Source: Verrucomicrobiota bacterium | GTDB taxonomy: Bacteria; Verrucomicrobiota; Verrucomicrobiia; Limisphaerales; CANJSG01 | Length of the DNA stretch: 64,000 nucleotides | NCBI GenBank assembly: GCA_038209745.1 | Contig: JBBQXJ010000006.1 | Coordinates: forward strand, 19,176-83,175 | Reading direction: 5' to 3' | Shown: positions 1 to 64,000 of the stretch, in pieces | How positions within the stretch are numbered: position 1 is the first letter of the stretch | How the letters are laid out: every line of letters begins with the position of its first letter | Position numbers and translations under genes: made by a program | The notes under the pieces: generated by a model | Database searches by the model: none | What the model was told of the DNA's origin: nothing | Seen by the model: only the letters and a program-made list of their open reading frames with translations

Positions 1-11
1 ATCTCCGGGCT

Positions 12-572
12 TCAACCGGCCAGGTCTTCGGGTGAATTGAGGTTTCGGAACAACGCCCGCTCCGCGTCCGTCACTGCGATCCGTTGAACGATCCCGGCAG
101 CCTCCGCCCATCCGCAAAGGCTCTGGAGCGATCGGTCCACCCCCAGCAATCGCCGCTGAACTTCCTCCGACAACCGCTTCGGATAGACCGCCGCCATTGG
201 CTCGTAGAATCCGTCAACCCACGGCACAGCCCCTGTGTCGTCGGCGGCGGCCAAGAGCCGGCCACGCAAGAACCCCTCGGTCATCACCGGAAGATCGACG
301 GCCAGGACCAGAACCAACGGACCTTTTGATCCCTCCAACGCCCGGGCCAATCCCGCAAGCGGCCCAAGTCCCGGTGCCGGGTCCACCAGCACCGTCTCGT
401 CCGGAAACAACTGGCCTTTCCGAGCGCACACGAAAATCTCGTCGGCCCCCGTCGCCCGCAGGGTCTCCATCTGGTGCCGCCACAGTGGCCGTCCTTTCCA
501 ATCGAGGAACGCCTTGTCCGTGCCCATGCGCGAAGACCGTCCTCCGACGATGAGCGCGGCGGAGAAGCTCAT
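12..572 (-). CDS. mobA: Molybdenum cofactor guanylyltransferase
   Basis: N-terminal LIVGGRSSRMGTDKA, GPLAGL, AVDLP, EPMAAVY and C-terminal NLNSPED match the MobA NTP-transferase pattern. Confidence 0.9.
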   Translation of the reverse strand: MSFSAALIVGGRSSRMGTDKAFLDWKGRPLWRHQMETLRATGADEIFVCARKGQLFPDETVLVDPAPGLGPLAGLARALEGSKGPLVLVLAVDLPVMTEGFLRGRLLAAADDTGAVPWVDGFYEPMAAVYPKRLSEEVQRRLLGVDRSLQSLCGWAEAAGIVQRIAVTDAERALFRNLNSPEDLAG

Positions 573-614
573 GGCGCGACCCGGATCCGTCGTTGGCCCG
601 CCGTGATTCCACGG

Positions 615-1550
615 TTATTTCCGCCCAAAATGCTCATAGCCGCCGGCTCCCAGTTCCCAGACGCCGCGTTGATCGCGCAACCTCAGTCCCGGCTCGGCCA
701 TGATCTTGCCGACGCAGGTCAGCGGCAGACCCGGAAACGCCGCCCGGAACCCGTCCATGATCTCGACCGCATCGGAACTCGCCACGGTGAAAACGAGTTC
801 GAAGTCCTCTCCGTCCGTCAGCGCCGCCAGGAGGGGTGGCACCGCGCTCGCGTCCGCCCGTGCCACGATCTTGGCCGCGCGGCTGACGGGGATGACCTTC
901 GACAAAAGCTCCGCGCCCACACCGCTCGCTTTGAGGATGTGGCGCAGATCACCGGCGAGACCGTCGCTCAGGTCTATCATGGCGTGGACGATCCCCTGCT
1001 CCGCCAGCCAAGCGCCCTCGGCCAAACGCGGCTCGAAGTCGAGATGCTTGCCCTCCAGCGATCCACCCAGCTCGCCGGTAACGAAGATGGCGTCGCCGAC
1101 CTTGGCGCCCGACCGCAGCACCGCCCGTCCCTTGGGCACGGTTCCCAGCATCGCGATCGAGAGCAGCAGCCCGCCCGGATTGGTGGTGGTTTCTCCGCCG
1201 CTGATCGCGACGCCGTGCGCCTCTGCCAGAGCCCTCAGCCCGGTGTAGATTCCGTCGATCCGAGCAACGTCGTAGTCCTTCGGCAGGGCGAGGGTGATCA
1301 ACGCGGAGACCGGTTTCCCACCCATCGCCGCGATGTCGCTGAGGCACCGCGCCAAGGCCTTGCGACCCACGCGTTCGGCTTCGTTGGCGGGCGTGAAATG
1401 GACGCCTTCCACCACCGCGTCGGTCTTGAAGAGGAGGTCGAGATCGCCCCCCAGATGGAGCACGGCGCAATCGTCCCCCGGCCCGACGGTGACGGCCGGG
1501 TGGGACGGAAGGTTCTGGGTCAGGCGGGCGATCAGCTCGAATTCGTTCAT
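615..1550 (-). CDS. thiL: Thiamine-monophosphate kinase
   Basis: MNEFELI start, [33 protein letters not shown] and terminal GYEHF. Confidence 0.95.
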   Translation of the reverse strand: MNEFELIARLTQNLPSHPAVTVGPGDDCAVLHLGGDLDLLFKTDAVVEGVHFTPANEAERVGRKALARCLSDIAAMGGKPVSALITLALPKDYDVARIDGIYTGLRALAEAHGVAISGGETTTNPGGLLLSIAMLGTVPKGRAVLRSGAKVGDAIFVTGELGGSLEGKHLDFEPRLAEGAWLAEQGIVHAMIDLSDGLAGDLRHILKASGVGAELLSKVIPVSRAAKIVARADASAVPPLLAALTDGEDFELVFTVASSDAVEIMDGFRAAFPGLPLTCVGKIMAEPGLRLRDQRGVWELGAGGYEHFGRK

Positions 1551-1561
1551 GCGGCGACGGA

Positions 1562-2383
1562 TCAGGTAAGGGACTCAAGCCACCGGGCCAGCGGCTCCTG
1601 GTAGACAATGGCGAGGAGGTTGATGAGGTTGAAGAACGCGTGGGTAAAAATGGGAAGCAGCAGATTGCCCGACCGTTGGTAGAGCCACGCGAGCAGGGCG
1701 CCGAACAGCGTCAACGGCACCAGGGCCAACAGATTGAAATGGATCACGCCAAACAAAAGCGCGGACCCCCACAGAGCCAGACGCGGCCGTCCCCGGTCCC
1801 GGATCCACCGGTAGAGAATCCCGCGAAACATCAGTTCTTCGATCACCGGCGCCAAGGCGACCGCCAGGATTCCGAGGGCGACGCTCTGCCAGACGGGGGT
1901 CGCCTTTTCCTGGATCGCCAACACGGTGCTTTGCAGTTCGGGTTTGATCGCTTCCTTCAAGATCCCCCAGTCGACGAGCAGCTTCGACATCGTCGGCAGC
2001 GCCCACAGCATCAGGTTCTGGAGACCCCATGCGACCGGCAGGAAGGCGATACATGCGACGAACCCGAGCAGCGCCATGCGGATCGGTTTGCCCAGCCCGA
2101 ATCCCTCCCTCCATCCGACTCCATGCCACTTCAAGAAATAGCGGAAGCAGACCAGCCCGCCGATCTGGAGCCCGAAGAACGTGCCGGCGATCTGGAGGAC
2201 GAACTGTTCGTCGGGACTCTTCGGTTCGAAGGCCCAGACGAAGCGGCTCAGCAACTGGCCGACCAGGCTGGCGGTGAACAGGCACGTGGCAACCGCCACC
2301 ACGAGGGTGACCACATGATAGGATTTCCAGACGGGCTGGTTCGGCACGGGGCGGACTTTCGGTGGGAGGAAGGCGAACTTCAA
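1562..2383 (-). CDS. CPBP (CAAX/Abi) family intramembrane metalloprotease
   Basis: Multiple TM segments with EELMFRG, FGVIH and HAFFN motifs. The TTG start is uncertain. Confidence 0.85.
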   Translation of the reverse strand: MKFAFLPPKVRPVPNQPVWKSYHVVTLVVAVATCLFTASLVGQLLSRFVWAFEPKSPDEQFVLQIAGTFFGLQIGGLVCFRYFLKWHGVGWREGFGLGKPIRMALLGFVACIAFLPVAWGLQNLMLWALPTMSKLLVDWGILKEAIKPELQSTVLAIQEKATPVWQSVALGILAVALAPVIEELMFRGILYRWIRDRGRPRLALWGSALLFGVIHFNLLALVPLTLFGALLAWLYQRSGNLLLPIFTHAFFNLINLLAIVYQEPLARWLESLT

Positions 2384-2489
2384 CCGCGCAGAGACCCAGC
2401 GGGGACTGGTCAGCGAAAATATCGGGACCCCTTGAACCTAGAATCTTCAGCGCACGGGGCCCCGGTTGCGGCGCCTTCGGCCAAGGAGC

Positions 2490-5400
2490 TCACTCGATAA
2501 AAGCCAGTTCGTTGGAGAGCAGCAGGACTTGGGCGAGTTGTTCAAGTCGCGTCATGTTCTTCACGTCGGGCACCGGTTGCCCGAAATCGCCGCGAGCGCT
2601 CCATTCCAGTTTCACGGGAGGCGCCGACTCCGCCGCAGTGACCACGATCTCCGGGGCCCAGTCGAAACTGTCCCAGCCGTCGTTCGCCACGCAGTCCACC
2701 GCGAAATCAATGGTTTCTCCGGCCAAAACCGCGACGCCGTCCAGCTTGAGCTCCCCCTCGCCGTGGTGCACCGACGCCTCCGCCAAGACGCCCTGCGAGC
2801 TCGAGACGATCCGGCCCCGGACACCGTCGCCTTCCTCCGCCGGGTGCTTCAGCCGCCCGCGGACCTGGATCGTCCCATCGACCGGAGAAACCCAGCGACG
2901 GATCGCCGCCAGTCCCGGGCGAGGTCCCGGATGCCCGCCCTGCGCCGTGATGCTCAGATAGGAAAAGTCCGGCGCCGGAAACTCCTTGGTCGGGCCGAAG
3001 TGTCCGTCCTTCTTGATCGTCATCGGCGTGAATCCCCGGATACGCCCCTGGTCGGCGTCGAAATCACCATAGCCCGCCTGCCATCCATAGTCCTTCGGCA
3101 CCGCGTGCTCCCCGCGTTTCGGTGTTTCGAGGAACTTCATCGCCATCGCCAGCTCGTCCCGTTCCGGCGCACGCTGATAGAGGACGCGATACAATGCGCG
3201 CACGCGATCCTTGTCGGACTTCGGGGTCGCCACTTCGGGCCGGGCCGCGAGGGCGCGGGACTGCTCCTGCACGAAATCGCTGTTCATCATGAAGAGCGCC
3301 TGCTGCGGAACGGTCGTGGCGAATCGTTGCGGACTGCTGACGTCGGGATTGGGCAGATCGAAGGTGCGGAAGATGGCGGGCAGATTCTGGCGATCGATGA
3401 AGGCGTAGACCGTGCGCCGGGTGCTGAACGGTTGCACCGTGATGTCGTCCGGCAATCCACCAGCTTTGGGATCCAACGTTCCGGCCACGGCCAGGAGCGA
3501 GTCCCGCATCGCCTCGAACTCCATCCGATGCCGGTTGAAATGTCCGAGCAACCGGCCATCCGGATCGGCCTCCAGAAGTCCCGGGGATCCATTGGCCGAT
3601 TCACGATAGGTCGCCGACAAGACGATCCGGCGATGCAGATGTTTCACCGACCAGCCGTGCGCGATGAAGTCGGACGCGAGCCAGTTCAGGAGGTCCAGTT
3701 GCACCGGCGCCTCGGTGCGGACCCCGAAGTCGCTCGGAGTGCGGACGAGCGCCTGGCCGAAATGCCAACCCCAAACGCGGTTCACGAACACCCGGGCCGT
3801 CAGCGGATTGTCCGGACTGGCGATGGCGCGGGCCAATTCCAAACGGCCGCTGCCATCGCTGAACGGCTTCCGGTCCGGCCCGGCGAGCACGATCGGGAAC
3901 CGGCGCGGCGCCTCCTTGCCCTGGCTGGCGGGATTGCCGCGGAGGAAGATGTGGGAGTTGTGCGGCTGATCGCGGTCCACCATCGCCATGGCGCGGAGCG
4001 GCGCCCCGGCACTGGTCCAGTCCAGCGCCTCGATCTCGCGCTTCATACCGGAGACCTTGTCGCTGATCTGGCGGCCTATGATCCGCTCGCCTTCCTCACG
4101 GGCGAGATTCGCGGGGCGGCCATCGGCATGGATCAGCTGGCGCAGTTCTTCGCGATCCGCGTCGGCCAGTTGCTTCGGCGCCTCGGCCTTGGCCTTCTGC
4201 GCTTCGGCCAACGCCTCGCGCCATGCCTTGTCGGTCTCGGCCAACAGGCGGTTGTAGATGCCGGCCACCTCTTGGATCGAGGCGGGCGAATTGGTGAAGG
4301 CCCGGGCGACGAACGGATTCAACGGTTTGTCCTTTTCGGCGTTGGCTGCGAACCGGGCGGAGAGCTCTTTCGCTTTTTCGGCGAATCCATCCGCCGGCAG
4401 GGCGGCGAACGCGAACCAGGGCGCCAACACCGGATCGTGCTGTTTGGCGCGCTGGTCGAGAAAGGGCTGCCAGCGCCGCAGGACGGTCGCGTCGACCTTC
4501 CGCTCGCCGGCGAAGACGTCGAACTTGTCGTCTTTCCCCAGCGTGGCCGCATCCCGTGCGGCCAGAAGATAGTCGCCGGTTTTCTCGCGGTCCTGGTTCA
4601 GGAAGTCGGCGACCAGCTCTTCTTTCTTTCGCTCGATCCGTTCTTCGATCTTGGCGCGTTTCTTGAGGAATTCCTGATAGTCCGGCGAATCGACCAGCGG
4701 CTTCAGCAGCGGCTTTTCCCCGGGTTCCTCCGATGACGCGAAGACGCCATGGAGCGAGTAGTAGTCCTCGGTCGGCACGGGATCGAACTTGTGGTCGTGG
4801 CAACGCGCGCAGGTCACGGTCAGCCCCATCAGTCCGCGCGTCACCACGTCGATCCGGTCGTCGATGATGTCGTTCTGGTTGTTCAGAAACCGGCGGCCCA
4901 GCGTCAGGAAACCCATCGCCGCGAGGGCCGACTTGTCGTCGCCCTTCACGATGCGGTCCGCTGCGAGTTGCTCGACGATGAACTGGTCGTAGGGCTTGTC
5001 CTGGTTGAAGGCCTGGATCACATAGTCGCGGTAGGTATGGGAAAAGGCGTAGCGGCGTTCTTCGTTGCCGGCGAGGTAGCCCTTGGTGTCGGAGTAGCGG
5101 GCGACATCCAGCCAGAAGCGGCCCCAGCGTTCGCCGTAGCGCGGCGAGGCCAACATTCGATCGACGGCCTGTTCATAGGCGTCGACGGAACGGTCCTTCT
5201 CGAAGGATTCGACTTCCTCAGGGGTGGGCGGCAATCCGGTCAGATCGACGGAGAGCCGGCGCAGGAGGGTCCGCTTGTCCGCTTCAGGGGCGGGTTTGAG
5301 CCGTTGCTTCTCCAGCTTGGACAGGACGAAGGAATCGACCGGCGACTGAACCCATTTCGAGTTCTTTACCGGCGGAATCACGGGTTGGACCAAGGCCTGG

Positions 5401-5873
5401 TAGGCCCAGTGCTCTTGCCGAGCACGGGCCACATCCTGCGCGGGCGCCCTCGGCGCGCCGACGCGAGGATCGGGCGCACCCATTTTCACCCAGGCTTCGA
5501 GCGCCGCGATCTTGTCGGCGGAGAGTTTGCCCCCTTCCTTTTTGGGCGGCATCGCCAGGTCTTCGTCGCCGTAGCGGACCGCCTGGATGAGGACGCTCTT
5601 GTCGGGATCGCCGGCCACGAGCACCACGCCGTTCTCGCCGCCCTTGAGCAGTCCGTCGCGGGAATCGAGGACGAGGCTGCCCTTGGACTTGCCGGATTCG
5701 ACGCTGTGGCACTTGTAGCAGGACTCGACCAGGATCGGCCGGACCTTGGACTCGAAGAATTCAACCTGGTCGGGGGGAAGATCGGCGGCCTGCGTGGCGA
5801 GAAGACCGAAGAACAGAACGACGGCCCCCATGATCCTTCTCGCACTCGACCTCGTTCTGCTTCTCGGATCCAT
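2490..5873 (-). CDS. Planctomycete cytochrome-c / PSD1 (DUF1549-DUF1553) domain protein
   Basis: Signal peptide, FFESKVRPIL..CYKCH, YGERWGRFWLDVARY, CARCHDHKFDP, PLTARVFVNRVW, PQQALFMMN. Start trimmed to ATG 5873; 5831 is an alternative. Confidence 0.9.
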   Translation of the reverse strand: MDPRSRTRSSARRIMGAVVLFFGLLATQAADLPPDQVEFFESKVRPILVESCYKCHSVESGKSKGSLVLDSRDGLLKGGENGVVLVAGDPDKSVLIQAVRYGDEDLAMPPKKEGGKLSADKIAALEAWVKMGAPDPRVGAPRAPAQDVARARQEHWAYQALVQPVIPPVKNSKWVQSPVDSFVLSKLEKQRLKPAPEADKRTLLRRLSVDLTGLPPTPEEVESFEKDRSVDAYEQAVDRMLASPRYGERWGRFWLDVARYSDTKGYLAGNEERRYAFSHTYRDYVIQAFNQDKPYDQFIVEQLAADRIVKGDDKSALAAMGFLTLGRRFLNNQNDIIDDRIDVVTRGLMGLTVTCARCHDHKFDPVPTEDYYSLHGVFASSEEPGEKPLLKPLVDSPDYQEFLKKRAKIEERIERKKEELVADFLNQDREKTGDYLLAARDAATLGKDDKFDVFAGERKVDATVLRRWQPFLDQRAKQHDPVLAPWFAFAALPADGFAEKAKELSARFAANAEKDKPLNPFVARAFTNSPASIQEVAGIYNRLLAETDKAWREALAEAQKAKAEAPKQLADADREELRQLIHADGRPANLAREEGERIIGRQISDKVSGMKREIEALDWTSAGAPLRAMAMVDRDQPHNSHIFLRGNPASQGKEAPRRFPIVLAGPDRKPFSDGSGRLELARAIASPDNPLTARVFVNRVWGWHFGQALVRTPSDFGVRTEAPVQLDLLNWLASDFIAHGWSVKHLHRRIVLSATYRESANGSPGLLEADPDGRLLGHFNRHRMEFEAMRDSLLAVAGTLDPKAGGLPDDITVQPFSTRRTVYAFIDRQNLPAIFRTFDLPNPDVSSPQRFATTVPQQALFMMNSDFVQEQSRALAARPEVATPKSDKDRVRALYRVLYQRAPERDELAMAMKFLETPKRGEHAVPKDYGWQAGYGDFDADQGRIRGFTPMTIKKDGHFGPTKEFPAPDFSYLSITAQGGHPGPRPGLAAIRRWVSPVDGTIQVRGRLKHPAEEGDGVRGRIVSSSQGVLAEASVHHGEGELKLDGVAVLAGETIDFAVDCVANDGWDSFDWAPEIVVTAAESAPPVKLEWSARGDFGQPVPDVKNMTRLEQLAQVLLLSNELAFIE

Positions 5874-5929
5874 CTTCCCGTTCGCGAACGAGAAAGAGGA
5901 GCTACCCCGCTGAATGACTGGCTCGCTCT

Positions 5930-7366
5930 TCACGCGATCAATTCCTTCACCACGTGTCCGTGGACATCCGTCAGGCGGAAATCCCGCCCGGCGAAGCGGT
6001 AGGTCAGCTTCTCGTGGTCGAAGCCCATCAGCGCGAGAATCGTCGCGTGCAGATCGTGGATATGGACGGGCTTTTCCACCGTCTTGAACCCGAAGTCGTC
6101 CGTCGCGCCGTGGACGTAGCCGCCCTTCACCCCGCCGCCGGCCATCCACATGCTGAATCCGTAATGGTTGTGGTCGCGGCCGTTCACCTTGCCGGCGTTT
6201 GCGCCCGGAGTGGGCAGTTCAACGACCGGCGTGCGGCCAAACTCGCCGCCCCAGATGACAAGCGTGTCTTCGAGCATGCCGCGCTGTTTGAGATCCTTGA
6301 GCAGGGCCCCGATCGCCTGGTCGCTCTCGCGCGCCAACCGACGATGCCCGTCCTCGATGTCGTCGTGATTGTCCCACGGCTGGCCGTCCCCGTGCCAGAG
6401 CTGGACGAAACGGACGCCCTTTTCGACCAGTCGGCGCGCGATCAGGCATTGCCGACCCTGCGTGGTGTCGCCGTAGAGGCTTCGGATCGACTCGGGCTCC
6501 CGCTTGATGTCGAAGGCGTCGGTCGCCTCCATCTGCATGCGGTAGGCCAGCTCGAAGGATTGGATCCTAGCCTCCAGTTGGGCGTCCTTCTGCGAACGCT
6601 CGGCGTGGCGGAGGTTGAGCTTCTGGAGCAGGTCGAGCTGGGCGCGCTGGTTCTTCTGCGAAACCTGGTTGTTCCGGATGTGCTCGATGAGCTGGTCGAC
6701 ATCCGTGTGGGACGAATTGATGTAGGTGCCCTGGTAGATGCCGGGGAGAAAGGCGCTCTGCCAGTTCTGCGATTCCTGGATGGGGTAGCCGCCCGGACAC
6801 ATGGCGATGAAGCCTGGGAGATTCTGGTTCTCGCTGCCCAGGCCGTAGTTGATCCACGACCCCATACTCGGCCGCGGCAGCCGGGCATCCCCGCAGTTCA
6901 TCAACATCAAAGACGGCTCGTGGTTCGGCACATCGGCGTGCATCGACCGGATAACCGCGATCTCGTCGATGCTTTCCGCGACGTGCGGGAACAGCTCGCT
7001 GACCTCGATGCCGCTTTTGCCGTAGGGCTTGAAGCTGAAGGGCGATTTGAAGGCGGCCCCGGTTCTCCGCTCCGTCCGCAGATCCAGTGGAATGGCTTGG
7101 CCGTGGCGTTTGGTCAGCTCCGGCTTGGGATCGAAGGTGTCCACCTGCGACGGTCCACCATTGGCGAAGATGTGGATGATGCGTTTGGCCTTGGCCGGGA
7201 AAGGCGGCGCTTTCGGAGCCAGCGGGGAATTCAGGACCGAGTTATCGGCCAGCAACTGCGGTCCGACCATGGACGCCAACCCCAGCGCCCCAAAGCCGAT
7301 GCCGCAGCGATTCAGAAAATCCCTGCGGGTCAGGAACCGGTCTTCCAGTCGGGGCTTGTGGTGCAT
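5930..7366 (-). CDS. DUF1501 family protein (Tat-exported, sulfatase-like fold)
   Basis: TRRDFL twin-arginine motif, GGPSQVDTFDPKP, GEFGRTP, GRDH, C-terminal RDFRLTDVHG. Typical partner of PSD1 proteins. Confidence 0.92.
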   Translation of the reverse strand: MHHKPRLEDRFLTRRDFLNRCGIGFGALGLASMVGPQLLADNSVLNSPLAPKAPPFPAKAKRIIHIFANGGPSQVDTFDPKPELTKRHGQAIPLDLRTERRTGAAFKSPFSFKPYGKSGIEVSELFPHVAESIDEIAVIRSMHADVPNHEPSLMLMNCGDARLPRPSMGSWINYGLGSENQNLPGFIAMCPGGYPIQESQNWQSAFLPGIYQGTYINSSHTDVDQLIEHIRNNQVSQKNQRAQLDLLQKLNLRHAERSQKDAQLEARIQSFELAYRMQMEATDAFDIKREPESIRSLYGDTTQGRQCLIARRLVEKGVRFVQLWHGDGQPWDNHDDIEDGHRRLARESDQAIGALLKDLKQRGMLEDTLVIWGGEFGRTPVVELPTPGANAGKVNGRDHNHYGFSMWMAGGGVKGGYVHGATDDFGFKTVEKPVHIHDLHATILALMGFDHEKLTYRFAGRDFRLTDVHGHVVKELIA

Positions 7367-7496
7367 GGTGGAAAGAATGGCGCAACGTCGCTGCGACGAC
7401 AAGGGGTCCGACGCGGGCTCCATCGCGGGCCTTCAAACGGCGATCACCCATTTTTTTCGGCCCTCAGTCGACGCAATCGGAGCCAAACCTCCAGGT

Positions 7497-9302
7497 TTAA
7501 CGCGGTGCGACCCAATCCGGCGGAGGCGCGGTATATTCGACGCGATCTCCGCTGATCGGATGGGCCAGGCTGATCCGCCATGAATGCAGGCAAAGCGGGG
7601 CCGCACCGGGTCCAAGGGTTTGGGTGGTTCCGATCACGCCGCCCGGCAGGTAGGCCGGATCGCCGCAGACCGGGAAGCCCCGATGCCAGAGATGCACGCG
7701 GATCTGGTTCGTCCGCCCGGTGTAGGGTCGGGCTTCCAGCAACGCCGTGCCGTCGCTGAGCCGTTGCAGGACCCGGAAGCCGGTCTTCGACAGCAGCCCG
7801 TTTTCAACATCCACCTCGCGCGATCCGATTTCCCCGGCTTCGGCGCTGATCGGCGCGTCGCAGACGAATTCATCCTCCGGCGGATGTCCTTGGACCCGGA
7901 CGAGGTAGTGCTTCACCACCCCACCATCGGCGAACTGGGGCTGGACGATGGATGCGAATCGCCGGGTCTTGGTCAGAACGACCACGCCGGTGGTGTTGGC
8001 GTCCAGGCGATGGGCGGCCCGGAGCTTCTCGGGTCGATACGCGAGGTCCAAGACATGGCAGAGGGTGTTTCGGTTGAACCGGCCCCCGGCGTGCATCGGC
8101 AATGGCGCCGGTTTGACCACCACGACCAGCGCCTTGTCTTCGTGCAGGATGCGGATGTCGCCGTTCACCGGAGGCTCCACCACGTCCGGAAACTTGTGCC
8201 AATACCGTTCACCACGACGGACGACCCGGCTTCCCGCCACGGGCTGGAATTCCAGATCGACGATGAGGCCGCGGGCACATTCCCGTTCCCAATCCTCGGC
8301 CGGGACATGGCGGACCACCCGGCAGAACGCCTCCACGATCGTTCGGCCGTCGCAATCCTCGGGCACGGTGATGGGCCTGAAGTTGTCGTAAGGCATGCTG
8401 CCGGGGAGCGGGTGGGCCGCAGCGGCTATCGCTCGCTGTCGGCGCGCCAAGGTCTTGGCCAAGGTCTCGACCAAGGTCTCCTCCGGAGTCTTGAAACAGT
8501 GCGGACAGGACTTCCCCGCGACGAAGAGCCCGTCGCCCTGCTCCTCGAACGTCAGTGGCGTCAGACAAACAAAGCACTGTTCCGACGTCGTTTCCTGCAG
8601 GCCCGGATCGACGCCGACCCGTTGGTCAAAGACGAAACATTCACCGTCGTAGTGTGCCCCGCCGCATTCCTCGAAATATTTCAGGATGCCGCCTTCGAGC
8701 TGGTAGACCTTTTTAAAGCCTTCCCGCTCCATGAACGGTCCGGCTTTTTCGCAACGGATACCCCCCGTGCAGAACATCACGATGGGACGATCCTTCATTT
8801 CTTCAGGCAGCCTTTGGACCGCGTCCGGAAAGGCCCGGAACGTGTCCACGCCAATGGGGAGGGCGTTCTTGAAGGTGCCCAGCTTCACTTCGTAGTCGTT
8901 CCGCGTGTCGAGGAGCACGATCTCGCGTCCTTCGTCGAGCCACTGCTTCAACGTCTTGGCCGGCAGCTTCGGCGAGGTTTTGGTCCCGGGATCGATCCCC
9001 TCCACCCCGAAGGCGATGATCTCCTTTTTCATGCGGACAAGCATCCGGTTGAACGGCTGGTGGGTGCTTTCACTGGCCTTGACCGCCAGATCGGCCATCC
9101 CGGGGATGGCGCGCAAGGCGACCAGCAACTGGTCCACGGAATCCGGAGGCCCGGCCACGAAGAGGTTGATGCCCTCGGCGCTCAGCAGAATGGTGCCCTT
9201 CAACGCGGCGTCCCGGCACAGCGCCGCGAGTCGTTCACGAAGCGGAGCCAACTCGGTCAGCCGGACGAACCGGTAGCCGGCGATGTTGCGGATGGCGGTC
9301 AT
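7497..9302 (-). CDS. Fusion of TrhO/UPF0176 rhodanese-domain protein and RluA-family pseudouridine synthase
   Basis: N-half has EGIN, DTRNDYE, FCTGGIRCEKA, GGILKY and FVFDQR. C-half has KPAPL, HRLDANTTG, GRTNQIRVHL, GDPAY and LCLHS. Confidence 0.88.
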   Translation of the reverse strand: MTAIRNIAGYRFVRLTELAPLRERLAALCRDAALKGTILLSAEGINLFVAGPPDSVDQLLVALRAIPGMADLAVKASESTHQPFNRMLVRMKKEIIAFGVEGIDPGTKTSPKLPAKTLKQWLDEGREIVLLDTRNDYEVKLGTFKNALPIGVDTFRAFPDAVQRLPEEMKDRPIVMFCTGGIRCEKAGPFMEREGFKKVYQLEGGILKYFEECGGAHYDGECFVFDQRVGVDPGLQETTSEQCFVCLTPLTFEEQGDGLFVAGKSCPHCFKTPEETLVETLAKTLARRQRAIAAAAHPLPGSMPYDNFRPITVPEDCDGRTIVEAFCRVVRHVPAEDWERECARGLIVDLEFQPVAGSRVVRRGERYWHKFPDVVEPPVNGDIRILHEDKALVVVVKPAPLPMHAGGRFNRNTLCHVLDLAYRPEKLRAAHRLDANTTGVVVLTKTRRFASIVQPQFADGGVVKHYLVRVQGHPPEDEFVCDAPISAEAGEIGSREVDVENGLLSKTGFRVLQRLSDGTALLEARPYTGRTNQIRVHLWHRGFPVCGDPAYLPGGVIGTTQTLGPGAAPLCLHSWRISLAHPISGDRVEYTAPPPDWVAPR

Positions 9303-9473
9303 CGAAAGGCCGCAAAGGCTGCCCGGAACCGGGACCGACGCCAACCCCGGTTTTCAAAGGCGACCCTCCCGGTCGTCGAAACGACCTGCGGGCCGTTTTA
9401 AGGCTCCCACGTCCGGTTCCCAGAAAACATTCCAGCCCGGATCGGCTCGGGCCGATGGACCCTTGAGCCAAAC

Positions 9474-11141
9474 ATGAGCGCCGTCGCGTTGCCAACCCAA
9501 GAACCCCCCGTCGTGCCTGCCGCTGGTTCCGCCGGGGGCCGATCGCCGGGCTTGCTGGCGATGGGGCTGGAGTCGGCTGCACAGGCGCCCCCGGTTGCGG
9601 AGCACACGTTGACGGCTGAAAGGACTTTGGAAGGCATCCGCAAGGGGCTCCGACTCCGCGAAACCACCTTCGTCGCCCAGATCATCGAGCTCGTCCGCGA
9701 GGCGAGCGCCAAGATCGAGACCCTCTCGGTCCATCAATTGGCCGAGATCATCGGACGCGACCTGACGATCACCACGCGTCTGATGAGGACGGCCTGCGCC
9801 GTGGCCTACAATCCCGACGGCGTGGAGATCGCCTCCCTGAACGAGGCCATCCAGGTCATCGGATTCGACCGTATCCGCAACATGGCGGTCTCGCTGTTGC
9901 TCCTGCAGAACGCGAACCGCAATGGGAGCCACGACGACTTCGACGACGTTTCCAGCGTGATGCTGATCAGCTCGCTCATGGCCGAGACGCTTTCGATGAG
10001 CGGCGGTCGCAAGTTGGACGCCGACCACATCTTCCTCTCCACCATCCTCCGCAACTACGGCAAGTTGCTCACCGCCTCCTTTTTCCCGACGGAGCATTGC
10101 GCGATGCTCGAGCTCGTCTCCGAATGCGGCGAAGACTCCGCGTTTCGCCGCCACTTCGGCATGACTGGACTGGAAATCGCCCGGGAAGCGCTGCAACAGG
10201 CGAAGCTTCCTCCGTCCCTCCTCCGCTGCCTGGACCGAGTCGACCCCGGGGTCTTCGAGTCGGAAGACCCTCTGTCGAAGCGCGATGAACAACTGCTTCT
10301 GATCGACTTCAGCGTGAAGTTCTGCGAGCTGCTGGCCCGGTTGAAATCCACCGACGAATTTACCGACAGATACGCCCAGCTCCTCCGGACCTACGGCCGG
10401 GTCCTCGGCTGCACGAAGGACGACATGAAACGGCTGCTGGAGGACACCCAGGAGAGGATCGAGGTGTTTCGGCGCTCCATGCCGAGCACGATCTTCGCCA
10501 ACCGCGTGGTTCAAAACATCCGCGCCCTCCTCAACGACCAGCCCCTCGTCTTCAAGCCCGACCCGAACCGACGCCCGATCTCCGACCCCGAAGAGGATCC
10601 GGCCCAATACGTCCACAGCCCGGAGCGAACCCTTCGCCACGGCCTGCGCGACCTGTCGCGGCTCCTCGAACAAGGACCCATCGAGGAAGGCGTGGCCTGG
10701 GCTCTCGCCACCCGGCTGCTCTGGCGCAGTCTCGAACTCGAAAATAGCGTGCTTCTCCTCAGGCAGAGTGTCCCAACCGAGTTCCGGGCGAAATGCGGCT
10801 TCGGCAGCGCCGAACAGCGGCTCGAAGACAACGGCCGTGTGGTCACCAGGGAGAAGACCATCTTCTCCGTCAGCATCGCCAACAGTCGCGATGTCATCAT
10901 CCAGCGTCCCCAGGATCCGGCCATCCAACCGTTCATCCCCGGTTGGTTGAAGCCTTTGGCCACCGGCGCCCTGCTGATCCTCCCTATCGCGGACGCCTCC
11001 GGGACCTTCGCGCTCTTGCTGGGAATCGCCCGCGCCGACCAGACCTACAGGCTCAATCCGAAGACGATGGAGATGCTCACCCTCCTGCGGCGTGATCTGG
11101 CCAAGATCCGCAGCCCTGGACCGGGCCTTCAAACGAGCTGA
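9474..11141 (+). CDS. HDOD-domain protein with C-terminal GAF-like region (paralogue 1)
   Basis: LAEIIGRDLTITTRLMRTA..Y..IASLNEAIQVIGFDRIRN is HDOD-like. The HD motif is replaced (ILRNYG). Confidence 0.75.
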   Translation: MSAVALPTQEPPVVPAAGSAGGRSPGLLAMGLESAAQAPPVAEHTLTAERTLEGIRKGLRLRETTFVAQIIELVREASAKIETLSVHQLAEIIGRDLTITTRLMRTACAVAYNPDGVEIASLNEAIQVIGFDRIRNMAVSLLLLQNANRNGSHDDFDDVSSVMLISSLMAETLSMSGGRKLDADHIFLSTILRNYGKLLTASFFPTEHCAMLELVSECGEDSAFRRHFGMTGLEIAREALQQAKLPPSLLRCLDRVDPGVFESEDPLSKRDEQLLLIDFSVKFCELLARLKSTDEFTDRYAQLLRTYGRVLGCTKDDMKRLLEDTQERIEVFRRSMPSTIFANRVVQNIRALLNDQPLVFKPDPNRRPISDPEEDPAQYVHSPERTLRHGLRDLSRLLEQGPIEEGVAWALATRLLWRSLELENSVLLLRQSVPTEFRAKCGFGSAEQRLEDNGRVVTREKTIFSVSIANSRDVIIQRPQDPAIQPFIPGWLKPLATGALLILPIADASGTFALLLGIARADQTYRLNPKTMEMLTLLRRDLAKIRSPGPGLQTS

Positions 11142-11258
11142 TCGCCTGCCGGGTTCCTCCTTCGCGGAGGCCCGTTCCCGCCCTGCGCGAAAAGAATCCC
11201 TCTGCTCCGTTTCTCCATTCAGAGAGCTTCAGCAACATCCGATTCTAGATGGAAGTGC

Positions 11259-12866
11259 ATGACTGAAACCCAGCCAATTTCCCTCGCGGCCGGAGCAGCC
11301 GACGCCATCGACGCCGGCGGAACCCAGCGGGCACAGACCGATCCGTCTCCGGTCACGCGCCGGCAGGAAACGCTGCGCCGCGTCCGGCAGGGCCTTGAGG
11401 AAAGGGACACCGCCTGCATCGTCCAGGTCATCGAACTCATCCGCGCCATCACGCTCCAGGCCGACCAGATCTCGGTCGGCGAAATGGCGGAGATCGTCGG
11501 ACGCGATCTGACCACGATGAACCACCTGCTGCGTACCGCGTGCTGTGTGGGCTACAATCCGGACGGCATCGAAATCACCTCACTGCCCCAGGCGGTCCAA
11601 CTCGTCGGATTCGAGCGCATCCGCAACATCGCCGTCTCTCTCCTCCTGCTCCAGAACGCCGACCGTCCTTGGAGCGACGAAGACTTCGAGGAGATCGCCA
11701 CCGCGATGCTCACCGGCGCTCTTCTCGCGGAGGCCATCGCCGACAACCGCCAGAACCTCGATTCCGGCATCTGCTTCCTTTCAGCCGCTCTCCGCAGCTA
11801 CGGCCGGCTCCTGCTCGCCTCCTTCCTCCCCGAAGACTACCGCGAAGCTCTTCAGCACTCGGCCCAGATCGGTGAAACCGCAGCTTTCCGCGAGATTTTC
11901 GATATCGGCCCGGCCGACCTGGGCCGCCTGCTCCTCTCCGAATACGGCTTCCCCGAATCGCTGCTTCGCAACCTGGATCCCGCCCCCGCTCCACCCCCGG
12001 AAGGAAAGCCCCATTCCAAAGCTGGAGAAACCCATCTCATCGTGGATTTTGGCGCGGGCGTCGCGGAACTGTTCGCCAAGGCCACCACCCGCGAAGACTT
12101 CGAACAGGGATTCGCCGAACGCCTCGCTCGGATCGGCCGTTCGCTCAGCTGTCCCCGCGACTCGCTGGTCCGGGCCCTCGAATCCGTCATGCGCCGGATG
12201 GACGGCTACAAGCACTCCCTCAGCAGTCCCGTATTCACCAACCGCGCGCTCCAGAACATCCGCTCCTTGCTGGCCTCAGAACCGTTCCCGGTGGGTCATG
12301 TCCGTCGTCGCCTTCCCTCGACCGCCAATGGAGACGCCTCCTTCACTTCTGGTGGCCGCGCCGAAGACCACCTGCGAATAGGACTTTCCGAACTCAATCG
12401 CCTCATCGCCGCCAAGCCGCTCAATCGCGCCGCCGCCTGGGCCACGTCCGCCCGCCTCCTGTGGCGCTGCCTCGATCTCGAGAATTGCTTCGTGCTCCTC
12501 CGGCGTGGCGCCACCGAGTTCACGGCGGAATACGGTTTCGGCGGCAATCTGGCCGTGATCCGCGCATCCGCCCGCCTGTCCTCCGCCGACCGGACCGTAT
12601 TCTCCGTCAGTCTCTTGCGCGGCCGCGACGCCCTCATCCAGCGGCCGCAGGATCCCTCGATCGCCCCGTTCGTGCCCGCCTGGCTCAAACCCCTCGCCAC
12701 CGGCGCCATCTTCGTCCTTCCCGTGACTGATCGGAACGGCACTTTCGCCCTCCTCGTCGGCATCGCTCCGGAGAAGCACACCTTCGCCCTGTCCCCTAAA
12801 ACCATGGAGCATCTCCAGCTCCTCCGCCGGCAGCTCGGCGCCCTTGCTCCTCCGGAATCCGCCTGA
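11259..12866 (+). CDS. HDOD-domain protein with C-terminal GAF-like region (paralogue 2)
   Basis: Colinear with the upstream paralogue: GRDLT, YNPDG, IGF/VGF-RIRN, IQRPQDP, WLKPLATGA, GTFALL. Confidence 0.75.
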   Translation: MTETQPISLAAGAADAIDAGGTQRAQTDPSPVTRRQETLRRVRQGLEERDTACIVQVIELIRAITLQADQISVGEMAEIVGRDLTTMNHLLRTACCVGYNPDGIEITSLPQAVQLVGFERIRNIAVSLLLLQNADRPWSDEDFEEIATAMLTGALLAEAIADNRQNLDSGICFLSAALRSYGRLLLASFLPEDYREALQHSAQIGETAAFREIFDIGPADLGRLLLSEYGFPESLLRNLDPAPAPPPEGKPHSKAGETHLIVDFGAGVAELFAKATTREDFEQGFAERLARIGRSLSCPRDSLVRALESVMRRMDGYKHSLSSPVFTNRALQNIRSLLASEPFPVGHVRRRLPSTANGDASFTSGGRAEDHLRIGLSELNRLIAAKPLNRAAAWATSARLLWRCLDLENCFVLLRRGATEFTAEYGFGGNLAVIRASARLSSADRTVFSVSLLRGRDALIQRPQDPSIAPFVPAWLKPLATGAIFVLPVTDRNGTFALLVGIAPEKHTFALSPKTMEHLQLLRRQLGALAPPESA

Positions 12867-12983
12867 TTCGGCCCGGCAATCGCCCGGCGCAGCGCACACG
12901 TCGGGTCGGAATTCACGGGTCGCGGTCCCAAGGACCAATTCGTGCCTTGCGACCTCCATGGCCCGCCCGACAGACTCCCGCCC

Positions 12984-14285
12984 ATGCTCGATATTCGCTT
13001 CATCCGCGAAAACCCCGACTCAGTCCGTCAACGCCTCGCCAGCCGCAACGCCGGCGATGAAAAGCACATCGACGATCTGCTCGCCAACGACGACCAACGC
13101 CGCAAAGCCCTCAAGGAAGTCGAAGACCTGAAGGCCGAACGCAACCGTTCCTCCAAGGAGATCGGCGCCCTCATGGGCCAGAAGAAGCTCGCCGAAGCCG
13201 AAGCCGCCAAGATCCGCGTGCGCGAGATCGGCGACAAGATCACCGCCCTCGACAAACAGGTCGCCGACTCCGAAACCCGGTGCGACGAGATCCTCCTCCG
13301 CCTGCCAAACCTCCCCCACCCCAGCGTGGCTCCGGGCAAAGACGCGGCCGACAATCCGCTCATCCGCACCTGGGGCGACAAGCCGGCCTACGCTTTCCAG
13401 ACCAAGAACCACATCGAGCTCTGCCAGTCGCTCAAGCTGATCGACTTCGAGCGCGGCACAAAGCTCTCCGGCTCCGGCTTCCTCCTCTACACCGGTTGGG
13501 GCGCCAAGTTGGAGCGCGCCTTGATCTCGTTCCTGCTCGATCTCCACACCGCCGAGCACGGCTACACCGAGGTTTCCCCGCCCTACATCATCGGCGAGCA
13601 CTGCATGATCGGCGTCGGGCAGTTCCCGAAATTCCGCGACCAGGCCTACGCCGTGCAGGAAGGCAACGACGCCTCCACCTTGGGCAAGCTCTACCTCCTG
13701 CCCACCGCCGAAGCCCCCGTCGCCAACATCCACCGCGAAGAACTCCTGGCGGAGAGCCAACTCCCGATCCGCTACGTCGCCTACTCGCCCTGTTTCCGCG
13801 CCGAAGCCGGCGCCGCCGGACTGGGCACGCGCGGCATGATCCGCGTCCATCAGTTCGACAAGGTGGAGCTGATCAAGATCGTGAAACCCGAGGACGGCTA
13901 TGCCGAACTCGAGACCCTCGTCGGCCACGCCGAAAAGGTCCTCCAGCTCCTCGGCCTCCACTACAAGGTCATCAACCTCTGCACCGGCGACATGGGCTTC
14001 GCCAGCGCCAAGACCTACGACATCGAGGTCTGGGCGCCCGGCCAGGGCCAATACCTCGAAGTATCGAGCTGCTCCAACTGCGAGGACTTCCAGGCCCGCC
14101 GCATGAACCTCCGCTACAAGCGCGACACCGACGGCCAGAACGTCCTCCCCCACATCCTCAACGGCTCCGGCACCGCCCTCGCCCGCCTCTTCGTCGCCCT
14201 CGTGGAAACCCACCAGCAACCCGACGGCTCGATCCTGATCCCCAAGCCGCTCCAGCCGTATCTGAAGGCGGAGAGGATTGAGTAG
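12984..14285 (+). CDS. serS: Serine--tRNA ligase
   Basis: MLDIRFIREN start, PTAE, FRAEAG..TRGMIRVHQFDKVE, EVSSCSNC, LNGSG. Confidence 0.97.
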   Translation: MLDIRFIRENPDSVRQRLASRNAGDEKHIDDLLANDDQRRKALKEVEDLKAERNRSSKEIGALMGQKKLAEAEAAKIRVREIGDKITALDKQVADSETRCDEILLRLPNLPHPSVAPGKDAADNPLIRTWGDKPAYAFQTKNHIELCQSLKLIDFERGTKLSGSGFLLYTGWGAKLERALISFLLDLHTAEHGYTEVSPPYIIGEHCMIGVGQFPKFRDQAYAVQEGNDASTLGKLYLLPTAEAPVANIHREELLAESQLPIRYVAYSPCFRAEAGAAGLGTRGMIRVHQFDKVELIKIVKPEDGYAELETLVGHAEKVLQLLGLHYKVINLCTGDMGFASAKTYDIEVWAPGQGQYLEVSSCSNCEDFQARRMNLRYKRDTDGQNVLPHILNGSGTALARLFVALVETHQQPDGSILIPKPLQPYLKAERIE

Positions 14286-15057
14286 TTGCCACAGTGATTT
14301 CCCGCACATCGTGGACCCCTCCATCGTAAAAACAGGCAGTTTCTGGACTCTAAAATGTCCTGCTTGGGCCACCATCTTTCAAAGCCAAGCACGCACAGAT
14401 TTCGCGTGTGCGTGGAGCGACGCGACTACCCTGATTAAGATTCACGACGACAAAACGAAAAAGAAGGTGGGGAAACCGATTGCAGAACTCGAAGCACTAA
14501 AGCGATCCGCCGTGATTCTTGCTGTCACGGCTTGGGAATCATTTGTTGAGGACACTGTATCCCAGCAGTTGACCAAGAAGCTCGCTTCATCTGAACGACC
14601 GGACACTCTCAGCTCAACGTTCAATTACGTAGCTGCGGAATGGATGGATCCAATTCGTAGTCCTAAACGGTTCGGACCCGCTCTGACAGATTGGACCGGC
14701 GACAACTGGAAGGAGAGGATCAAGGACTCTCTCATTGAGAGGCTTAAGAACTTCAACACACCAAACAGCGAAAATACGAATGAGCTATTTGATCGCTACC
14801 TTGGAATCGCCATCAAGAACCACTGGAGCTGGCAGGCTACATCTCCAGATTCGGCTCAAAATAAATTGAACGCCCTGATCAAGTTGCGAGGCAGAGCTGT
14901 GCATCGAGGCAAAGTGTTGCATCCGATGTCCCAGCCGGACCCAGCGATGAGAAGAGGTGCCGCAATCGACGCGCTAAATCTAGTTTTCCGGCTTGTTCAA
15001 TCTACCGAAGAGGCGATCAACGAGGCTCCTACGTGTCGTCACTTTTCCGCCAAATGA
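14278..15057 (+). CDS. HEPN-domain protein (RiboL-PSP-HEPN-like putative RNase)
   Basis: SAVILAVTAWESFVED helix, FNTP motif and an Rx4H motif (LRGRAVH). About 50% GC. Start uncertain (TTG 14278 or GTG 14311). Its stop overlaps the glgA start (ATGA). Confidence 0.7.
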   Translation: MSSCHSDFPHIVDPSIVKTGSFWTLKCPAWATIFQSQARTDFACAWSDATTLIKIHDDKTKKKVGKPIAELEALKRSAVILAVTAWESFVEDTVSQQLTKKLASSERPDTLSSTFNYVAAEWMDPIRSPKRFGPALTDWTGDNWKERIKDSLIERLKNFNTPNSENTNELFDRYLGIAIKNHWSWQATSPDSAQNKLNALIKLRGRAVHRGKVLHPMSQPDPAMRRGAAIDALNLVFRLVQSTEEAINEAPTCRHFSAK

Positions 15058-16505
15058 AAATCCTCCTCGCCACGAGTGAACTGCATCCCTTCTCCAAGAC
15101 CGGCGGACTGGCCGACATGGTCGGCGCGCTGGCCAAGTTCCTCGCCAAGGCGGGCCACACCGTGGGCGTCGTCACCCCGCTCTACGGCGCGATCAAGGTC
15201 GACCACTCGCTGCTCAAGCCGCTCGAATGGCGGCTCGACATCCCGGTCGGCCACCGCGTCATCCACGGCTCGGTCAAGACGCTGACCACGGCCGAGGGCG
15301 TCACGGTCTACTTCGTCGACCAGCCCGACTATTTCGGCAACCGCGACGGCATCTACTTCGACGCCGCCGGCGACTACACGGACAATCCCGAGCGCTTCAT
15401 CTTCCTGTCCAAGGCGGCGGTGAACCTCGCGCGCTTCCTGCCGGCCGCGGTCCGTCCCGAGATCCTCCACGCGCACGACTGGCAGACCGCACTCGTTCCG
15501 CTGCTGGTCTATCACGGCCGGACCCGCGAGATCTGGCTGAAGTCGCCCCGGACCTTCTTCACCATCCACAATCTCGCCTACCAGGGCCGCTACGAGGGCC
15601 CGCGCTATGGCAGCACGAACCTGCCGTGGGACTATTTCCATACCGAAGGCGCGGAATTCCACGCCGACTTCAACATGCTGAAAGCCGGCATCGCCTACAC
15701 CGACGTCGTCACGACGGTGAGCCCCAGCTACGCGGAGGAGATCAAGGGATTGGAGCAGGGCTGCGGGCTGGACGGGTTGTTGCGCCGCAGGGCGGGATCC
15801 CTCGTCGGCATCCTCAACGGGGTGGACTACGAGGAATGGTCGACCACGGACAACCCCTACCTGCCCGCCTCGTATTCGGCGGCGGATCTTTCGGGCAAGG
15901 ACGTCTGCAAGGCCGCGCTGCAGCGCGAAATGGGCCTGCCCATTCGGCCCGGAACGCCGCTCTTCGGGACGGTGGGCCGCTTGGCCGACCAGAAGGGCCA
16001 CGACATCATGCTCCCGGCGCTGGAGGCGATGCTGGAGGACGACATCCAGTTCATCATGCTCGGCAACGGCTCCAAAGCGCTGGAGAAAAGCTACCGCGAC
16101 CTGATGCTGCGGCACCCGGGCAAGGCCGCGTGCCTGATCGGCTTCAGCCAGGCGTTGAGCCACCGCATCGAGGCGGGCTGCGACTTCTTCCTCATGCCCT
16201 CGAAATTCGAGCCATGCGGGCTGAACCAGATGTATTCCCTCCGCTACGGCACCTTGCCGGTCGTCCGCGCCACCGGCGGCCTCAACGATTCGGTCGTGGA
16301 CATCACGGAGGATCCGGGCCGGGCGAACGGCATCAAATTCACCGGCTACACGCCCGAGGCGATGACCAAGGCCCTGTGCAAAGCGGTCGCGCTCTACAAG
16401 GAGCCCGAGCTGCTGAAGCACTTCCGCGAAACCGCCATGGCCGTGGACTTCTCCTGGGAACGGACCTGCCAGGACTACGTGCGCCTCTATCGCGGCAAAA
16501 AGTGA
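15054..16505 (+). CDS. glgA: Glycogen synthase
   Basis: KTGGLAD, HAHDWQ, TIHNLAYQG, QKG, PSKFEPCGLNQ, TGGLND, FSW. Confidence 0.96.
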   Translation: MKILLATSELHPFSKTGGLADMVGALAKFLAKAGHTVGVVTPLYGAIKVDHSLLKPLEWRLDIPVGHRVIHGSVKTLTTAEGVTVYFVDQPDYFGNRDGIYFDAAGDYTDNPERFIFLSKAAVNLARFLPAAVRPEILHAHDWQTALVPLLVYHGRTREIWLKSPRTFFTIHNLAYQGRYEGPRYGSTNLPWDYFHTEGAEFHADFNMLKAGIAYTDVVTTVSPSYAEEIKGLEQGCGLDGLLRRRAGSLVGILNGVDYEEWSTTDNPYLPASYSAADLSGKDVCKAALQREMGLPIRPGTPLFGTVGRLADQKGHDIMLPALEAMLEDDIQFIMLGNGSKALEKSYRDLMLRHPGKAACLIGFSQALSHRIEAGCDFFLMPSKFEPCGLNQMYSLRYGTLPVVRATGGLNDSVVDITEDPGRANGIKFTGYTPEAMTKALCKAVALYKEPELLKHFRETAMAVDFSWERTCQDYVRLYRGKK

Positions 16506-16581
16506 AGCAGGCCGACATGCTGGTCCGAATCAGCCCCGGCGGCTCCTTGACTCCGCGCCGACCGCTTCCCAACTTCGCCCG

Positions 16582-17055
16582 GTGAAATCCGAAGGCCTAG
16601 CCAGACACATTTTGTTCGCGGCCACCATCACGTTGGCCCTCTACGCGGCCGGCTTCACGTGGATCGAACACATCAACCACCGTCACGGTCCCTGGGAGAT
16701 CGAGTTTCGGACGGACGCGGAAGGCCACCTTTCGTTGACCGTCAACCAAGCTTCTCTCGGCATCTCGAATCTCACCGTCTCGGTGCCGGATCAAACCGTC
16801 GCCCAGTCGAACCTCTCCGCGACCGTCCGATTCGACAGCGTGACGAACACCGCGCCTGTGGGTGAGCTGGTCTACTTCGACACCCGAACTCTTCCCGGCG
16901 TGCTCACCTTCAACCTGCTGGGACACGAAGTGGAGTTCATGCCCCGCACCATGACCGTGGACAAAGAAGCCGTGGCCTGGGCGTCGAACACGAACATCGT
17001 GCTGACCGGCCCTGGCAAATACGTGCCGAAGCCGCCGAAGAAGAGGCGGTATTGA
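16582..17055 (+). CDS. Hypothetical membrane-anchored protein
   Basis: GTG start, N-terminal hydrophobic segment, beta-rich body and host-like codon usage. Confidence 0.65.
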   Translation: MKSEGLARHILFAATITLALYAAGFTWIEHINHRHGPWEIEFRTDAEGHLSLTVNQASLGISNLTVSVPDQTVAQSNLSATVRFDSVTNTAPVGELVYFDTRTLPGVLTFNLLGHEVEFMPRTMTVDKEAVAWASNTNIVLTGPGKYVPKPPKKRRY

Positions 17056-17291
17056 TCCAGCCACGTGCAACCCGTCCGAATCGCCGCGACCTGACACGCC
17101 CGGTCTGAGCCAGGCCAGATCTCACCAGGCCCGCGATTTCCACTCCACAAACCCAGCCGCATTGGGCAGTTCGGAGACCGCCGGCCGCCACCTCGGCCCG
17201 CTCGCAGGAGCCGCTTGGGTCTCAAGACGGCATTCCTTTTTCCGCGCCAACCCGGCTTGAAACTCCCTTTCTCAAGTGTCTTCATCGGGGC

Positions 17292-18014
17292 ATGAAACGG
17301 CTTCTTCTTCCAGTTCTGCTCGCGCTCCTCGCCGTGGCGGCCGCAGTCGAGGCGCCCAAGCCACCGTCGCCGCTCTATGAAAAGCGCGAGGTCCATGACC
17401 GCAACGGGATCGGGAAGTTTTTCATGGGGCGCGAGATCGCCCATGTGATGGGGCACCAAGCGGCGGACTGGCTGGAAAGGCCGGAACGCGAGCGGGAGGA
17501 GCGCACCGATCTCCTGGTCGACGCGCTTGGCCTCCAACCGGGGATGACCGTCGCGGACATCGGCTGCGGCACCGGATTTCTTTCGGAAAGAATGGCGCGG
17601 CGGATCATCCCGGGCGGCGTGGTCTTCGGCGTGGACATCCAACAGGAGATGCTCGACCTGCTCGTCCGCAAGATGCGGGAGAAGAAGATCGAAAACGTGA
17701 AGCCGGTTCTGGGAACAGAGGCGGATCCAAAGCTGGAACCCGGAAGCTGCGACCTCTTGGTGATGGTCGATGTCTATCACGAGTTCGACTTTCCCTACGA
17801 GATGATGGGGAAGATGGTTCCAGCCCTGAAAAAGGGCGGTCGGATCGTGTTCGTGGAATACCGCGCGGAAGATCCCGCGATCCCGATCAAGGAGGTCCAC
17901 AAGATGTCCGAGGCGCAGGTCAGGAAGGAAATGGCGCTCCAGCCGGAAATGGAATGGATCGAGACGAGGAAGGAACTGCCGCAGCAGCACGTCATTGTCT
18001 TTCGCAGAAAGTGA
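17292..18014 (+). CDS. Class I SAM-dependent methyltransferase with predicted signal peptide
   Basis: VADIGCGTG motif I, VDIQ, VDVYHE, LKKGGRIV, after an MKRLLLPVLLALLAVAAA leader. Confidence 0.85.
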   Translation: MKRLLLPVLLALLAVAAAVEAPKPPSPLYEKREVHDRNGIGKFFMGREIAHVMGHQAADWLERPEREREERTDLLVDALGLQPGMTVADIGCGTGFLSERMARRIIPGGVVFGVDIQQEMLDLLVRKMREKKIENVKPVLGTEADPKLEPGSCDLLVMVDVYHEFDFPYEMMGKMVPALKKGGRIVFVEYRAEDPAIPIKEVHKMSEAQVRKEMALQPEMEWIETRKELPQQHVIVFRRK

Positions 18015-18049
18015 CCGATGAAACACGCGCGGCGTGTCGGCCCGACGCT

Positions 18050-18600
18050 TGGAAAAAGTCACCACCGACGGCCTTCCCATCCTGACGGGTGAGGTCTACG
18101 GGTTCTCCCCGAAGATTCGAAACACTCCGAGGACCCACCGACACCGGTAGCGACTTGAGTTTGCCCGGAGTTGCGTGCTGGACTGGAATCCATCAAACAA
18201 GGGTATGGACCGCAGCAGCAACAGCAGGCGCTCGGCGGCGAAACCAACGCGTTCCCCAGTTTCACTCCTCCAGTCAAAGGGAAGCCTCGCAAAGACCGCG
18301 TTGTTCGAACGAATCTGCTCGGCCCCACGACGAGCTTTCCGGACGAGATCGAGATGTATTCCGGAGCAAATCCCAACGGAATCGCCCAGCTCCAACCGCG
18401 CGCGTTTCAAAGGCGCTTCGATCCCGGATACGGCCAAAGCTTCACCACCGGCGAAGTCCGTCCTTGAGCGTGGACTACAGGCCGAACTTCACGATCCGGC
18501 AGGAGTTGACCAACGGTCTCGCCCTTGAAAACGGTGCCATGGTTGAGAGCGTTCCGGCATTCGGCCAGACGCCAGTCCGGTTTTACCGCATCACTGCTCC
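18050..18600 (+). pseudogene. Possible decayed gene fragment of a secreted protein
   Basis: Protein-like segments in different frames (…GPTTSFPDEIEMYSG…; …LTNG…VRFYRITAP) with no coherent ORF. The FYRI end resembles C-terminal tails of verrucomicrobial secreted proteins. Confidence 0.3.
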
Positions 18601-18833
18601 ACAAAAATTTTCCGCAGGGGCTTCTCCCCTCCCCATTGAGGAAGATCCGCCTGGTGGCAGGCCTGTCGGGCACCGAAGCCAGACCCGGAACGACCGAATC
18701 CGGGCCGCGGTAAATCCATTCACCGAAGACAGCGGTTTTCCCTGCCAGTCGGACCCAAAAACAACTTCCATTTTGCTCTCCGGCCCACAAAATCGTGTCT
18801 CGTTTTTGTTCCCACTTCCCGACCCTAAAAACT

Positions 18834-20906
18834 ATGGCAGCTGATAATTCCGTCGTCGCAAAAGTCGAACTCCCGCCGCTCGTCCCGCAGAAGCTCAAGT
18901 CCAAGCTCGCACCTACTCCCGGCGCGCCGAAATACACCGCCACGGTCAAGAACGCCGCCGGTGCCGACGTGACCCTCGGTTGCCCCGATGCGACGCGCGG
19001 GCTCATCGCGCTGATGGACGTCCATGCGGTCGTCGGAGGCGCAGCCTGTCACTGGGGCGGTCCCGCGGCCTTCGCCGAAGTGATGTCGGCGATCCATGGC
19101 CTGATGTTCCTGACCAAGGGGCGGCAGTGGTTCGAGGCGTTCAATTTCGTCAACGACGCCGGCCACACTGAGAACGGCATCTACGCCCTGCGGGCCAACT
19201 ACGGCTTCGACGGGATGACCTTCGAGACGCTCAAGGGCTTCCGCTCCATCGCCAGCAAGTTGACCGGCCACGGTGAATCGCACCTCAATCCCGAGGGCGT
19301 CTTTCTCTCCAACGGCCCGCTCGGCTCCGCGCTCCCGCAGGCCCAGGGACTCTCCATCGGCGACAAGCTCGCCGGCAGCGATCGCGTGACCATCGTCACC
19401 GTTTCCGACGGAGCCTCGATGGAAGGCGAGGCCAAGGAAGCCTTCGCCGCCATTCCCGGTCTTGCCGGTAAAGGCCGTTTGAACCCCTTCGTCATGGTGG
19501 TTTCAGACAACGACACCAAGCTCTCCGGCCGCATCACGAAGGACGCCTTCTCCATGCAGCCCACCTTCGAGGCCCTCTCCGTCCTCGGCTGGGATGTCCG
19601 CAAGGTGGAGCACGGCCATGATCTCCAGGCGGTCTACCTCGCCGTCGAGAAGGCCGTCGCCGACGCCAGGACCAACTCGAACAAGCCCGTCGTCATCTGG
19701 CTCAAGACCATCAAGGGCTACGGCGTGAAGTCCACCGAGGAGAACGCCACCGGCGGCCACGGCTTCCCGCTCGCCGACGGTGAAAAGATCATTCCCTTCG
19801 TCGACGAGATCTTCGGCGGCCACCCTCCCGACGAATTCAAGAGCTGGGCCGCCGCCCTCCGCGCCGATTGGGAAAAGTCCGACGCAGCCAAAAAGGCCAA
19901 AGCCGAAGCGGCCGCCGCCCTCCCGGCTCCCGCCGCCCCTGCGGTGAAGAAGAACAAGGTCCAGGCCGGTCTGGCCGATGGCGTCATCAAAGCGGCCAAG
20001 GAAGGCTACCCCGTCTATTCCGTCAGCAGCGACGTCCAGGGCTCCACCGGCATCAGCAGCTTCCAGAAAGCCACCGGCAACTTCATCGAAGTCGGCATCG
20101 CCGAGTCGAACATGATCAGCACCGCCGCCGGTCTCTCCAAGGTGGGCTTCATCCCCATCGTCGACACGTTCGGCCAGTTCGGCGTGACCAAGGGCAATCT
20201 CCCGCTGACCATGGCCGCCCTCTCCCAGGCACCCGTGATCGCGATGTTCTCCCATGTAGGCTTCCAGGACGCGGCCGACGGTGCCAGCCACCAGGCCACG
20301 ACCTATCTCGCCGCCGTCAGCGCCATTCCACACACCGTCGTCATCGCCCCGAGCTGCGCGGACGAAGCGGAAGCCTTCATGTACCAGGCGATCAAACGCA
20401 TCGGCGACGAGCGCGCCGCAGGCCATGATGGCGAGTCCGTCGTCTTCTTCGTGGGCCGCGAGAACTACCCCGTGAAATGGGTCGAAGGATCCACCTATCC
20501 TTGGGGCAAGGCGCAGGTCATCCAGGACGGCACCGACGTCGTCCTCGTGGGCTCCGGAGTGCTCTTCAACAAAGCGCTCGAAGCCGCCAAGATCCTCGCC
20601 TCGAAGGGCAAGTCCGCGACTGTGATCAACAACCCGTTCATCAACCTCGTCGATGTCGAGACCATCGGCGCGGCGGTGAAGAAGGCCGGCGGCCGTCTGG
20701 TCACCATCGAGGACCACCAGCTCATCTGCGGCATGGGTTCGCAGGTCAGCCACGCGCTGAGCAACGCCGGCATCGCCCACCGCGTGAAGAGCCTCGGCAT
20801 CAAGAACGAATTCGGCCAGAGCGCCTACACGGCCGAGGAACTCTACGTGAAGCACGGCCTCACCGGCCCCAAGATGGCCGAAGCCGCCCTTGAACTGATC
20901 GGCTGA
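18834..20906 (+). CDS. Transketolase (divergent, single chain)
   Basis: DAGH, LTGH, GPLG, ThDP-binding SDGASMEG..DN, TIKGYG, GIAESNM, DGASHQ, TIEDH. Confidence 0.85.
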   Translation: MAADNSVVAKVELPPLVPQKLKSKLAPTPGAPKYTATVKNAAGADVTLGCPDATRGLIALMDVHAVVGGAACHWGGPAAFAEVMSAIHGLMFLTKGRQWFEAFNFVNDAGHTENGIYALRANYGFDGMTFETLKGFRSIASKLTGHGESHLNPEGVFLSNGPLGSALPQAQGLSIGDKLAGSDRVTIVTVSDGASMEGEAKEAFAAIPGLAGKGRLNPFVMVVSDNDTKLSGRITKDAFSMQPTFEALSVLGWDVRKVEHGHDLQAVYLAVEKAVADARTNSNKPVVIWLKTIKGYGVKSTEENATGGHGFPLADGEKIIPFVDEIFGGHPPDEFKSWAAALRADWEKSDAAKKAKAEAAAALPAPAAPAVKKNKVQAGLADGVIKAAKEGYPVYSVSSDVQGSTGISSFQKATGNFIEVGIAESNMISTAAGLSKVGFIPIVDTFGQFGVTKGNLPLTMAALSQAPVIAMFSHVGFQDAADGASHQATTYLAAVSAIPHTVVIAPSCADEAEAFMYQAIKRIGDERAAGHDGESVVFFVGRENYPVKWVEGSTYPWGKAQVIQDGTDVVLVGSGVLFNKALEAAKILASKGKSATVINNPFINLVDVETIGAAVKKAGGRLVTIEDHQLICGMGSQVSHALSNAGIAHRVKSLGIKNEFGQSAYTAEELYVKHGLTGPKMAEAALELIG

Positions 20907-20933
20907 GCGTCGCCCAGTTCGTCCGCTTCCTTC

Positions 20934-20970
20934 AAAGCCCCGCCGGAGCGATCCGGCGGGGCTTTTGTTT
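20934..20970 (+). terminator. Rho-independent terminator after transketolase
   Basis: AAAGCCCCGCCGGA-GCGA-TCCGGCGGGGCTTT perfect hairpin followed by TGTTT. Confidence 0.9.
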
Positions 20971-21320
20971 GGCCGGGAACGGTCACCATCCCGGTCTCAG
21001 GATCGGTCCCAAACAATCATTTTCATCCACTTCCGTTCGGTCGATCACGCCACGCCGCGTTCGCAGACAACCCGGAATTCCGGCCCCGACAACGCCATGG
21101 GCTTGCCGATTCAGACTTGCCGAAAGCTTCAGGAGAGACGCCCCCCAAGAGACCTCCTTCGCCTTCACGCCAATCTGCCGACGTGACCAGTCGGATGAAC
21201 GAAGATTCTCGGTCGCGGTTTATAGACCCCCGCACATGGGTAAAACACCTGATGGGCAAAAGTCGGATAAGCGGAGGTAGTCGTTCTAATCCTATAAGTG
21301 GTATTCGAGAAACAAATATT

Positions 21321-24300
21321 ATGACTGGGAGAGGGCAATTGCAGGTCCGCAGCCGCACTGATTGTCTGGGGATGACGTCCGTGCAGCGCCACATGGCGCT
21401 AGGCTCCCTCCGTTCGCCGTTCGCAGGGCATTTCATCCAGCAGCTTGTCTGGACATCGCCTCGGCGGGTTTCGCTGGGAGCGCTGCGAGAGGCGTGGCGA
21501 ACGGTCTCTCGACGCCATGACGCCTTACGTTTCCAACTCGTCGAAGCTGCGACGGGAGATTTCATGGGAAACTTCGCCGAAGAAGTGGAACCCGTCATTT
21601 CCGAGGAGATCGGCATCGGAGAAAAGGACGCTTTGGAGCAGTTCCTTTCCTCCGACCGCAGCCGCGGCTTCAACCTCCGCGAGGCTCCGCTGTGGCGGGT
21701 GACCTTGCTTCAGGGATCCTCCTGGCCTTCCAGAATCATCTGGACCTTCCACCATCTCTTGCTCGACGGGCGCTCCCATTGGAACGTCTTCCGCGAAGTC
21801 CTCGTCCTGCTGGGTTTTCTTGCCAACCAGACCCCACCCGACCTGAAGAGAATCCCCACCTTCCGATCCTTTCTCGAGGTCCGAAGAGACCGTACCAAAA
21901 ATGGCGAAGCGGAGCTGTGGCGAACCGTGCTCGGAGGCGTTTCCTTCACTCCGTCATCAAAGGGTGCCTCGGCTCCAAGCGGTCCGGTCCGCCGCGGACG
22001 CGCGGAATTTGAACTGAGCATCGAATCGACGCTCGGTCTCCGGGAACTTTCTACCCGTGTGGATGTCTCGGTGCACAACATCGTGCAGGCCGCCTGGACC
22101 TTGACCCTCCACGAATTGGAACCCGCGGACATCGTTGTTTTCGGTTCGACCCGTGCCTGCCGGCATTGGGGCGGAAACCAGCAGCCCCATGCAGTCGGGA
22201 TGTTCATCAACACTGTCCCGTTCCCGGTCCGCATGAACCCCGCCGCTCCCCTCGGCGATTGGCTACGGAGCATCCGGGACCTTCAGCGGAGGCTCCGCCG
22301 AGGCGAACTGGCTGCCCCGGCCGAAATCCGCGAGTGGATCGGCCTCGACGCTGCGACCGAGCTGTTCGCCTCGATTCTCGTCTACGAAGACACCGACACA
22401 GCCGCGTCGTTCCCGCCCAACGTCGGCGTGGTCAAACTCGTCGAAAAATGCGACCTGCTGACCGTCGGCGTCGTTCTGGGCACCAAGCTCAAGGTGGTGG
22501 TCGAAGGACAGGAGACCGATCTCAATGGCCAATCGGTCAAAGAATTGGCGGCCTCCTTTAGCCGGAATCTTTCGAACCTCGGGCAGGCTGCTCCCGCCTC
22601 GCCGACGACGGGACTTTTCAAGCAGACCAGCCAGATCCAAGCCATTCCCTCTTCCTCTTTCGGTCCAATACTCGACTTTGACCGGAACAAGACCGTGGTG
22701 GATCTGATTCTCGAGTTCGCCAAGAGCCATGCCGATTCCCCCGCCATCGAACAGGGCGAACTCTGCCTGAGTTATTCGGAACTTGTAGAGGCGTCTGCGA
22801 ACTTGGGCGCCGTGCTCAGGGAAGCGGGGTTGCGCGACGAAGAACCTGTCATCCTATGCTTCTCCCGCACGGCCGACTTCGTGGTCGCGGCTCTCGGCGT
22901 CATGATGGCGGGAGGCGCCTACGTTCCGGTAGATCCGTCAGGGCTCCCGGCCCAAGCCGCGATCAGGGCCAGGGACTGTGCTGCGAGATTCGCCGTCACC
23001 GAAGAAAGTCATGCTTCCATCTTGGGCACTTCCGAGTGCCGCCTGTTCTCGGTTGAAAATCTCCCCCCATCAAATCCGGGGGAACGCGTCTCAAGGGCTC
23101 GGCCGTCGGGCCGGTCCTATATCATCTACACCTCGGGTTCAACGGGCCGTCCAAAGGGAGTCGAAGTGGAGCACCGCTCCCTCTCCTGCCTTGTTGCCCA
23201 CTACGGGACCGCCTTGAGCCTCGGGAGAAGCGACCGCATGACCTTCCTGGCGGCGACGACTTTTGATTTTTCGATAGGGGACATCTGGCCCTGCATGGCC
23301 CACGGAGCCTGCCTGATCATTCCCGCCGATCCGGAGGTGTTTGGTTCGCCCCGTGGAATCATCGAGTGGTTGGCCAGCTCCAAAGCGACCATCGCAGGGG
23401 TCGGCACCGCCCTGGTCGAGGTGATGTTCAGTCTCCGCTGGCCTTCGGCGATGCCGCTGCGGGTCTTGCTCACCGGCGGCGACGCCCTCCACTGCCACCC
23501 TCCCGCGGGATCTCCTTTTCGGTTCATCAACTGCTACGGTCCGACCGAGAACACCGTGGACGCGACCTGGGCCACGATTTTGCCGGGGCCCGGCCAAGCC
23601 CCCCCCGACATCGGCTACCCGATATCCAATGTGTCCGCCCATGTTCTGGATTCACACATGCGCCAAGTGGGAATTGGAATCGAAGGAGAACTCTACGTGG
23701 GAGGCGAACAAGTCGCCCGCGGCTACCTGAACCTGCCTGAAAAAACGAACCAAGTCTTTCTGGCGGATCCCTTCTCAGATCGACCCGGTGCTCGCCTCTA
23801 CAAGACGGGCGACATGGTCCGACGTCGCGAGAACGGATCGCTGGAGTATCTTGGACGGCGCGACAATCAGATTCAAATCCGAGGCCGCCGCGTCGAACTT
23901 GCCGAAGTCGAGGCGGCGATGCTCCGGGCTCCTGACGTGGTCCAGGTCTGCTGCAGACCTATCTACGACGGACGTTCGGTCAGCGGGATTACCGGGCACG
24001 CGGTGCTGGCGGAGTCCGCTCCGGAAGATTGGGAAACCAGACTTAGGGACCATCTCAACGCCACGTTGGATCCCGCGCTCATCCCGTCGCGGTTTGTCAG
24101 GCACGGCGCGTTTCCGGTGACCAAGCACGGCAAATTCGATCGCGAAGTTTTGGACCGTCTGGCAATGCCGACCGACCAGCCGATCGAGGACCTTCCGGAC
24201 GAACCCGTCGCCAGAGCGGTCACCAATACCTGGATCAAACATCTCGGCCCGCATTTCAAAACGGGCGACTCCTTTCAAATGCTGGGAGGCGACTCTCTTC

Positions 24301-25280
24301 TTGCGGTCAAGCTCGTGCTCTCCTTGGAGGAGAGTCTTGGAATACGCATAAGCACTTCGGAATTCCGCCTGACCGCAACGCTGGACGAGATCATTGCCCT
24401 GGTCCGGGGCAAGGAAAGGCAGGTCGGCCAACCCATCCTGATCTTCCGTCCCGAAGGAGATAGGATTCCCATATTCGCCATGTATGGAGTGGATGGCGAG
24501 GTGGCTTGGTTCCACAACCTCGCCACCCATCTTCCCCTTGGCCGAAAGCTCTATGGATTCCGGTCCCCCGCGACCGACGACATCGGCGCCTGCCAGCCAA
24601 CCTTGAAAAAGGCGGCAGCCGATGTGGCCCAGGCAATCTTGAAACAGTCCGGCACCCAGCCGGTCGCCCTCGTCGGCTATTCTTGGGGAGGCGTCCTCGC
24701 CACTGAGGTGGCTTCGCAACTCCGCGAAGCCGGCGGCGAGTGTGCAAAGATCTTCCTGATCGACTCCCAGCCACCTCCTCGCCCTTTGGGAATACCGGCC
24801 CGCGCGCTTCATTTTGCACGTTGGATGCCATCCCTTCTCCTCGAGATCGCCAAAGGACGCGGTCTCCGCGCGAGATTTCGAGAATTCAAAGAGGAACATC
24901 AACTGGCGGAGCAGCTGGTCAGGGGCACCGCAGCCCCTCCTTCCTATCTGAACTGGTCGAAGGAAATCGAATTTGCCCACCACTGGCTTGCCGCGCGCCA
25001 TTCGTTTTCCATCCCAACCGACTTGTCCCTGACTCTCTTCCGTTCCGAAAATGACACCGTCGCACGGGCCCATCCGATGAACCCTTATTTGGGACAGTTC
25101 AGACCCTGCTGGGGCTGGAGCCATTGGGTGGACCGCGGTCCCACGATCCATCAACTCTCCTCAGCCCATGTGGACTTGATCAAGAGTCCGTGCAGCAAGG
25201 TGATCGCCCATCTCATTGAAGCGGAACTGACAGAAGCCGAGGACTCCGTTCGTCCCTCACCGAAGAGAACGATCAGCTAG
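21321..25280 (+). CDS. Single-module non-ribosomal peptide synthetase (C-A-T-TE)
   Basis: C: HHLLLDG. A: YTSGSTGRPKG, NCYGPTE, GELYVGG, YKTGD. T: LGGDSL. TE: GYSWGG. Start placed at ATG 21321; the ORF is open from 21117. Confidence 0.9.
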   Translation: MTGRGQLQVRSRTDCLGMTSVQRHMALGSLRSPFAGHFIQQLVWTSPRRVSLGALREAWRTVSRRHDALRFQLVEAATGDFMGNFAEEVEPVISEEIGIGEKDALEQFLSSDRSRGFNLREAPLWRVTLLQGSSWPSRIIWTFHHLLLDGRSHWNVFREVLVLLGFLANQTPPDLKRIPTFRSFLEVRRDRTKNGEAELWRTVLGGVSFTPSSKGASAPSGPVRRGRAEFELSIESTLGLRELSTRVDVSVHNIVQAAWTLTLHELEPADIVVFGSTRACRHWGGNQQPHAVGMFINTVPFPVRMNPAAPLGDWLRSIRDLQRRLRRGELAAPAEIREWIGLDAATELFASILVYEDTDTAASFPPNVGVVKLVEKCDLLTVGVVLGTKLKVVVEGQETDLNGQSVKELAASFSRNLSNLGQAAPASPTTGLFKQTSQIQAIPSSSFGPILDFDRNKTVVDLILEFAKSHADSPAIEQGELCLSYSELVEASANLGAVLREAGLRDEEPVILCFSRTADFVVAALGVMMAGGAYVPVDPSGLPAQAAIRARDCAARFAVTEESHASILGTSECRLFSVENLPPSNPGERVSRARPSGRSYIIYTSGSTGRPKGVEVEHRSLSCLVAHYGTALSLGRSDRMTFLAATTFDFSIGDIWPCMAHGACLIIPADPEVFGSPRGIIEWLASSKATIAGVGTALVEVMFSLRWPSAMPLRVLLTGGDALHCHPPAGSPFRFINCYGPTENTVDATWATILPGPGQAPPDIGYPISNVSAHVLDSHMRQVGIGIEGELYVGGEQVARGYLNLPEKTNQVFLADPFSDRPGARLYKTGDMVRRRENGSLEYLGRRDNQIQIRGRRVELAEVEAAMLRAPDVVQVCCRPIYDGRSVSGITGHAVLAESAPEDWETRLRDHLNATLDPALIPSRFVRHGAFPVTKHGKFDREVLDRLAMPTDQPIEDLPDEPVARAVTNTWIKHLGPHFKTGDSFQMLGGDSLLAVKLVLSLEESLGIRISTSEFRLTATLDEIIALVRGKERQVGQPILIFRPEGDRIPIFAMYGVDGEVAWFHNLATHLPLGRKLYGFRSPATDDIGACQPTLKKAAADVAQAILKQSGTQPVALVGYSWGGVLATEVASQLREAGGECAKIFLIDSQPPPRPLGIPARALHFARWMPSLLLEIAKGRGLRARFREFKEEHQLAEQLVRGTAAPPSYLNWSKEIEFAHHWLAARHSFSIPTDLSLTLFRSENDTVARAHPMNPYLGQFRPCWGWSHWVDRGPTIHQLSSAHVDLIKSPCSKVIAHLIEAELTEAEDSVRPSPKRTIS

Positions 25281-25409
25281 AATCTGTCGCCCCTTCCGGT
25301 TCCATAGGGGCAATCATGTGACGAACCCGGAGCGACGAACCGGCCCGACCCCGATTTCCCGTTTGCCTGCCTTCCCGCCGGTCGCCTACGTTGCCCCGCT
25401 TTGCGACCC

Positions 25410-27131
25410 ATGAAATCTGCGCCTGTCCAACAACGCCCCGTCCGTGTCGGCATGATCTCCCTTGGCTGCGCCAAGAATCTGGTGGACGCCGAGATCATGC
25501 TCGGTTCGCTCATGAAGGCCGGCATCGAGATCACCAACGACGCCAGCGCCGCCGACGTGGTCATCGTCAACACCTGCTCGTTCATCGACGCCGCCCAGGA
25601 AGAAAGCGTCGACACGATCCTCGAATCCAACGCCCTCCGCGACGCCGACAATCGCGGCCAGGGCCTGATCGTCTCGGGTTGCCTGTCCCAGCGTTTCCGC
25701 GAAGAGCTGCCCAAGCTCATGCCCGAGGTGGACGTGTTCATGGGCATCGACCAGGTCGCGCAGATTCCCGAACTGGTGCAAGAGGCCATCGCCCGTCGTG
25801 CCGCCCGCCTTGCCGACGCTGACAAACCCCGCGCGCGCAGCTCGAAGAAGAAGGTCGCCGCCATGCTCGCCGAACTGGGCGGGTCCAAGCAAAGCCACAG
25901 CCACGACCACGAGGAGTCGATCCGCGGCACCGACAAGTTCGGCAAGACGAAGCTGACCCTGAGCTCCACTCCGGCGACGGGTATCGGGCATCAGGAATCC
26001 GTCACCAGGGACCTGTCTTCGCCCCTCCTCGACGTCACCCTTCGCCCCGTCTACATCCCGGACTACAACACGCCCCGGTTCCGGCTCACCCCGAAACATT
26101 TCGCCTACCTGAAGATCGCCGAAGGCTGCAACCACCCGTGCAGCTTCTGCATCATCCCCCGGATGCGCGGCAGCCACCGCAGCCGCACCCAGGCCGACAT
26201 CGTGGCCGAGGCCAAGGCGCTCATCGCCGACGGCGTGAAGGAGATCAACCTGATCTCGCAGGATTCCACCTACTACGGCCTCGACCTCCGCGCGAACCAC
26301 AGCCGAGCCATCTCCTCGCCCGAGAAGTTCAACGCCGCCGCCAAAGCGCTTCCCGCCGATGCCACCACGCTCGGCACGCTCCTCCGCGAACTGAACGCGC
26401 TGAAGGGCAACTTCTGGATCCGCCTCCTCTACACCCACCCGGCGCACTGGACCGACGAGCTCATCCAGACCATCGCCGAGTGCCAGAAGGTCGCCCGCTA
26501 CGTGGACATCCCGCTCCAGCACATCCACGACGTCATGCTGGAACGCATGCGCCGCGAGACCTCCGGCCAATACATCCGCGACCTCATCGCCAAAATCCGA
26601 GCGGGCATCCCGGGAATCGCCCTCCGGACGACCTTCATCGTCGGCTTCCCCGGCGAATCCGAAGCGCACCACCAGACCCTCCTCGACTTCATCCGCGAGA
26701 CGAAGTTCGAGCGGCTCGGCGTCTTCAGCTACAGCAAGGAAGACGGCACCCGCGCCGGCGGCATGGAGCAGCAGCTCACGCCGAAACAGAAACAGAAGCG
26801 CCACGAACGCGCCATGGCCGAGCAGCACACCGTCGCCGTCGCCGTCGCAGAATCTTTCGTCGGCCGCACGCTCAAGGTCTTGGTGGAAGGCGAAGCCAGC
26901 GCGAAGGAACTCCAGAAGGCCCGCATCAGCTCTTGGGAACACGGCCTCATCCGCGAAGCCGACTCGGGCACCACCAAGCTCAAAGGCCGCTACCTCGTGG
27001 CCCGAGGCGAAGCCGACGCCCCCGACATCGACGGCCGTGTCTACATCCGGGGTCAGCTCCCCATTGGCAAGTTCGCCAAGGTCCGAATCGTCGCCCACAC
27101 CGACTACGACCTGATCGCGGAGCCGGTTTAG
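25410..27131 (+). CDS. rimO: Ribosomal protein S12 methylthiotransferase
   Basis: SLGCAKNLVDAE, NTCSFI, AEGCNHPCSFCIIP (radical SAM CxxxCxxC), DAPDIDG, YDL TRAM end. Confidence 0.93.
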   Translation: MKSAPVQQRPVRVGMISLGCAKNLVDAEIMLGSLMKAGIEITNDASAADVVIVNTCSFIDAAQEESVDTILESNALRDADNRGQGLIVSGCLSQRFREELPKLMPEVDVFMGIDQVAQIPELVQEAIARRAARLADADKPRARSSKKKVAAMLAELGGSKQSHSHDHEESIRGTDKFGKTKLTLSSTPATGIGHQESVTRDLSSPLLDVTLRPVYIPDYNTPRFRLTPKHFAYLKIAEGCNHPCSFCIIPRMRGSHRSRTQADIVAEAKALIADGVKEINLISQDSTYYGLDLRANHSRAISSPEKFNAAAKALPADATTLGTLLRELNALKGNFWIRLLYTHPAHWTDELIQTIAECQKVARYVDIPLQHIHDVMLERMRRETSGQYIRDLIAKIRAGIPGIALRTTFIVGFPGESEAHHQTLLDFIRETKFERLGVFSYSKEDGTRAGGMEQQLTPKQKQKRHERAMAEQHTVAVAVAESFVGRTLKVLVEGEASAKELQKARISSWEHGLIREADSGTTKLKGRYLVARGEADAPDIDGRVYIRGQLPIGKFAKVRIVAHTDYDLIAEPV

Positions 27132-27216
27132 ACCCCTTCGCCGTGGGGCAACGCTGCTGCGGAGTGTTCTGCCGCAGAAAATCAAACGACCCTGAAGGGG
27201 CCGATGACGCCTTGGC

Positions 27217-29070
27217 TCACGCCTTCGGCCGCATCTGAGGGAAGAGGATGACGTCGCGGATGCTTTCCTGGCCGAGGAGCATCATGCAGAGGCGGTCGAT
27301 GCCGATGCCGATGCCGCCAGCGGGGGGCATGCCGTGCTCCAACGCCACGAGAAAGTCCTCGTCGAGCTTCTGCTGTTCGCCGCCGGCCTGGTGTTGGAGC
27401 GCCTGGCGCTGGGCGACGGGGTCGTTCTGCTCGGTGTAGCCGGGGGCAATTTCCTGGCCGTTGATGCAGCACTCGAAGACTTCGACGGTGGTCGGGTCGT
27501 CGGGGGTGAGCTTGGCGAGGGGGACGAGTTCCTTCGGCAGGTGGGTGACGAAGGTGGGGTTGATGAGCGTGGGCTCGATCAGCTTTTCAAAGACCGCGCC
27601 GGTGACCTCGAAGTCCTCGTAGCCGGCGGCGATGTCGCCCGAGAGTTTGAGGTCCTCGATGGCGCGGCGGCGGCGTTCGTCGGAGCTGACTTCGAACCAA
27701 TCCTGACCGGCGACTTCGCGGACGAGATCCTTGTATTTCGCGCGGCGCCAGTTGGGAGTGAGGTCGATGACCTTCTCCTGAGTCAGTTTGCTCAATGTTT
27801 CCTTTGAAGCCTCAAATTCTGATGCGACTTCAGCCAGAACCTTGTGCCAAGGCTCGATGTCTCGAACGACAATCCGTTCGGACGTTTCTTCTCGGTTGCG
27901 GATTTCATCCTTCGTGACAGCTAGGTCAACCATTCCGCGTTTCATCAAATCCAGAGCCGCTGCTGCAACTTCGTGTGCCGGCTGATTCTCAAGGGCTTTG
28001 ATCAAGGCTCTTAGATCATGAGGAACCCCTTCTGCGGCTTCACCAAACCAACTCGCAACCAACTTGGTCTTCCTCGCCTTTGCCATCTCGACAAACGTTT
28101 GACCGAATTCTCCTTCAAACTTGTGCAAAACGCGACGGATCGCGGCTTCGGTTTCGCTCTTCTTGCTGTGAGTGATTCGCAGCGTCCCCAGCACCTTCTG
28201 CGCGACGGTCGTGATAAGGGTTTCCACCGTCTCCATCATGGTCTCGTAGTCGCCGAAGGCCTCGTAGGCTTCCAGCATGGTGAACTCCGGGTTGTGCCGG
28301 CGCGAGAGGCCTTCGTTGCGGAAGTTCTTCCCGATCTCGAAGAGCTTGTCCACGCCGCCCACGAGCAGCCGCTTGTGATACAGCTCGAGCGCGATGCGGA
28401 GATAGAATTCGCAGCCGAGCGCGTTGTGCTTGGTCACGAAGGGAGCCGCCGCCGCACCGCCGGGAATGGGCTGCATGGCGGGCGTCTCCACCTCCACGTA
28501 GCCGCGGTCGTGGAAGAAGGCGCGGATCTCGTGGACGATCCTGGAACGATTGAGGAAGACGTTCTTCACGTCGTCGTTCGCCATCAGGTCGAGGTAGCGC
28601 TGGCGGTAGCGGATCTCGGTGTCGGCGAGGCCGTCCCACTTGCCCGGGGGCGGACGGAGGGCCTTGGCGAGGATTTTGAACTCGGTGACCTTGACGCTGA
28701 TCTCGCCGGCGCGGGTCTTGAAAAGAGTGCCCTGGACGCCGATGAAGTCGGCGAGGTCGAGGTGCTTGAAAATCTCGAATCCGTCCGGCTGCGATTGATC
28801 GAGGGTCTGCTTCTGCGCGTAGAGCTGGATGCGGCCGGTGGCGTCCTTCAGATCGAGGAACTGGCTCTTGCCCATGTCGCGATGGGCGGTGATGCGGCCG
28901 GCGAGGGCGACGGTCTGGCCTTCGGCGAACTCGCCCTTCTCGAACTTCTCGCGGGCTTCGCCACACCGGACGTCGGGTTTGAACTTGTTCTTGAACGGAT
29001 CGAGGCCCTTGGACTGGAGAGAGGCCAGCTTGCTGCGACGTTGTTCGATGAGCGCGTTCGTATCTTCCAT
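27217..29070 (-). CDS. lysS: Lysine--tRNA ligase (class II) with ~130-aa internal insertion
   Basis: OB fold, [58 protein letters not shown]. Confidence 0.96.
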
Positions 29071-29368
29071 AAACAGAGCGCGGACTAAACCACAGCCCGG
29101 GGAAAAGCGGAAAGCGGAAAGAGGCGCCGCGGTTGGGCGATGGCTCCGGCCGAGCCGCCTGCGGGCCAAAAGGATTTTCAGACAGGTTTCTCTGGCAAGT
29201 CCGAGACGCCCCGCCGTCGCCAGAGTGGCGGTCCCGTCGTCGGCAACTCAAACGGCGGTTTGGCGGGAGCGAGCGCCCTACCGTTCGCAGCGGAATCGCT
29301 TTCAGTCCGTCGGATCCCGCTTTCCCGCTTCCCGGTCGGCTTCCGGCTGCCTACGCTCAGCGCGTTCT

Positions 29369-29866
29369 ATGGCCAGACCCCTTGTCGGAATCATCATGGG
29401 CAGCAAGTCGGATTGGGAAACCATGCAGCACGCGGCGGCCCAGTTGGACGCGTTGCAGGTGCCCTACGAAGCCCAGGTCGTGTCCGCGCACCGGACGCCG
29501 GACCTGCTCTTCGAGTATGCCGCCGCCGCCGCCGGACGCGGGCTGGAGGTCATCATCGCCGGCGCCGGAGGGGCGGCCCATCTCCCGGGAATGTGCGCCA
29601 GCAAGACTCCCCTGCCCGTCCTCGGCGTGCCGGTGGAATCCAAGGCGCTCAAGGGCATGGACTCGCTCCTGAGCATCGTCCAGATGCCCGGCGGCGTTCC
29701 GGTCGGCACCATGGCGATCGGCAAAGCCGGGGCGATCAACGCGGCGCTCCTCGCCACCGCCATCCTTGGGAACAAACATCCCGGGTTCCGCGCGGCCTAC
29801 GAAGCCTTCCGAGCCGAGCAGACGGCCAAGGTGCTGGCCGATCGCGAGCTGCCGCCGAAGGGCTGA
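29369..29866 (+). CDS. purE: N5-carboxyaminoimidazole ribonucleotide mutase
   Basis: [33 protein letters not shown]. Confidence 0.97.
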
Positions 29867-29893
29867 TCTCAAGGTTCCATGTCGGATCTTCGC

Positions 29894-31051
29894 ATGTCCC
29901 CCATTCTTCCCGGCGCCACCATCGGCATCCTCGGCAGCGGCCAGCTCGGGCGGATGCTCGCGCTCGACGCCCGCAATCTCGGCTACCGCATCGCGATCTT
30001 TTCGCCCGAAGCGGACGCACCCGCCGCCGCCGTGGCGGACCTGGAAATCGTCGGCGACTATCTCGATCTCGACCGGATCCGCGAATTCGCGCGGCAGGTG
30101 GATGTCGTGACCTTCGAGTTCGAAAACGTGCCGTCGGCCACCACCCAGGCCGCCGCCGAGATCGTGCCGGTGCGGCCCGATGGCCAAGTGCTGCACATCA
30201 CCCAGAACCGGCTTCGCGAGAAGACGTTTCTTCGCGACCATGGCTTTCCCGCCGCGCCGTGGAAACGGGTGCAGACGGCGGAAGACATGGCGGCGGCCAT
30301 CGCCGAGATCGGCGTGCCCGGGGTCTTGAAGACGGTGGACTTTGGCTACGACGGAAAGGGCCAGGTGAAGATCCTCAAGGCCGAGGACGCGGCCGCCGCG
30401 TTGGCATCGTTCAAGGGAGCCGCCGCCGTCTACGAGGGATTTGTCCGGTTCGAGAAGGAATTGTCGGTCGTCGCGGCCCGGACGACGGACGGGCAGTTCA
30501 AGGCGTTCCCCGTCTTCGAAAACGAACACGCGAACCACGTCCTCGACCTCACCTACGCGCCCGCCCGCATCGACCCGAAGCTGCTGCGGGAGGCGGAACA
30601 ATTGGCCGCCGGAATCTTGGAGCAGCTGCAGGTCGTGGGCCTGTTGACCGTGGAGCTTTTCTGTACGGCGGACGGCAAGCTCGTGGTGAACGAGCTCGCG
30701 CCCCGCGTCCACAATTCCGGCCACATCACGATGGACGCCTGCGTCACGAGCCAGTTCGAGCAGCAGATCCGCGCCGTCTGCGGGCTGCCGCTCGGCTCGA
30801 CGGAGCTGCGTTCGCCGGGCGCAGCGATGGTGAATCTGCTGGGCGATGTCTGGGCCCGGGGCGAGCCCGACTGGGCCGCGGCGTTGTCCGATCCACTGGT
30901 CAAGCTGCATCTCTACGGCAAGCGCGAGGCGCGTCGCGGCCGGAAGATGGGCCACCTGAACATCACAGGAGAATCGCCCGCCGCCGCCGCCGCGCAGGCA
31001 TTGGAGGCACGGCGAAAACTCACGGCTTTGAACGGCCCGTTGCTGGCCTGA
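29894..31051 (+). CDS. purK: N5-carboxyaminoimidazole ribonucleotide synthase
   Basis: GSGQLGRM, TFEFENV, GYDGKGQ, NELAPRVHNSGH, RKMGH. Follows purE. Confidence 0.96.
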   Translation: MSPILPGATIGILGSGQLGRMLALDARNLGYRIAIFSPEADAPAAAVADLEIVGDYLDLDRIREFARQVDVVTFEFENVPSATTQAAAEIVPVRPDGQVLHITQNRLREKTFLRDHGFPAAPWKRVQTAEDMAAAIAEIGVPGVLKTVDFGYDGKGQVKILKAEDAAAALASFKGAAAVYEGFVRFEKELSVVAARTTDGQFKAFPVFENEHANHVLDLTYAPARIDPKLLREAEQLAAGILEQLQVVGLLTVELFCTADGKLVVNELAPRVHNSGHITMDACVTSQFEQQIRAVCGLPLGSTELRSPGAAMVNLLGDVWARGEPDWAAALSDPLVKLHLYGKREARRGRKMGHLNITGESPAAAAAQALEARRKLTALNGPLLA

Positions 31052-31061
31052 GCGAACGACC

Positions 31062-31889
31062 ATGAACTCCGATCTCGCCGACAAAGTAGTCCTGATCACC
31101 GGAGCATCGGGCGGAATCGGCGGGGCGATCGCCCGCCGCTTCGCCGACGAGGGAGCCCGGTTGATCCTCCATTATCGCAACGGCCGAAAGGCCGTGGATC
31201 GGCTGACCAAGGAACTGACCGGGATCGAGACGCTGGTTGCGCGGGCCGATCTCACCAAGGAGGCGGACGTTCGAAGGCTCTTCGCCGCCTCCCTGAAGCG
31301 ATTTGGCCGGATCGACACGCTCGTCGCCAACGCCGGCTCTTGGGAGACGCGGGACATTCCGCTGCACGCCATGTCGCTCAAGCAATGGCGGGCGACCCAG
31401 GACGCGGTGCTGACGTCGACGTTCCTGACGTTGCGCGAGTTTCTGAAGCAGGTCGCCAAACAGAGATCCGGGAACGCCGTGCTGGTGGCGTCGACGGCCG
31501 GTGTCTTCGGCGAGGCGGGCCATGCCGACTACGCCGCGGCCAAGTCGGCCATGGCCTACGGATTGACCCGCACTTTGAAGAACGAGATCGCCCGGATCGC
31601 CCCGCACACGGCGGACTATTGCGGTGGCCGCGTCAATTGCGTCTGCCCCGGTTGGACGGTCGTGCCGCGGACTGTGTCCAAGCTGAAGAACATCGCGATC
31701 GTCAAACGGGTCACCGCCACCATGGCCCTGCCGCAGATCGGGCGACCGGACGACATGGCGCATCAGGTCGTGTTCCTGGCTTCGGATACGTTGGCCCGTC
31801 ATGTGACCGGCCAGACCATCGTGGTCGCGGGAGGGATGGAAGGTCGATTGTTGTGGCGGGACGACGAGATCGATCCGGGCATTGTGTAG
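31062..31889 (+). CDS. SDR family oxidoreductase
   Basis: TGASGGIG, NAG, YAAAK, RVNCVCPG, TGQ. Confidence 0.9.
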   Translation: MNSDLADKVVLITGASGGIGGAIARRFADEGARLILHYRNGRKAVDRLTKELTGIETLVARADLTKEADVRRLFAASLKRFGRIDTLVANAGSWETRDIPLHAMSLKQWRATQDAVLTSTFLTLREFLKQVAKQRSGNAVLVASTAGVFGEAGHADYAAAKSAMAYGLTRTLKNEIARIAPHTADYCGGRVNCVCPGWTVVPRTVSKLKNIAIVKRVTATMALPQIGRPDDMAHQVVFLASDTLARHVTGQTIVVAGGMEGRLLWRDDEIDPGIV

Positions 31890-32201
31890 ACGCGGCGGAT
31901 CCCGGGTCCGAACGCAGGAATCCCGCCATTTTCGCAATGCGACTTCGAAGTTGGACAAATCGGGGATGAGCTTGAAGGATGCGGTCGTTGGCCATGTATC
32001 TATTCGAGAAGAACCACGCCGTTTTAGACCCCCAGGAATTCATTGCGGCCCGTGCGGAAGGGGATGTCGGCCGCCCCGTGGAACCGCAGGCCTTGCCGCC
32101 GCGACGCTCGGAACCCCGCTGGTCCCGTCGAGCCGGACCCACGACTGGAGTCCCCTCCGGCCTTCGACGGGGGATGGAAGCCCGCGCAACGGGACATCGG
32201 C

Positions 32202-35200
32202 ATGGATGACGTCGCCTTGGGCCCCATTCCTCCGACCCCGGATGAAACCAACGGCGATCCCGAATTGGAATCCCCCGGCGCGTTCGCGGCCGCGATCCTC
32301 GATGCATTGCCGGCCAAAGTGGCCCTGCTCGATCTGCACGGAACGATTCTCGCGGTGAACGAAGCGTGGCGGATTTTTGCTTCCGAGACCGGGGCGATCG
32401 ACTCCGGACTGGTCGTTGGACGAAACTATTTCGACGAGACGACCATGGCCCCGGGGGACTGGTTGACCGAGCTGCCAAACGCGGCGGATGGAATCCGTGA
32501 AGTCCTCTCGGGACGGACGCCGCAATATGTCGCCGAGTATCCCAGTCATCTCGCCAACGGGCTCCGGTGGTTCCGCATGATGGTGAGTCCGTTGCGCCGA
32601 GGCGCGATCGCGGGCGCGATGGTCATGCACATCGACATCACCGAGCGGAAAGATTCCGAAGAGCGGTTGTTCCTCCTCAAACGGCTGTATGCGGTGCAGG
32701 GCCGGATCAACGAGGCGATCACCCGCGTGCGAAAGCCCCAGGCGCTCTACGAGCAGGCATGCCGGATCGCGGTCGAAGACGGCGGGATGATCATGGCCTG
32801 GGTCGGTGAAATCGACCCGGAGACCCGCCTCATCCGCCCGGTGGCGAAGGCCGGAAAGGAGGACGGGTATCTCGACCGGGTCCAGTTCTCCATCGACGAC
32901 TTCGTCCATACGCCCGGGCCGTTCGGGGTGGCCATGCGGGAGGGCCGGGTCGACGCGTCCAACGACATCGCCACCGATCCGAGAATGGAACTGGTGCGGG
33001 AGGCGGCGCTCGCACGGGGATACCACTCAGCCGTCGCAGTGCCGGTCAAGGCCGGGAGCACTTCCGTAGCAGCCTTCATGTTCTACGCGGAGACCGCCGG
33101 ATTCTTCCAGGAACCCGAGTTTCGGCTGATGGCCGCGATCGGCGACGACATCTCGTTCGCCCTGGAATCGATGAGGGCCGAGGATGAACGCAGGAAGGCG
33201 GAGCACTCCTTGCGGGAAAGCGAGAAGAGGACGGCGGCATTTTCGGAACTCGGACGGAAACTCAATTCGGCGGCGACGGCTCTTGCAGCGGGAAAGATCG
33301 TCGTGCAGGTGGCGGACGAGTTGATCGGATGGGACGCCGCGACCTTCAATCTGTCGAACGAGGACGGAAGCCGCATGGTTTCCCAGTTGAACATCGACAC
33401 GATCGACGGACGTAAACAGCCCTGCGCGACGCACTACAACTATTCGCCGGCATCGGTTCTGGCCCGAGAGACCATCCAGAATGGCGGACAACTCCTCCTG
33501 CGCGAACCGGGCGGGATCGACAACGTCGGAGGCCGCCGCTTCGGCGACGTCTCGCGGCCGTCCGCATCGCTCCTGTTCGTGCCCGTCCGCGACGGATCGC
33601 GGGTGATCGGAGTGCTGTCGATCCAGAGCTATCGGTTCCATGCCTACGATGCCGGTGACTTGGAGACGCTCCAGGCTTTGGCGGACTATTGCGGCGGCGC
33701 CATGAGCCGGATCCAGGCGGAGGCCGCCCTGCAAGCCAGCCAGGCCGATATGGCGGCCGCGCAACGGATCGCCCAGATGGGCAACTGGTTTCAGGAGCTG
33801 CCAGGAGACCGCCTCTATTGGTCGGACGAGGTCTGCAAGCTGCACGGGGTTCCGGAGAACAGCACCCCCACGGTGGAGGAGGCGCTCGCCTTCGCCACGC
33901 CCGTGTCCCGCAATCTGCTGAAGGAACTGTTTGAAGCGTGCGCCCAGGAAGGAAGCGCGTTCGACGAACGGTTCCAGATCGACTCCGCCGACGGCCGAAG
34001 GCTCTGGGTGCGCGCAATGGGCGAAGCCAAGAGGGATGGCGGCGGCGTGATCCGGCGCATCCAAGGGGCGATCCAGGACGTGACAGCCGGCCAGCGCGCG
34101 GCCGAACAGGCGGCGCTCATCGACGAGGCCCGGGACGCCTTTGTCGTCCAAGACCTCGACCACCGGATCCTGTTCTGGAGCAAGGGAGCCGAACGCCTCT
34201 ACGGCTGGACCGCGACCGAAGTGACGGGTCGAAGAATCCAGGACCTTTTCGGGATCGACTCCGCCAAATTCCAGGAAGCCGACGATGCGGTCCGAAGGGA
34301 CGGTGCTTGGGCCGGAGAGTTCGAAAAAGCCGGCAAGAGCGGGGACAAGTTCACCATCGACGCGCGATGGACAATGTTGCGGGACGCCCGCCAGCAGGGC
34401 GGATCCATTCTGACGATCGACTCCGACATCACGGAGAAAAAGCGGACCCAGGCCCACTTTCTCCGCGCCCAGCGGATGGAGAGCATCGGCACCTTGGCCG
34501 GTGGCATCGCGCACGATCTGAACAACGTGCTCGCGCCGATCCTCATGTCGCTCGAACTCCTCAAAGAAAAGCCGACGGAAGAGGAGAAGCTGGAGCTGCT
34601 GGCGACCCTGAAGACCAGCGCCCAGCGAGGGGCCGATCTCGTCCGGCAGGTGCTCACCTTCGCCCGGGGAATCGAAGGCCAGCGCGTGTCGGTCAACCTC
34701 TCCCAACTGATGCGGGAGATCCAGCACATCATCCGCGACACCTTTCCAAAGTCCGTTGAACTGCGCCTCGTTCCGCCCGAATCCATCTGGAACGTCACCG
34801 GCGATCCGACCCAGCTGCACCAGGTCTTTCTCAACCTGTGCGTCAACGCCCGCGACGCGATGTCCAGCGGTGGCCAGTTGACGATCTCGATGGAAAACAC
34901 GGTTCTGGACGAGATCTACGTGGGCATGAATCCAGGCTCCACTGTGGGAGCGTATGTCTGTGTCAAGGTCGCGGACAACGGGGCCGGAATCCCGGCTGAG
35001 ATTCGCGAGCGCATATTCGAGCCGTTCTTCACCACGAAGGAACTGGGCAAGGGCACCGGGCTCGGACTGTCCACCAGCCTGGCGATCGTCAAGAGCCACG
35101 GCGGGTTCATCAACCTCTACTCGGAAGCGGGCCGAGGAACGATCTTCAAGATCTACCTACCCGCGAACACCACGATGACCGAAGCGGAAGCGGCATCCGA

Positions 35201-35606
35201 TGGCCGGCCGCAGTTCCCCCGCGGCCGGGGTGAACTCATCCTCGTGGTCGACGACGAAGAGGGCATCCGCAAGGTCGCGCAGAAGACGTTGGAGCGTTTC
35301 GGCTATCGGGTCGTGACCGCCCGGCACGGCGCCGAAGCCCTGTCGATCTACGCCCGGCTGCACGGGGAGATCGGCGCGGTGATGACCGACATGGCCATGC
35401 CCATCATGGACGGACCCGCGTTGATCATCGCGTTGAAGACCATGGACCCGGACGTGAAGGTCATCGCCTCCAGCGGGCTCAATTCGAACGGGGGCGTCGC
35501 CAAGGCGATCGGGGCCGGCGTCGAGCATTTCATCCCCAAACCCTACACGGCCGAAGTGCTGCTCAAGACTCTGGCGAAACTCCTCGGCGACAAGCCCGGT
35601 CTCTGA
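32202..35606 (+). CDS. Hybrid sensor histidine kinase (PAS-GAF-GAF-PAS-PAS-HK-REC)
   Basis: GGIAHDLNN H-box, NLCVNARDAM, FEPFFTTK, GTGLGL, and a receiver domain (VDDE, TDMAMP, KPY). Confidence 0.92.
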   Translation: MDDVALGPIPPTPDETNGDPELESPGAFAAAILDALPAKVALLDLHGTILAVNEAWRIFASETGAIDSGLVVGRNYFDETTMAPGDWLTELPNAADGIREVLSGRTPQYVAEYPSHLANGLRWFRMMVSPLRRGAIAGAMVMHIDITERKDSEERLFLLKRLYAVQGRINEAITRVRKPQALYEQACRIAVEDGGMIMAWVGEIDPETRLIRPVAKAGKEDGYLDRVQFSIDDFVHTPGPFGVAMREGRVDASNDIATDPRMELVREAALARGYHSAVAVPVKAGSTSVAAFMFYAETAGFFQEPEFRLMAAIGDDISFALESMRAEDERRKAEHSLRESEKRTAAFSELGRKLNSAATALAAGKIVVQVADELIGWDAATFNLSNEDGSRMVSQLNIDTIDGRKQPCATHYNYSPASVLARETIQNGGQLLLREPGGIDNVGGRRFGDVSRPSASLLFVPVRDGSRVIGVLSIQSYRFHAYDAGDLETLQALADYCGGAMSRIQAEAALQASQADMAAAQRIAQMGNWFQELPGDRLYWSDEVCKLHGVPENSTPTVEEALAFATPVSRNLLKELFEACAQEGSAFDERFQIDSADGRRLWVRAMGEAKRDGGGVIRRIQGAIQDVTAGQRAAEQAALIDEARDAFVVQDLDHRILFWSKGAERLYGWTATEVTGRRIQDLFGIDSAKFQEADDAVRRDGAWAGEFEKAGKSGDKFTIDARWTMLRDARQQGGSILTIDSDITEKKRTQAHFLRAQRMESIGTLAGGIAHDLNNVLAPILMSLELLKEKPTEEEKLELLATLKTSAQRGADLVRQVLTFARGIEGQRVSVNLSQLMREIQHIIRDTFPKSVELRLVPPESIWNVTGDPTQLHQVFLNLCVNARDAMSSGGQLTISMENTVLDEIYVGMNPGSTVGAYVCVKVADNGAGIPAEIRERIFEPFFTTKELGKGTGLGLSTSLAIVKSHGGFINLYSEAGRGTIFKIYLPANTTMTEAEAASDGRPQFPRGRGELILVVDDEEGIRKVAQKTLERFGYRVVTARHGAEALSIYARLHGEIGAVMTDMAMPIMDGPALIIALKTMDPDVKVIASSGLNSNGGVAKAIGAGVEHFIPKPYTAEVLLKTLAKLLGDKPGL

Positions 35607-35641
35607 CCCGACGCGGAGCGCTCGCACCGCGTCGCCACGGT

Positions 35642-36547
35642 TCAGATCCACTCCCTCCACCGGTCCATCTGGCCCTGCAAGGTTTCGATTTCCTCGGCCT
35701 TCAAATCCACCAGAGGCGGGCGCACCGGGCCTCCGACGAGTCCGATCATGTCCATCATCGCCTTCATGGCCGAGACTTCGTAGCCCTTGCGCCGGGCGCG
35801 GAGGACATAGAGCGGGATCACCAGTTCTTCCATCAACCTGTCCAGTTCGGCGGAATGCCCGGCGGAAGCCAGTTCGTGCAGGCGGAGGGAGAGCTTCGGG
35901 GCGACGTTCGCGATGCTCGACGTGTAGGTGCGGATACCCATCGAGTAATATGCGGGCACGGCGTCGTCCCCCGCCCCGCCGATCCAGAGCAGGCGATCCC
36001 CCACGCGTTGCCGGATCATCTGCAAGCGGCGCATGTCGGCCTGTCCGTCCTTCCACGCGATAAGATTCGGAATCTGCCCGGCGAGCCGCTCCACCAGAGC
36101 CGGAGAGGCGTTGAACCAGTCTCGGCTGTAGATCAACAGACCGAGCGGCGTCGCGGCGGCGATGCTCTGGTAGTAGCGGGTGATGCCCTCCTCATCCTGG
36201 CTTGGATAATAGGGCGGAAAGGCGAGGATGCCCGATGCGCCCGCAGCGGCCGCATTCCGGGCCGCATCAGAAGCGATGGCCGCGTTGAATCCGACACCGG
36301 TCAAGACGGGCACCCGGCCGTTCACTTCCTCGACGGTCGCCTTCACCACCGCCAGATGTTCGGCCGGCGAAAGAACGTGAAACTCGCCCGTGCCGGCGGC
36401 CGCGACGATGGCGCAGACGGGATGCTTCAGGAGCGAACGCAGGTTGTGCCGGAGACCGTCCAGATCGAGCGACAGGTCCGTCTTGAAAGGCGTGACCGGA
36501 AACGAAATGACGCCTTGGAGGCGTTCGCGAAGTTCAGCGGGTTTCAT
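35642..36547 (-). CDS. kdgD: 5-dehydro-4-deoxyglucarate dehydratase (DapA family)
   Basis: SFPVTPF, AGTGEF, PPYY, IYSRD, WKDG, VRPPL. Adjacent to glucarate dehydratase. Confidence 0.85.
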   Translation of the reverse strand: MKPAELRERLQGVISFPVTPFKTDLSLDLDGLRHNLRSLLKHPVCAIVAAAGTGEFHVLSPAEHLAVVKATVEEVNGRVPVLTGVGFNAAIASDAARNAAAAGASGILAFPPYYPSQDEEGITRYYQSIAAATPLGLLIYSRDWFNASPALVERLAGQIPNLIAWKDGQADMRRLQMIRQRVGDRLLWIGGAGDDAVPAYYSMGIRTYTSSIANVAPKLSLRLHELASAGHSAELDRLMEELVIPLYVLRARRKGYEVSAMKAMMDMIGLVGGPVRPPLVDLKAEEIETLQGQMDRWREWI

Positions 36548-36615
36548 GGACGGAGATTGGGTATCACGGATCGGTTGTTCGGGTGAACGACAGATGTTGT
36601 CGGTCGACATTCTGT

Positions 36616-37953
36616 TTACCGCACGAGGCACGGACGCTTCGGATCGAACCTCCATTCTGGCACTAGGAACTGCATCGCGGAGGCGTCGTCCCGCGCACCC
36701 AAGGCCATTTTGCCATACAATTCATGGGCCGCTTCGATCGCGACCAGGTCAGCCTCCACTCCGAGCCCGGGCTTTTCCGGAACGGTCACGCAGCCCTCGA
36801 TGATCCGGAGAGGTTCCTTCGTCAGACGCTGCCCGTCCTGCCAGATCCAATGAGTGTCGATGGCGGTGATCCTTCCCGGCGCCGCAGCGGCGACCTGCGT
36901 GAACATCGCCATTGAAATGTCGAAATGATTGTTCGAATGCGAGCCCCAGGTCAGTCCGCCGAGATCGCGGCAAAGCTGCGCGACGCGGACAGAGCCCTGC
37001 ATCGTCCAGAAATGGGGATCGGCCAGCGGGATGTCGACGGCTTGGAGCTGGAGCGCGTGGGCCAATTGGCGCCAGTCCGTGGCGACCATGTTGGTGGCGG
37101 TGGGAAGCCCGGTCGCGCGGCGGAATTCCGCCAGGATTTCCCGTCCGGAAAAGCCGTCCTCCGCACCGCACGGATCTTCGGCATAGGCGAGGACTTCGTG
37201 CTGGTTGCGACACAGCGCGACGGCTTCGGCCAGGGACCAGGCACCGTTCGGATCCAGCGTGATCCGGGCGCCGGGAAACCGGCTCGCCAAGGCCGTGACG
37301 GCTTCCATTTCCCTGTCGCCTTCGAGGACGCCTCCCTTGAGTTTGAAATCGTTGAACCCATAGCGCGCATGGGCCGCTTCGGCGAGACGGACGATGGCAT
37401 CCACGCTCAAGGCTTCTTCTCTTCGCATTTTCAGCCAGTCGTCCTTCGCACTGGCCTCGTCGAGATACGGCAGGTTCGTCCTGCGGCGGTCGCCGATGTA
37501 GAAGAGGTAGCCGAGCATCTCCACCGACTTGCGCTGCTGCCCTTCGCCCAGCAACGCCGCCACGGGCACCCCAAGCAACTGGCCGAACAGATCCAAGAGC
37601 GCGCATTCAATCGCCGTCACCGCGTGGATCGTGGTCCGCAGGTCATAGGTCTGCCCGCCGCGGCCTCCGGCATCGCGGTCGCCGAAGCGTGCGCGTATCG
37701 TCTGAAGGACCGCGTTGTAGGAGCCGATCGGCTGACCCACGACCGATGGCCGGGCCTCCTCCAGCGTTTGGCGGATGCGTTCGCCACCGGGAACCTCACC
37801 CAATCCGGTGCGCCCGGCGCTGTCCTTCAACAACACGACATTCCGCGTAAAGAAGGGACCGTGCGCGCCGCTGAGGTTGAGCAGCATGCTGTCGTGTCCC
37901 GCGACCGGGACGACGCGCATCTCCGAGACGATGGGGGTAGAGGACGATTTCAT
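36616..37953 (-). CDS. gudD: Glucarate dehydratase
   Basis: [59 protein letters not shown]. Confidence 0.95.
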
Positions 37954-37969
37954 GGATGGCGGTGCCGGT

Positions 37970-38604
37970 TCAAATCAGCGGCAGAAATTTCACCAGCAGC
38001 AGCACAGCACGGTCGCAAGTCCGGCCAGCGATATGACGCATTGCAGGAAGGAACATGCCTTTACAGTCGAGCCGATGGTCAGCCCGGCCCTGCGGTTGGC
38101 CAACCAGAATCCGCTGGCGTTCATCCAGGGAAACGGCTTCGAACCACAGCGCGATGGCGCGCGCGACGGAGACAGGATCGAAGCCATGCTCCGCGCAATG
38201 GACCACTCCGCCGAAAATCCCGACTGCGGTGAACATCGCCACCGTGGCGGAGCCTGGCGTTTGTCCAGCCGCCGCATGGCCGACCGCACGATTCGCTCGG
38301 CCCCGACATTTTCAAGCAGGATGCGCCCGATGATCGACCCCAGCGCGATCAAAACGCCGATACAAGCGCAGGTATTGCCAAACTGCCCCGAAACCCGCTC
38401 GCCCGAGGATTGACCGAGAGGGTCGGTCGTCTCCACAGCCGACAACATTTTGGCGCGGGCATATTGCTCCAGCGAAACCTTCGGCCTCAGCGAACCGACC
38501 ACGATCGTCGCCGGGACCAGGGCCAGAAATCCGTCCAACCGCCGGCCAATAATGCCGCCCACAACCACCGCCATGCCGATGATTAGGAGCCAAAGCGGAT
38601 CCAT
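37970..38604 (-). pseudogene. Truncated/frameshifted GntP-family sugar-acid permease
   Basis: N-terminus resembles GntP (…FLAL…FGNTC..IGVLIALGSIIGRILLE..GAERIV) but the frame breaks after ~120 aa, and the locus is far too short for a full permease. Confidence 0.6.
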
Positions 38605-38907
38605 GCGATTCCGGTATCGAGGGACGTCGATTTCAAGGTGGTGCGCCTCCTTTACCGGGGTTTGAGGATCGGAGGGAAGGGTTTAATCGAGCCCATGTTC
38701 CGAGCGGTCGAATGGCACGGAGACAACGAAGTCGTCCTTGCCTTGGAGGCTGCCCTTCGCATCGAGCACCAACGGGCCGCGCCTGCAATAGGAGTTCTGC
38801 GGTTTGAAGAATCGTGGCCGTTGATTTCGGGCATCAAAGACCCAGCGTGAAGCGAATGAAGTCTGCCTGGGGCACCTCTCCCCTCACCATCCGTCATCAG
38901 TGACGGA

Positions 38908-38983
38908 TGGTGGAGCCGAGGGGATTCGAACCCCTGACCCCCACAATGCCATTGTGGTGCTCTACCAACTGAGCTACGACCCC
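38908..38983 (-). tRNA. tRNA-Ala(GGC)
   Basis: GGGGTCGTAGCTCAGTTGGTAGAGC-ACCACA-ATGGCAT-TGTGG…GTTCGAATCC…TCCACCA, 76 nt, CCA encoded. Confidence 0.96.
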
Positions 38984-39078
38984 GACCAGCGGACGCGCAG
39001 CTTATTTACGGGCGGCTTCGTGTCAAAGCGTAATTGTCATTGGAACACACTTTCTGTCCCGGACGCGTTCGATCGCCT

Positions 39079-40473
39079 TCAGATCAGATCGGGCAACGAG
39101 CCGCTCCGGGCTAGGTCTGCGAACCAATACGCACTGGCCTTCGGGGCCCTCCGCTGGGTCTTCTGATCCACATAGACCAGGCCGAAGGCGGCTTCCGGCC
39201 GATAGCCGTGCTCCCACTCGAAGTTGTCGAGGAACGTCCAGCCGAAGTAGGCCTCGACCGGGATGCCGGCACGGATGGCCTTGATCACGCGCTCGAGATG
39301 TTCGCGCAGATAGCCCACGCGCCGGCGGTCCGGCAACATCTGACCGGCCGCGTCGAACTGCGGCTTTTCCGCCATTCCGTTTTCGGACACGTAGAGCCGC
39401 TGCAGTCCGTGGCTGCGATACGCGTGGTAGATCTGATGAAGCATGTCGTAGATGCCCGTCGGATAAAATGGAGGCATGAAAATGGGCCAGCCGAGATCGT
39501 TCGTCGGAGCGTCCTGGAGGAGGATGGAGCGGTAGCGGAGATCGGCTTCGGGATCCCATTCCACGACGAGTCCATAGTAGTTGTTGATGCCCACGCAGTG
39601 CATCCGCGCGCCGACCTTGATCTGTGCCATGTCGGCGGGACCGATCACGGGCATGTGGCCCTCGACGAGTTCGTTCAAAGTGTCCGGATAGGCTCCGAGA
39701 AAGAGAGGATCGAGGAACCAGCCGTTGCACACCGCGTCGGCGAAACGCTGGGCCTTCAAGTTCGGCTCGTCGCAGCTCATCGCATAGCACGGCAGGGTGC
39801 TGAGAACGACTCCGGCACGGATGTCGGGACTGCGCCGCCAAAGCTCCTCCGCCATGACCGCGTTGGCCAGGAGCAGGTGGTGCGCGGCCGAGAGCGCCTT
39901 CGCCAGGGACTTTTCGCCCGGCGCATGCACGCCCTGGTGATGGCCGAGAAAAGAGGCGCACCACGGTTCGTTGACCGTGAAATACTCGTCGATCAGATCG
40001 CCCAGTTCGTCGCACACCGTGCCCGCGTGCTTGGCCATGAATTCGACGGTCCGGTAGTTGGTCCAGCCACCCTCGTCCTGGAGGAACTGCGGCAGCTCCC
40101 AATGATAGAGCGTGACGTAGGTCTTGATGCCGTTCGCCTTCAGATCCCCGAGAAAACGGCGATACCAGGCGATGGCCTTCGGATTGGGAGTGCCATCGCG
40201 TTTGAGAACGCGGCAAGCGGACACGGAGGTCCGGAAATGCTGGATGCCGAGGCCGGACAACAAGGCGATGTCTTCGCGCCAAAGATTGTAGCGGTTGACA
40301 CCGGGCAACGTCGTGTCGCCGCTCCAGGTCTTGCCCGACTTCATCGCGAACTCGAGCCACATGCTCGGTTCGGCCATCTCCTCGGTGAGGCAGTATTGCT
40401 CGCCGATCACTTGAAGATCGGAGTCGCCGAGCCCGAAGCGGAAACTCGCGGGAAACGTGGGTGCCATCGCCAT
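39079..40473 (-). CDS. Glycoside hydrolase family 1 (beta-glucosidase-like)
   Basis: TLYHWELPQ, TVNEP acid/base, GINNY, YVSENG nucleophile, WTFLDNFEW, FGLVYVD. Confidence 0.9.
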   Translation of the reverse strand: MAMAPTFPASFRFGLGDSDLQVIGEQYCLTEEMAEPSMWLEFAMKSGKTWSGDTTLPGVNRYNLWREDIALLSGLGIQHFRTSVSACRVLKRDGTPNPKAIAWYRRFLGDLKANGIKTYVTLYHWELPQFLQDEGGWTNYRTVEFMAKHAGTVCDELGDLIDEYFTVNEPWCASFLGHHQGVHAPGEKSLAKALSAAHHLLLANAVMAEELWRRSPDIRAGVVLSTLPCYAMSCDEPNLKAQRFADAVCNGWFLDPLFLGAYPDTLNELVEGHMPVIGPADMAQIKVGARMHCVGINNYYGLVVEWDPEADLRYRSILLQDAPTNDLGWPIFMPPFYPTGIYDMLHQIYHAYRSHGLQRLYVSENGMAEKPQFDAAGQMLPDRRRVGYLREHLERVIKAIRAGIPVEAYFGWTFLDNFEWEHGYRPEAAFGLVYVDQKTQRRAPKASAYWFADLARSGSLPDLI

Positions 40474-40659
40474 TCGAACATGGGCCACTCGATCCCGTTG
40501 CCAAAGTCGATTTTGGATTTTCCGTTCTGGAGCCGCCGAACAGGAGCCCGAGTCTACGGTGGACCCGCATCAGTCAAAAGGATTTGTCCGACACGACGCG
40601 CCGCCATTCGAAGTTTGTCGTTGAACCCCGTCCATGTCGCACGGGTAGTCTCCGCTTCA

Positions 40660-41766
40660 ATGAAACTCCCCGTGGTCGCTTTCACGCTCCTTCTAAGCAC
40701 CGTCTTCACCATGTCCGCCGCCGAACTCCGCCCACAGACGCCCAACACCCGCTCACCCGAGATCGCTTCCGATGGCAAAGTCACCTTCCGGCTGATGGCG
40801 CCCAAAGCCGACGCGGTCGCCGTCCAGGGCCAATGGCCCAACGGCCGGACCCCGCTCACAAAAGGTTCGGACGGCGTCTGGAGCGCCACGGTCGCCAGCG
40901 TCCCGGCGGGCGTCTGGGAATACAGTCTCAACGTCGACGGCCTCACCATGATCGATCCCGGCAATCCGGCCGTGAAACCGCAGCGCACACCCAATACGAG
41001 CATTCTCCAGATTGCCGGAAATCCACCCTTGATCTTCGACTTCCGCGACGTCCCCCACGGCGTGGTCCGCAGCCATGATTACATTTCCAAATCCGTCGGC
41101 CGCGTCCGCCCACTCTCCGTCTACACACCGCCGGGCTACGACCAGAAGACGCGCACCAAGTATCCCGTCCTCTTCCTCCAGCACGGCATGGGTGACAACC
41201 AGGCCACTTGGACCGTCCACGGCAAGGCGCATTGGATCCTCGACAATCTGATCGCCGAGAAGAAGTGCGTCCCGATGATCGTCGTCATGATGGACGGGCA
41301 CGCTTTTGTCGGCGACGCCGGTGCCGGCGGCTTCGGCAAAAACACCGCACTGATGGAGCGCGACCTGATCGAGGATGTGATGCCGTATGTCGAGGCCAAC
41401 TACCGGGTGAAGTCCGGCGCCGCCAATCGCGCCATCGTCGGCCTCAGCATGGGCGGCGGACATTCCCTCACCATCGGGCTCCACCACACGGATCTTTTCG
41501 GCTACGTCGGAGCCTTCAGCGCCGCCACGCCCCAACCCAAGGAGGTCGCCGCCGCCCTCGACGACGCCCGGCTCACCAACAAATGCCTGAAGCTCCTCTG
41601 GATCGGAATCGGGAAAAACGACTTCCTCCTCCAGATGAACACCGCCTTCGAGGCGACCCTCACCGACAAGGGCATCCGCCACGAATACCACCTGACCGAG
41701 GGCACCCATAGCTGGCCGATCTGGCGCGGGTATCTGGCGGATTTCGCACCTCGCCTGTTTCAGTGA
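40660..41766 (+). CDS. Secreted carbohydrate esterase (CE1/Fes-like) with N-terminal Ig-like domain
   Basis: Signal peptide, VTFRLMAP, VYTPPGY, HGMGD, GLSMGG nucleophile elbow, GTHSWPIW. Confidence 0.88.
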   Translation: MKLPVVAFTLLLSTVFTMSAAELRPQTPNTRSPEIASDGKVTFRLMAPKADAVAVQGQWPNGRTPLTKGSDGVWSATVASVPAGVWEYSLNVDGLTMIDPGNPAVKPQRTPNTSILQIAGNPPLIFDFRDVPHGVVRSHDYISKSVGRVRPLSVYTPPGYDQKTRTKYPVLFLQHGMGDNQATWTVHGKAHWILDNLIAEKKCVPMIVVMMDGHAFVGDAGAGGFGKNTALMERDLIEDVMPYVEANYRVKSGAANRAIVGLSMGGGHSLTIGLHHTDLFGYVGAFSAATPQPKEVAAALDDARLTNKCLKLLWIGIGKNDFLLQMNTAFEATLTDKGIRHEYHLTEGTHSWPIWRGYLADFAPRLFQ

Positions 41767-42506
41767 AATCCGCCCTGCGCCTGGTCCGACGGATCCTCGG
41801 AGCCGCTCCGGAATCGCCGATGTCGTCCCTGCTCCTGGGAAATGGCGATTCCGTCCCATTGGTCTTTGTCCGAAATATCCTCGCTCGCCGCTACGTCCTC
41901 CGGCTTCGGCCGGATCGCTCTGCACGCGTCACTGTTCCCAGGGGCGGATCGCTCGTGGAAGCCCGCCGATTCGTGGAACGGCAACGCGGCTGGCTGGAGC
42001 GCCAGATCCAAGGGCTCTCACAGCGGGTGACGGAACCCCGGGCTTGGTTGGCGGGCACTTCGATTTTGTTCAGGGGCGAACCCGCGGTCCTCCACACCGG
42101 TACAGCGGCCCAGACGATCCAGTTCGCCGACCAGTCCGTCGCCGCGCCGGCATCCCCAGAAGATCTACGCCCGGCTGTCGAGCGGCACCTGTGGGTTCTC
42201 GCCGCCCGCGAGCTGCCGCCACGCGTGTTGGAACTGGCCGCAGAGCAAGGACTAAGGGTGAACCGGGTCACCGTCCGCAACCAGCGGTCCCGCTGGGGAT
42301 CCTGCTCCCGCCACGCCACCATTTCCCTGAACTGGCGGATCCTCCAAGCGCCCACCCATGTCCGCGACTACCTCATCCTCCACGAGCTCATGCACCTAAG
42401 ACAGATGAACCATTCGGCCAAATACTGGAAAGAAGTGGCCAATGCCTGCCCCGACTACCTCAAGGCCGAGCTCTGGCTTAAAGAGCACAACCACCTGCTT
42501 CGCTGA
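41763..42506 (+). CDS. YgjP/DUF45 (M48/SprT-like) metallopeptidase
   Basis: QRSRWGSCS, LNWRI, DYLILHELMHL..MNHS..YW. Start GTG 41763 or ATG 41820. Confidence 0.88.
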   Translation: MKSALRLVRRILGAAPESPMSSLLLGNGDSVPLVFVRNILARRYVLRLRPDRSARVTVPRGGSLVEARRFVERQRGWLERQIQGLSQRVTEPRAWLAGTSILFRGEPAVLHTGTAAQTIQFADQSVAAPASPEDLRPAVERHLWVLAARELPPRVLELAAEQGLRVNRVTVRNQRSRWGSCSRHATISLNWRILQAPTHVRDYLILHELMHLRQMNHSAKYWKEVANACPDYLKAELWLKEHNHLLR

Positions 42507-42611
42507 ATCCATGGTGCCACATCCGGAGCCAGAATCACGAAAGCGCGCTTCTGGACTCAAATCGGGATTGCGCCCCGCACCTCGGACAGGGCAAAGTCTG
42601 CGGCCCGGGTT

Positions 42612-42688
42612 CGGAACGTAGCTCAGCCTGGTAGAGCACCTGCTTTGGGAGCAGGACGTCGCAGGTTCAAATCCTGTCGTTCCGACCA
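42612..42688 (+). tRNA. tRNA-Pro(TGG)
   Basis: CGGAACGTAGCTCAGCCTGGTAGAGCA-CCTGC-TTTGGGA-GCAGG…GGTTCAAATCC…TTCCGACCA, 77 nt. Confidence 0.96.
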
Positions 42689-43001
42689 CTTCGCTTCTTT
42701 GGATTCCTCTCCGTTTTTCACGCCTGCCTCCCTTCCAACCCGGTCACCGGACGAACCGGCTCCGCAGCCGTTTTTCGGCAGGGAAGCACTGATTTAATCG
42801 GCAGTCTGAAAGTGCGGCATCATTCTCCACGCGGGGTCGATCCATTGCCGCGGAGCCCCTGGGTGCCGCCGAGAGGCGTCGGCGCTCGGCGGCGAGCCCG
42901 GAGTCCCGGCGGCTTCTTCGGCGCCGCTCCTACTCGCACAGCCCTTGGCTCAACTTTCGGGGAGCACGCCACCGCCTGATAGCCGCTCTGCTTGGATCGA
43001 G

Positions 43002-43037
43002 AAAAAAGGCGGACGACCTTTTGATCGTCCGCCTTTT
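43002..43037. terminator. Bidirectional rho-independent terminator downstream of ahcY
   Basis: AAAAAAGGCGGACGA-loop-TCGTCCGCCTTTT. Confidence 0.85.
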
Positions 43038-43075
43038 GATGTTTGGACTCAGTGGCGGCGCATCCCTACCCGAGA

Positions 43076-44578
<1,503 letters not shown>

Positions 44579-44618
44579 AATGTTCAGTTCAATGGTTCTA
44601 AAAAGGTTCGGACAGTTT

Positions 44619-44880
44619 TCAGGGATGCGGGTCGATCTTTCCGGGAGGAACGGATTGGCGGGCGTTGTCCCAGGCGGCCATGAGTTTCTCACGATGCTGT
44701 GAGGCCCATTCCACCACCAGTCCCTGCGCTCTCCGGGAAATCTTTCCCTCGGTCATCTGCAACGTGCGGATGTCGGACACGACTTTGTCCCCTTCATACG
44801 AGGCATGGAAATTGGAGCGGCGCGTGGTCGTTGTAATAGAATATGGTGGAAATTCAGTTGAAGCGGCTGACTTCAGGCAT
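44619..44880 (-). pseudogene. DUF4160-family gene (toxin-like) with premature stop and frameshift
   Basis: Reads MPEVSRFN*ISTIFYYNDHAP, then after a 1-nt shift [52 protein letters not shown], matching the DUF4160 pattern. Confidence 0.8.
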
Positions 44881-45157
44881 GGGCGGCCTCTGCACGCCAG
44901 TTCGGGAAGATCTCCCGCACCGTCTTGCCCGTGAGCTGCATGTAGAGCTGGTCGGGGCAAAGGTCGATGTCTTTCTCCAATTCCGCCGCGCCCATGCTGC
45001 TGACATGGACGCGGACGAAGTGGGAGGGGTCGTTCCAGGCGGCGAAGACTCCTTTCCCGGCCGGGGGCGACAGATCCACGACACCTTCCACTCCGTCGTT
45101 GAAACGAAGCTGGAGGCGGTGGCCGTCGAGGGCCTGGACGAGAACGAGCCGCTTCAT
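44873..45157 (-). CDS. DUF2442-domain protein
   Basis: V.ALDGHRLQLRFNDGVEGVVDL..GVFA..D..F..V…DIDLCPDQLY. Overlaps the DUF4160 start. Confidence 0.85.
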   Translation of the reverse strand: MKRLVLVQALDGHRLQLRFNDGVEGVVDLSPPAGKGVFAAWNDPSHFVRVHVSSMGAAELEKDIDLCPDQLYMQLTGKTVREIFPNWRAEAAHA

Positions 45158-45162
45158 GGCGT

Positions 45163-46344
45163 CTACTTAACAGCCTTTTTGAGGGCCGCAACCTTGTCGG
45201 TCTTTTCCCAGGTCAGATCGGCGTCGTCCTTGCCGAAGTGGCCGTAGTTCGTGGTCTTGCTGTAGATCGGGCGGAGCAGGTTGAGCGCCTTGACGATGTC
45301 GGCGGGCTTGAAGCTGAAGACGGCTTCCACAGCCTCGGTGATGGCCGCTTCGGTCAGCCCACCCTGCTCGGTGCCGAAGGTGCTGACGTAGACGCTGACG
45401 GGGTTCGGATAACCGATGGCGTAGGCGAACTGCACTTCGCAGTGCGTGGCCAGGCCGGCGGCGACGACGTTTTTCGCGACGTAGCGGCCCATGTAGGCGG
45501 CGCTGCGGTCGACCTTCGACGGATCCTTGCCGGAGAAGGCGCCGCCACCGTGACGGCCCCAGCCGCCGTAGGTGTCCACGATGATCTTGCGACCGGTGAG
45601 ACCGCTGTCGCCCTGGGGACCACCGATGACGAAACGGCCGGTCGGATTGATCAGGAACTCGGTCTTCGCCGTGAACATGCTCTTCGGAAGGACCTTCTTG
45701 ATCACTTCCTCGATGCAGAACTCCTCGATCTCGGAGTGCTCGACGCTCGCGGCGTGCTGCGTGGAGATGACCACGTTGGAAATGGAGACCGGCTTGTTGT
45801 CCTCATAGACCACGGAGACCTGCGTCTTCGCGTCGGGCCGGAGCCAAGGAGCCTTCTTCCCGGCCTTGCGGATCTTCGTCAGCTCGCGGCCCAAACGATG
45901 CGCGAACATGATCGGCGTGGGCATGAGTTCGGGAGTCTCGTTGCACGCGTAGCCGAACATCAGGCCCTGGTCGCCGGCGCCCTGCTCGGCGGTCTTCTTG
46001 CCCTTGGCCTTCTTCGCGTCGACGCCCTGGGAAATGTCGGGACTCTGCGCGGTCAGGTAGTTGTTGATAAAGAGCGTGTCGGCGTGGAACACGTCGTCGT
46101 TGTTCACGTAGCCGATGCCACGGACCGCTTCGCGGATGACGTGGTTGTAGTCGAACTTGGCCTTGGTGGTGATCTCGCCACCGACCACGACAATGTTGCT
46201 CTTCACGAAGGTCTCGCAGGCGACGCGGCTGAATTTGTCCTGCGCCAAGCAGGCGTCGAGGATCGCGTCCGAGATGGTGTCGGCAACTTTGTCCGGATGG
46301 CCTTCGCCGACGGACTCCGAAGAGAAGATGAATCGTTTGCTCAT
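45163..46344 (-). CDS. metK: S-adenosylmethionine synthase
   Basis: [51 protein letters not shown]. Confidence 0.98.
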
Positions 46345-46388
46345 TTAATGTCGTGGATAGATCGGTCGTTCAAAGGAACATATTGACG

Positions 46389-46428
46389 TATCAAGATGGG
46401 ACGATAAGAACATTGTCCAGCCGGTCAA
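46389..46428 (-). promoter_or_regulatory. Putative metK sigma70 promoter overlapped by an imperfect palindrome (candidate SahR-type operator)
   Basis: Minus strand TTGACC-16 nt-TATCGT. The plus-strand TATCAAGATGGGACGATA (46389-46406) has TATC/GATA inverted ends. Confidence 0.5.
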
Positions 46429-46465
46429 CGGAGAAGTTCCGAAAGTTTGCACTCCAATTCCCAGA

Positions 46466-48172
46466 ATGTCCGCCACGCTCAAATTCCTCCGCGCCCTTGC
46501 CGAACCCACGCGCCTCCGTTCGATTGTTCTCCTTTCCGCGTGCGTAATCGGCTCCTCCGCATTTGCGGCGGACCATGGCTATGTCTCAACCGTCAACCCG
46601 ATCGCGACCCGGGCCGGACTCGATGCCCTGAAGGCCGGCGGCAACGCGGTCGACGCCGCCATCGCCGCAGCCGTCACGCTGGGCGTCGTCGACGGATACA
46701 ACTCGGGACTGGGCGGTGGGTGTTTCCTGCTGCTCCGCCTGGCCGACGGCCGCGTTGTCGCCATCGATGGACGCGAGACGGCACCGGCGGCCGCGACGAG
46801 GGACATGTTCCTGCGCGACGGCAAGGCCGACACGGATCTCAGCCAGACCGGGCCGTTGGCCGCCGGAGTTCCGGGACAACTCGCAGCCCTGACCTATGCC
46901 TCCAGCCACTTCGGCAAGCTGCCACTGCGGCGACTCCTGGAACCGGCCGCGTTGATTGCGCAACAGGGCTTCATCGTGGACGGCACCTACGCCCGGCATC
47001 TCGCCGACGAAGCCGCGGACCTGCGGAAGTTTCCCGCCAGCAGCGCCCTGCTGTTGAATCCCGATGGCACCGTGCCCAAGGAAGGCGACCGTTTGAGGCT
47101 GACCGATCTTGCGCTCAGTCTTCGGGCGATCGGTGAAAATGGCGCAGGCTGGTTCTACACCGGCGCCTTCGCCCGGCTGACCGACACTTGGATGCGGGGC
47201 CACGGCGGACTGTTGACGACGAATGATTTTGCCGCGTATCGGCCCATCGTCCGCGAACCCATCCGCACGACCTATCGCGGCTACGAGATCATTGGATTTC
47301 CGCCGCCCAGCTCTGGCGGCGTCCACGTGGGGCAGATCCTGAACATCCTCGAACACTTCGATCTGAAGGCCATGGGAGACGGATCCGCCGACTTCGTCCA
47401 TGTGGTGACCGAAGCGATGAAGCTGGCCTTTGCCGATCGGGCGCATTGGCTGGGGGATCCGGATTTCGCGCCGGTGCCCCGGGGCCTCGTTTCCGGGGAT
47501 TATGCAGCCCGGCTCGCGAAACGCATTTCCATGACGCGCGCCACTCCGGTGCCAACCCACGGCGAGCCGCCCGATTCGACGAGCGACGTCTTCAAGAAAC
47601 ACACCACCCACTTCTCGACGGCCGATGCCGCCGGCAACTGGGTGGCCTGCACTTCGACCATCAACACCAGCTTCGGATCCAAGGTCGTCGTGCCCGGCAC
47701 CGGCATCGTGCTCAACAACGAGATGGACGACTTCTCGGCCCAGCCCGGAGTCGCCAACTACTTCGGGCTCGTCGGTGCGGAGGCCAACGCGGTCGCTCCC
47801 GGCAAACGGCCCCTCTCCAGCATGAGCCCGACGATCGTGTTGAAGGGCGGGAAGCCGATTCTCACGGTCGGAGGCGCGGGCGGGCCGACCATCATCTCGC
47901 AGACGTTGCTCACGATCATACGGACGATCGATTTCGGCATGGACCCGAAGGCCGCCTTGGCCGCGCCGCGCTTCCACCACCAATGGCGGCCCGATCAACT
48001 GCGGGTCGAAGATTCGCTGCCCGCCGCCGTCGTGACGGAGCTGGAGAAGCGGGGCCACACGGTCGTCCGCGTCGGGACCATCGGCGTCAGCCAAGCGATC
48101 AGTATGTCGGCCACGGGCGCCTTCGACGGAGCCTCCGATCCCCGGGTCAATGGACTGGCCGAAGGCTATTGA
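46466..48172 (+). CDS. ggt: Gamma-glutamyltransferase
   Basis: GGNAVDAAIA, SGLGGG, IDGRETAP, PPPSSGG, HTTHFS (Thr nucleophile), LNNEMDDF, PLSSMSP, DPR. Confidence 0.96.
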   Translation: MSATLKFLRALAEPTRLRSIVLLSACVIGSSAFAADHGYVSTVNPIATRAGLDALKAGGNAVDAAIAAAVTLGVVDGYNSGLGGGCFLLLRLADGRVVAIDGRETAPAAATRDMFLRDGKADTDLSQTGPLAAGVPGQLAALTYASSHFGKLPLRRLLEPAALIAQQGFIVDGTYARHLADEAADLRKFPASSALLLNPDGTVPKEGDRLRLTDLALSLRAIGENGAGWFYTGAFARLTDTWMRGHGGLLTTNDFAAYRPIVREPIRTTYRGYEIIGFPPPSSGGVHVGQILNILEHFDLKAMGDGSADFVHVVTEAMKLAFADRAHWLGDPDFAPVPRGLVSGDYAARLAKRISMTRATPVPTHGEPPDSTSDVFKKHTTHFSTADAAGNWVACTSTINTSFGSKVVVPGTGIVLNNEMDDFSAQPGVANYFGLVGAEANAVAPGKRPLSSMSPTIVLKGGKPILTVGGAGGPTIISQTLLTIIRTIDFGMDPKAALAAPRFHHQWRPDQLRVEDSLPAAVVTELEKRGHTVVRVGTIGVSQAISMSATGAFDGASDPRVNGLAEGY

Positions 48173-48270
48173 CCCCCCGCGCCGACCCAAAGACATCCGG
48201 CCCAGAAACGATTCCTCATGTCCGCCACGCTCAAATCCCTCCGCGCCCTCGCCGATCCCACGCGCCTCCG
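46466..48270 (+). repeat. 53-bp direct repeat (46466-46518 and 48218-48270) forming the 5' ends of ggt and the ArsR regulator
   Basis: 50/53 identical by direct comparison. Encodes MSATLKFLRALAEPTRLR versus MSATLKSLRALADPTRLR. Confidence 0.9.
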
Positions 48271-49147
48271 CATCGTCGCGCTGCTGGAGAAGGACGAAAT
48301 CTCCGTCAACGAACTCCAGGAGATCACCTGCCTCGGCCAGTCGCGCATCTCGACCCATCTCGGCCTGCTCGCCGAGACGGGCATCGTCCAGTCGCGGCGC
48401 GACGGCAAGCGCACCTTCTACCGGATCAGCGTCCACCCCGACGCGCACGTCCGAGAATTCATCCAAGTGGCCATGCGCGGCGCCAAGGAGCTTCCGGAAC
48501 ACGCCGCCGACCACGCCAATCTGAAGCGTGTCCTCGCCCGGCGGAACGAGCAGGCGCAGGTCTACTTCAACCAGGTAGCCGGCCGCTTCGACCGGAGCTA
48601 CGGCCCGGGTCGATCATGGGAAGCCTTCGGCCATCTCCTCCTCCGGATGCTGCCTCCGATCACCGTAGCGGATCTGGGTTCGGGCGAAGGCCTGTTGAGC
48701 GAGTTGCTGGCCCGCAGCTGCGCCAAAGTCATCGCCGTGGACAACTCGGAGAAGATGGTCGAGTTCGGCGCGAAGAAGGCGAAGAAGAACGGCCTTAAGA
48801 ACCTTGAATTCCGTCTGGGCGACCTCGAAAACCCGCCCATCGACGCCGCCTCGGTCGATCTGGTCATCCTTAGCCAGGCGCTGCACCACGCGGCCGATCC
48901 GGCCGCCGCCATCCGCGCGACCGCCCGCATCCTGAAGCCGGGAGGACAGGTCATGATCCTCGACCTGCTGAAGCACCGGTTCGACCGGGCGAAGGAGCTC
49001 TACGGCGATCACTGGCTCGGGTTCACCGAGAGCGACCTGCACCACTGGTTGGAGGGGGCGGGATTCAAGAAGATCGAGGTCTCGGTCGTGGCTCGCGAAG
49101 AGGAAGAGCCCAACTTCGAGACCCTGCTCGCGACCGGCCTGCGTTGA
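48218..49147 (+). CDS. ArsR-family HTH fused to methyltransferase domain (SahR-like SAM-cycle regulator)
   Basis: LADPTRLRIV..QSRISTHL..RRDGK HTH, then VADLGSGEG, VDNS, LHHA, LKPGG. Divergent from metK-ahcY. Confidence 0.88.
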   Translation: MSATLKSLRALADPTRLRIVALLEKDEISVNELQEITCLGQSRISTHLGLLAETGIVQSRRDGKRTFYRISVHPDAHVREFIQVAMRGAKELPEHAADHANLKRVLARRNEQAQVYFNQVAGRFDRSYGPGRSWEAFGHLLLRMLPPITVADLGSGEGLLSELLARSCAKVIAVDNSEKMVEFGAKKAKKNGLKNLEFRLGDLENPPIDAASVDLVILSQALHHAADPAAAIRATARILKPGGQVMILDLLKHRFDRAKELYGDHWLGFTESDLHHWLEGAGFKKIEVSVVAREEEEPNFETLLATGLR

Positions 49148-49156
49148 TGGAGAAAG

Positions 49157-49179
49157 AAAAAGCGCGGCCGGAGCCGCGC
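49157..49179 (-). terminator. Putative terminator between convergent regulator and thioredoxin genes
   Basis: AAAAA-GCGCGGC-CGGA-GCCGCGC, giving a hairpin plus U-tract on the minus strand. Confidence 0.6.
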
Positions 49180-49199
49180 CTCGAAATACTGCCGCCAGG

Positions 49200-49664
49200 T
49201 TACAGCTTGTTCTTCACGCCGCCCTTGCTCTTGGCCTTCTCCATCGCGGCGATGAACGCCTTGGGGCCGCCTTCAAGATAGCCGACCTGCTTCCACACGA
49301 CCTTCCCGTCGGCGTCGGCCATGATGATCGTCGGAAAGCCGGAGATGTCGTGTTTCTCCTTCAGCTCCTGGTTCTGCTTCTTGACCGCGTCCGTCTGCGG
49401 TTTGGCGTTCGGATAATCCAGTTCCAGCAGCACGAGGTTCTTCTCGGCGTAGTCCTTGAACTCCTTCTGGGAGAAGACTTCCTTGTTCAGTTCGACGCAC
49501 CAGCCGCACCAGTCGGAGCCGGTGAAGTCCATCAAGACGAGTTTGCCATCCTTCTTCGCCTTCGCCATCGAGGCCTTGGCATCGGTGGACCAGTCTTTCC
49601 CGCCGGCGAAGGCGGAGCCCGTGACAAAAGCGGCGAGCGTGAGCAGTAGAGCGAGTCTTTTCAT
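49200..49664 (-). CDS. Exported thioredoxin-family protein
   Basis: Signal peptide, DFTGSDWCGWC, ELDYP, GFPT. Confidence 0.9.
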   Translation of the reverse strand: MKRLALLLTLAAFVTGSAFAGGKDWSTDAKASMAKAKKDGKLVLMDFTGSDWCGWCVELNKEVFSQKEFKDYAEKNLVLLELDYPNAKPQTDAVKKQNQELKEKHDISGFPTIIMADADGKVVWKQVGYLEGGPKAFIAAMEKAKSKGGVKNKL

Positions 49665-49754
49665 GGCAGTGGAGTCGTTGTTGTTTTCCTCGAACCTGAA
49701 AAGAGAGTCACTCCGCTTTTACCCCTTGGCAAATCGCGTGTTCAAGTCGGTCCC

Positions 49755-51341
49755 TCAGGGCCATCGCTCGATCCCGATGATCGGCAGCGCGAAGCGGAAA
49801 GCCTCTTCCCAGTCGGGCGTGTCCGCCGCTTTGAAGACTTCGTAGATCTTCTTCTTGGCCAAAGGCGCAGCGGCGTGCGGCCCATTCGGATCCCGCGACC
49901 ACAAGCCCAGGCGGAGTCCACCCTCCTGCCCATGGTCGACGTGGCGATGCAGGATGAAACTGTCGATCCCCGGCTCCTTCTCGACCAACCGATAGGCATA
50001 AGCGTAGGCCGCAGCCTGGACTGCCTCGCCTTCCGGACCGTCCGGCGTGTGGAAACCCTGTTCGGAGAGAATGACCCGCCGGGGCTGGCCGTCGTAACGC
50101 ATTTCCGTTTGGCCCAGGAAGGCGGTCAGTTGCGGGAGATTCTTGAAGGTGATGCGTCGCGTGTCCGGGGAATCGGTCGCCGACTTGTCGTTCCAAAAGC
50201 GCGGTTCGAAGAGGTTTTCGGGATACGGATGGAAGGCGACGTTCCAGCCGAAGTCGCCTCCCACCCGGCTCAGTCGCTCGAATTCTTCGAGGAACGGCAG
50301 CGCCGCGAAGCTCTGCTCGGGAGAGCCGGCCGGATAGCGGATGTTCCAATGATGCTCCAAGGAGACATAGACCCGACTCGCCGGAGCGAACCGCTGCACC
50401 GCGGTCCACGTGGCCCGCACCGTCCGCGCATAATCGGCGGCGAAGGTCGCCATCGAGACGCGCCCCATGTTCGCCCAATACCAGTGCGAATTCACCTCGT
50501 TGCCGACGATGAAGTTCACCGCCCTGCCATGCTTCCGGTCAGGACGCGAGTAGCGGGCCGCCAGAAACTCCACGGCCGCCCGGTAGTAGAGGAATCCCTC
50601 CGGCGTGGACGTGTTGAAGGCGCTCAGGTGATTCGGAGCGGAGCGATCGTAGCCGGGGTGCAGCATGATGCGATCAAGCGCGGCATCCCCGGATTCGTAA
50701 TAGAGCAGAATCAGGGAGACGACCATGCCCGCGTCGGAGAGCGGTTTCACTTGGCTGTCCAACCGCTCCACGGCCGGTTTGGACAGATGCACCGTGGTCC
50801 CGTCCACGATCCACGGCAGCGTGTCCGGACCCGTTCCCGTGGTGACGAGGCTGTTGAAGGAGACGTTCAAAGCCGCGTGCTTCACCCCCAGCGCGATGGC
50901 GTCGTCCACCATCTGTACCTGCAAGCCCTTTTTGCTGGCGACGACCGGGAAAGGCTCGTTCCACGGCGAAACGCCCTCGAAACGCTCGACGAAACGCGGC
51001 GCACCCCCCGTCGAGCGATCCCCGCCTCGCGCCAAAACGAATCCGGAATAGAGCCGATCCCGCGCCCCATCCATTCGAGGAACCAGGATTCTAAATGGCC
51101 GGCCCGCTCGAAGCGTCGCCACCGGCCTGGATTCGCTCGAAACGACTGTCCGCTCCCAAGACGACACCTCGAACAGCGTGTGTGCCGTCGCCGGCGCCTC
51201 TCCGGAAACGACGATGTCCAGCGCGGTCGCGGTGACATTTGTGATCTCGGCGTGGGACACCCCCGCCGTCGCCAGCAGGACGACGACTCCAAAACCAATC
51301 CAGAAAGTGACTTTGAACCGCCCAATTAGAAACGCAGACAT
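49755..51341 (-). CDS. DUF5722-domain protein (putative glycoside hydrolase)
   Basis: Signal peptide, SKKGLQ, LGVKHA, IVGNEVN, AFHPYP, ITFKN, ILSEQGF. NE and SE residues resemble clan GH-A catalytic glutamates. Confidence 0.7.
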   Translation of the reverse strand: MSAFLIGRFKVTFWIGFGVVVLLATAGVSHAEITNVTATALDIVVSGEAPATAHTLFEVSSWERTVVSSESRPVATLRAGRPFRILVPRMDGARDRLYSGFVLARGGDRSTGGAPRFVERFEGVSPWNEPFPVVASKKGLQVQMVDDAIALGVKHAALNVSFNSLVTTGTGPDTLPWIVDGTTVHLSKPAVERLDSQVKPLSDAGMVVSLILLYYESGDAALDRIMLHPGYDRSAPNHLSAFNTSTPEGFLYYRAAVEFLAARYSRPDRKHGRAVNFIVGNEVNSHWYWANMGRVSMATFAADYARTVRATWTAVQRFAPASRVYVSLEHHWNIRYPAGSPEQSFAALPFLEEFERLSRVGGDFGWNVAFHPYPENLFEPRFWNDKSATDSPDTRRITFKNLPQLTAFLGQTEMRYDGQPRRVILSEQGFHTPDGPEGEAVQAAAYAYAYRLVEKEPGIDSFILHRHVDHGQEGGLRLGLWSRDPNGPHAAAPLAKKKIYEVFKAADTPDWEEAFRFALPIIGIERWP

Positions 51342-51557
51342 GACGCTGTGCGACGTGGTTTTGGAGCACCGCATTCACCCGCAATCACCCGACTCCAGTT
51401 CCTCCGGTTCTCGATGAGCCGGCTTCAGGCAAACAGTCGTTCCTGTTCCGAGGGGCTATCACCGCTGATAGCGGCCAAGATGATCGCCGGACGTCGGGCC
51501 GGTGGTTTGGCGGAAGGAGCGCGGCAGTGGCTCCGATCGGTGAACCCGGTTTCGTAG

Positions 51558-52158
51558 CTGCAGCTCAACCTCCGCGAGGGACAACGCAACAACGGGATCG
51601 TCGTGCCGGGACGCCCGGACAAGAGCCAGCTCGTCCAACGCATCTTCTCCAGCGATACGAAGGCACAGATGCCACAATCGGATTCGCACCGAATCCTCAC
51701 CACGGCGCAGAAGGAACTGCTGGATCGCTGGGTCGCCCACGGTGCGGAATTCACGCTTCACTGTGCTTTCGCGACGTTGCGACGGCCTCCCGTGCCGAAG
51801 CCCCGTGGTTCCAGCTCTTCGTCCCGAAGTTTTCCATCCGCAGTTCCATCGACGCCTTCTTCGCGGACAACAAACCCGGCGCCTACGAGCGGTCGTGGAC
51901 CGGCTGCTGGCCTCGGAACACTACGGCCAACGCATGTTCCTGCCCCGGCTGGAGGCGGCGCGTTACACGGTTGCGAAAGGCTTCCAGGAGGATGGCGACA
52001 CCTTCCAATGGATCAGGCGCGACCGGGTCGTGAAGGCGACCACCGACAAACTGCCATTCCACCAGTTCATCGTGGAGCAAACGGCCCACCGATTCGAGGG
52101 CCGGCAGTTCCGCCTGACCGACGGCCTCGGCCACGTAGTCAAACGGATTCATTTGTGA
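51558..52158 (+). pseudogene. Collapsed relic of a PSD1 cytochrome-c gene joined to a DUF1501 C-terminus
   Basis: Frameshifted pieces IVVPGRPDKSQLVQRI..QMP..LLDRWVAHGA, VVDRLLASEHYGQRM..AARY, PFHQFIVEQ, then HRFEGRQFRLTD..GHVVK. Confidence 0.8.
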
Positions 52159-52213
52159 TCGCGGCTGTCGCCTTCACGAAGGGTCGACAAGGAAGGGACT
52201 CTCCCACCCGCTT

Positions 52214-52804
52214 TCAACGCTCCGGTGAGCCGGCTTCCTTCAGCCGGCTCCGAGCGCCTTTGACCACGAGGCCGATCACTTCCGCTTCGTTGGTGCGGCT
52301 TTCGTAGCGGCCGATCAGTTTTTGATAATAGGGGATCGCGTCGTTGGTCCGCGTATTGTTCCAGAGCACGTCGCCGGCGGCTTTCATCGTCTGGAGGATC
52401 TCCCATTCCGCCGTGGGATACTCGACCGCGACCCGGTCGTAGGCCGAGACCGCCTCGCGGATGCGGCCCTGCTCGCCCAACACGTTGCCGAGATTGCGCA
52501 GTGCCTGGGCGGCCAGGTTGGTCCGGGCCGAAAACTGCGCGATGAACTGCGCGTAGCCCGCTTCCGCCTTCGCCAGCAACTGGGTGCGGACCGCGCCGGA
52601 AGCGGTGGCGGACGGGATGTAGTATTTCTTCGACACTTCCAGAAACGCGTCCCGGGCCAACGCGTCTTCTTTTCGGGCCTTTTGGAACTGGTCGAACCGC
52701 ACCTGCTCCTGCGGATCGACCGGCGGAGAGCAACCGGCGAGGAAGGCGATGGCAGCAAAGACCCCGGCCCACTGGGCGGCGGTGATGGAGATGCGGTTCA
52801 ACAT
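52214..52804 (-). CDS. TPR-containing putative lipoprotein
   Basis: Lipobox-like FLAGC and TPR-like helices (AAQALRNLGNVL..QGRIREAVSAY, DAIPYYQKLI). Start 52804 or 52825. Confidence 0.7.
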   Translation of the reverse strand: MLNRISITAAQWAGVFAAIAFLAGCSPPVDPQEQVRFDQFQKARKEDALARDAFLEVSKKYYIPSATASGAVRTQLLAKAEAGYAQFIAQFSARTNLAAQALRNLGNVLGEQGRIREAVSAYDRVAVEYPTAEWEILQTMKAAGDVLWNNTRTNDAIPYYQKLIGRYESRTNEAEVIGLVVKGARSRLKEAGSPER

Positions 52805-52902
52805 GGCGGCGCGAATGCCCGACATTCACGCCGTTGCGCCGGCGGAGTTCAAACCGATTCTACGGGATCGGCAGCGGAAGAATCAGAACCCTCCCTCGGC
52901 CG

Positions 52903-55395
<2,493 letters not shown>

Positions 55396-55706
55396 CGTCT
55401 TGGGAGCCGCAGCGAGGAAGGCCACGTAGCCGAGCTTGGACAGGGATCGTCCCGCCCCGAATGCTTCGCTCGTGGAAGGCGGCACTCCAGCAAGCAACGA
55501 CGGTTCCGCCCGTTCACCGCTTGACGAACGCCGCGCGCTGCCGCACGGAACGGCCGGCTTGTTGCACTCAAGATGCGCGATGGCGATGATGCGGGAATTC
55601 ATGACGTGAATGGGAGACCACACGGGAATGGATCCCGTTACCGGCTAGTCCTAAAAAGCTCGCCCGCTCGGACGCTGCGGTCTTGGTTCCGATTAACCCA
55701 CCCACC

Positions 55707-56474
55707 GTGAAAACCGTCACAAAACCCGGCGTAACGCCCATCTCGCAGCCGCTCCAGGCGCTCGTCGGGGTCCCCTACCCCATCCTTGAAGATCTGTTCG
55801 ACCGCGTGCGGGACACCGCGTTCTTCGTGAAAGACCGCCACGGACGCTATGTCGCGTGCAACCAGTCGCTCGTCGGTCGCGTCGGCCTCAAGGACAAGGC
55901 CGAGCTGATCGGGCGGACGGTGACCGAGATTTTCCCGAGCGGATTGGCCGAACAATACCGGATCCAGGACGCCGAAGTGCTGAACGCCGGCAAGCCCGTC
56001 ATTGATCGGCTCGAACTCCACTGGCACGCGAACCGCCGTTTCGGCTGGTGCCTCACGACCAAACTCCCGCTTCTCGATCCCCTCGGCACCGTCATCGGAC
56101 TCATCGGCATCTCCCGCGATCTCACGGCCCCGAACGACACTTCCAAGATCCCGCCCGGATTGACCAAGGCGCTCGAATACCTCGAGCAAAACTTCACCGA
56201 GGTCGTAAGTCCAGCCGTGCTGGCCCAGGAAGCGGGCCTCAGCCAGGTCCGGTTCGCCCGGATCATCAAACGCATCTACCGCATCACCCCCAGCCAGCTC
56301 ATCACCCAGACCCGGCTGTCCGCCGCCGCCCGGATGCTGCAGGAACCGGCCAAGGCCATCGCCGATATCGCCCACGCCTGCGGCTTCTACGACCACAGCG
56401 CCTTCACCCGGGCGTTCCATTCCGCCACCGGTCTGACGCCGACAGAATTCCGCCGTCGCAAACTGGCGCAGTAG
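55707..56474 (+). CDS. AraC-family transcriptional regulator with N-terminal PAS domain
   Basis: FFVKDRHGRY..N PAS; IADIAHACGFYDHSAFTRAF..TGLTPTEFR AraC signature. Confidence 0.9.
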   Translation: MKTVTKPGVTPISQPLQALVGVPYPILEDLFDRVRDTAFFVKDRHGRYVACNQSLVGRVGLKDKAELIGRTVTEIFPSGLAEQYRIQDAEVLNAGKPVIDRLELHWHANRRFGWCLTTKLPLLDPLGTVIGLIGISRDLTAPNDTSKIPPGLTKALEYLEQNFTEVVSPAVLAQEAGLSQVRFARIIKRIYRITPSQLITQTRLSAAARMLQEPAKAIADIAHACGFYDHSAFTRAFHSATGLTPTEFRRRKLAQ

Positions 56475-56498
56475 CGTCCGGTGCCTCAGCATTCGGCC

Positions 56499-57251
56499 AT
56501 GAAACTGCTCTCTTGGAACGTCAACGGCCTCCGCGCCGTGTTGAAGAAGAACTTCCTCGAATTCCTCGCCGCCGAGGCTCCCGACATCCTCTGCCTCCAG
56601 GAAACCAAGTGCGCCGAGTCCGACATCACCCAGGTGTGGCCAGACGGCTACTCCGTCTGCTGGAACAGCGCGGAAAAGAAGGGCTATTCCGGCACCGCGA
56701 TCCTCAGCAAGACGGCGCCCCAGAAGGTCACGCTCGGCATCGGCCATGACCATCATGACCGCGAAGGCCGCGTCATCACCGCCGAGTTCGCCGACTTCTT
56801 CCTCGTCAACGTCTACGTGCCCAACTCCCAGCGTGAACTGGCTCGCCTGCCCTATCGCCAGGAATGGGACCGCGATTCCCTCGCTTACATGAAGAAGCTG
56901 GAGAAGAAGAAGCCCGTCATCTTCTGCGGCGATTTGAACGTGGCCCACACCGAGATCGACCTCGCGAATCCGAAGGCCAACGCGAAGAACCACGGTTTCA
57001 CCCCGGAGGAACGCGCCGGCTTCACCACGGTGGTCGAAGCCGGGTTCGTGGACACATTCCGCGAGTTCGAAAAAGCCGGAGGCCACTACAGCTGGTGGAG
57101 CCCGATGGGCGGCGCCCGGGGTCGGAACGTGGGCTGGCGGATCGACTATGTGATGATCAGCCGCGCCCTGCGCCCGAAGTTGAAAGCGGCCTTCATCCTG
57201 CCCAAGGTGACCGGCTCGGACCACTGCCCCGTGGGCATCGAACTCCAATGA
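56499..57251 (+). CDS. xth: Exodeoxyribonuclease III
   Basis: [40 protein letters not shown]. Confidence 0.96.
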
Positions 57252-57328
57252 TGCACCCGGAAAGTGCGGACCAAATCGAGGTTTGACTTGATCCCTGAAA
57301 TCACCGACACCAATCGCCCGATTCGGTA

Positions 57329-57403
<75 letters not shown>

Positions 57404-57556
57404 TCTCAATCCCCTTGGAAACGCGGGCGGTTCCCACCGGACTTCCCCGTAGATCAAAAGCCCCGCCTTTCCGTGCTATCGGGAGTTTTTTGATAGCTGA
57501 CCGGCCACCGGCCGGATCCCGAGCTCAGCGTTCGCTCGACCAAACAGCCAGGCTCC

Positions 57557-58603
57557 TCAATCCAACCGGCTCCACCGCGCAAACTGACCGTTCCAAACCG
57601 TCGATGACGGAAGCCGCCAGAGCGAACCCCACAGGATGGCTCGCACGTCCGACCGGGAAACCTTGATCCGGCGGGTGGGATCCAAGACCGGTTCGGCCCG
57701 CAGTTTGGCCAGTGTCCGCGCGCCGATCAAGATGGGCCAGGCACAGGCCAAGCGCACGCGTCGCTGGTTGCGCGGAAGCGTCGTCGTGTAGCTCCAACCC
57801 GCGCTCAAATGCTCGCCCGCCAGATCCAACAGCCGATCGTAAAGCGGTCGGAAGCGCGCCTCGTTCGACGGCTCCAAGAGATCTACAGGACTCAGTCCTG
57901 CGGAGCTCAGAATCTCCGCAGGCACGTAGCAGCGTCCCTGGCGCAGGTCCCGCGGCAAGTCGCGCAGGATGTTCACCAGCTGGAGCCCTTTACCGAACCG
58001 AACCCCATCCGCGAGGAATTGGCCGAAGTCACCGAAGTCGTGTTTGGGGAAAAGATGTGCGCGGCAGAGGTGGGTCCAAAACTCCCCGACACAGCCGGCC
58101 ACCCGGTAAGTATAATTGTCCAGGTCCGCCATCGATCCCAACGCCCGGACGCTCTCTCCGGATTCCTCGGACGCCCAATGCGTTTCGAAGCGGCGCAGAT
58201 CAAGTTCTTGCCCATCCGCGATGGTCCGGAGCACTTCGCGGATCCGCGCCAGATCGGCTGGAGGCAGGGTCTCCAAGACAGCCAAGGCTTCCTCGACTCG
58301 TTCCAAAAGCACGCGTTCCGCCGGCAATCCCCCTCCGACGACGCCGGGTTGGGCGCCGGCCAAGTCCGCGAAGCGCACCGGCTCCGGCTTCTGCCCAAGG
58401 ATTCGCCCCTTTAGTTCCGCCAAGGCCTCGAGTCGCCGCTCGACAGGAAGCAGCTCCGTATCGGCGATGGTGTCCGTGGCCCGCGCAAGGAGGTAGGCCA
58501 GCCCGATCGGGCGCCTCACGCCGCCGGGCAAGACCCGGAGCGTGAGGTAGAACGAGCGCGAAACGTCGCGCAAAAGGCTGGTGAGAAGATCGGCGGAGGC
58601 CAT
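57557..58603 (-). CDS. Squalene/phytoene synthase family protein
   Basis: VSRSFYL, YLLARATDTIAD, YTYRVAGCVG, LQLVNILRDL..D..GRCYVP. Confidence 0.9.
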   Translation of the reverse strand: MASADLLTSLLRDVSRSFYLTLRVLPGGVRRPIGLAYLLARATDTIADTELLPVERRLEALAELKGRILGQKPEPVRFADLAGAQPGVVGGGLPAERVLLERVEEALAVLETLPPADLARIREVLRTIADGQELDLRRFETHWASEESGESVRALGSMADLDNYTYRVAGCVGEFWTHLCRAHLFPKHDFGDFGQFLADGVRFGKGLQLVNILRDLPRDLRQGRCYVPAEILSSAGLSPVDLLEPSNEARFRPLYDRLLDLAGEHLSAGWSYTTTLPRNQRRVRLACAWPILIGARTLAKLRAEPVLDPTRRIKVSRSDVRAILWGSLWRLPSSTVWNGQFARWSRLD

Positions 58604-58733
58604 TGGGCGCCGCGACTGAACCACGTTCCCATGGCGGCCGCCAACCAGTTTGCGCCTTCCCCCTCCAAGAGGCCTGTTGCTCCGGTGCGTGTCCCCTGCT
58701 TCATTTCCACCAAGGCCGCTCCTACCAAAACCA

Positions 58734-59147
58734 ATGCCTTTCCGGGTGCACAGGAAGAATGGGATCATCCTCAGCGGAATGTGGGGAACGATCACGCGTC
58801 AGGACGTCGTCGAGTTGGCGGAGGCGGTCGCCCTTCTCGAAACCCCGCCCGTCCCCGACCGGATCACCGATCTGACCGGCGTCACCCAGATCGACCTTGC
58901 CTTCCCGGACATCTGGAATCTGGCCCAGAATCGTCGGTCGCTTCGGTTCGCCAACTCCTTCAAATCCGCGTTGGTTGCCAGCGGGCCCGTCCAAATCGGT
59001 TTTTGCCGGATGTTCCTCACCGTGGGCGAGCACCCCCAGATCGAATTCGAAATGTTCGCGACCAAAATAGGGGCCTTCGCCTGGCTCCAACAGCCCTTCC
59101 CAGATCCGGCCGTGGCCGACCCAGCGGGCCCTCAAATGACGGATTGA
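58734..59147 (+). CDS. Small hypothetical protein (STAS/SEC14-like alpha/beta fold suspected)
   Basis: GTIT..D, ITDLT, KSALVA..G..RMF, F.T…A.AWL pattern. Abuts the downstream kinase gene. Confidence 0.6.
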   Translation: MPFRVHRKNGIILSGMWGTITRQDVVELAEAVALLETPPVPDRITDLTGVTQIDLAFPDIWNLAQNRRSLRFANSFKSALVASGPVQIGFCRMFLTVGEHPQIEFEMFATKIGAFAWLQQPFPDPAVADPAGPQMTD

Positions 59148-62100
59148 ATGTCCGAACCGCTTGATGTTCAGTCACGGTCCATCCGTGAGTCGGTCATAGG
59201 ACCGGTTCAACCTGGCGACCGCCACATCCCGCGAAAGAACACGATGACCCTGCCGACAGCAGTGCCCGACGGCCAGGCCGCCCCGCCACGGGTGCGCCGT
59301 TTTTCGGGGGCGATCGTCCCGGTGCTGGGGATCGTCTTCTGCCTCGCGGCTTTCTTTGTTTCCCGTCACATCGAAGACCGGCGCATCGGGACCGAGTTCC
59401 AACTCCTGTCAGAACGGAACGCGGCCCAGCTCCGCAATGGAGTCGACCGCTTTTGCGACATTCCACAGCTGTTGCGGCTCTATTTTCAAAACTCCAAATT
59501 CGTCAGCCGGGCGGAGTTCCACGATCTCGGCACCAACCTGCTCAACGAATCCCAGGCCATCCAAGCAGTTGAATGGGTCAGCATCGTTCCTGGAGCGCAA
59601 CGGAGCGCGTTCGAACGGGAGTGTGTCGCCGAAGGGCTTCCCGATTTTCAAATCCGCGACCTGCAGCCCGATGGACGGTTTCGTCCGGCAGCGCCGGCCG
59701 AGGAATATTGGGCGGTCACCTACTGCGAACCGATGGAGGGAAACGAAGCGGTCTTCGGCTACAACCTCCTGTCCGGCCCAACCGCCCCGATCCTAAAACG
59801 CGCCGCCGAATCCGGGGAGAATTTCGCGACTCAGACCTTCCCGTTGGCCCAGTTGGACAATCCGTTGGGCTGGATCCTCCTGGCTCCGATCATCGGCAAC
59901 GCCTCCGACGTTTCGAGCACTCACCAGGGCTTCGTCCAAGTCGTGCTCCGCGTCGAAAGCATGTTCGAGTCGATCATCGAAGACGACCCGGAGGAAGCCA
60001 CCGACTGGATCATCCAGGACGTCTCCGAAGGTGCCAACGACCGGCTCCTTTATTCCCGCAGAACCGGAACGGCCGAAACGGACCTGACCGACGCCGATAT
60101 CCGCCGCTCAACCGACTTCAGGGTGGAGCGGTCCTTCACTGTTCTCGGCCGCACCTGGAGAATGAGGTTCAGCCCGTCGCCTTCCTGGCTTGTCCGCCAG
60201 CGGACGCTCTTTCCCTTCGTCATCCTGCTTCTCGGCCTTTGCCTCACGGCCGCAGTGCATCTCCACGTCGTCTCCCTCAGACGCCGCACAGCGCTGGTCG
60301 AACGGGAAGTGACGGAAAAAACCGCGCGCCTTTCCGAATCCAATCATCTGCTCGTCGCCGAAGCGAACGCCCGAAAAAAGGTGCAGGACCACCTCGAGCT
60401 GGTTCTTCGCGGGGCCGACCTCGGCACCTGGGAGTCGAACCTGGAGACCGGATCCCTTTCCTTCAGCCCGCGCCTCGCGACCATGCTCGGCTTTGACCCT
60501 GCTGAGCCCGAACCCACCCGTGCCTGGTGGCAGAGCAGGATCCATCCCGAGGATCTGGAAAACTCGCTCGAGTCCGTCGCGAACCATCTGGCCGGCCACA
60601 GCCACCAGATCGAAGTGATCCAGCGCGTCCAAAAGCGCGACGGCTCCTATCTATGGGTCATCGACCTCAGTTCCGTCGTCGAGCGCGACGCCTCCGGCAG
60701 GCCGGTCAGGGTCGCCGGCACCCGGGCGGACATCCACGAGCGCACTCTCGCCGATGTCCGCGCCCTGCGTCTTGCCACGGCGGTCGACCAAGCCACCGAA
60801 TCCATCGTCCTGCTTGATTCGCAGGGCCGGGTCGAATTCGCCAATCGCGCCTTCACCAGAAGGATGGGCTGCGCGGAATCCGCACTCCTCGGCCGGAGCT
60901 TCGACGCCGTCTGGCCCGGGGATCACGGCGATGCTTCCCTGGCGTTCGCCGCCATCGCGGTGGAAGTCGCCCGATCCGGCGTTTGGCGCGGCACCCTTCG
61001 AAATCTCCGCCGGGGCGACCAGATCTGCGCCGAACATCTGATCGTCTCCGCCGTCACCGACTCCAAGGAACAGCCGCTCGGCTTCGTTCTGGTCGCACGC
61101 GACATCACCCGCGAATCCGCCCTCGAGGAACAGGTCCGCCAATCCCAGAAAATGGAGGCCGTGGGCCTGCTGGCGGGAGGGGTCGCCCACGATTTCAACA
61201 ACCTCCTCCAGATCGTCCGGGGTTATGCCGCCCTCGCGGCGGAATCCGAAACGCTCGCCGAGCAGAAAGGCCACCTCAGCCTCGTCCTCGACGCGGTGGA
61301 CCGCGCCAGTGGACTGACCCGCCAGCTGCTCGCCTTTGGTCGACGCCAAGCGCTGCAACGCATCGTCATCGACCTCAATGTCATGACCCGCGAGATGCTC
61401 CGCATGATCCGCCGGATCATCCCGGAAAACATCGAGATCTCCCCTTACATCACAGCCGATTCCATCCGGATCCGCGGCGACCGCGGCCAGATCGAACAAG
61501 TCCTTCTCAACCTTTGTGTCAACGCCCGGGACGCCATGCCGGACGGCGGGCGCCTCGTCATCCGTCTGGACGTCGGCGACGTCGACAAGGCCGCCGCCGC
61601 GCGGCACGAAAGCATCACGCCCGGTCGATACGCCCGACTGCGCGTCTCCGACACTGGCACCGGCATGGATCCGGCCACCCTGGCCCGTATCTTCGAGCCC
61701 TTCTTCTCCACCAAACCAAAGGACCGGGGCACCGGATTGGGCTTGTCCGTCGTCTACGGCATCATCCGGCAACACGAAGGGTTCGTGGACGTGATGAGCC
61801 AACCGGACAAGGGAACGATCTTCAGCATTCATTTCCCGATCGCGGGCGACGAAGAGGTGGCGGCCACGCCCACGCTGGCGCCGGCTTCGATCCAGCAGGG
61901 GAACGGCACCGTTCTGCTGGTCGAGGACGAGCCGCTGGTGCGGGCTCTCGCCGTCCGTGTGCTGAAACGGGCCGGCTACGAAGTGGTCACAGCCGAGGAC
62001 GGCCAGGAGGCCTGCGAGACCTTCGCCAAGGATCCGGACGCCATCGACATCGTGGTGATGGACATGATCATGCCGCGGATGGGCGGCCGTGAAGCCTACC

Positions 62101-62291
62101 ACCGGATCAACGTCCTGAAGCCCCAAGTGCCGGTGCTCTTTTGCACCGGCTACAGCCATGAGGGCGCGGGCGGCACCTTCGCCCTTCCGCCCGGCACGGC
62201 ACTCCTCGCCAAACCCTATCTCCCCAGTGAATTCACCGCGCTCGTCGCCCGAATGATCCAGGATTCCCAGATCCGGGCCTCCGACCTCTGA
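59148..62291 (+). CDS. CHASE-PAS-PAS hybrid histidine kinase with receiver domain
   Basis: Two TM helices flank a CHASE domain (VSRAEF, EPMEGNEAVFGYNL, GRTW). GGVAHDFNN, NARDAM, GTGLGL, REC domain. Start may be ~59243. Confidence 0.9.
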   Translation: MSEPLDVQSRSIRESVIGPVQPGDRHIPRKNTMTLPTAVPDGQAAPPRVRRFSGAIVPVLGIVFCLAAFFVSRHIEDRRIGTEFQLLSERNAAQLRNGVDRFCDIPQLLRLYFQNSKFVSRAEFHDLGTNLLNESQAIQAVEWVSIVPGAQRSAFERECVAEGLPDFQIRDLQPDGRFRPAAPAEEYWAVTYCEPMEGNEAVFGYNLLSGPTAPILKRAAESGENFATQTFPLAQLDNPLGWILLAPIIGNASDVSSTHQGFVQVVLRVESMFESIIEDDPEEATDWIIQDVSEGANDRLLYSRRTGTAETDLTDADIRRSTDFRVERSFTVLGRTWRMRFSPSPSWLVRQRTLFPFVILLLGLCLTAAVHLHVVSLRRRTALVEREVTEKTARLSESNHLLVAEANARKKVQDHLELVLRGADLGTWESNLETGSLSFSPRLATMLGFDPAEPEPTRAWWQSRIHPEDLENSLESVANHLAGHSHQIEVIQRVQKRDGSYLWVIDLSSVVERDASGRPVRVAGTRADIHERTLADVRALRLATAVDQATESIVLLDSQGRVEFANRAFTRRMGCAESALLGRSFDAVWPGDHGDASLAFAAIAVEVARSGVWRGTLRNLRRGDQICAEHLIVSAVTDSKEQPLGFVLVARDITRESALEEQVRQSQKMEAVGLLAGGVAHDFNNLLQIVRGYAALAAESETLAEQKGHLSLVLDAVDRASGLTRQLLAFGRRQALQRIVIDLNVMTREMLRMIRRIIPENIEISPYITADSIRIRGDRGQIEQVLLNLCVNARDAMPDGGRLVIRLDVGDVDKAAAARHESITPGRYARLRVSDTGTGMDPATLARIFEPFFSTKPKDRGTGLGLSVVYGIIRQHEGFVDVMSQPDKGTIFSIHFPIAGDEEVAATPTLAPASIQQGNGTVLLVEDEPLVRALAVRVLKRAGYEVVTAEDGQEACETFAKDPDAIDIVVMDMIMPRMGGREAYHRINVLKPQVPVLFCTGYSHEGAGGTFALPPGTALLAKPYLPSEFTALVARMIQDSQIRASDL

Positions 62292-62522
62292 TCTCGTCCG
62301 AAGAGCGGGATCCCCCTTCCCGCCAATCCGGAACGAGGCAGTGGAAATGAATGGGGAGCGCAGCCGCCCCGGCTGCTGTCCGGCGCGCCCCGCGCCGGAC
62401 ACGGACGCGTCCCGGAAACACCAGTCGGTGAATCGTTTGCTGCGCCTCCTCTGGACCGCGAGAGCGCGGTCCACTGAGCCCGGGGCGGGTGCACTCCCCC
62501 GTCCCCACTGCATCGTTCCCGC

Positions 62523-63203
62523 TCAGACACCACCCAAGAGCAGTCCCACATACGGCAGATCCGCCCGCACGGTCACCTTGGGGTTCGGCTGCTTTCCTAG
62601 GACGAGCCGCACCGGCTGCCCGATCAGCTCGCAAGCCGCCGTGTCGTCCGTGACCAGGAACTGCCTCTCCCGGACCACCCGCAGCGCCTCCCGGATCACC
62701 GCCACCCGGAAGGTCTGCGGCGTCTGCACCGCCCAAAGTCGGCTCCGGTCCAGATGGCGGGAGACGGTCAACCCATCGTCGGACTGCTTGATCGTATCCG
62801 TCACCGGTTGCGCGGCCACGGCGGCGCCCGTTTCCCGGGCGGCGGTGATCGTCGCTTCGATCAGCTCCTCGCTCGTGCAGGGCCGCGCCCCGTCCTGGAT
62901 GGCCACGATCTCGGCGGCCGGTGACAGCGCCTCCAATCCGTTCCAGACCGAGTCCTGCCGCTCCGCGCCTCCGTGGACGATGCGGAAGGGCTTCTTGAAA
63001 CCGTTCTCCTGCGCGATCACCTGGAAGTCCTGCTCCATCCCCTGGCGTACCACCACGACGATCTCGTCGATGCAGGCAACCGAGTCGAAGCGCGCCCACG
63101 TGTGGGCCACGACCGGGCGGCCGGCGACTTCGAGGAACAGCTTGTCCACGTTCGGGCCCATGCGTTTGCCCTGACCGGCGGCGACGATGATGGCGGAGAT
63201 CAT
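62523..63203 (-). CDS. ispD: 2-C-methyl-D-erythritol 4-phosphate cytidylyltransferase
   Basis: AAGQGKRM..DK, GGAERQDSV, DGARP, DTIK, QTPQ, TDD, NPKVT..DL. Confidence 0.95.
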   Translation of the reverse strand: MISAIIVAAGQGKRMGPNVDKLFLEVAGRPVVAHTWARFDSVACIDEIVVVVRQGMEQDFQVIAQENGFKKPFRIVHGGAERQDSVWNGLEALSPAAEIVAIQDGARPCTSEELIEATITAARETGAAVAAQPVTDTIKQSDDGLTVSRHLDRSRLWAVQTPQTFRVAVIREALRVVRERQFLVTDDTAACELIGQPVRLVLGKQPNPKVTVRADLPYVGLLLGGV

Positions 63204-63355
63204 AGGATCGATATGTAACAACGGTCTGCTCCTTCGGAAAGCCTCATGCGGTGACTTTCAGGAGACCACGTGAGCAGAATCCTCGGAATTCCAAGACCCG
63301 CTCGCGGAACGCCCAGGAGCCAGTCCAAGGATGGGCACCGCTGAGGAAAAAACTT

Positions 63356-63661
63356 CTATCTGAACTTGGAAGCTGTCGGCAGCTCCTTTGTTTCGGTTTT
63401 TCTGAGAAGCGCTGGACAGTCATCGCTGTCGCAGGCGGGCAAAGCCGGGTCTTGCAGCTCGTATTGGGTCACATTCCCGGTGAGCGCCGATATCTGGACC
63501 TCGATCTTCCGTTCCTTTTCACCCGACCAAGTTACCCGGTAGAAAGGCAGCTCGTCGTGTTCGACCTTCTTGTCCAAGTAGATGGAAGGCTCGGCTGCGG
63601 TCGGAAAATACAAAGGGACAGGTCAATAGTCAGCTTTGGCAATTGTAGGTAACTCAATCAT
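63356..63661 (-). pseudogene. Putative integron cassette ORF with early in-frame TGA
   Basis: ATG 14 nt after the attC core. Reads MIELPTIAKADY*PVPLYFPT…YRVTW..IEVQISALTGNV (PepSY-like end). About 50% GC. Confidence 0.5.
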
Positions 63662-63674
63662 ATGTGCGAACGCC

Positions 63675-63799
63675 GCCTAACGAAAAGCTCAGCGACCGCC
63701 GCTGACGGGCAGGCTCCATCGTAAACGGCCCGCCCGAACTCCTGATCCACACCGAGCGGGGAACGATAGCGGCGGTTCGCTGGACCGCCATGGTTAGGC
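63675..63799 (-). mobile_element. Integron attC site
   Basis: Minus strand GCCTAAC (RYYYAAC) … GTTAGGC (GTTRRRY), 125 bp, with imperfect inner inverted repeat CAGCGAACCGCCGCT/AGCGGCGGTCGCTG. The upstream gene stop lies inside GCCTAAC. Confidence 0.85.
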
Positions 63800-64000
63800 G
63801 GCATGGTCATCGGAGAAAGATGGCGGCTGAGACTTCGCGATGCAGAAGCGGTAGATAAACCAGATGAAAACCGGCTGAAGGGGGAGACGCAGCCACAGAA
63901 CCCATCGAGGAAGACTAACGTCCGGCCAGCCGTGCAACGCGACATGGAGATTTGCTGGGAAAACCGACAGGAGCAGAACGATCAGACCCCAAGCTGCGAG
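63794..64000 (-). CDS. DoxX-like membrane protein (3' part; integron cassette gene)
   Basis: Manual translation LAAWGLIVLLLSVFPANLHVA…WLRLPLQPVFIW…DHAA*. Runs off the window edge and is absent from the ORF track. Confidence 0.75.
   Translation of the reverse strand, partial: LAAWGLIVLLLSVFPANLHVALHGWPDVSLPRWVLWLRLPLQPVFIWFIYRFCIAKSQPPSFSDDHAA

Follow-up and report, generated by a model that had tools for sequence, protein, structure and literature searches.

The gene lysS, encoding a class II lysyl-tRNA synthetase (LysRS), occupies positions 27217..29070 on the minus strand of the window, the whole stretch of 64,000 nucleotides that was analysed. The likely start, reading MEDTNAL, lies at 29070 inside an open reading frame of 27217..29169 (minus strand) and gives a product of 617 amino acids followed by a stop codon. 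Pfam assigns PF00152 (E 1.9e-84) and PF01336 (E 2.4e-15) to this product, and a phmmer search against solved structures aligns it with the LysRS 3a74 (E 8.5e-134), the two being collinear from end to end save for one insert. An N-terminal OB-fold anticodon-binding domain (28669..28911, minus strand, residues 54-134, PF01336) precedes the first part of the class II catalytic core (28168..28620, minus strand, residues 151-301), which contains motif 2 and finishes with the strand GTLRITH. The in-frame insert follows (27778..28167, minus strand, residues 302-431), and the second part of the core (27220..27777, minus strand, residues 432-617) supplies the strand KVIDL, a helical subdomain and motif 3. 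The motif 2 and motif 3 residues are invariant across 108 LysRS. In the source genome (G000, 92% complete) lysS gives a single match and no match to the class I LysRS family was found. The enzyme is probably an ordinary class IIb LysRS, lysine-specific activity being presumed from this being the only LysRS gene found.

Query residues 2-302 align with residues 3-304 of 3a74 and query residues 432-616 with residues 305-493. The 129-130 residues represent a pure insertion since the alignment breaks between residues 304 and 305 of the solved enzyme. The site is the turn of a β-hairpin after the motif 2 helix, which has about 10 residues in relatives (KDAEGKVTKT) and 130 in G000. A first-pass annotation, made from the DNA letters alone, had placed an in-frame insertion of about 130 residues at 27775-28170, within 3 nt of the limits given here, and had stated that class II LysRS normally carries a short loop at this point.

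The GC content per 150-nt window is 0.49-0.55 over 27725-28249 and 0.60-0.69 on both sides. Values of GC1, GC2 and GC3 are 0.63, 0.37 and 0.88 in the N-terminal flank, 0.62, 0.39 and 0.52 in the insert and 0.69, 0.38 and 0.89 in the C-terminal flank; as GC1 and GC2 are unchanged across the insert the compositional anomaly is purely a third-position one. The GC3 dip of 0.35 ranks third among 1678 crude gene models of at least 300 codons in G000, where dips of 0.3 or more are rare, being reached by 5 of the 19,207 internal windows sampled. No stop interrupts the reading frame, and the lower GC, the many A/T-ending codons and the intact frame had all been read correctly in the first-pass annotation.

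An independently built contig of 672 nt from run X1, which may be the source sample, spans 27558-28229, including both junctions, with 0 differences. Run X3, from a different study, bridges the junction at 27778, covers 27956-28159 and holds the same allele, and the earlier worry of an assembly chimera is thereby met. A look-up of expression turned up no RNA data set with this stretch. The C-terminal junction reads SKLTQ followed by EKV, with no His-Asn pair ahead of Cys, Ser or Thr, as had been remarked when intein ends were looked for. An intein was rejected on the lack of this C-terminal signature, the lack of any intein family match and a predicted helical rather than HINT fold. The module is translated as part of the enzyme and, judged by sequence, is retained, there being no splicing motifs and no second LysRS gene found.

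Within G000 the only match to the insert DNA is the insert itself. Searches around it for target-site duplications and for terminal inverted or direct repeats gave chance-level short matches only, and comparison of its folding with shuffles (z -1.4, with 10 of 100 shuffles folding equally well) indicates that it is not palindromic. Taken on its own the insert, single copy and free of terminal repeats and of unusual DNA folding, carries no sign of a mobile-element origin. A repeat of the REP, MITE or RPE type was rejected because the insert is single copy and is not hairpin DNA. A tblastn search of G000 for donor cassettes with 86 insert variants returned nine hits, all inside the lysS insert.

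Predicted fold and the search for known families

An AlphaFold2 model of the insert alone, derived with an alignment of 53 variants, has a pLDDT of 87.9 and a pTM of 0.82. It places helices at about residues 304-333, 336-359, 365-396 and 406-428 (23-32 residues each), with a stalk of two strands at residues 298-301 and 433-436. The insert is predicted with confidence to be a self-contained antiparallel four-helix bundle on this two-strand stalk. A model of the full-length enzyme presents the same helices, the insert blocks having pLDDT 82-96; its catalytic core is poorly predicted (mean pLDDT 67).

Pfam gave no family for the insert at E up to 1, bar a sub-threshold match to DUF4192, and among the 53 variants only two single-member hits at E ~7e-4, which we take as chance. 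None of the 53 variants matched PF01797 (Y1_Tnp) or showed a transposase at the lysS site, and the G000 module has no HUH motif. On these grounds, and on the different fold, a RAYT or Y1 transposase cassette was rejected for lysS. An AspRS-type GAD domain was likewise rejected since Pfam gives no GAD match and the model is all-helical.

The best score in a feature search of a protein atlas, 0.76, is below the useful range. Foldseek with the insert model found nothing in the PDB at E 0.001 or better, and VIA-align against 48,161 chains returned generic or designed four-helix bundles as the best matches (Z ≤11.2), a result that is uninformative for helical bundles. The structure search suggested in the first-pass annotation thus yielded no known domain. 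The full-length model retrieved LysRS only, with poor TM scores. A sequence search with the insert gave one fragment hit in 1.84 billion representatives; in these and 5.8 billion clusters the only relatives found are inserts of other LysRS from the same bacterial group.

Variation at the lysS site and exchange between lineages

The comparison set comprised 149 LysRS from Limisphaerales-like Verrucomicrobiota. Inserts of at least 80 residues are present in 86 of these and short inserts in seven; the remaining 56 have none. The empty form is a 10-residue turn and occurs also in two genomes of the same genus (G002 and G005). As many relatives, the same genus included, do without the module, catalysis in this group does not depend on it. 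The 86 long inserts fall into 25 BLAST similarity groups, 18 of them singletons, and under single-linkage clustering one group takes 44 of the 86. A genus-level clade of 17 sequences displays 8-9 insert types together with the empty form. Insert sizes cluster at 100-145 residues and one predicted fold recurs across the types. Apparent inserts of 300-400 residues in some relatives, seen as long tblastn spans, were discounted, as they are additional pieces of the lysS 3′ end that lie downstream of the gene.

In-frame tblastn comparisons between insert types give E values of 1e-4 to 1e-27, whereas other types show no significant match to the remaining five frames of the G000 insert. The similarity being confined to the one frame, the types share a distant ancestry, and the idea of compensated frameshift alleles was rejected. 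Judged on these alignments, the G000 module is one allele of a large family of distantly related modules placed at exactly this site in Limisphaerales-like Verrucomicrobiota. The earlier suggestion of a variable site is upheld, with related LysS either empty or carrying quite different inserts.

Two relatives with very similar flanks carry unrelated inserts. In P0004, 8 of 483 flank residues differ and the insert has 145 residues; in P0005 the corresponding values are 18 of 483 and 114 residues. The nearest inserts, of P0006 and P0002, are 67-68% identical to that of G000 and sit on flanks of 79.9% and 78.5% identity, ranks 86 and 114 of 148. In same-genus DNA the flanks are 88-92% identical, and their four-fold sites 75-86%, compared with 35-40%, the chance level, for the inserts. 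A tree of the flanks requires 53 changes of insert state, against a minimum possible of 26 and 78-82 in the five shuffles listed.

Three alternative inserts coexist at the lysS site in the X4 metagenome, where three contigs join 27737, 27750 or 27771 to 28180 with 397, 342 or 444 other letters between. In these contigs similarity to G000 stops at 28180 and resumes at 27737-27771; otherwise, breakpoints and tract lengths are known from protein differences alone. A metagenome scan for P0004 and P0005 DNA did not return these alleles, the best hit being 72% identical.

Since the P0004 insert differs wholly, the nearest inserts sit on distant flanks and X4 holds three alleles, we conclude that modules are probably exchanged by recombination. 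The alleles evidently replace one another between lineages, with unalignable modules on near-identical enzymes and the same module type on diverged enzymes. The nearest versions all belong to LysRS of the same bacterial group, which makes the donor another lysS allele and not a foreign gene. The first-pass annotation had proposed a horizontally acquired domain; movement between lineages stands, but no recognisable foreign family has come to light. Similarity to the alternative alleles resumes 0 to about 14 codons from the insert. Homologous recombination, acting via the well-conserved codons on either side, is the likely route of exchange, with a site-specific mechanism as the alternative.

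Mobile DNA is also encountered here. Long perfect-stem hairpins are in frame at the same lysS codon position in L078, L079 and L195, the L195 element having 78 matches in its own genome, and L103 and L179 carry strings of GC hairpins at the site. The thrS gene of G029 has an in-frame insert of 216 residues (PF01797, E 3.8e-8, HUH motif), a complete hairpin-flanked Y1 (RAYT-like) transposase cassette at the corresponding variable site. Small mobile DNA may have first opened the lysS site and may still strike there. Given that close relatives carry unrelated modules, mobile hairpins or nothing, an essential enzyme holds a strain-variable cassette. We consider it likely that the hairpin turn of LysRS has been replaced by a four-helix module of 130 residues, one of many alleles swapped between lineages.

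Inserts of this kind are not peculiar to lysS. At least four other synthetases of G000 (AlaRS, ThrRS, GlyRS and ValRS) carry low-GC in-frame inserts where solved homologues have none. The ThrRS site displays the same pattern of variability across the same 41 genomes, and it is for the ThrRS site only that variability among relatives is shown. Compared with one another, the LysRS, AlaRS, ThrRS, GlyRS and ValRS inserts of G000 have no mutual similarity (best E 0.52).

Constraint on the module and its possible roles

In the 118-residue type the insert dN/dS is 0.02-0.17 compared with 0.01-0.07 for the flanks, values that come from seven well-registered pairs with dS of 0.5-1.4, near saturation. 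In an alignment of type A the hydrophobic pattern is kept. Within a type the module appears, from these codon comparisons, to be kept by purifying selection.

GC3 is below that of the flanks in 57 of 62 inserts of at least 60 residues, with a mean deficit of 0.27, whatever the host GC, and low GC3 is no mark of this particular copy. In the 118-residue type GC3 equals that of the flanks, and lineages that have long kept one insert type have host-like values. Low GC3 may reflect recent import from an AT-richer pool of alleles, or modules that do not pair with other alleles and so escape GC-biased gene conversion. Recent import alone does not explain the composition because donors of random GC predict some GC3-richer inserts and almost none is seen.

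What might the bundle do? One serious candidate, to which we would give a little short of an even chance, is that the bundle takes part in a strain-dependent interaction at the enzyme surface, so that its type matters and selection maintains the diversity. A tolerated passenger constrained only to fold harmlessly is plausible, if less so, and a lineage-specific accessory role, for example in tRNA or partner binding, is rather unlikely.

Selection might take the form of an arms race, the bundle being a surface recognised by an antagonist or partner such as a phage protein or synthetase-binding toxin. Rare types would be favoured, so that many persist and are swapped, a situation comparable to that of flagellin or of restriction-specificity subunits; this is close to the decoy or defence idea of the first-pass annotation, which also offered a sensor as a candidate. 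The many deeply diverged types, each internally conserved, are consistent with such a contest, as are the swapping of types between near-identical backbones, the presence of at least three alternative alleles in one sample, and the same pattern in ThrRS of the 41 genomes and in other G000 synthetases. However, no antagonist is known or was found, LysRS is cytosolic and 56 of 149 relatives have the empty form, a high share that is unexpected for a needed shield. We regard an arms race as possible but doubtful.

Held with the same reserve is the proposal that mobile or filler DNA lies in a permissive loop of an essential gene, from which only a precise in-frame deletion removes it. The passenger must just fold and not poison the enzyme, and swapping would be a by-product of ordinary recombination. 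The dispensability of the insert, the REP/MITE-type repeats in frame at the same codon, the in-frame transposase cassette in the thrS of a relative, a low GC3 typical of mobile or young sequence, and a generic bundle without a family all agree with this. Set against it, dN/dS in the 118-residue type matches the low level of the essential flanks, identity within type A stays at 67% beside 79% in its flanks, and the narrow range of sizes and single predicted fold represent more order than decaying filler.

A broader scheme is that synthetase modules form a layer of strain identity, in which REP/RAYT-type DNA seeds permissive loops and frequency-dependent selection keeps the diversity as phage factors or toxins recognise the surfaces. 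We judge it improbable. If true, LysRS would be one locus of a multi-gene cytosolic counterpart to surface-antigen variation, and in-frame mobile DNA would regularly supply essential genes with new folded modules.

A single horizontal event that brought in a foreign, functional domain from a distant donor of low GC, which is the main proposal of the first-pass annotation taken literally, would fit the sharp drop of GC3 at both junctions and the lack of an insert homologue elsewhere in G000. It is very unlikely, given that the site is occupied in 86 of 149 relatives, that the only relatives found are inserts of other LysRS in the same bacterial group and that no known domain was found. The reading that a single ancient insert diverged rapidly where it stands, through drift, hypermutation or compensated frameshifts and with no exchange, draws on the weak in-frame similarity that links many types and on the single-linkage group of 44. 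It is less probable again: four-fold flank sites are 75-86% identical beside inserts at chance level, a wholly different insert of another length accompanies just 8 of 483 flank differences, the other reading frames give no matches, and insert similarity runs counter to flank similarity. The composition jump, and nothing more, would be accounted for by a misjoined assembly or by intein-like self-splicing out of the mature enzyme. Either is barely credible in view of the X1 contig across both junctions, the same allele in a second study, in-frame inserts at this site in dozens of independent assemblies, and the lack of splicing residues, predicted HINT fold or intein family match.

Significance and comparison with known systems

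In the textbooks synthetases exemplify core enzymes that evolve slowly and are inherited vertically, and they are in wide use as phylogenetic markers. The one LysRS found in the present bacterium has a predicted folded module that is wholly different between nearly identical strains and is swapped in the manner of a cassette. A full-text literature search, judged by title and abstract, found no description of an insert like this in LysRS or of exchangeable inserts in the synthetases of bacteria. Were the variation under selection, some interaction aimed at the surfaces of synthetases would be indicated; otherwise, the case would show how mobile DNA can generate novel protein modules within essential genes and disperse them. 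Such sites should be masked in marker-gene alignments and recombination-free phylogenies. The constant GC3 deficit also offers a natural test case for selection versus biased gene conversion as the cause of high GC3 in GC-rich bacteria.

In common with an intein, the module is an in-frame element of about 130 residues in an essential gene with a patchy distribution. It differs in having neither splicing residues nor a HINT fold, in being predicted helical and in presumably being retained. A structural parallel may be sought in AspRS, the sister class IIb enzyme, which in bacteria has a GAD domain of about 130 residues set between motifs 2 and 3. The LysRS module is of similar length and also nested in the core between these motifs, and alignments of AspRS with G000 LysRS break off near query residues 286-330. 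The GAD domain, however, is an α/β structure with a Pfam family and is conserved across bacteria, whereas the LysRS module is predicted all-helical, has no family, varies between strains and is often absent.

The central region of flagellin (FliC) and the mosaics of penA and pbp2x have conserved, needed ends and a non-homologous, exchanged middle that is often of lower GC. The lysS gene resembles these in its non-homologous middle between conserved flanks and in the discordant histories of the two. The products of those genes are exposed or drug-targeted and the selective agent is known; LysRS is an essential cytosolic housekeeping enzyme, its insertion can be absent and no agent is known.

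Among REP-RAYT-REP cassettes, the thrS of G029 provides one verified case; at the lysS site PF01797 was matched by 0 of 53 variants. Rickettsia palindromic elements reportedly lie inside ORFs. The account of REPs by Di Nocera et al. (2013, PMC3733652) includes examples located in ORFs of Opitutus terrae, a verrucomicrobium, and others located in the tRNA synthetase genes of different species. The likeness lies in mobile DNA translated in frame at permissive surface sites of essential genes, as in some of the lysS relatives. The G000 insert differs from such elements in being three times longer, single copy and non-palindromic, and in encoding what is predicted to be a conserved, folded bundle.

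The lysS insert and its predicted fold

The lysS reading frame occupies positions 27217 to 29169 on the minus strand and encodes a class II lysyl-tRNA synthetase (LysRS) of 617 residues, counted from MEDTNAL at 29070, where the start is conserved. Pfam places the OB anticodon-binding domain (PF01336) at residues 54–134 and recognizes the class II core (PF00152) with an E-value of 1.9e-84. When aligned to solved structures, residues 2–302 correspond to 3–304 of LysRS 3a74 and residues 432–616 to 305–493. Since residues 304 and 305 of 3a74 are contiguous across this gap, the 130 residues at 302–431 (nucleotides 27778–28167, minus strand) are a pure insertion without counterpart in solved LysRS, and the in-frame insert of about 130 residues proposed in the first-pass annotation is real. 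Both junctions lie inside one 672-nucleotide contig, built independently from metagenome run X1 and showing no differences; X1 may be the source sample. The same allele is present in run X3, from a different study. Neither a second lysS nor a class I LysRS was found in the 92%-complete genome of this bacterium (G000), and so the insert-bearing enzyme must work.

The insert matches no Pfam family. Among 1.84 billion representative proteins the sole match is a 139-residue fragment with 60% identity, and in a collection of 5.8 billion clusters it is another LysRS, with 68%. The insert DNA is single copy in G000, has no flanking repeats beyond chance, and folds no better than shuffled sequences (z −1.4). 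An intein was discounted, as it had been from the outset, because the C-terminal intein residues are absent.

In the full-length AlphaFold2 model the catalytic core is poor (mean pLDDT 67) and the insert blocks are confident (pLDDT 82–96). When the insert was modelled by itself, with nine residues of flank at either end and an alignment of 53 variants from the loci, pLDDT was 87.9 and pTM 0.82. A short strand is followed by helices of 30, 24, 32 and 23 residues and a second short strand pairing with the first, giving a predicted antiparallel four-helix bundle carried by a stalk of two strands. That very different variants together produce a confident model suggests that this predicted fold is common to the insert types. 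Foldseek, advised for identifying the insert, gave no match to the model at an E-value of 0.001 or better. The best VIA-align match is the single-chain ROP bundle (Z 11.2). Only generic or designed bundles are matched and the fold therefore gives no functional inference.

The modules, or at least two types of them, are not free-drifting filler. Type A, which includes the insert of the window, has conserved hydrophobic positions in a clear pattern, and insert identity is 67% where flank identity is 79%. For a second, widespread type, of 118 residues, dN/dS is 0.02–0.17 in the insert and 0.01–0.07 in the flanks, from seven well-registered pairs with dS of 0.5–1.4; pairs mis-registered through a one-residue indel in the C-terminal flank were left out.

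Exchange of modules among related LysRS

The relatives compared are Verrucomicrobiota (Limisphaerales, Pedosphaera-like and subdivision 3). Thirty loci from 41 same-order genomes were compared: 20 have a plain turn, KDAEGKVTKT, at the site, eight have inserts of about 100–130 residues and two have short inserts. Four genomes of the window's own genus carry an insert and two do not. When the order loci are combined with the best 120 LysRS from a large protein collection, inserts of at least 80 residues occur in 86 of 149 sequences, shorter ones in seven, and 56 are empty, which bears out the suggestion of a variable site. The 86 form 25 BLAST groups, 18 of them singletons. Many groups are joined by weak in-frame similarity (E 1e-4 to 1e-27) and comparison with other reading frames gave no match; judged by these alignments, the modules are probably distant relatives of one another, not frame-shifted versions.

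Protein P0004 differs from the window's LysRS at only eight of 483 flank positions yet carries an unrelated insert of 145 residues; P0005 differs at 18 of 483, several of these clustering right beside its own, again unrelated, insert of 114 residues. Conversely, the inserts nearest that of the window (67–68%) belong to P0006 and P0002, the flanks of which, at 79.9% and 78.5% identity, rank only 86 and 114 of 148. Between genomes of the same genus the flanks are 88–92% identical in DNA (75–86% at four-fold degenerate sites) and the inserts align at 35–40%, which is chance level. A tree of 147 sequences built from flanks only requires at least 53 changes of insert state, against a possible minimum of 26 and 78–82 in the five shuffles shown; the 17-sequence, genus-level clade around the window holds eight or nine insert types and the empty form. 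Run X4, from a different study, has three contigs with flanks of at least 90% likeness to those of the window, in which 397, 342 and 444 other nucleotides replace positions 27737, 27750 and 27771, respectively, to 28180. Similarity breaks off precisely at the codon following GTL and returns at the insert end or within about 14 codons beyond. One sample thus contains alternative alleles side by side.

These comparisons indicate that modules change by exchange, not by drift. The simplest mechanism would be homologous recombination through the conserved flanks. No silent donor copies of lysS inserts were found in G000. The proposal of a foreign functional domain is not supported, since no known family includes the module and its source is the pool of lysS alleles within the same bacterial group. 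It is rather a swappable, strain-variable unit, a four-helix bundle by prediction, and the hairpin that bears it is a permissive site in an essential enzyme.

Extra lysS 3′-end fragments lie 0.4–2 kb downstream of the intact gene in many relatives (loci L039, L044, L047, L048, L052, L127, L139, L144, L171, L176, L193, L078 and L079; contigs G020:C269:8532–8879 and G037:C706:3162–3332). They comprise the last 30–125 codons, in other frames, with 56–95% identity, and look like traces left by elements integrating into the lysS 3′ end and supplying a replacement for it. In the window, lysS has no such fragment downstream. Separately, several MAG contigs with a Verrucomicrobiota-type LysRS of 60–75% identity (for example L173, L186, L187, L171, L176, L179 and L126) bear submitter labels that look wrong for them, among these Akkermansia muciniphila, Bifidobacterium, Klebsiella and Chitinophaga pinensis.

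Third-position composition

The compositional difference reported at first pass is upheld. GC content is 0.49–0.55 over the insert and 0.60–0.69 adjoining it, a drop confined to third codon positions: GC3 stands at 0.52 within the insert and at 0.88 and 0.89 on its two sides, GC1 and GC2 being unchanged. In a crude scan of G000 (genome GC 0.633, median GC3 0.82) the lysS dip ranks third among 1678 genes, and dips of at least 0.3 occur in just five of 19,207 internal windows sampled. Of 188 lysS loci 155 could be parsed and 62 of these have inserts of at least 60 residues. Insert GC3 is below flank GC3 in 57 of the 62, by more than 0.1 in 52, with an average deficit of 0.27 and a constant offset from the host value (slope 1.06, intercept −0.31, r 0.56). 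Exceptions come from the conserved 118-residue type, with GC3 the same as its flanks; this makes a force that acts on insert nucleic acid as such unlikely. Low GC3 accompanies turnover.

Two explanations fit. Modules may be imported out of an AT-richer allele pool and ameliorate slowly, or GC-biased gene conversion may be lost where a segment cannot pair with other alleles. As inserts GC3-richer than their hosts are nearly absent, random exchange between hosts that differ in GC is a poor sole cause.

Synthetase sites and mobile DNA

Synthetase genes also account for the other strongest GC3 dips inside genes of G000. Compared with solved structures, AlaRS (C3:29551–32691, minus; L033) has some 93 extra residues at 436–528 and ThrRS (C32:42333–44609, minus; L035) some 106 at 297–402, while GlyRS (C56:27119–29044, minus; L032) has three and ValRS (C18:29008–32364, plus; L034) four in-frame low-GC3 inserts. 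DnaE (C63:1594–5481, minus; L036) probably has one likewise. The inserts of the five synthetases, LysRS included, show no mutual similarity. Those of ThrRS and LysRS are uncoupled across genomes: no LysRS insert occurs in the relatives G002 and G005, which share the ThrRS type of G000, and G033 has the LysRS insert and no ThrRS insert. Another relative, G001, has two differing ThrRS N-terminal copies (C45:515–1399 and C75:943–1824), 88% and 76% identical to that of G000, either because the bin mixes strains or because a second allele exists.

Some short inserts at the lysS hairpin are palindromic. Those of 39–42 residues at L078 (1220–1336), L079 (1134–1253) and L195 (2446–2571) are long, nearly perfect DNA hairpins; those at L103 (1182–1322) and L179 (2407–2508) consist of GC-rich hairpins strung together. 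The L195 element belongs to a dispersed repeat, for which its own genome has 78 matches, and short inserts of this kind are REP/MITE-type repeats translated in frame.

At the equivalent, likewise variable site of ThrRS the same 41 genomes have from 0 to 216 extra residues. The longest insert, in a same-order relative (G029:C23, L218, 1139–1786, minus strand), is a Y1/IS200-like (RAYT-type) transposase (PF01797, E 3.8e-8, 33.9 bits against a cut-off of 23) with the HUH motif. Similar short peptide repeats on either side are, from their sequence, probably translated hairpins. None of 53 variants at the lysS site gave a transposase match. Variable sites of the lysS and thrS type may have been opened, and repeatedly hit, by REP/RAYT-like mobile DNA. 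G000 itself has an in-frame Y1_Tnp match (28 bits) in an ORF of about 1400 residues (C11:3257–8339, minus strand; L233 covers part), the C-terminal part of which resembles UDP-sugar pyrophosphorylase; the match would add a further transposase domain lying in frame.

A full-text literature search, judged by title and abstract, revealed no apparent account of such a LysRS module. The short lysS inserts resemble the Rickettsia palindromic elements, which are likewise repeats translated in frame. For Opitutus terrae, REPs inside ORFs are described in PMC3733652, as are REPs inside the synthetase genes of other species. The module is a variant of kinds already known: regions that are hypervariable and recombine, idiosyncratic insertions in synthetases, and mobile DNA lying in frame.
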